Assembly (NCBI GenBank): GCA_951406725.2
Contig: OX597824.1
Coordinates: forward strand, 8,990,001 to 9,054,000
Direction of reading: 5' to 3'
Length of the DNA: 64,000 nt
Source: Octopus vulgaris
Taxonomy: Eukaryota
In this document: piece after piece, positions 1 to 64,000 of the stretch
Layout: each line of letters opens with the position of its first letter
Position numbering within the stretch: position 1 is the first letter of the stretch
Program-made: the position numbers and the translations under genes
The notes under the pieces: model-generated
What the model saw: the letters and a program-made list of their open reading frames with translations, nothing else
Told to the model about the DNA's origin: nothing
Database searches by the model: none

Positions 1-13371: not shown

Positions 13372-13914
13372 TCATGACACGTGTAGGCAATAGTGAACGT
13401 AGTTTGGGTAATGGCGGGTATAGGCAATGACAAGTGGAGGTAGCCTTGGCCGTGACATGTTTACGTAGTAGGTGGTGTAAATAGTGGTGAGTGCAGGTAG
13501 TAGTAGCAGTTATGAGTGTAAGTGAAGGTGAGAGTAGGTAGCATTGTCAGTGATGAATGTAGGTAGTGGTGGCTGTTGATTATGATGAGCGTAAGTAATG
13601 GTTTGTGTGCCGGAAACAAGTGTAGGTAGGAGTGACAAGTGTTGTAGAGTTCAGTGTAAGCGATGAAGAGTGAAGTGGTATTGGTAGATGTGCCAATAGT
13701 GAATGCAGGCCATAAAGAGCAGCAGCCCTGAATAAATCATTTGTCAGGTTTAGGTTTATGAGTTGTAGTTGTGTGTAGAACAACTTCAGTCGATGGCTGA
13801 AACTGTCTCTGATGGGTCAGAGGTGAGGTAGATTTGCTGACAGAAATCTTTAAAATTGCTGCTTAATGTTTTAGATAAATTGTGTACCTGTTTAATATTT
13901 CGCTATAAAGAAAG

Positions 13915-14360
13915 GTGATGGATTAACCGACTTGCTAAAGTGTCGAAAAAAAAGGCATTCATCATTTGTTCTGGGCACTCAGAGTTCAAATCCGGCCGAC
14001 GTAAAGGTTGTGCTTTTCGGTATTACAGGGTCATTAGAAATCAAGTTCTATCCTAGTGTTTCAGTTGATGTAAGCGACTTATCTTTTCCCATATTTTTTG
14101 TTTTTATTTCAGAGCTTGAATTTGTATAAGAAAATATATTGCATTATTTTATAAGTAACTGTTTACTTTTATCAATCTTGTTAGTTCTGTTCTCTTACAA
14201 AATAGTCATTTCTGCTGTAGGCACAAGGTCTGAAATCTGGTGGGAAGGAGCCTGTAGATTATATCGATTCCAGTTTTCTGCTGGTGCTTATTACATTAAC
14301 GCCGAAATGATACAAGACAAATTGTTGATATTGGCAATATTTTAAACTCACAACGTTTTA
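13915..14360. mobile_element. Two degraded SINE B copies, tail-to-tail (+ 13915-14130; - 14205-14360)
   Basis: ctcagagttcaaatccggccgacgt on plus; taggcacaaggtctgaaat...atatcgattccag is the reverse complement of the B tail. Confidence 0.55.
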
Positions 14361-14411
14361 AACCAAATAGTTTTTAAGGTGAAAATTGTATAAAACACGA
14401 AACAAGATTTG

Positions 14412-14446
<35 letters not shown>

Positions 14447-14449
<3 letters not shown>

Positions 14450-14972
14450 GTAATTTACAAAAAAGAAAACACTAAAAAGACGAAGACGGGTGTGTTAACA
14501 ACAAACAGATGTTTTAGTTTGACGCTCGGGAAGTGAGAAAGTCTTACATTTTGAGCCTACGCTCTTCAACAGAAAGGAACACAGAAATAAACAGGAGAGT
14601 AAATGAAAAAGGTCAATCATGGCAAATGCCGGACAGGGGTGGTCAGACAGGAAGAGCTAGGAAGAAGGGAAGATAAAAAATAGTAGTGGTGATCTTAAAA
14701 CGAAGGTGCACGTAAGTGTATATGTGAGAGCGTGTATGTGCGTGTGGATAGGGTCTGGTGACATTGACGTATGCGTGTATGCGTGTGTAGTTGTTTGGAT
14801 GGTAGTGTGCGTGCTAGGAAGTGGTCAGTGATAGTGTGTGCGGGGTGGTGTGGTAAGTTGGAGTGTGGTGTGGAGGTGTGTGATGTGGTGTTGTGGTGTG
14901 TGACGTGGTGTCGTGGTGTTGTGTGGTGGTGTGTGGTGTGAAGGTTTTGGGATGTTGAGAAGGCGATGATTA
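14447..14972 (-). mobile_element. Longest P2 PLE-like remnant, in (TA)n
   Basis: gacgaagacgggtgtg...gagcctacgctcttcaacagaaagg matches 45031 and 7972; extends into a GT-rich body. Confidence 0.7.
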
Positions 14973-15286
14973 TATAGTATATATATATATATATATATAT
15001 ATATACCGTATATTAACCGGTGTTGTTCAAACGATGAATAGCCTTTGCATAAATCAATTGGTTCGTTTTGTTCTCTTACTTTATTATTATTATCATCTTA
15101 TAATCATCTCATAATAATGACCTTTATGACTCGTATTACTACCTCAGTCAATCTGAATGAAAAAGATTTGTCACTACTTGTCATAAATAGCCTTTTTCTA
15201 TCTGCAATATGCATTTTCGTTGATTTTTCATATTTTACCCATACATTTCCACGTGTATTTTATATTTTCTTTTCGTAACATATTTC

Positions 15287-15349
<63 letters not shown>

Positions 15350-15353
15350 TATG

Positions 15354-15545
15354 TAGGTCCCGGGTTGAGTCGGGGTTAACCACAGTAAATAAGGTACTCA
15401 ATACATAGCAGAGTAAATTAATTTATTATATAGAAGGAGCTTCTACAGGACTAGAACTGTTTCATTCAAAAGAAATCATCAGGAAGCTTCCTGATGATTT
15501 CTTTTGAATGAAACAGTTCTAGTCCTGTATTCTATATAATAAATA
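15354..15545 (-). mobile_element. PLE-like terminal fragment with fold-back inversion, in (TA)n
   Basis: Palindrome 15421-15544 centred on AAGCTT (15484-15489); contains the hammerhead below; TA arrays on both sides. Confidence 0.75.
15435..15492 (-). ncRNA. Type I hammerhead ribozyme (predicted)
   Basis: Minus strand agcttc-CTGATGA-t.ttc.tttt.gaa.t-GAAA-cag.ttctagtc.ctg-TA-gaagct. Intact core, 6-bp stem I, 3-bp stem II (U.U at base), 4-bp stem III, GUA cleavage triplet. Confidence 0.75.
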
Positions 15546-15901
15546 TATATATATAAATATATATATATATGTGAGTGTGTGTGTATGTGTATTTTTTGGC
15601 CTGCCCGTTTATCCGGTGAGTGGCGTCCTTCGAGGCCAAAAACGATACAAATCGAATTGTGACCAGTGATGTGTTACAACATCTGATAGTCTGGTCTATA
15701 TTATGTTATAGAAGCTATTAACAACTTGAAAACGCTTTATTGTTTTTTCCGAAACAGGACCTTAAATACAGGATCGCAATAAATATTAACTGTACTTTGT
15801 GATGCTGCTCTCTAAGGGAGAGTCAGGTTAATAACAGTGAGATGGGGGCACAGTTTACGCATTCTGCAAGCGACTTACATGTGGGTGAATAGCTTATGTG
15901 T

Positions 15902-16177
15902 GAAGGCACATGGCCTCGTGGTTGCGGGTTCGAATCACAGACCGGGTGATGTGTGTGTTTACGAGCGAAACACCTAAGCTCCACGCATTTCCGGCAGAAG
16001 GTAATGGCAAAACTTCTGCTGACTCTTTCGCCACAATTTTCTCTCACTCTTTCCTCCTGCATGTAGCATCTCACCTGCGACGGACCGGAGTCCCGTCCAA
16101 GTGGGGAACCTATACGCCAAAGAAACCGGGGAAACGGGCCCTTATGAGCCAGGCGTGGCTCGAGAAGGAGCAAACAG
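15902..16177 (+). mobile_element. SINE family C variant (middle M1 + tail T2)
   Basis: Head gggttcgaatc B-box; cacctaagctccacg...ctctcactctttcctcctg shared with 7133; cctgcgacggacc...gggccc...atgagcc shared with 4345. Confidence 0.8.
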
Positions 16178-16651
16178 AACGAATAGATTAAGTATCCTGA
16201 AACTACATTTGTGACAGATGTGGAATGTACCAGAAACCGATAGAGAATCAGTTCGTAGAAGTTCAGTTCGAAGCAGAGACAACTCTCAATGAACTTCTTA
16301 TTTTTTCGTCGTATAATAAGGTTGTTATAAAAACACTCTGATGATCCTTTTCACTTTATAAGTATTCGTTTCGTTTTCTATGAGTCACCAACTCTTCAAT
16401 TTACTTTATTAGCACTACGAGAGTACTAAAAAGTCTGCAAATTGATCGCTTGTGCTCATAAGCTTTTCATTCAGTAAGTCTTCTAGCTAGAATTTACCAA
16501 AAGTTCTTAATGAATTTCGCAAATGACATCTGAGCCGCGGGGATGCTGATTAAGTAAGCGAGATTGTGCATAACCGAAATTAGGAGAGCAGCAGCTCGAG
16601 ACAGAAAGAAAAGAAAAAGTAGGAGGAAACGCACTTCGATATATGTGTGTG

Positions 16652-16699
<48 letters not shown>

Positions 16700-16772
16700 T
16701 TGATGTATATATATTCATATGTGTATATTGTATATTATATATGTATATATATATATGTTGGTATGTAAATAT

Positions 16773-16819
<47 letters not shown>

Positions 16820-16939
16820 TATCTACACAAACACGTGCTCATATATGCATCTTTATATACATATATATATATATATATTTATACATACATGCATATATAT
16901 ATACAGATATATGCGTACATACACACACACACACACACG

Positions 16940-16978
<39 letters not shown>

Positions 16979-17886
16979 GTATACATGCACACACACACAC
17001 ACACACATATTATGTATGGATATGAAGAAATAACTAGGAAAGCAAGAGTGAGGGAGTGAAAATGAGAACAAGATAAAGCAAGGAGGAAAGAGTAAGTAAA
17101 AAGCGAAAGCGTGATATGAAATTATAGCTGGAATATGTGTAATTTGTATAGGTAGTACTGAAGAGGATTTAATGAAGTTGAACTATTGACAGCCAATAAT
17201 TCATCATTAGTGGCAAAAAATCAGAGTAATGTATATATTTATTCAGGTATTAAATCAATGATTTCTATTGAGAAATGACGTAATTATTAGCGTAAAAAGA
17301 TAATAATCAGACGACATTGATGCACGTTCTATCTTGTAATTTTTTTATAACCGAAGTATAAGCGAACACACATGCACACACAAATGCACGTACTCACACA
17401 CACATCATAGTGTTCACATAGATAAATGCTTCTTCCATGAGCTTATTTTTATGATGCTCGTAATAATTCTAGGAAAAGATGCATACTTTTTACTTTACAT
17501 AGTTAATAATTTTCGCAACTTTAAGAAAGGAATGGATCGATTTTTATGCGTAGATTCTCTACCGTTAAGCAGAGGTGTGATAAATTTCTTCGTCGTACGA
17601 GGATATTCTATCGCAGGTAACTTTTCAAGAACGTTCTGATATCTATTCTTGGTTGCTAGCAGTCAAGTGCAATACGTGTACAAAAATCCGTCTTCATACT
17701 CAATAAAATGTCTCCACTGCATCGCTCAGTTATTAATACAGTATATATATCTGATCGACCCTTTTATTATAATAACCAAATTTCCAAAGGTGAGATGTGT
17801 AGCGAAATGCTTCAATCCTTGAAATGAGATATTGTTTATAATATTATGAGGGCAGAGTTCTGGCAGAATCGTTACCACAAAATGCC

Positions 17887-18174
17887 TGTTATCGTTAGGC
17901 CTAGCTCATTGTGAAGTAAATACTATCATGAACTACAGTGGAAAAGGTCAGCCACTGGATCTGGTTAAAAGTAGACGATGAGCGATGGTTACAAGAATAT
18001 TTATTAAGCTTTATTTGACAACCAGTTGATCTAGCAAGCGGGGCCTCATCTCAGTGAGGTGCGCAATGATGCCGTCGAGAGGTAGGCGCCGAAACGGCGC
18101 GCATTTTCTCCTGATGACTCCATGCACATGCTGGCTTCCTATAGCACTTGCATGTGCAAGATGTTTGCAAAACA
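17887..18174 (-). mobile_element. Candidate solo LTR interrupting a SINE B
   Basis: Starts TGTT, ends AACA, two AATAAA on minus strand (about 18000-18016); SINE B head at 17850-17886 resumes at 18175. No TSD seen. Confidence 0.45.
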
Positions 18175-18322
18175 TTGTACGTCTTTGAGTTCAGAGTTCA
18201 AATTTCGCCGACGTCGATTTTGTCGCCGAAAGAAGTACGAGGTAAACATTTTTGTCGATGTAATCGTCTAGCTCCCTCCCCCAAAATTTCGATCCCTGTG
18301 CCCAAAGTAGAAAGGGATATTA
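18175..18322 (+). mobile_element. SINE B short variant, 3' part
   Basis: gagttcaaatttcgccgacgtcga...ccccaaaatttcgatccctgtgcccaaagtagaaaggg. Confidence 0.7.
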
Positions 18323-18324
18323 AT

Positions 18325-18720
18325 GTAGCGAGCTGGCAGAATCGTTTACACGCCGGACGAAATGCTTAACTGCATTTCGTCTGCCGCTACGTTCTGAGTT
18401 CAAATATCGCCGAGGTCGACTTTGCCTTTCATCCTTTCGGGGTCGATAAAATAAGAACCAGTTACGCCCTGGGGTCGATATAATCGACTTAATCCGTTTG
18501 TCTGTCTTTGTTTGTCCTCTCTGTGTTTAGCTCCTTGTGGGTAGTAAAGAAATAGGTATTTCACCCGTCTTAACATTCTGAGCTGAAAGTACCCCACGGT
18601 CGACTTTCCATGTCTTCCTTTCTGGTTCGATAAAATAAGTACCGGTCAAGTTCCATGGTCAATGTAAGCGTCTTCCCCCTCTCCTCAAAAACTGTTGACC
18701 CTATGCTAAAATATTTAAGA
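18325..18720 (+). mobile_element. SINE B long variant (18325-18556) joined to 5'-truncated older B copy
   Basis: Junction ...gaaatag|gtatttcacccgtcttaacattctgag... Confidence 0.85.
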
Positions 18721-20059
18721 CCTTTAATAATATTATTAATTTCTAGACTATCAGCTTCATCTTAGGTGAAAATCGTATAAAACACAAAACAAGATTTGAA
18801 ATAAACGGTGAAAAAGAAGAAGTAGAGAACTATAGTTTATATTTTACCTTACCTTAATCTCTTAATATTTCGTAATAAAACGCCTTTGTCAAGGAAAAAA
18901 AAGGTAGAATGTGTTATCAAGATGATATCTTTTGCTCATTTAAATATAAGTATAAGACTATCGATTTCTCATCCTTACATGTGTTTTCACACTTTTATGC
19001 CACATTTGCATTTTATTGATTTTTAAAAAATCTTTAAAATTTTATTTCGTAATTCATAAAATATTTTACATCACGTTTATTTCGATTTAATATCCTATCA
19101 TCATCGGAATCGTTTTCTTGGATAATACACATCCTACCCGCCTGCCTTCAAACCTGACCGTTATTACTAAAGTAAAACTCTCAGCCATAACACTCCTGTA
19201 TCTACCCCTGTTAACAGGAATTGCTAATACTAGAAACCCGCTTCTGCAGTCTGGTACTCGTTATAGTAAAACACCCTTTCAAATTGAACTCCTTCATCTT
19301 ATATTTACTTGGCCGGACATAAATCATTGAATTCATTCAGATGTTGGATAGACAACATATATATTATTTCCTTTGAAATTGCCGTGATTAGTTAAAATCT
19401 TGTAGAAATCGGCTTTAGTTTTTTTTTTTAATTCTCTGCGATTACGACAGATTAAACAACAAAGATTAAGTCAGTGCTCTAACTCTTTAAAAATAAATAA
19501 GTAAAAATCGTTAACGCTTGGTAAGAAAACCATTGCATTCCACCCGCTTTCTCACCAGATTCTGTCGTGTAGGCGTACGATAGATCCATAGCAGTCATTA
19601 TTTCGATTTTGAGCTGCTTAGCTTCGTTCTTTTATGGATTTATTTTCTTGGACGCCTACATACAAATACATACCACACACACACACGCTTACCAGAGACA
19701 TATTAATCCACCCACACGAACAACACACACAGATTCATCATAACTACACACTCCTTACAATATAAAATACTTACAAAGTGCAACCTGTTTTATGAAGTTG
19801 CTATTGCCAGCCCTGGAGAAGTAAATATATCGCCAAGGACATTCCAGTCATGCCTATCACCCCAATTTATGTGATATTTAGAATAAAGTTACCTAACGTA
19901 CGCATTCTCATTTTTATGACATGAACTAAAGGTTTTTTTGTGTTTTTCTCTAGCAATTTGTGTAACCAGATCCATAGGAATTCCTTCGTTTGTAAGTCAG
20001 GATAAATGTGTATCATTCTGTAAATATACAGAAGTGAACATTGTGGATGCTTGAAAAGA

Positions 20060-20580
20060 TAGACAGAGTCAGTTAATTCAGCCTAGAAGTTATCAACTCA
20101 GTTCAGATGGCTCGAAATATATAGACTTAACTACCATAGAAAACATTTAATTAGATTAAGCATTTTAGAATAGGCTTATGCAGGTCAACAAAAATTTACT
20201 CAGTTCAACCAACGAAGAATATATGGACTCAGTTCAAACAACCAAGACTATGTGGCCTCAGTTCAAACAGCCTAAAATAGAATAAACTCGGTCCAGCCAG
20301 TCTAAAGCCGACAGACTCAGTTCAAACTGTCGAGAATAGATCGATTCAAGTCAACCACCTGAACACTAGTTTTATTTAAATCTGCTGAGAATGCAGACAC
20401 TCGGTTTATCCATCTTACAGTCTAGGTTAGAGAGACTCTGCTCATTATATAGAGAGACTCAGTCCAAACAGCCTTTAATTGACTTAGTTCAAGAAACGTA
20501 AATTAGAAAGACTCAGTTTCCAGAAAAGACTTCGTTTAAGCCATCGAGGAAAGATTTACTCTTTTCAACAAGCTTAGTAT
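20060..20580 (+). repeat. Degenerate 29-30-bp-period array, core GACTCAGTTCAA
   Basis: Core at about 20096, 20198, 20227, 20256, 20286, 20315 and further degenerate copies to about 20560. Confidence 0.8.
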
Positions 20581-21076
20581 ATGTAGGCACATGTCATCGT
20601 GTTCTTTTTATGATAATATTAATCCATGTGCCACTCCTTTTCTTTAAACATTAAAAAGCAATTTTAAGGGAGAATAAAGCTGTTATTTCTAGTGATATGT
20701 GATATGACTGAGATTGAGTAACTACTTCCATTGATCTGAGCAACCGTGCAGAAACATTCTCCATCTTGTTAGCTTAATTTTATTTCAAATCCTATAACAA
20801 CAGTTTTGTATAGACTGTATTGACTTCTTGTTATCGCTCAATGATAACTTTTCGTATTCTTTTGAGAAACAGCAAGTTGTGACAGGTCGCTATAAAAACT
20901 GATATTGGTTTAAAGATCAGCGTTAGCCCATCGAACAATAAGTTATTTTTCCCATTATGTCGCATAGTTTAGATATTTGAATCTTTTGAAATTTTGAATA
21001 AGTTCTTAATTTGAAATTTACCAATAGCTTTGATTTCTTCTGCATTCCAGTTAATATTGACTAATTTCCGTGTTTC

Positions 21077-21230
21077 GAGGTGGCAGAATGGCTAGCATAT
21101 CGGACCAAATGTTTAGCAATGTTCTTTGCGATCTTAGTTGAAATCCTGCCGAGGTAAACTTTGCCTTCTATCCCCCTCGGAGCCGATGCAATAGAATTGC
21201 ACTCTTCCCTTAAAATAGCTGGCTTTAATC
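21077..21230 (+). mobile_element. Degraded SINE B
   Basis: gaggtggcagaatggctagc...ttgaaatcctgccgaggtaaactttgccttc. Confidence 0.6.
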
Positions 21231-21967
21231 ACTGCAATGGACATGTGTCTCGTTCAGTAGGAATACTACTATCTCGATTAGTTATACACCATGGAAACCG
21301 AGTGACTAACATTAAGAATCAAAGAGGTGAAGGAAAACAAAAATAAATGCTAAACTTTTTTCTGATAATAATGCTGGAAATAGCAGCTACATCTTCACCA
21401 AATTACAATCTGACGCCTTAAGAAAGAAATGAAACCGTGGTTATTGTAGTTGCTGATAAAGTCATGATTTGGAAAGATTTTTCGGAATCTAGCAACTTTC
21501 TCTGCGTCGAAGACTTTTGCAGGTTTTCTTAGTGTTCAGCGAATAGGAAATTGATCTTCATCCTGCATAGAATAACAATTCGTCAGTAATAACTGGAATA
21601 CAAATAGCATTTAAAATTTGCAGCAGCTGTTTTATGAGGTGTTCTTCGATTACATCATAACGTATAATACAACATAGAATCCCCCATCTTCTGACAGGTG
21701 GGAATTCATACATCGAATATAACGAATCCAATATGTAAATAGCAAACCCAAACTGGATTTCCCGATGACACGTCAGCAGTATCTTAAGAACACTTGATAC
21801 CTTCGTTATTGAATCCTATGTTATCGCACCAAGCCATTTATGGCATCCTACATGTTGCTGTGCCTAGATACTTCAGAATCCTTATGACTAATTCCTATGT
21901 GTATACATATGAGAAAATGGCAAAAATACAAGAATTTTCTGACTATATTTGTAGTTTAGTAATAAAT

Positions 21968-22365
21968 AGGCACAGGAGTGGCTGTGTGGTAAGTAGCTTG
22001 CCTACCAACCACATGGTTCTGGGTTCAGTCCCACTGCGTGGCATCTTGGGCAAGTGTCTTCTGCTATAGCCTCGGGCCGACCAATGCCTTGTGAGTGGAT
22101 TTGGTAGACGGAAACTGAAAGAAGCCCGTCGTATATATGTATATATATATATGTATGTTTGTGTGTCTGTGTTTGTCCCCCTAGCATTGCTTGACAACCG
22201 ATGCTGGTGTGTTTACGTCCCCGTCACTTAGCGGTTCGGCAAAAGAGACCGATAGAATAAGTACTGGGCTTACAAAGAATATGTCCCGGGGTCGATTTGC
22301 TCGACTAAAGGCGGTGCTCCAGCATGGCCGCAATCAAATGACTGAAACAAATAAAAGAGTAAATA
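21968..22365 (+). mobile_element. SINE A, full length
   Basis: Near-identical to 11969-12410. Confidence 0.93.
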
Positions 22366-22704
22366 AATGGAGCGTATTCCGATTACTTTTGAGCTCACAC
22401 ATATGGTAAACCAATTCAGACTCCGATATCTATAATTCAACAATTTACCGCTTAGCTACCATGCTATGAACACTGTATGCGTTTTCACATTTGTTTAAAA
22501 TTTTAATTACTTTTCAGTTTTCATTTGCAGTAACTGAAGGCAAAACACAGGGAAAAACGAAAATTAAGTTTTATATTTCATGGACTTGGATGAAGATCCA
22601 ATAGAAACACAAATACGCCCCTGTGTGTGTGTGTGTCTGTGTGTGTGTGTGTGTATGTGTGTGTGTGTGTGTATACATATGTGTGTATACATATATATGT
22701 GTGT

Positions 22705-22763
<59 letters not shown>

Positions 22764-23061
22764 TATATACATATGTGCTTATATAAGATATATATGTGCT
22801 TATATAAGATATATATGCGCATAGATATATGTTCACACATATTGATATGTTTATATATGTATATATATATATTTATAATACATGTATATTATACATATGT
22901 GGATGTGAAAGTATACACATAAATATTTGTACACACCTACATATATACATGTATGTAACCAAGCATACATATACCCACACACGCATATATACACATATAC
23001 ACACTTTCACACAAACATAGAACCATGCACATCTCTCTCTCTCTCTCTCTTATATATATAT

Positions 23062-23145
<84 letters not shown>

Positions 23146-24059
23146 CATGTATAAGTGTGCGTGTTTAGAAATGCATATATAAATGCTGACATGCTCGCAT
23201 AAGTATACATATATATATATACATATGCGTGTGTCCGTGCATCCGTGGGTGTGCGTGTTTGTGTGAGTGTCTGTGTGTGTATACATACGAGTATGCATAC
23301 ATAGTTTAGAAAGTATCTATTTAATTTGGAAAGGAAAATCGGCAAATTTTCAAAATTTCCTCGGTAATTGCATATTTTGGTTGGGAAACACCAGAAACGC
23401 TATCAACTTCAATTTTCACTTAAATTTTAAGATTAATCTCTTCAGATAAATGCTGGTATAGGAATAATTATAGCTTCGCTATGAAACACTCAACATTAAT
23501 TAACTGAAAAAGTTATTAAATATTTGTTGCGTTTTTTTTTTTTTTAAATAATAAGTTGACAATAGGCTTTTCAATAAATAATGAGAGGAGAAGAGGAACA
23601 AGAAGAACAACAACGATAACAACAATTACGATGGTGATGATGATGATGATGGTAATGTGTATGGAGCTGGTCGTGGTGTTGGTGTTGGTGTTGGTATTGG
23701 TGTTGGTGGTTGGCGATGATGCTGGAGGGCTTTGGTGATAAGAAACAACAGGGATGATGGGTATGTTGATGATGATGATACTGACTTAGAAGAAAATGGG
23801 TTGGACGTCATTGATAGTGATGGCGTGGTGTTGGTATGAAGGTAAGGGGGTGGGGATGAATGTGGAAGAAACACAACAGAAATAGCAACATCAAAATAGC
23901 AACATTAATAATGGTAATTATTACTTAATTAGACATGAAGACTCATAGTTAATTAGGAATATGAGGTAATGCATCTTATGCCTTTTCTACAGAGCGTATG
24001 AAATGATGATAACAAAGCAGCAAATTGCATCTCGGGCATTGCCATACGCACAGAACACT

Positions 24060-24421
24060 ACTATACACAAACACACACACACACATACGTACGTACATAC
24101 GTATATATACATACATACATACATACATACATACATACATACATGCATACATACATACATACATGCATACATACATACATACATACAAAGTATACACACA
24201 TACATACATGCAAACATACATGCATACATACATGCATGCATACATACATACATGCATGCATACATACATACATACATACATGCATACATACATACATACA
24301 TGCATACATACATACATGCATACATAGATACATACATGCATACATACATACATACATACACACATACATACATACATGCATATATATACATACATACATG
24401 CATATATACATACATACATAC

Positions 24422-24455
<34 letters not shown>

Positions 24456-24700
24456 GCGTAATTACATACATATACATACATATATGCATACATGCATATA
24501 CACATACATACATACATACATACACTCATACATGCATGCATGCTTACATACATCTAAGCATACAAACATACATACATACGTACATACATACATATACGCA
24601 TCCATACAAATATACATGCATACATACATGCATACATATATACATTCATACATACATGCATACATATATACACATATAAACATACACACGCCTTTCGCAA
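24060..24700. repeat. (CATA)n/(CATG) tetranucleotide array
   Basis: Direct inspection. Confidence 0.95.
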
Positions 24701-26029
24701 ACACACATATATCACGGGCGCGCTGATACTGGGTATAAATTTTCGATTATCTTTAAAACCTCGTCTCCTTGCTTTCGTAATGTCTTTAGAACAGGAATAA
24801 TTGCCACTACTTCCCAGTTGCTTTCACTCACTGAATGATACCATTGTATAGCGCACATGCCTCATCCAAAAGAGTCTTATTTATTACTCATGAATAAAGT
24901 GGAAAAAATTGAGTTTTATGAGTTAAACAACAATACACCCACACCCATGTGGAACCGAAGTTAATCTATAATTTGTTTTGATATATGGATTTTAATATTT
25001 CAAAATAGTTATGGCGAATTAATACTTCATAATAAATATTGAAATAAATATTTTATGCGCAACAATGCATGTATCAGAAGTACTAAAATAGATTTGAATA
25101 TTAAACTGTTATTAACTGTGATAAAGAACTATATAACAGCGTATATACATTTCTTCTATGCTTTCGCTGTGCAGGAAAATCAGAATGTGTATGTGGCTCT
25201 TGCGATTGACGCACAAACACACTGTTCTTTTCTTTTTCTGTCAATACTGCAAATAGAAACCATCTCCACTAAGGAACTTCTGGCACAGATACAAACCAAC
25301 GATGGAGGCTCGAATCTTGTGAAAAATGGATGAGTTATAAAGTCAGGTTCTGAGTCCCTTCGCATTAAAAAAAACAAAACAGATGGGATTGTCACGGTTA
25401 GGATGATTCCTGTCATAAGTTTTCTCAGTCGGTGCTCATCTGGGATAACATTTCATCAGGAATCTCGAGACATACCGGTTTCTACCTTTGTCGTCATCCC
25501 AGGTGTTTCAATCTCTCACAAAGCCTTCTCTTCACGGCGCACACTCTCTGCTATTCTCTTTCACTCGCAAATTTGTTCAGACTGAAAAGTCAAACGTATT
25601 GATATAACCAGTCTTATTGGGCCAATAAAACTGATAGAATTACCCACTTCCCTTGGATTAAGAGTGAAACATATACTAAGATATCTCTACTCCATCCACC
25701 TGATAGTAAAGAGTCAGTCTTGACGAGTCGCAGAAATGGCTTCTACATGACTCCTAGACCTCCTTCCGAGAAATAGCTACCAAGACTTCTTAACTCAGAT
25801 TTAAGTGTATTAAAAAAGAACTAACATATTGCATTACTTGGTTCTGTTTATACTGTTTCAAAAATTAAGAGGGTATAGTCACAGAACGAACGGCATTCAG
25901 TTATAATAGATCTGCTTGATTAGAGAAGTGTTTGTTGAAAAACATAACAGCGAAGAAAGAGCAATTGAGAGAGGGCGTCACGAAATCGTAATAAAAGCCA
26001 GATACTCATAAAATCTGAGAAGATTTATA

Positions 26030-26236
26030 TCTCTTTACTCTTTTTTTACTTGTTTCAGTCATTTGACTGCGGCCATGCTGGATCACCGCCTTTAGTCGAG
26101 CAAATCGACCCCGGGACTTATTCTTTGTAAGCCCAGTATTTATTCTATCGGTCTGTTTTTGCCGAACCGCTAAGTGACGGGGACGTAAACACACCAGCAT
26201 CGATTGTCAAGCAGTGCTAGGGGGACACACAAACAG

Positions 26237-26267
<31 letters not shown>

Positions 26268-26420
26268 CATACATACGATGGGCTTCTTTCAGTTTCCGTC
26301 TACCAAATCTACTCACAAGGCATTGGTCGGCCCGGGGCTATAGCAGAAGACACTTGCCCAAGATGCCACGCAGTGGTTGGTTAGCAAGCTACTTACCACA
26401 CAGCCACTCCTGCGCCTATG
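26030..26420 (-). mobile_element. SINE A with internal deletion of the B-box region
   Basis: Reverse complement of family A; cacgcagtgg joins directly to ttggttagcaagc. Confidence 0.9.
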
Positions 26421-26896
26421 TATCTGGATAGATAAAAAGAGAGGGAGAAAACATATAATTACATAGGGTTTTATAAAAGGATATATGAATAAAGTCTCTC
26501 ACATCAGTGATTGGCTTCTATATCCATTAATTCGTGCCACTAGCGAGACTTTAGTTCGTTGGTATGTGAGAATACTTCATGTTTGTTGCATCTTCGCCAC
26601 AGAAAACCAAGATTCCTTATTTAGCAATATGGCTGAAGGAACGTACCTCTAAATACAGTTCGGCATACTAAATACATAAGTGGAAGGTTCTCACCTGTGC
26701 TTTCAAAATCACAAAATTGCACGTGTGTAACCTAGGTTAATAGTTAAACAATTTGAGTTTCACAAAATGTTAAATAGTGTCACTTCTGCTCAAAATATTA
26801 CGCAAAAAAGAATAGCAATGGGTAAAATGTAACTAATGTGGTAATATGTTTGTTTCGCCATCAAAGGCAGCGTGTCTGAGAAACTAGATCCTGAAA

Positions 26897-26956
<60 letters not shown>

Positions 26957-27744
26957 GTTTGTATATATTGGTTACATTTATAATATAATTGATTCTAATT
27001 TAGAGACAAGGCCAGCAATTTTCAGAGAGGTGGGAAGAAGATTTCAGAGATACGAGCACCCTTAATAGAATCGTAAGGCAGAATCAATAGATAAAGTGTG
27101 ACAAGGTTGGACCCTTATATTGCTAGTACAATCCATCCGACAAGGTTCCACACAACACACATTTGCGCCTATCTAATTTCACCCAAAAGTCCTAGGTCAA
27201 CCTGAAGCTATTTGTAGAAGATTATTCGAGCAAGATGTGTGTTAGGGGCTCTAACTCTAGCCTTCGGGATTTTGAAGTAAGCTTCTTTTCATTTGACAAT
27301 AAACCCACACATACACACACACACACTTTGTTACACACCATCTAGACAAGGTGTTATATGTTTGGTTTATATATTAGGAATTTCTAAACATACGACTTTT
27401 CTTGTGTTTTATGGGTAAATCGAAGTAATGTTCTAAAATATATTTAAATGAAAAACAAGAACAAACGACAAGCCGTGCAATGACAATTACATTTCAACGA
27501 AGCCTGATAATAACGCTAAAATTTGTTTCAAATATATTATTTTTTTATTTCTGAAACCAATGAGGATACGCGCTGCAGAAGAAGCAGAAGCGACGATATT
27601 ATGCAAAGACGAATGGGAAGCAATTAAAACTACTTTAATGGGCTCCTCGCATTAAAAGTCTTTCTTTAAAGACATCTTTTTCGAATTCTTTTGAGCGGGA
27701 GAAAGTAAATGATGTAATAGTTATTAATCAATTTCAATGATATA

Positions 27745-28620
27745 TATATATAGATATATGGATATATATGTGTGTATATACTTGTATATCTGTATATTTG
27801 TATGCATGCATGTATGTGTGTGTGTATGTATGCGAGTATGTATGTGTGTATGCTTCTATGTATGTACGTTTGAATGAATATATGTATGTATGTACATATG
27901 TATGTATGAATAATACGCATGTATGTACATATGTATGTATGCAGGTATGTATGTATGTGTGTATGTATGTATGTATGTATGAATGTGTGTAGGTATGTTT
28001 GTATATATGTATGTGTGCATGTATCTATGTATGCATATATGTGTCTATGTATGTATATATGTATATATGTATGTGTGTATATATGTATGTATGCATGTAT
28101 GTATGCAGGCATGTATGTATGCATGAATGTATGTATGTATGCTGGTATGCATGTTTGTATGCATTTATGTATGTATGTATGCTGGTCTATATGCATTTAT
28201 GTATGTATGCATGTATATATGCAGGGATGTATGTGTGTGTGCATGTATATATGTATGTATGTGTGAGTATGTATGTATGTCTGTATGTATGTATGCATGT
28301 ATGTATATATGTATGTATATATGTATGTATGCATAGATGTATGTATTCATATATGTATGTATGTAGCCATATATGTATGTATATACTTGTATATATGCAC
28401 ACGTATATGGTATCTATATATACTTGGTATCTATAAAGATGTACTTCTCTGGACACGCATGTATACATCCATACATATATATGTGTGTGTATGCGTGTTT
28501 GTGTGATCGTGTGTTTGTGTACAGACAGACACAGGAATACACACGCAAATACACAGGCACACAGACACGCACACAAATGTTGTATATGCGAGTGAACATA
28601 TGTATATATATATGTATGTA
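27745..28620. repeat. (TATG)n degenerate array
   Basis: Direct inspection. Confidence 0.93.
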
Positions 28621-28851
28621 TTGATGTAAGTCTTGAAGAGAGAAAAAGTTTGTCTTTGAAGCATAATCAATTCTTAAATAACCAGTTAAAAATATAAAAA
28701 CCAACATGAAACCAATAAGTGCAGACCTGGTTTTTTTATTATTAAAAAGAAACCGCTGCAAACACACACACTCACACACACACACACACACACACGTGCG
28801 CGCGCGCGCACGCACATACATTTATAGATACAGGCATAGATACATAGATAC

Positions 28852-28902
<51 letters not shown>

Positions 28903-28990
28903 AATATGTATATACGTATGTATGTAACGTGTTCACACACATATATATACACACACACACATATATATAAACCTATATATACACATATAC

Positions 28991-29054
<64 letters not shown>

Positions 29055-29073
29055 ATATCTATCTATCTATCTA

Positions 29074-29113
<40 letters not shown>

Positions 29114-29480
29114 ACATATACGTACATATATATATTTTCGGTGTAACTACACCTAAACACAGTCGTGTTTTATACAAAATCACCCGAACTTATTTACACT
29201 AACACATAGGATCCGTGCTAAAACAGCTTGGTCCTTATCTATGAATGCCTTTAGTATGCTCTGGCCTTTCTGTTGCATATCGATTTCCCATTGTGCCTAA
29301 AAAGCGTTTCTCAGGTAGAGATAACTGAACTCGGTGATCCTGTAAGGTCAATCACTCTCGCACGTGTTATCCCTAAACCCTATGTGCCTCGGAATATTTT
29401 ACTTCTATCGGTATAAAATGAATGATTCGGCATTTGCAGTTTAAGCTGAAGGATCTCTCTCTCCCTCTCTCTCGTTTGCT

Positions 29481-30134
<654 letters not shown>

Positions 30135-30983
30135 ATTGCTTTACGTTTTGGTTGTCTTCCTACCACGTTTTGTATTCGCAGCATTTTCGGAATGCTACTC
30201 CTGATATCACCAGGTATATTTTTCATGTAAACGTTGCCCAGCTTAATGATAGTTTTGTTGAGCTGTTAATAGGTTTAATGGCTATTCAACAAATGTTTTC
30301 CGATTAGGAAAAAAAAATTATATTGCTCTATTAATATTTCTACACTAATGTTGTAAGGTGGGGTACACCACATAAAATCTCGTCCTGTAATGTTTTTAAC
30401 CATGTAGATTGCAGTTTTAGGTAAACATCTCATTTTTTGTTTAGCCCAGTACATTCAAGTAGCTTACTGAATTACAACATAGAGCAACTAATTCTTGGAT
30501 TGCAAACAACAATAAAGGGACATTTTTTCTTGACAGGCCATAATAGCTCCATTACTGCTGGATACCCATACAGGCAAGATTCTGGCGACCGCAATGTCAC
30601 AGATTATATGTCTTCCCGATAAGGGCTCATTTTCGCTTAAGCAACAACTACAAGTGTAATACTTGAATATTACTGTTTACAAATTTTGAAGAGTATCTAT
30701 AAATACAATGCAAGCCAACGAGACGAAGAAATAAATATATTTACTAGTTACTATAACGAATAGCATTGCTAATGTTTCAAGAAAATTCAATTTCATTCGA
30801 TTGGTAGTGTAAACATTGATGGAAGAGATGGAAGAGGGTTGGGTCTAAATAAGTTTCTGTTGATTTTTGAGCTGTAATTTTAATAATATTCATTGGAGTT
30901 TGAAACATAATGGGTTTTTATCTATCCCACACTCCATCGCCTCACTCTGTGTGTTTAGAAAACTATCTATGCAGCTTCCTCTG

Positions 30984-31020
<37 letters not shown>

Positions 31021-31414
31021 CCTTTCTCTGTTTCTCTCTCTTTCTTTTTTCAAATTTCATATCTCCTTACTACTTACTTTCTCGCTATTTTTATTAATTT
31101 TTTTGTTCCAATCTCTCAATAAATATTTCTCCTTCACTCTGTACACTCTCTACACACACTTCTATGCACATATACAAATATATTTGTGCATTAATACGCA
31201 CACTGACATGCATGCAAACAAACCACCCGCACCATTTCCCCTCACACACACATACACACATGAATTCACTTATATGTATACATGGTATACTTTTCCTTTA
31301 GCTCCACATCTTATGTAAAATCTGTTTATGTGTTTTGTGCTTATTTAGAAACACACGGACAGATATATATATATATATATATAGCTGTGTATACATGTAG
31401 AATGATAAACTTTA

Positions 31415-31447
31415 ATAACAATAATAACAATAAGAAAACCAATGATG

Positions 31448-31514
<67 letters not shown>

Positions 31515-31516
31515 TA
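31415..31516. repeat. (AAT)n microsatellite, tail of adjacent SINE B
   Basis: Direct inspection. Confidence 0.9.
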
Positions 31517-31917
31517 ATGGTTTCAAGTTTTGGCACACGGCCAACAATTTCGGGGTAAGGGGGTAGGTCGATTACATCGATCTCAGTGTTCCAGTGGTAC
31601 TGAATTTATCGATTCCGAAAAGATGAAAGGCAAAGTCGACCTCGGCGGAATTTGAACTCAGAAAGTAACGGCAGACGCAATACCTATTCCTTTACTACCT
31701 ACAAGGGGCTAAACACAGAGGGGACAAACACGGACAGACAAACGGATTAAGTCGATTATATCGACCCCAGTGCGTAACTGGTACTTATTTAATCGACCCC
31801 GAAATGATGAAAGGCAAAGTCGACCTCGGCGGAATTTGAACTCAGAATGTAACGGCAGACGAAATACTGCTAAGCATTTCGCCCGGCATGCTAACGTTTC
31901 TGCCAGCTGGTCGCCTT
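31517..31917 (-). mobile_element. SINE B long variant joined to 5'-truncated short variant
   Basis: Minus-strand junction ...ggaatag|gtattgcgtctgccgttac at 31684, the same family position as at 18556. Confidence 0.88.
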
Positions 31918-31918
31918 T

Positions 31919-32400
31919 GAGATGAGGAGAGAGTTGAGAAGTTTCGGCAAATAGTCATGAAAGACCGTCGAGTAACGAAGCAGGAAACTATTCACGAAGA
32001 TGGAATAAGCCAGTAATCAGTGCATTCCATTTTAACGGAGGATTTGTGCATGCGGCAAAATTCATCCCTAAATTTCTCGCGGAGTAACAGAGCCAACTCC
32101 GCATGGACATCGCTCGGGACATGCTGGACTGTGCAAACCATTACCCAGACTTCATAAAGACCATCATAACTAGTGATCGGACACGAGTCCATGGCCTCTG
32201 CTCGATGTAATCGGTCATCTTGCATGAACACGAAAATCCAACGAGCGCAAACTATCCGTTGGTTCTCTGGGTATAACATTCGGGAACTGACCTACCGACA
32301 AGAAAATTTCCATACGTGTGCAAGAAGAGTGGTGTCACATGTCATCCCACGCGGCATTAGTTTTACGGGAAAAAATAAAGTCAGGTACTTTTTGAATGCA
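31919..32400 (+). mobile_element. Mariner transposase pseudogene fragment with probable right end
   Basis: Frameshifted translation ERVEKFRQIVMKDRRVT...SVHSILTEDLCMR / AKFIPKFL...QLRMDIARDMLDCANHYPDFIKTIITSD (HTH plus start of catalytic domain); ends aaagtcaggtactttttgaa. Confidence 0.8.
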
Positions 32401-32461
32401 CATTTTTACAAATCTCTATATGCAGAACAAAACAAACCTATATAAAGAAATATACGAATGC

Positions 32462-32521
<60 letters not shown>

Positions 32522-32597
32522 TATCTGTCTCTTTGTCTTTCTCTCTCTCATTATTTATATGCGTGTATATATATACATTATATATTATGTATATATA

Positions 32598-32648
<51 letters not shown>

Positions 32649-33369
32649 CCCTTTCTATCATATATATATGTGTATATATACATACATACATACATACATA
32701 TATATATATATACACACAAATAAGCATGTACATGTATATATATATATATATATATTTGTGTGTACATGTGTGTGTATATGTGTATGTGTGTGAGTGTGTG
32801 TTTATAAATACAGTGTTCCGTGTCCACATCGTCATTTCATCTATAATTCTACGTTAGAAAAACACATTACTCAAAGCCTGAATCGCAATTTATTGGTCTC
32901 TTCTCACGAATGGTTCCATCAAAACCTCTAACTACGTATATATCTAAGCTAATTGGAATATATACATTTTATTACGTGGTCTCTGTGAATGCTGCATCTT
33001 CAATAGATTAAATCTAATCAATGTCTTTGCGTCACCGTAGCCAACTTCGTATTTCTTTTTACTTTTTATTTCTGTTTTTTTTTTGTTTTATAAATTCATT
33101 AACATTACAGCAAATTGCAGCAATAATCGAAATAGGTAAGCAAATACGATATACGAAGTACGAAACTATATGGTAGTGTGGTCCACTAGAAATAGAAGCC
33201 ATTTCTCCATCATATAACATATTCCCATATAAAAATCATGAAGATACAACGAACAATATTTTCATGAATGAGCTGCCTGAAAGTAATGAAATGATGTTAA
33301 AATTAAGAGCCAGATGTGTCGAGAAAATAAAGTACTTGTAACGTACTTGAGTAGATTTCCTTAGTTAAT

Positions 33370-33650
33370 ACTCCCTTCCCAATCTCAAGCCCCAAGAGAT
33401 TTCGAAATAATCTTGGGGAGGGGATGTGACAAGAGCGGTAGCGAAATACCTTCATATTTTACAACAGAAACATTTAAATTGATAAAGATTTTTAAAGGAT
33501 ATTGGCAGCACTTGTCTGCGCAACCTTTTGTATTTCTTTGAGACATGCTTCTCCTGGGATGTTGTGTAGATGTATCAGATATCCCTTTTTATCATATCTA
33601 CGAGACCTAAAATAACAGGAATAGTTTTTGCTTGAAGATTCCACTCGCCA
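33370..33650 (-). mobile_element. Dong/R4-type LINE 3' end fragment
   Basis: Translation GEWNLQAKTIPVILGLVDMIK resembles the RLE C-terminus. Confidence 0.6.
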
Positions 33651-35040
33651 TCACCTGCTACACATCCGTGTTGCTGAGATGTGAACATGCTTGTGAGCCA
33701 TTGTTATTTTTGGGCTAGGGGTGTAAAACTCTTCCTGGTATTGTATTGCATCTGTTTGTTTTGTCATTGAGTCTGGCTTGAGTCTTCTTTTTGTATAAGT
33801 GCTTGTATTGTCTTGTGTTTGTAACACAAGTGGTGTTCTGTTGGGTATCCGACCTGTAGAGTACATGTCGTGGGAGGTTGTTTATTTCATTGGATTTTTA
33901 CCGTATAGAGTGTCTTTTTTTAGTGGATTAATTTAGGTTGTACTATTGAATTGATGGTGTCTTGCGTAGGATGTAGGCTGTTCCTATCAGGGCTATTTTC
34001 TGGATAGTATGTAGTGCTGAGGGTCTGCGTTTTTGTTCATGGGTTTTTTATCATGCCCAGAGCTCCAGTTATTACTGGCATCATTTTCACCTTCATGCTC
34101 CATACTCTTGTATACTTCAATTTCCCCACTACATTTTGGGTAATATTTTAGTCACAAGGGACTGCAATGTGTACCAATAAGCAAGCGTGTTTGTTTTTCC
34201 AGTCATTGATTATCAAGTCCGGACGATTAGCTTTTATTTCCTTATCGGTTTGCGCAGGTATATCCCTGATGATTGCCCTTTATCTTATTTGGCACAAGTT
34301 TATACTATTTCTGTTTTTTTTTTATGTTGCAGTGTTGGCATATTGCCCTGTGGATATAACAACTTGCTCAGACATGTCTATATATACATTCAGATTTGCT
34401 TAGGACTGGACAGCCAGGAATGATGTAGTTAACCGTCCCATTGTGTTCCTTGCATATTCTGCATTTGGTGTTAGGGCCCATTTTCTTTATTTTCCTTTTA
34501 TAGTTCTTTGGAGTCAGATATTGTTCTTGTGCAGCGAGAATCGGTCCTTCCGTTTCTGCTTTTAGTCCAGAGCTTTTGAGCCACTGTTGGCGTTTCCTTA
34601 GATTCACGTCTGTCGAGCCATGCATGGTATTGGTCATGGAGTGATTTTTCTCCCCATTCTTTTTTAGTTATGTTTTGTAATTCTCTTTTCGTGTTGTTTT
34701 CTTTTCACTTTCACGATTTCCGTTTTGTAGGCCTCTGACAAAAGTTTCCGTGTGCTTTCCTTCTGCTGTGTATTTGGTCGAATTTTTGTGTATAGAGAAA
34801 AACGTTCTCTTTCTTGTGTGTTCCTTTATTAAACATAGAAGTCGTTCACTTTGGATCCTAAGTATTTTCCTTCTCCGACGGCAGTTATTTTATAGTAGTT
34901 ATCTGTGTCAGACCATAACCTCCTTCTGGACGGACTAAATATATTCTCTCTACTTTAAGGTGATGACTTCGATAAGCTCTTTATAGTTGTCTGGTTTTTC
35001 AGTTAACTAATCTTCCAATTTAGTGTTCTCCCAAATTTCG
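33651..35040 (-). mobile_element. Dong/R4-clade RLE LINE, decayed 3' half (zinc knuckle + endonuclease + 3' UTR)
   Basis: WLKSSGLKAETEGPILAAQEQ...KCRICKEHNGTVNYIIPGC (degenerate CCHC), KANRPDLII (PD motif), PVITGALGMIK; stops and frameshifts. Confidence 0.85.
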
Positions 35041-35046
35041 GTAGGG

Positions 35047-35048
<2 letters not shown>

Positions 35049-35103
<55 letters not shown>

Positions 35104-35490
35104 GCCTTTGCACAGCTTCTAACGCTGGAGATGTACTACAGTGTCAGCTGTTCACTACCAGTGAACACCTCCTATTTTTCGAGCACCTTCTAGAGTATTG
35201 GAGTGTTTCAAAGCAGTGCTGTTTTCTGCAAGTGCTCCACCCTTATTGCAGCCCCTATTTGTTCCACATACTTCTCGAGAATTTTGCTCGCCGCTCGCAA
35301 GACTCTGATAATTTTTGGTACTACTGCTACCTTTTTCATCGACCACAACTGCTTAACTTCACAAGCTAACATGTCATGTCTCCCAACTTTTCTTTCTTTC
35401 TTATTGCATACCTTGTCGTCAGCTGGGCATTGCTACATCTATGATCCAGCATAGTTTGTTTTCTTTCTCAATTAAGTTCTGATTAGCATG
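35049..35490 (-). mobile_element. Second Dong/R4 3' fragment with (AAT)n tail nested in the first
   Basis: CWIIDVAMP...EVKQLWSMKKVAVVP...EHLQKTALL, short 3' UTR, then (AAT)n at 35049-35103. Confidence 0.8.
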
Positions 35491-35499
35491 TCAACATCA

Positions 35500-35990
35500 G
35501 TGCCTGACAGAAAAGGAATAGAGAGAGCGAGTCCCCTTGGAAGATTCCTCTTCTAACGGGGATCGCTATAGTTTATATGGTTCCCTCTTTTGTCTGATGC
35601 TGCAGAACTGTTTGATATTTATTCATGACATGTCTTATGTTTTTTTATTTATTGTTAGTGCTACCTTGTTCATGACTAGTGTTTCTGGCATCCATGCGTA
35701 GAGGATGCTGCCAAAAACCTTCCGGTAATCGACTCAAGCCATACATAGACTCTTATTTTCCTTTTGGCAGTCTTCACTTATCGATTTTGTGATCAATAAC
35801 TGAACTTTACAGTCATATGAACCTTTGCAGCATCCCTTCTCTTCTGGAAGCAAGATATTTCCGTCTAGATGCCTGTCCATTTTCTGCGATATTATTACAG
35901 GTAAGACATTGTAGCTTCTCACAAGATATCTTATGGATCTGTAGTTATGCAGCCTTGTAGTTTCAGTAAATTTGGGAATTAATGTTTTCA
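35500..35990 (-). mobile_element. Dong/R4 reverse transcriptase fragment
   Basis: LIPK...NYRSI...EEKGCCKGSYDCKVQLL...LCMA*VDYRKVF...RRGIFQGDSLS. Confidence 0.85.
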
Positions 35991-36016
35991 ACATTCAGGT
36001 GTTGTCACTGGCACCG

Positions 36017-36034
36017 ATATTATTATTATTATTA

Positions 36035-36093
<59 letters not shown>

Positions 36094-36342
36094 GTTGTTG
36101 TTGTTGTTATTATTATTATTACTTTTCCTCCTTTCTTCAGATTTCCTGCCGTTTCTCGTCGAGTTTTTTCCGTACACCTACGGCACAGAAGCTCATTGTA
36201 TGTATTCCCAGATTACACACGGAAATTAACAGGTGAAATATGTATTTTAAGAAAAAATTAATAAATAAATAAATTCATGAATGGATGTTGTTTTCACAGC
36301 GATAATGCTCTTCTCAGTACATGAGTCGTTCCAGTTAAGACG

Positions 36343-36421
<79 letters not shown>

Positions 36422-36484
36422 TCAACATCATCATCATCATCATTATTATTATTATTAGTAGTAGTAGTAGTAGTAGTGGTAGTG

Positions 36485-36529
<45 letters not shown>

Positions 36530-36530
36530 T
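36017..36530 (-). mobile_element. Short Dong/R4 3' end (36122-36342) between two (AAT)n arrays
   Basis: Minus-strand IVLTGTTHVLRRALSL* matches the typical C-terminal LGT..ILR..L motif, followed by 3' UTR and AAT tail. Confidence 0.7.
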
Positions 36531-36712
36531 GCTAGGCAGAATGCTTAGAGATATTTCGTCTGTCGTTACCTTCTGAGTTCTAATTACCTCAAGGTTGACT
36601 TTGCTTTTCATCCTTTCAAGTTCGATAGTACCAGCGAAACACTGCGGTCGATGTAATCGACTAGTCCCCTCCCCACAGATACAAGGCCTTGTGCCTATAG
36701 TAGAAAGGATTA

Positions 36713-36745
<33 letters not shown>

Positions 36746-36950
36746 GCACCATCATTTTTCAACGTGGTGAGCGGGCAAAATCGATAGCGGCATTTCTTCC
36801 GACTCTGGGTTCAAATACTGCGTAGGGCGACTTTGCCCTCTATCATTTCAGGGTTGATAAACTGCGTACCAGTTCAGTGCTGTGGTCAATGAAAATTAAC
36901 TTCCCCCTCCCCTCAAAAACTGCTGACTCTATGCCAAAACTTAGAAACAG
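36530..36950 (+). mobile_element. Two SINE B short variants, each ending in (ATT)n
   Basis: 36530-36712 and 36764-36950 align with 966-1182. Confidence 0.78.
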
Positions 36951-37010
36951 TATTATTATCATTATTATTACTATTACCATTATTATTATTATTATCATTA
37001 TTATTATCAC

Positions 37011-37053
<43 letters not shown>

Positions 37054-37093
37054 AATATTATTATCATTATCATTAATATTACTATTATTATTA

Positions 37094-37191
<98 letters not shown>

Positions 37192-37230
37192 GCTCTGATG
37201 GTTATTGTATTATTATTATCATTATTATTA

Positions 37231-37303
<73 letters not shown>

Positions 37304-37420
37304 CATAATATTATTATCATTATCATTAATATTACTATTATTATTATTATTATTATTATTATTATCATCATCATCATCATCATCATCATCATATTATTAT
37401 TATTATCATCCTCATCATCA

Positions 37421-37471
<51 letters not shown>

Positions 37472-37480
37472 CATCATCAT
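36950..37480. repeat. (ATT)n/(ATC)n microsatellite
   Basis: Direct inspection. Confidence 0.95.
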
Positions 37481-37989
37481 TTGATGACTATGGTTTGTAT
37501 GCTGACTTTCATTTGTACCAACAGAAATGTTATCGTAAATATTATTTTCCTTCCAGTAAAATTTACATTTTCAAATCCCCAAAGACAGTTTTATAAAATT
37601 GAAATATTTTAATTATTTATTTTTGGTTCATGTTATCTTGACTCTAGCAACTTAAGGAACATTCTGTTTTATTATTTTTTACCAACAATTTTATTGTTTC
37701 TGTGAATGTTGATATTACAAATATTTTTTTTCGCTTTTCCTTTTGCCTGCGTTAGTGCTGCCAAGGCGATGAAAATCGCACTAGTAGTGACTATTCAAAT
37801 TGATTAGTTTCATAACATTATTTTCTCATTTGTTATTTCAGTAATAGAATTTCTACAACCTTCGAGAATTGCCGTTCCTCCTTTCCTTTCATAATGTTCT
37901 CATTTCTTCGAGGTTAGGCCAGCCCCAAATGTCGAGGTTTCATTTCTCCTCACGGCACACGAAGTTATATAAAATTTGCTAATTTATTA

Positions 37990-38160
37990 TACCGTTTTCT
38001 TTTAATTAAATTTTTTATTCCTTGCCGCCTTCGATCTACTAACAATAAAATGCCAATGGTATTTTATTGTTATTTTAATTTTATATTTCTATTATATGTA
38101 ATTTTCTAGATGGTGTAATTTAATTGTTCATTTTGAATTGATAAAGGATGTTTTTTTCTA

Positions 38161-38165
<5 letters not shown>
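37990..38165 (+). mobile_element. PLE-like terminus (family P4) ending in (TA)n
   Basis: 62-bp near-identity with 8617-8679; family assignment by context only. Confidence 0.5.
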
Positions 38166-38247
<82 letters not shown>

Positions 38248-38327
38248 TTGATTTAGTATTTCTAAATTGAATTTTTTTCCATGTAAGTTTGGATTAATAT
38301 TCCTTCAAATAATTATTATATATATAT

Positions 38328-38610
38328 AGCAAATAAGAAAGTTGAGAGGATATAAAATCGACAGACATCAGCTGGGAAACATTCCAGTGTGTCTAATTAT
38401 TCCAATGTATTATACATTCACATGTATTAGTGATACAGATTATCAAATAGAATGTGTTGATAACTGCAAAAACAAGGGTGTGCAAACATAATCACATAGG
38501 AACAGGTGATTAATATATATATATGTAAAGTATTAATTGATAGTAGGAGAAGGATTTCGAATTGAACCTTTATTAGGTACAACATATGTGGTACCTTATA
38601 AATCACCTGT
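38328..38610 (-). mobile_element. PLE-like terminus with decayed hammerhead motif
   Basis: Minus strand cCTAATAAaggttcaattcGAAAtcc (38551-38580); ends atcctctcaactttcttatttgcTATATA. Confidence 0.45.
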
Positions 38611-38634
38611 ATTTGTATGTGTGGGTGTACACGT

Positions 38635-38767
38635 CGGCGTGCAGTTAGAAGCTTGCATCCCAACCACATGGCCCGGGTTCAGTCCCACTGCGTGGCATCT
38701 CGGCCAAGCGTCTTCTACTATAGCCTTGGACGGACCAAAGACTTGTGAGTGGATCATGTAGGCGGAT
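38635..38767 (+). mobile_element. SINE A head fragment
   Basis: caaccacatggcccgggttcagtcccactgcgtggc... Confidence 0.8.
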
Positions 38768-39452
38768 ATATATATATATACATATATAGATAGATATGTA
38801 GGTAGATATAGATATATGTATGGTTATATATATATATAAGTGTGTGCTTATACGTATATATTTGTGCGTGTGTGTCTGTGTTTCTGTGTGTTTGTCCGTG
38901 TATACCTAAGTACGTATATATTTATATAAAGAGGATTGGCTGATGGTTTAAAAGCATCTGATTTATAATTAACTCGGTGAAATTAACTGTCAATTATGAC
39001 TGTCTTCTCCAAAATATTTACTAAATACTAAATTATATTTAATGTTCGAGATTTTCTTATGTGATGATGGTTGGTGTGGGAGATTCAGAACGATGTTAAA
39101 ACATTTTAGTGGTTTTGGTGAGAACAGTTGAGGTGTTGGGAAGTGGTGTGGGTGTGGCTGAGTAAGAGTTAAACATTAATACTTCTGAAATTTAAACTAA
39201 TAACTTCAACTTCTTGCCTGCGGTGTTTTCTTATAAATAAATTCCGATATATGAAATAAATAAATAAACACACACACACACATACACACACACACACACA
39301 CATATGTATATCCATGTGTGTGTGTGAATATGTGTGTGTATGTAAAATAAAATATGATCAGATAATTTCCTTGCGATTAAAATGAAAGCTTCCAGCATGA
39401 AAAAAATAACCTTTTAGCTTGGTAAAATAACTTAGCTTGAGCATATGTGTGC

Positions 39453-39499
<47 letters not shown>

Positions 39500-39735
39500 A
39501 ATATATATGTTATGTATGCATGAAGAAAATATATACGTACTTATATATATTATATATATATATATACAATATGTACGCAGACGTATAAATATATATATGG
39601 CTATATACATATTTACATATATATATATGCACATAGGCATACATACATACAAACACATACACACACACACACACATATATATATATAAACATATGTATGC
39701 ATACATATGTATATATATATGTAAGTATGTATGTA

Positions 39736-39778
<43 letters not shown>

Positions 39779-40115
39779 CCATCTATATATATACGTATAT
39801 ATATATGTGTGTGTGTATATATAGATAGATATTACATGTGCTTCTTTCTGTTAGTGAACTAAAAATAAAGAACCATGGTTATGTATTAAACCTACATACA
39901 CGTGCATGGATATAAACATGCATATGTACTTGCATATAAATTTACGCGTGTAGAAGACGATAAGAAAGCGGAGATAAATATCAGAGATAAACCTGCTGCT
40001 AAGTAGATATTAGAGAATATACCATACTCACATTGAAATGCAAGACTTTTATCAATCAATCTCATTATCTCTCTATCTCCATCTCTCTTACTATCTCTTT
40101 CCATCTCCACCTACC

Positions 40116-40181
<66 letters not shown>

Positions 40182-40449
40182 AGATATACATATATACAGG
40201 TACACATTCAGGTATATATTTATGCATACATACGGGCACTCATACATACATGCATACGTACATGTATATATATGCACGTGCATTCATGCGTGCATGCATA
40301 TCTATTGACCTTTATATTTACTCGCATACAAGTAACCGTATTATACATTATAAACTTTAAACCCTGCAGCCGAACATGTAAATTAAAAATATACCTATTA
40401 CGACATCCATAGTTACATGCAGGTACACACACACACATACACACATGTA

Positions 40450-40730
40450 TGATAGATTGATAAGTAGATAGATAGAGAGATAAATATATAGACAGATGGA
40501 TAGATAGATAGATAGATAGATAGATAGAAAGAGAGAGAGAGAAGTGGATAGATAAATAGATGGCTAGATGTATACGTGGATATATGGATAGATAGATAGA
40601 TACATACATAGATAGGTAGATTGATAGATAGATAGACAGAGAGAGAGAGATGGATAGATAAATAGATGGATACATTGATAGAAAGATAGATATATAGATG
40701 AGAGATAGATGCAGAGAGAGAGAGGCAGAT
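40450..40730. repeat. (GATA)n degenerate array
   Basis: Direct inspection. Confidence 0.9.
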
Positions 40731-40746
40731 AAAAGTGTATAAACAA

Positions 40747-40781
<35 letters not shown>

Positions 40782-41386
40782 TATCCACATATATGCATAT
40801 ATGTATGTATGTGTGTGTAGACGTGTATGTGCGTATTTATTATTAGCGTGCATGGCAATATGTATGTGTGTATGCTTGTGTGAGTAATGAACAGATCTAT
40901 TGTGATGGATCATTATGTGCTCAAAATAATCTTTGACAAGATGGAAAAATTAGGCAGAAAATACTATACTAAAAATAGATGGCATATGCAAAGAAACTTT
41001 TGAACTGTAGGGTATATCTGTCCAGTGTGGTGTATGTGTATCTACATGTAGGTGTGTGTGTGTGTGTGTGTGTGTGATGTGGGATTATAAGTACCATTGT
41101 CTGCTTCTGTGTGTCCGAAGATATTCATGCATTGTGCTACCAAATTCTATATACCCAACTATAGTATCCAATTTAATTTTATCAATACTTATTAAATCTG
41201 CTTCTTCTATGATGTCGAATGAATAGACCTCACATTCAGAGCACCTTAAAAGCACCGAAAATGTCTTTCTACTGCTACTACTACTACTACTACTACTACT
41301 AGCTGTATGTTTATCTAGCTCACTCTTCCACTATACATATCTATACACACATAAGAAAATATATTTGATCTATCTATATATATATC

Positions 41387-41430
<44 letters not shown>

Positions 41431-55645: not shown

Positions 55646-56167
55646 GTTGGCGAGTGCATATTACACTTTCGTGTGCATCAGAAGTGTAATCGATTGCGCT
55701 TCAACTTAAGAAGTGAATTAATTAGGATTATATTAGACGTATGGTTCTTGGCAGATCATCAAAAGAACGTTTATGCTGTGGCGCTTCCTTGTAAGTTTGC
55801 TCATGGTCCACTAACGATTTTTATTTTTGGATTTCGTCTTACAAGATGTGTCGTATCGATTGCTCAGACACACAGCAAATTAAAATCTCAAGGCAAGACA
55901 TCCTGTTATAAATGTGACTATTAAAACTAATTATGCAAACATTTAATGCATGTTTTTGCATGTGTTCTACGTTGTTTTTCTACTACTTGTAACACTCGAA
56001 ACATATGAGATCTTCCTGTAAATCTAAGGCTTGTTAACTCAAGGCGATTTATCAAGCAATTTAGGGTCATTTAAGCGTAAAAGCAACGACGAGGGAAAAA
56101 GGACTTCCTTTTCTTCTTTTTCTTCTTCCAATTATTGTTGTTGTTGTTGTTGTTGTTGTTGTTAATT

Positions 56168-56330
56168 CGGTGAGCTGGCAGAATAGTTATCACACTGCGT
56201 AAAATACTTAGCAGCATTTCGTCCGTCTTTAAGAACTGATTTCAAATTCCGCAGAGGTCGACTTGGCCCATAATTCTTCGTGGTTGATAAAATAAGTATT
56301 AGTTGAGTACTGGGGTCGGTGTCATCGAAT
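56168..56330 (+). mobile_element. SINE B, degraded, after (GTT)n
   Basis: ggtgagctggcagaatagtta...tttcaaattccgcagaggtcgac. Confidence 0.75.
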
Positions 56331-56334
56331 ATCG

Positions 56335-56690
56335 CCATTGGCGCGGACCAACTGGTTTTGAACCAAAATTTCAAACCACCATACGAACAATCACACACAG
56401 ACGCATATATATATATCTGTTTTTCTGTCCTTGTTTTCGTATGCATTCGATGCTTTTTTCCAAGGAATCTAATGCTCGTAGCTTAGTTTTTCCTTGGGGC
56501 TGGCCAGATTGGAGCAATCCCGAGATTAATCAGCCGAAATTGCGAGAATGATCCGGTTCTTGATTGAAGATAAAAGGCTTCGAATGACCCGTCCTTATTT
56601 TTTTGTATCGTTTATCGGGATGTTTGGTTGTCGCTTTTTGAATCACCTAGTTGTTCGGATGTTTTGCGCTCTTGTCCCATTTTGTATTAT
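56335..56690 (+). mobile_element. P3 PLE-like terminal remnant
   Basis: Homologous to 3830-4215; ends gtcccattttgtatTATATA. Confidence 0.55.
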
Positions 56691-56891
56691 ATATATATAT
56701 ATTCATAAATGAGGATAAAAAAATAGATATTAATTTAATAATACCATCAGTGGCTTAGCACATAAAAAACCAGGGATACAATGTTATTTCTTATTGAAAA
56801 CAACTTTGGTGGCTATACCAGAAAAAGGAGCTATTTTTAGCACTAGAGTTAACCACTTAGCGGTAACTCTCTTATATTTAAATATATATAT

Positions 56892-57005
56892 ACGGTGGCC
56901 TTCTTTCAGTTTCCGTCTACTGAAGCCACTTACAAGGCTTTCGAAGACACTTGCCCAATGTGCCGCGCGGTGAGACTGAATTCCGAACTCTACGGCTGGG
57001 AATCA
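56892..57005 (-). mobile_element. SINE A head fragment
   Basis: cttctttcagtttccgtctac...gaagacacttgcccaa. Confidence 0.75.
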
Positions 57006-57476
57006 AGACCTTAATTATCTTTGTTTCCGATCAGTTTATAATTTGAAAATTAAGATTGGAATCTATAACACTTTTCTTAGTAATACTTCCGCAGGATTTT
57101 CTTTTTTATCTTCTAAGACATTCTACTATATTTTTACGATCAGACATTTATCTTTGCTAAAGGAAAAAAAAACAAAACAATCCATGCTATAGAATGCTCT
57201 CCGTCTTTTATCATATACATTTAATACATCTTGAGTGTTATATATTCTAATGTTTTATAGAGTCAATATATCGCACACATCACAGATTCGTATCTTGGAT
57301 ATTCTTGTGTCTTGGAAAGTCGAATCCATAAATTTTCGATTGATTTCAATCATTTCTAAGCAATCTGAAATTGTATTTCAAATAATACTTATTTTCGAAA
57401 CGGATGCATGTATGAATAGTTACCTCTTAACATACTTACTTTCATACACACACACATACATACATACATACATACA

Positions 57477-57508
<32 letters not shown>

Positions 57509-57688
57509 AACATACATACATACATACATACATATAAACATACATACATACATACATACATATAAACATACATACATATAAACATACATACATACATACA
57601 TATATATATATGTATATACATATATACATACACACACATATAAGTATGTATATATATATTTATATATATATATTTATATATATATGTG

Positions 57689-57748
<60 letters not shown>

Positions 57749-58366
57749 CATCTCTCTATCTCTATATATCTCTCTCTCTATATCTCCCTCTCTCTCTATA
57801 TATATATATATAAATATAAATGCCTATATACAATACATTCAACAGACGCCGTATCAATGAATCGTTAAAAAATTCACATTGTAACCAAGAGAATACAAGT
57901 TCGATCTGTTGGCATCGAATTTTAGATAAATATATTTTTTAACCTTGAGGCGAACCGCACATTGCGAGTGAATTCGGATAGATAGAAACTGTATGAAGCT
58001 CGACGTGTAGATTATACTTGGGATTCAAAAGATGCAGTCTTATAATGCACGGTGTCACACTGATTGTTCTTGATAAGTATGTTAATGGATTGAATGCTTT
58101 TGGATTGGTCAACAATTTAAACGTGAATTCAGAAACAGGTAATTTGGTTTATCGACCAACCGAATCCTGAACTGCCGCCATATCGAATTTTTTTTTAAAT
58201 GGTTGATTTCAAATTTAGTTATAACTACGCAAACGTTGGGAGCGGTATTTAGGGATTTCATAGGAATACGAGTCCAATATTTAGCTGAAACATACTCAAA
58301 TTCACAATATGATGAACAACATGTTATAGTTGCAATTCATAATCTATAAGTTTTTATCTGTTTGAA

Positions 58367-58457
<91 letters not shown>

Positions 58458-58459
<2 letters not shown>

Positions 58460-58532
58460 GTGAAGATGTTAATTAATTCATATATTAATTTGTATCCATT
58501 AGATCTCTCCGTTTTCAAACTTAATAATGATG

Positions 58533-58596
<64 letters not shown>

Positions 58597-58670
58597 TATA
58601 TATATAATTATTAAGTTTGAGAGATCTAATGGATGCAAATTAATCTATTAATTAATTAACATCTTCACCT
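58458..58670. repeat. Inverted repeat (about 70-bp arms) enclosing an (AAT)n tract
   Basis: aggtgaagatgttaattaatt...tccattagatctctc...tcaaacttaataat / attattaagtttgagagatctaatgga...aattaattaacatcttcacct. Confidence 0.9.
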
Positions 58671-58728
58671 AAAATTGCTTCATTTCGCTCAAATTTAAAC
58701 TAAAACACACACACACACACACACACAG

Positions 58729-58763
<35 letters not shown>

Positions 58764-58951
58764 ATCTTGCATTTCAAAATATACTGCATAGAAAATCATC
58801 AGACCATGACAAATGATAGTACATGGATTACATTATGATACGTTCGAATAATCCAGTATACTAAGAATGTACAAGCAAGTTTGTTACGTGTGTATGCGCA
58901 TGTGTGTGTGTGCACGCTTGCATTAAAATTATTCTTTCAATTTTTAATTCA

Positions 58952-59109
<158 letters not shown>

Positions 59110-59195
59110 AAACGTGAATAATGAGTTACTTCCCTATTAGTGTAAAAATACTTAATGAATAAAATGAAATAAAAGGAGTCCCTAATTTGCATACC

Positions 59196-59307
<112 letters not shown>

Positions 59308-59383
59308 AAAATGTTTACATTCGAAATAAGATGTTGCAATTATTATCTGTGGTGAATATATTTAATTGATAATATATATATTT

Positions 59384-59592
59384 AGTATGTGACCTCGTCT
59401 GTATCACTAGCGATTTTTTTCCCCTTGTCTTCCCTTCTCGGGATCTTTCCTTCTCCTGTGTTTCCGACGAAGAGCTCCGCTCGAAACGTCAAACCCTCCT
59501 TCTTCCCTTCTTTCCTGAGCGTCCAATAATACTTTATTTGTTCCACGTCCTTGCGTTGTTGTTTTTTTGTTTTTGTTTTCTTGTTTGGATTA

Positions 59593-59597
<5 letters not shown>
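59384..59597 (+). mobile_element. PLE-like terminal remnant (family P1) in (TA)n
   Basis: Contains the motif below; 3' 80 bp shared with 8680-8765; last bases ggattaac also at 54045. Confidence 0.72.
59460..59494 (+). ncRNA. Minimal type I hammerhead-like motif (U4C variant)
   Basis: gttt-CCGACGA-a-gagc.tcc.gctc-GAAAC-GTC-aaac: 4-bp stem I, 4-bp stem II, palindromic ACGT in place of stem III. Confidence 0.55.
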
Positions 59598-59678
<81 letters not shown>

Positions 59679-59994
59679 TATATGTATTCATATATATACA
59701 TATATATATATACAAATATATAGGTGTGTGTATGTATGTATGTATATATGTATGTATGCATTTATGTGTGTATGTATGTATGTATATCATCGTTGACACG
59801 GACTCATTTCTGCGTATTTAGTATATTTTAGCCAGGAGATAGGGAGTCACTTGTGCTGTACGTTATGATGTGATTTCTGATGGCTAACAAGCCCAATTCT
59901 TGCTCTATGCAACCTATTACAAGAATGGCATTAGATTGTGGGTGCTGGTTGGGGTTGGTTTGCTCTGTCTTTCCTACCTGGTCATTATACATAC

Positions 59995-60116
<122 letters not shown>

Positions 60117-60125
60117 GTATATCTA

Positions 60126-60161
<36 letters not shown>

Positions 60162-60904
60162 CATACATACATATGTACATATACATATGTGCATATACCC
60201 GCACAAACACACGTAAACGTACGCATACACAAATACACGCATAGTCATACAATTATAGACAAAAGTGTAAGATAAATCTTATATTGTTATATTTTATTGT
60301 TTGATAGCAGAAAATGTTAAATTAGTGAGATCGGTATTAAACATATGCGAAGTATTATAACACAATAGATTAAGTGTCCCATTTATCTCGCGGAGACATG
60401 TAAAATGAGATTTTATAACTAAAAGGAAATTAGATCTAACAGCGATATCTCTCCGGGAAATAGCAAAATATATGTCATATATCCGATTCCACAATAAATG
60501 TAATAAAGAAGGAGAAAAACGAAAGCGAGAAATCAAGCCACGCAAGAAAAGAAAATCTAACAGATGGATAGATACAGTGAGAATGTAGCAGGCAGTATGG
60601 AAGAACGAAGGGAGAGGAAAACGAACGTTTGAGGCAATAAATGAAGTTTAATGTTAATGATATGATAGGTAACAGCACTCCACTTAGCTGTATGTTAAAT
60701 TAGGAAGATCAAAGGTATACGCAGAAACGGCGGATCGTGCGTCTGTTTGACGTGCCTTTTTGACATGTGGTCTTCCATTGTAAGTGGACTGTATTTACTT
60801 GTGTGTACACCTGCATACATACATACCCTCCCAACCAAACACACACTCATATATAAATATACACATGTATGTATACACACACACAAACATACACACATAT
60901 ATAT

Positions 60905-60984
<80 letters not shown>

Positions 60985-60988
60985 GTAT

Positions 60989-61021
<33 letters not shown>

Positions 61022-61054
61022 CAGACAGGCAGACAGACAGACAGACAGACAAAC

Positions 61055-61096
<42 letters not shown>

Positions 61097-61100
61097 GTAT

Positions 61101-61185
<85 letters not shown>
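60905..61185. repeat. (GATA)n/(GACA)n array
   Basis: Direct inspection. Confidence 0.95.
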
Positions 61186-61209
61186 CATATAACACATACA
61201 TATAATACT

Positions 61210-61258
61210 GGCGGCGTCCCAGCATGGCAGCATACGCTGAAACGTATAAAAGAATAAA
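61210..61258 (+). mobile_element. Isolated 3' tail related to the SINE A end
   Basis: ggcggcgtcccagcatggc...gctgaaacgtataaaaga versus ggcggtgctccagcatggcc...actgaaacaagtaaaaga. Confidence 0.55.
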
Positions 61259-61344
61259 ATAATATATATGTATATGTTTATACATGTATGTATCGCTAAA
61301 GATATATACACACGAGTATATTTATATATATGAATATATGGATA

Positions 61345-61412
<68 letters not shown>

Positions 61413-61460
61413 AATATATATATATACATAACTGTATGTATATATCCATCTATATATTAC

Positions 61461-61839
61461 GACGGCACTCCGTCAGTTACGACGACGAGAGTTCTGGCTG
61501 ATCTGATTAACGGAAGAGCTTGCTCGTGAAATTAACGTGCAAGTGGTTGAGCTCTCCACAGACAAGTGTACCCTTAATGCAGTTCTCGGAGAGATTCACC
61601 GAGACACAGAGAGTGACAAGGCAGGCTCTTTGAAATATATGTACAACAGAAACAGGAAGAAAGAGTGAGAGAAAGTTGCGGTGAAGGAGTACAGCAGGGT
61701 TCGCCACCAGCCTTTGCCGGAGCCTCGTCGAGCTTTATGTGTTTTCGGTCAATATACACCCATAACGCCCGGTCTGGGAATCGAAAACGCTATCCTACGA
61801 CCGCGAGTTCGCTGTCTTAAGCATTGTTATTGCGTCTCC
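61461..61839 (-). mobile_element. SINE family C (M1 + T1), full length
   Basis: Closely similar to 7133-7500. Confidence 0.88.
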
Positions 61840-61938
61840 TCTAACCTTCTCTTTGTCTCTCTCTCTCTCTCTCTCTCTCTCTATGTGTGTGTCTGTGTGT
61901 ATGTATGTATGTATTTAAATATAATAATGTATATACGC

Positions 61939-61988
<50 letters not shown>

Positions 61989-62004
61989 AGAAAGAGAAAC
62001 AAAT

Positions 62005-62073
<69 letters not shown>

Positions 62074-63056
62074 ACCTCTCTTATGCACATAGACACAAAC
62101 TAACAAGTCTCTGTGTTTTGTATCTTATTTTATGGAGTGTTGTTTTTGTACATGTTTAACTGCAGAACATTTACACCATAAGAATCATTACTTGAAAAAA
62201 AAAATGCTTTTCCATGCATTCTTTGAATTAAAGTAATTATTGCCGTCGACCAAAAGTAACGTAGCAGATCTAAGCATGTTTTCAATTGAGTTCGACAACA
62301 AAGTAAACAACTTCTCGTCTTGTTTGATTTTACTATCGCAGCTAAGGCCACGCATGAGTGGCGTCTCCATATGATTGAAGAATCATATGATTGATGCGAA
62401 ATAAATCAATAAAGACAATAGCATTATTCCATTGATCTTTCTTGAGACTGTTAATAATAAGGAAAAGGTTGTTTTTAGATTGGGTTTATGTGTTGTTAGT
62501 TGTCACTATCTGCTATGTTGTGAGCCTTCGCTAAGTCTATAGCATCAGGCGTAGCGTGTGGATAGGGAACGTTCACTGCGTTTAAATACAATTAATTTAT
62601 CGATTGTTTGTTTTCTTTTGAATGGAACTCGTGACAATTTTGAGGATGGAAGGTTCCAGGAGCTCGATCAATAGACCTACATGACCATTGTTATGCAGCG
62701 ATAGCAGTTGAGTACTCCGCAGACACGTGTACCTACAAAGTGCAGATAGACTCAGAGGAAGAAACTGTGCCTTGCAAGGCTGGCATTCTATAACGATTAG
62801 GGGGCCAAGGGACAAGTTCCAGCCAGATGGATTTGAGTGATTTCCCTTTTAGCAGCAAGGTATATGTATACACACACACACACACACAAAGTCACACAAT
62901 CACTCGCGCACACATATTATATGTGTATATGTATGTATATATATTTATGTATATATATGTATGTATGTGTGTGTGTGTAGTTGTATATATACTTGTATAT
63001 GGCTAACAATACATACGTTTATCTCACTCTGTCAATATATATTTATATATATATGT

Positions 63057-63133
<77 letters not shown>

Positions 63134-63226
63134 TGTATATATATATAAATAAAATTATGTATATATACATATGCGTATATATATACATATATATATATCT
63201 ATATATATAGAGAGAGACACATATAT

Positions 63227-63298
<72 letters not shown>

Positions 63299-63358
63299 TT
63301 AGTGTTGCTTCAAGTTCATCAAACATTGTAAAGAAGCTAAATTTGCATGCACACGTAT

Positions 63359-63389
<31 letters not shown>

Positions 63390-64000
63390 GGTGTGTGAAT
63401 GCGTGCGTGTGTGTGTGTATATGCACACAAGATGTATGCGTAAACAGTAAATATACATATAAGCATACATACATATATACATACATAGTCTATATACCTA
63501 TACTAATGTCTGTGTATGTGTGTGTGTGAGCGTGCATACCTGTGTATTTATCTGTTCGTCTTGTATGTGTGTCGGTTCTTATATCCTGGAATAGTCTAAA
63601 TATAGAGTTCTGCGAATTCTCTTGGAATTCAATCAACACAAATCTAAGGCATCACAATATCTTGAGAAGCAGAAATAAAACGACCAAATAACGAAAGGCC
63701 CAAATAAATAAATAAATTCATCAAAAGCAGAATGCCAGAGTTCCATCGATCTCATCTAGCTGAGAAACATACTAAAAAAGGGAGCCACTGCGCGAGTTAA
63801 TATGGCAATGAATGTTTCCCACAAGGATCTAATCACTCATCGAATTGCTCTTAGCAACCAAAACTTTGGTTTTGATCTTACAAGTTATTTCTTGCTCTCC
63901 AATAAAATCGAAACATACGCACGAGATATGCACGACACACGAACAAACGCAGGCACACACATACATACATACAGGCGGAACACGTCCATTCAAACATACA

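What the first reader, a model, noticed from the sequence alone, without database searches (positions are those of the whole stretch)
15354..15545. Fully paired hammerhead ribozyme at the axis of a fold-back; the mirror copy loses 8 nt exactly after the cleavage triplet
Seen: the minus strand reads agcttc-CUGAUGA-u(uuc uuuu gaa)u-GAAA-cag(uucuaguc)cug-UA-gaagcu, giving all core nucleotides, stems I-III and a GUA site (predicted cut between 15444 and 15443). The palindrome axis (AAGCTT) lies in the 5' strand of stem I, so the plus strand carries a second core (15491-15529). That copy lacks gaagctcc precisely after GTA, which removes the 3' strand of stem I. Established: type I hammerheads occur in Penelope-like pLTRs and retrozymes, and PLEs often have inverted 5' segments. 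Inference: the deletion may be a footprint of reverse transcription jumping at a self-cleaved RNA end. This ribozyme has a real stem III, so unlike minimal PLE hammerheads it might cleave as a monomer.
Basis: partly seen in the sequence, partly recalled or inferred. Interest (0 to 1): 0.78.

Follow-up and report, generated by a model that had tools for sequence, protein, structure and literature searches.

The report
Penelope retrotransposon head-to-head stub with hammerhead
This 190-base palindrome is one of hundreds of identical stubs of a young Penelope-like retrotransposon, likely made when two reverse transcripts, primed from opposite DNA strands, ran off the predicted capped start of an uncut RNA and joined; the eight-base gap that drew attention occurs in this copy alone.

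Summary
The sequence is as described, with one correction: the pair closing stem II (10.1/11.1) is a U·U mismatch. The palindrome is a stub of a young Hydra-clade Penelope-like element in (TA)n: 8,915 hammerhead arms, 340 loci with this exact axis. Full units carry RT and GIY-YIG downstream of the hammerhead.

The 8-nt gap is unique in the genome. Neither 5' nor 3' ends pile up at the cut, so the cleavage-footprint idea is not supported.

What is real is a wall of 5' ends at the first base of stem I, in both arms. It lies 29 nt behind a conserved TATAAAT and is often preceded by an extra G. A second family shows a similar wall. The two arms end at two fixed sites (+66, +134), and in long copies each arm often holds sequence the other lacks.

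Best reading: twin priming from both target strands on an uncut, capped RNA, with run-off at the start site and joining at AGCT. This bears on an open question about Penelope head-to-head inversions. Ribozyme activity is untested and predicted to be weak as a monomer.

The parts
15353..15488 (-). Long ('tailed') arm: element positions -2 to +134, where +1 is window 15486. In full units this is the 5' leader ahead of the ORF, whose ATG lies about 180 nt after +1.
15438..15488 (-). Type I hammerhead. Stem I 15488-15483 with 15443-15438; core 15482-15476 and 15463-15461; stem II 3 bp with a U·U closing mismatch; stem III 4 bp with an 8-nt loop holding a CUAG palindrome; predicted cut at 15444/15443.
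15429..15447 (-). Predicted 8-bp hairpin that competes with stem I and covers the cleavage triplet (pair probability 0.76-0.89).
15353..15420 (-). 68-nt tail: the stretch between the two inferred reverse-transcription starts (+66 and +134).
15485..15488 (.). Self-complementary AGCT shared by both arms: the junction, the first bases of stem I and the inferred transcription start.
15485..15544 (+). Short inverted arm (-2 to +66) with the second core. The 8-nt gap (+44 to +51) lies between 15529 and 15530 and is private to this copy.
15291..15352 (.). (TA)n target repeat, left flank.
15545..15570 (.). (TA)n target repeat, right flank.

Best explanation
This is a head-to-head stub of a Hydra-clade Penelope-like retrotransposon, likely made by two cDNAs primed from opposite strands of a (TA)n target that ran off the predicted capped 5' end of an uncut element RNA and joined through AGCT. 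Shown: the family, its RT and GIY-YIG ORF, the hammerhead in the 5' leader, the two fixed 3' ends (+66 and +134), the wall of 5' ends at -2, the TATAAAT at -29 and the frequent extra G. Inferred steps: (1) RNA polymerase II starts at the first base of stem I. (2) The element protein nicks both target strands and starts one cDNA at +134 and one at +66 in its own 5' leader. (3) On a transcript made from that promoter both cDNAs run off after 136 and 68 nt. (4) Their 3' ends pair at AGCT, or join by microhomology, and are filled in. Long copies would come from read-through transcripts of tandem units, primed at the downstream leader. The hammerhead is probably real but mostly uncut in the RNA that gets copied. 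The 8-nt gap is a private lesion or an assembly error.
For: Family and ORF. Exact axis at 340 loci. In 100 tail-anchored copies, 69 are mini inversions and 15 are perfect AGCT palindromes. 5' ends at -2: 26 of 100 tailed arms (28 scored, 2 were native variants) and 24 of 73 inverted arms; only 6 and 5 end between -3 and -139. 11 tailed and 9 inverted ends at -2 lie in non-palindromic junctions, so the wall does not need AGCT pairing. TATAAAT stands at -29 in nearly all native variants although the spacer differs. G precedes AGCT in 18 of 25 non-native, non-palindromic arms, or 12 of 19 after dropping 6 where the other arm could supply it (p = 5e-4 against 0.25). A preprint reads such a G at L1 5' junctions as a cap trace (PMC11702581). 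16 of 17 fetched pairs have one tailed and one untailed end. In 8 of 12 pairs with ORF on one arm only, the ORF is on the untailed arm, so neither arm is nested in the other. Contigs of independent public runs show the same loose ends at -2 and +66. A second family, 43% identical in protein, has 31 of 86 arm ends within 7 nt just 5' of helix I and only 2 between -10 and -62. In vitro, a Penelope protein cuts and extends both strands from two internal starts and uses uncut RNA (PMC11167929).
Against: No RNA end was observed: no raw RNA reads were on offer, and contigs cannot show starts. The wall is also a YAG, like the splice acceptor at helix I in D. virilis Penelope (PMC4209133), whose promoter is described as TATA-less (PMC2377424). 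The extra G could instead be templated by the cDNA folding on its own stem I complement. For symmetric stubs like this one, snap-back of a single cDNA gives the same sequence and explains why arms agree at subfamily sites (42 of 42 at +16, 21.5 expected). Later deletions inside palindromes can mimic asymmetric junctions. The wall in the second family is spread over 7 nt, with a weaker TATA and no clear extra G. Both samples come from the start of contig C1 and from one exact anchor each.
Confidence: 0.7

Rival explanations
1. Snap-back or self-priming: one cDNA (or an antisense RNA, as proposed in print) folds back at AGCT and copies itself, and the new strand joins the target at the AT-rich +58 to +66 stretch.
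For: Perfect palindromes are common. Arms share subfamily and private variants. Self-priming on an antisense template is the published reading of Penelope palindromic junctions (PMC3846280).
Against: 8 of 12 long pairs have the ORF on the untailed arm and the tail on the other. 5 of 69 mini copies have non-overlapping arms. Inverted arms carry their own extra G, and L142 has it on both arms.
Confidence: 0.15
2. Two cDNAs are made as in the best explanation, but the wall is not a transcription start. It is a 3' splice site, or an RNA end trimmed by a 5' exonuclease up to helix I.
For: All native variants have AG at -2/-1, mostly after pyrimidines, and the second family has TTCTAG there. The D. 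virilis intron ends at helix I.
Against: No constant upstream exon precedes the wall. Ends include the AG in the first family and reach 1-7 nt beyond it in the second. The TATAAAT spacing and the extra G fit a cap.
Confidence: 0.1
3. One reading: the 8-nt gap records reverse transcriptase jumping across a self-cleaved RNA, and cleavage shapes these insertions.
For: The gap starts exactly at the cut. 3 of the first 100 of 363 listed deletions also start there (5 nt), and 85 remove G+44 and/or G+47 (counted by eye). 33 copies join one arm's stem I 3' strand to the other arm's start.
Against: The gap is a singleton. There is no pile-up of ends at the cut. The single-G losses are not listed at 1% or more in four independent runs and are enriched in tight palindromes (10 of 90 against 2 of 86, p = 0.03), as expected of long-read errors in inverted repeats (PMC7229812, abstract start only). 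The 33 junctions also follow from 6-nt microhomology.
Confidence: 0.12
4. The 190-bp palindrome spreads as its own non-autonomous unit from one master copy.
For: Many copies are near-identical.
Against: Junctions are highly varied. Palindromes occur in several subfamilies, each with both arms matching. The RNA would be a 58-bp or longer duplex that blocks the ribozyme.
Confidence: 0.05

Closest known systems
Hydra clade of C-terminal EN+ Penelope-like elements (PMC8557442; section 11 and supplement rows read)
   Same: DKT motif, CxCX5C linker, no CCHH pair, CxxC and CxH around the conserved E and N, hammerhead, (TA)n targets, inverted 5'-truncated copy with a tail.
   Different: The unit is 5.2 kb, against 'generally under 3 kb'. 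The tail is 68 nt, against 30-40. It is not the catalogued Hydra-1_Obim, and the hammerhead text was not found in the supplement held.
PAc (Poseidon) of Anolis in vitro (PMC11167929, parts 1-2 of 4)
   Same: Both strands extended, two internal starts that define the tail, AT-rich targets, uncut RNA as template, hammerhead near the ORF start.
   Different: The parts read do not explain inverted copies or report run-off at a start site. Here the two starts sit on opposite arms of each insertion.
Head-to-head inverted pLTRs with junction palindromes in Adineta vaga Penelopes (PMC3846280, passages)
   Same: Inverted pLTR, optional tail, palindrome at the junction, putative TATA plus initiator.
   Different: Explained there by self-priming on an antisense template and left open. 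The data here favour two cDNAs on a sense RNA.
L1 twin priming (PMC11702581, passages)
   Same: A second primer from the other target strand gives a 5' inversion; an extra G marks full-length 5' ends.
   Different: In L1 the two cDNAs cover adjacent parts with 1-10 bp overlap. Here they overlap by up to 68 nt in stubs and by kilobases in long copies, and both 3' ends are fixed.
Axolotl retrozyme ribozyme HHR_Amex2 (PMC7229834, section 15)
   Same: Type I hammerhead with a U·U mismatch at the base of helix II and a stable helix III. It cleaves 22% in an hour as a monomer and far better as a dimer.
   Different: That ribozyme lies in tandem 350-nt retrozyme repeats. This one lies in the leader of an autonomous element.

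Membership tests
EN+ Penelope-like element | Single ORF with RT and C-terminal GIY-YIG endonuclease | tested here: met
   Uninterrupted frame of 722 codons in L222, with motifs matching the published Hydra alignment by eye. Pfam gave only a weak RVT_1 hit on one fragment (E 0.003) and no RT or GIY-YIG hit on the whole ORF.
EN+ Penelope-like element | Partial-tandem pseudo-LTRs, inverted 5'-truncated copy, tail | tested here: met
Hydra clade | DKT, CxCX5C linker, CCHH absent, CxxC and CxH flanking E and N | tested here: met
   Read from the alignment against the definition.
Hydra clade | RWK motif | tested here: inconclusive
   RWR in this family, RWK in the second family.
Hydra clade | Insertion into (TA)n | tested here: met
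Hydra clade | Placement in the clade by RT phylogeny | not tested
   No tree was built.
Neptune clade | CX2-5CxxC linker and CCHH pair inside GIY-YIG | tested here: not met
   The linker is CxCX5C and only one cysteine lies between the two motifs.
Type I hammerhead ribozyme | Conserved core and three stems | tested here: met
   Common variants in 131 arms fall in N7 (0.28 per site) and loop II (0.15), not in stems II and III (0.005-0.01); differences near the 5' edge include junction artefacts. The second family keeps the pairing with different letters.
Type I hammerhead ribozyme | G10.1-C11.1 pair closing stem II | tested here: not met
   U·U in 131 of 131 arms; A·A in the second family.
Type I hammerhead ribozyme | Match to an Rfam hammerhead model | tested here: not met
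Type I hammerhead ribozyme | Self-cleavage after GUA | not testable with these tools
   Predicted share of the active fold is about 4% alone and 0.5-1% with downstream sequence; the dimer helix III scores -14.8 kcal/mol.
Non-LTR retrozyme | Head-to-tail tandem repeats of 150-450 bp, non-coding | tested here: not met
   Stubs are head-to-head, and the tandem unit is 5.2 kb with an ORF.

The most novel reading that the evidence does not exclude
Hydra-clade Penelope elements start transcription at the first base of their hammerhead and prime two cDNAs, one per target strand, inside their own 5' leader. The ordinary transcript then yields only palindromic run-off stubs, thousands per genome, and only read-through of a tandem unit yields a full copy. 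This would explain at once the head-to-head inversion, the tail, and why Penelope elements need partial tandems. It would also show that in vivo the copied RNA is uncut.
Probability: 0.55. Interest if true: 0.72.

Novelty: new variant of a known kind. Interest (0 to 1): 0.55.

Why it matters
How Penelope-like elements form head-to-head inverted ends is stated as open in the papers read (PMC3846280; PMC8557442). Thousands of young, near-identical stubs give a natural record of the intermediate. They predict a start site, two priming sites and the joining rule to the nucleotide, and each can be tested by 5' RACE and by the existing in vitro assay. The stubs also scatter hundreds of perfect hairpins of about 65 bp through the genome, which could yield double-stranded RNA when read through (inference).

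Tried and rejected
Rfam found no hammerhead; the microRNA hits are below gathering scores and reflect the hairpin alone.

One search's 40 of 40 mirrored copies overstates the rate, because the query included bases past the axis. I used the tail-anchored sample instead. My first label, Neptune, was dropped.

It is probably an assembly error, though this is not proven. The apparent link of the longer loop III palindrome to ends at the cut (7 of 12) also appears at the control site (4 of 8), against roughly a quarter of the arms listed.

No RNA holder was listed on record and no raw reads were offered, so expression, start site and cleavage were not observed. could not test the 8-nt gap. Earlier findings of this scan returned nothing.

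Literature searches found no paper describing the wall or twin priming in Penelope elements. Most subscription papers are outside the library. Of supplements, only the one held for PMC8557442 was searched; others may bear on novelty.

Full report
Coordinates. +1 is the first base after the axis (window 15486 on the minus strand, 15487 on the plus strand). The predicted cut is +43/+44.

Observation. The core, stems I and III, the GUA, the axis, the second core and the 8-nt gap are all present. Stem II is 3 bp closed by U·U, so the ribozyme is not fully paired. Rfam finds no hammerhead. Folding gives the active form about 4% alone and 0.5-1% once an 8-bp downstream hairpin over the cut site can form; a dimer through the loop III palindrome scores -14.8 kcal/mol. 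These are predictions without tertiary contacts.

What it belongs to. The window lies in a 2.8-Gb genome. My guess that it is an octopus rests on recalled features and was not tested. Exact-pattern counts give 8,915 hammerhead arms, 2,007 tails of one subtype, 340 loci with the same 30-nt palindrome and 714 arms with another base before AGCT. Following the ORF found in long copies gave full units of about 5.2 kb: promoter-like region, hammerhead, tail, ATG about 180 nt after +1, an ORF of about 713 codons, then 2-3 kb of microsatellite-rich sequence. The protein has the marks given for the Hydra clade and follows the published alignment by eye; it is not Hydra-1_Obim. No tree was built.

The 8-nt gap. 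It occurs in 1 of 30 closest copies and once in the genome. 363 arms have some deletion in the 16 nt around the cut. Of the first 100 listed, 85 lose G+44 and/or G+47 and 3 lose +44 to +48 (counted by eye). The single-G losses occur in either arm, rarely in both. They are enriched in tight palindromes (10 of 90 against 2 of 86) and are not listed at 1% or more in four public runs where other indels are, so I read them as probable assembly errors. No 5' end falls at +44 among 100 tailed and 73 inverted arms. Arms ending at the cut number 12, against 8 at a control site. 33 copies join through the stem I complement (8 of 10 fetched), which cleavage or plain microhomology would both explain. The gap itself could not be checked in other runs.

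The wall. In the first 100 tail-anchored copies, 69 are mini inversions, 14 are long and 17 have no inverted arm within 400 nt. 26 tailed arms (28 scored; L103 and L175 are native variants) and 24 inverted arms end at -2, and 4 more of each at -1. Only 6 and 5 end between -3 and -139. 15 copies are perfect palindromes; the other 20 ends at -2 lie in irregular junctions. Native copies have TATAAAT at -29 across diverged spacers. Of 29 non-native, non-palindromic rows I dropped 4 (2 non-element matches, 2 native variants); G precedes AGCT in 18 of the remaining 25, or 12 of 19 unambiguous ones. Independent contigs show loose ends at -2 that continue as the inverted arm (24 contigs in X1, 12 in X4) and at +66 into TA, so the fold-back is not an assembly artefact. 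A second family (4,457 exact matches; 43% identical protein) has the same two-ended, head-to-head stubs. Of its 86 arm ends, 31 lie at -3 to -9 just 5' of helix I, 2 between -10 and -62, 27 further upstream and 26 downstream.

Two cDNAs, not one. 16 of 17 fetched pairs have one tailed and one untailed end. In 8 of 12 pairs with ORF on a single arm, the ORF lies on the untailed arm (L237 was left out as tail-to-tail, L068 and L061 as not fitting the class). A strand that copies itself cannot hold what its template lacks. The arms agree at subfamily sites (42 of 42 at +16; 57 of 59 at +59), so both come from the same RNA or source locus, or were homogenised later. For this particular symmetric copy, snap-back cannot be excluded.

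Mechanism. The reading is transcription from the first base of stem I, nicking of both (TA)n strands, priming at +66 and +134, run-off at the cap, and joining at AGCT. The start site, the cap and the enzymatic steps are inferred. They agree with in vitro results on an anole element (PMC11167929, parts 1-2 of 4) and differ from the antisense self-priming proposed for such junctions (PMC3846280, passages). A splice acceptor at the same place is the main alternative for the wall (PMC4209133, parts 1-2 of 4).

Known and new. Inverted truncated copies, tails, hammerheads in pseudo-LTRs, pairs of hammerheads on opposite strands and Hydra elements in (TA)n are all described (PMC8557442: passages, sections 10-11 and supplement search; PMC4209133). 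A U·U-closed helix II has a tested precedent that works better as a dimer (PMC7229834, section 15). My searches found no account of the wall or of twin priming in these elements. Also seen: PMC2377424 and PMC11702581 in passages, 10.64898/2026.07.22.740005 part 1 of 5, and PMC7229812 as a listing.

Verdict. The structure around it is a known kind of element that records its own insertion mechanism unusually clearly.

Noticed in passing
L238-L249, L254-L323: A second Hydra-like family with many intact 727-codon frames, a 3.36-kb unit and a leader hammerhead with an A·A mismatch at 10.1/11.1. It makes the same head-to-head stubs, with axis CT|AG.
   Followed up: yes
L066:3593-6871: An unrelated 1,092-codon frame with RVT_1 and weak GIY-YIG hits, lying between two copies of this family: probably another Penelope-like element nested in it.
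   Followed up: no
L064:2699-5024 (minus strand): A broken RT-like frame of yet another family between two inverted arms.
   Followed up: no
L219, L220, L214, L233, L237: Many copies break the ORF at the same place (506-codon plus 225-codon frames): a shared frameshift in one subfamily or a recurrent assembly error.
   Followed up: no
L096, L142, L181: Junctions between the arms contain filler: 167 nt of foreign DNA in L096, and short templated copies of element sequence in others.
   Followed up: partly
window 15640-15700: A short, very high-copy repeat beside the insertion.
   Followed up: no
window 12705-12989; 13032-13254 and 18330-18552: An 85-nt tandem repeat in three near-identical copies, and a dispersed SINE-like repeat in several copies.
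   Followed up: no
supplement of PMC8557442, place 7: A published record just before Hydra-1_Obim has a hammerhead like the second family's, with a TATA run about 30 nt before a CCATT just 5' of helix I. The same layout may hold in other species.
   Followed up: no
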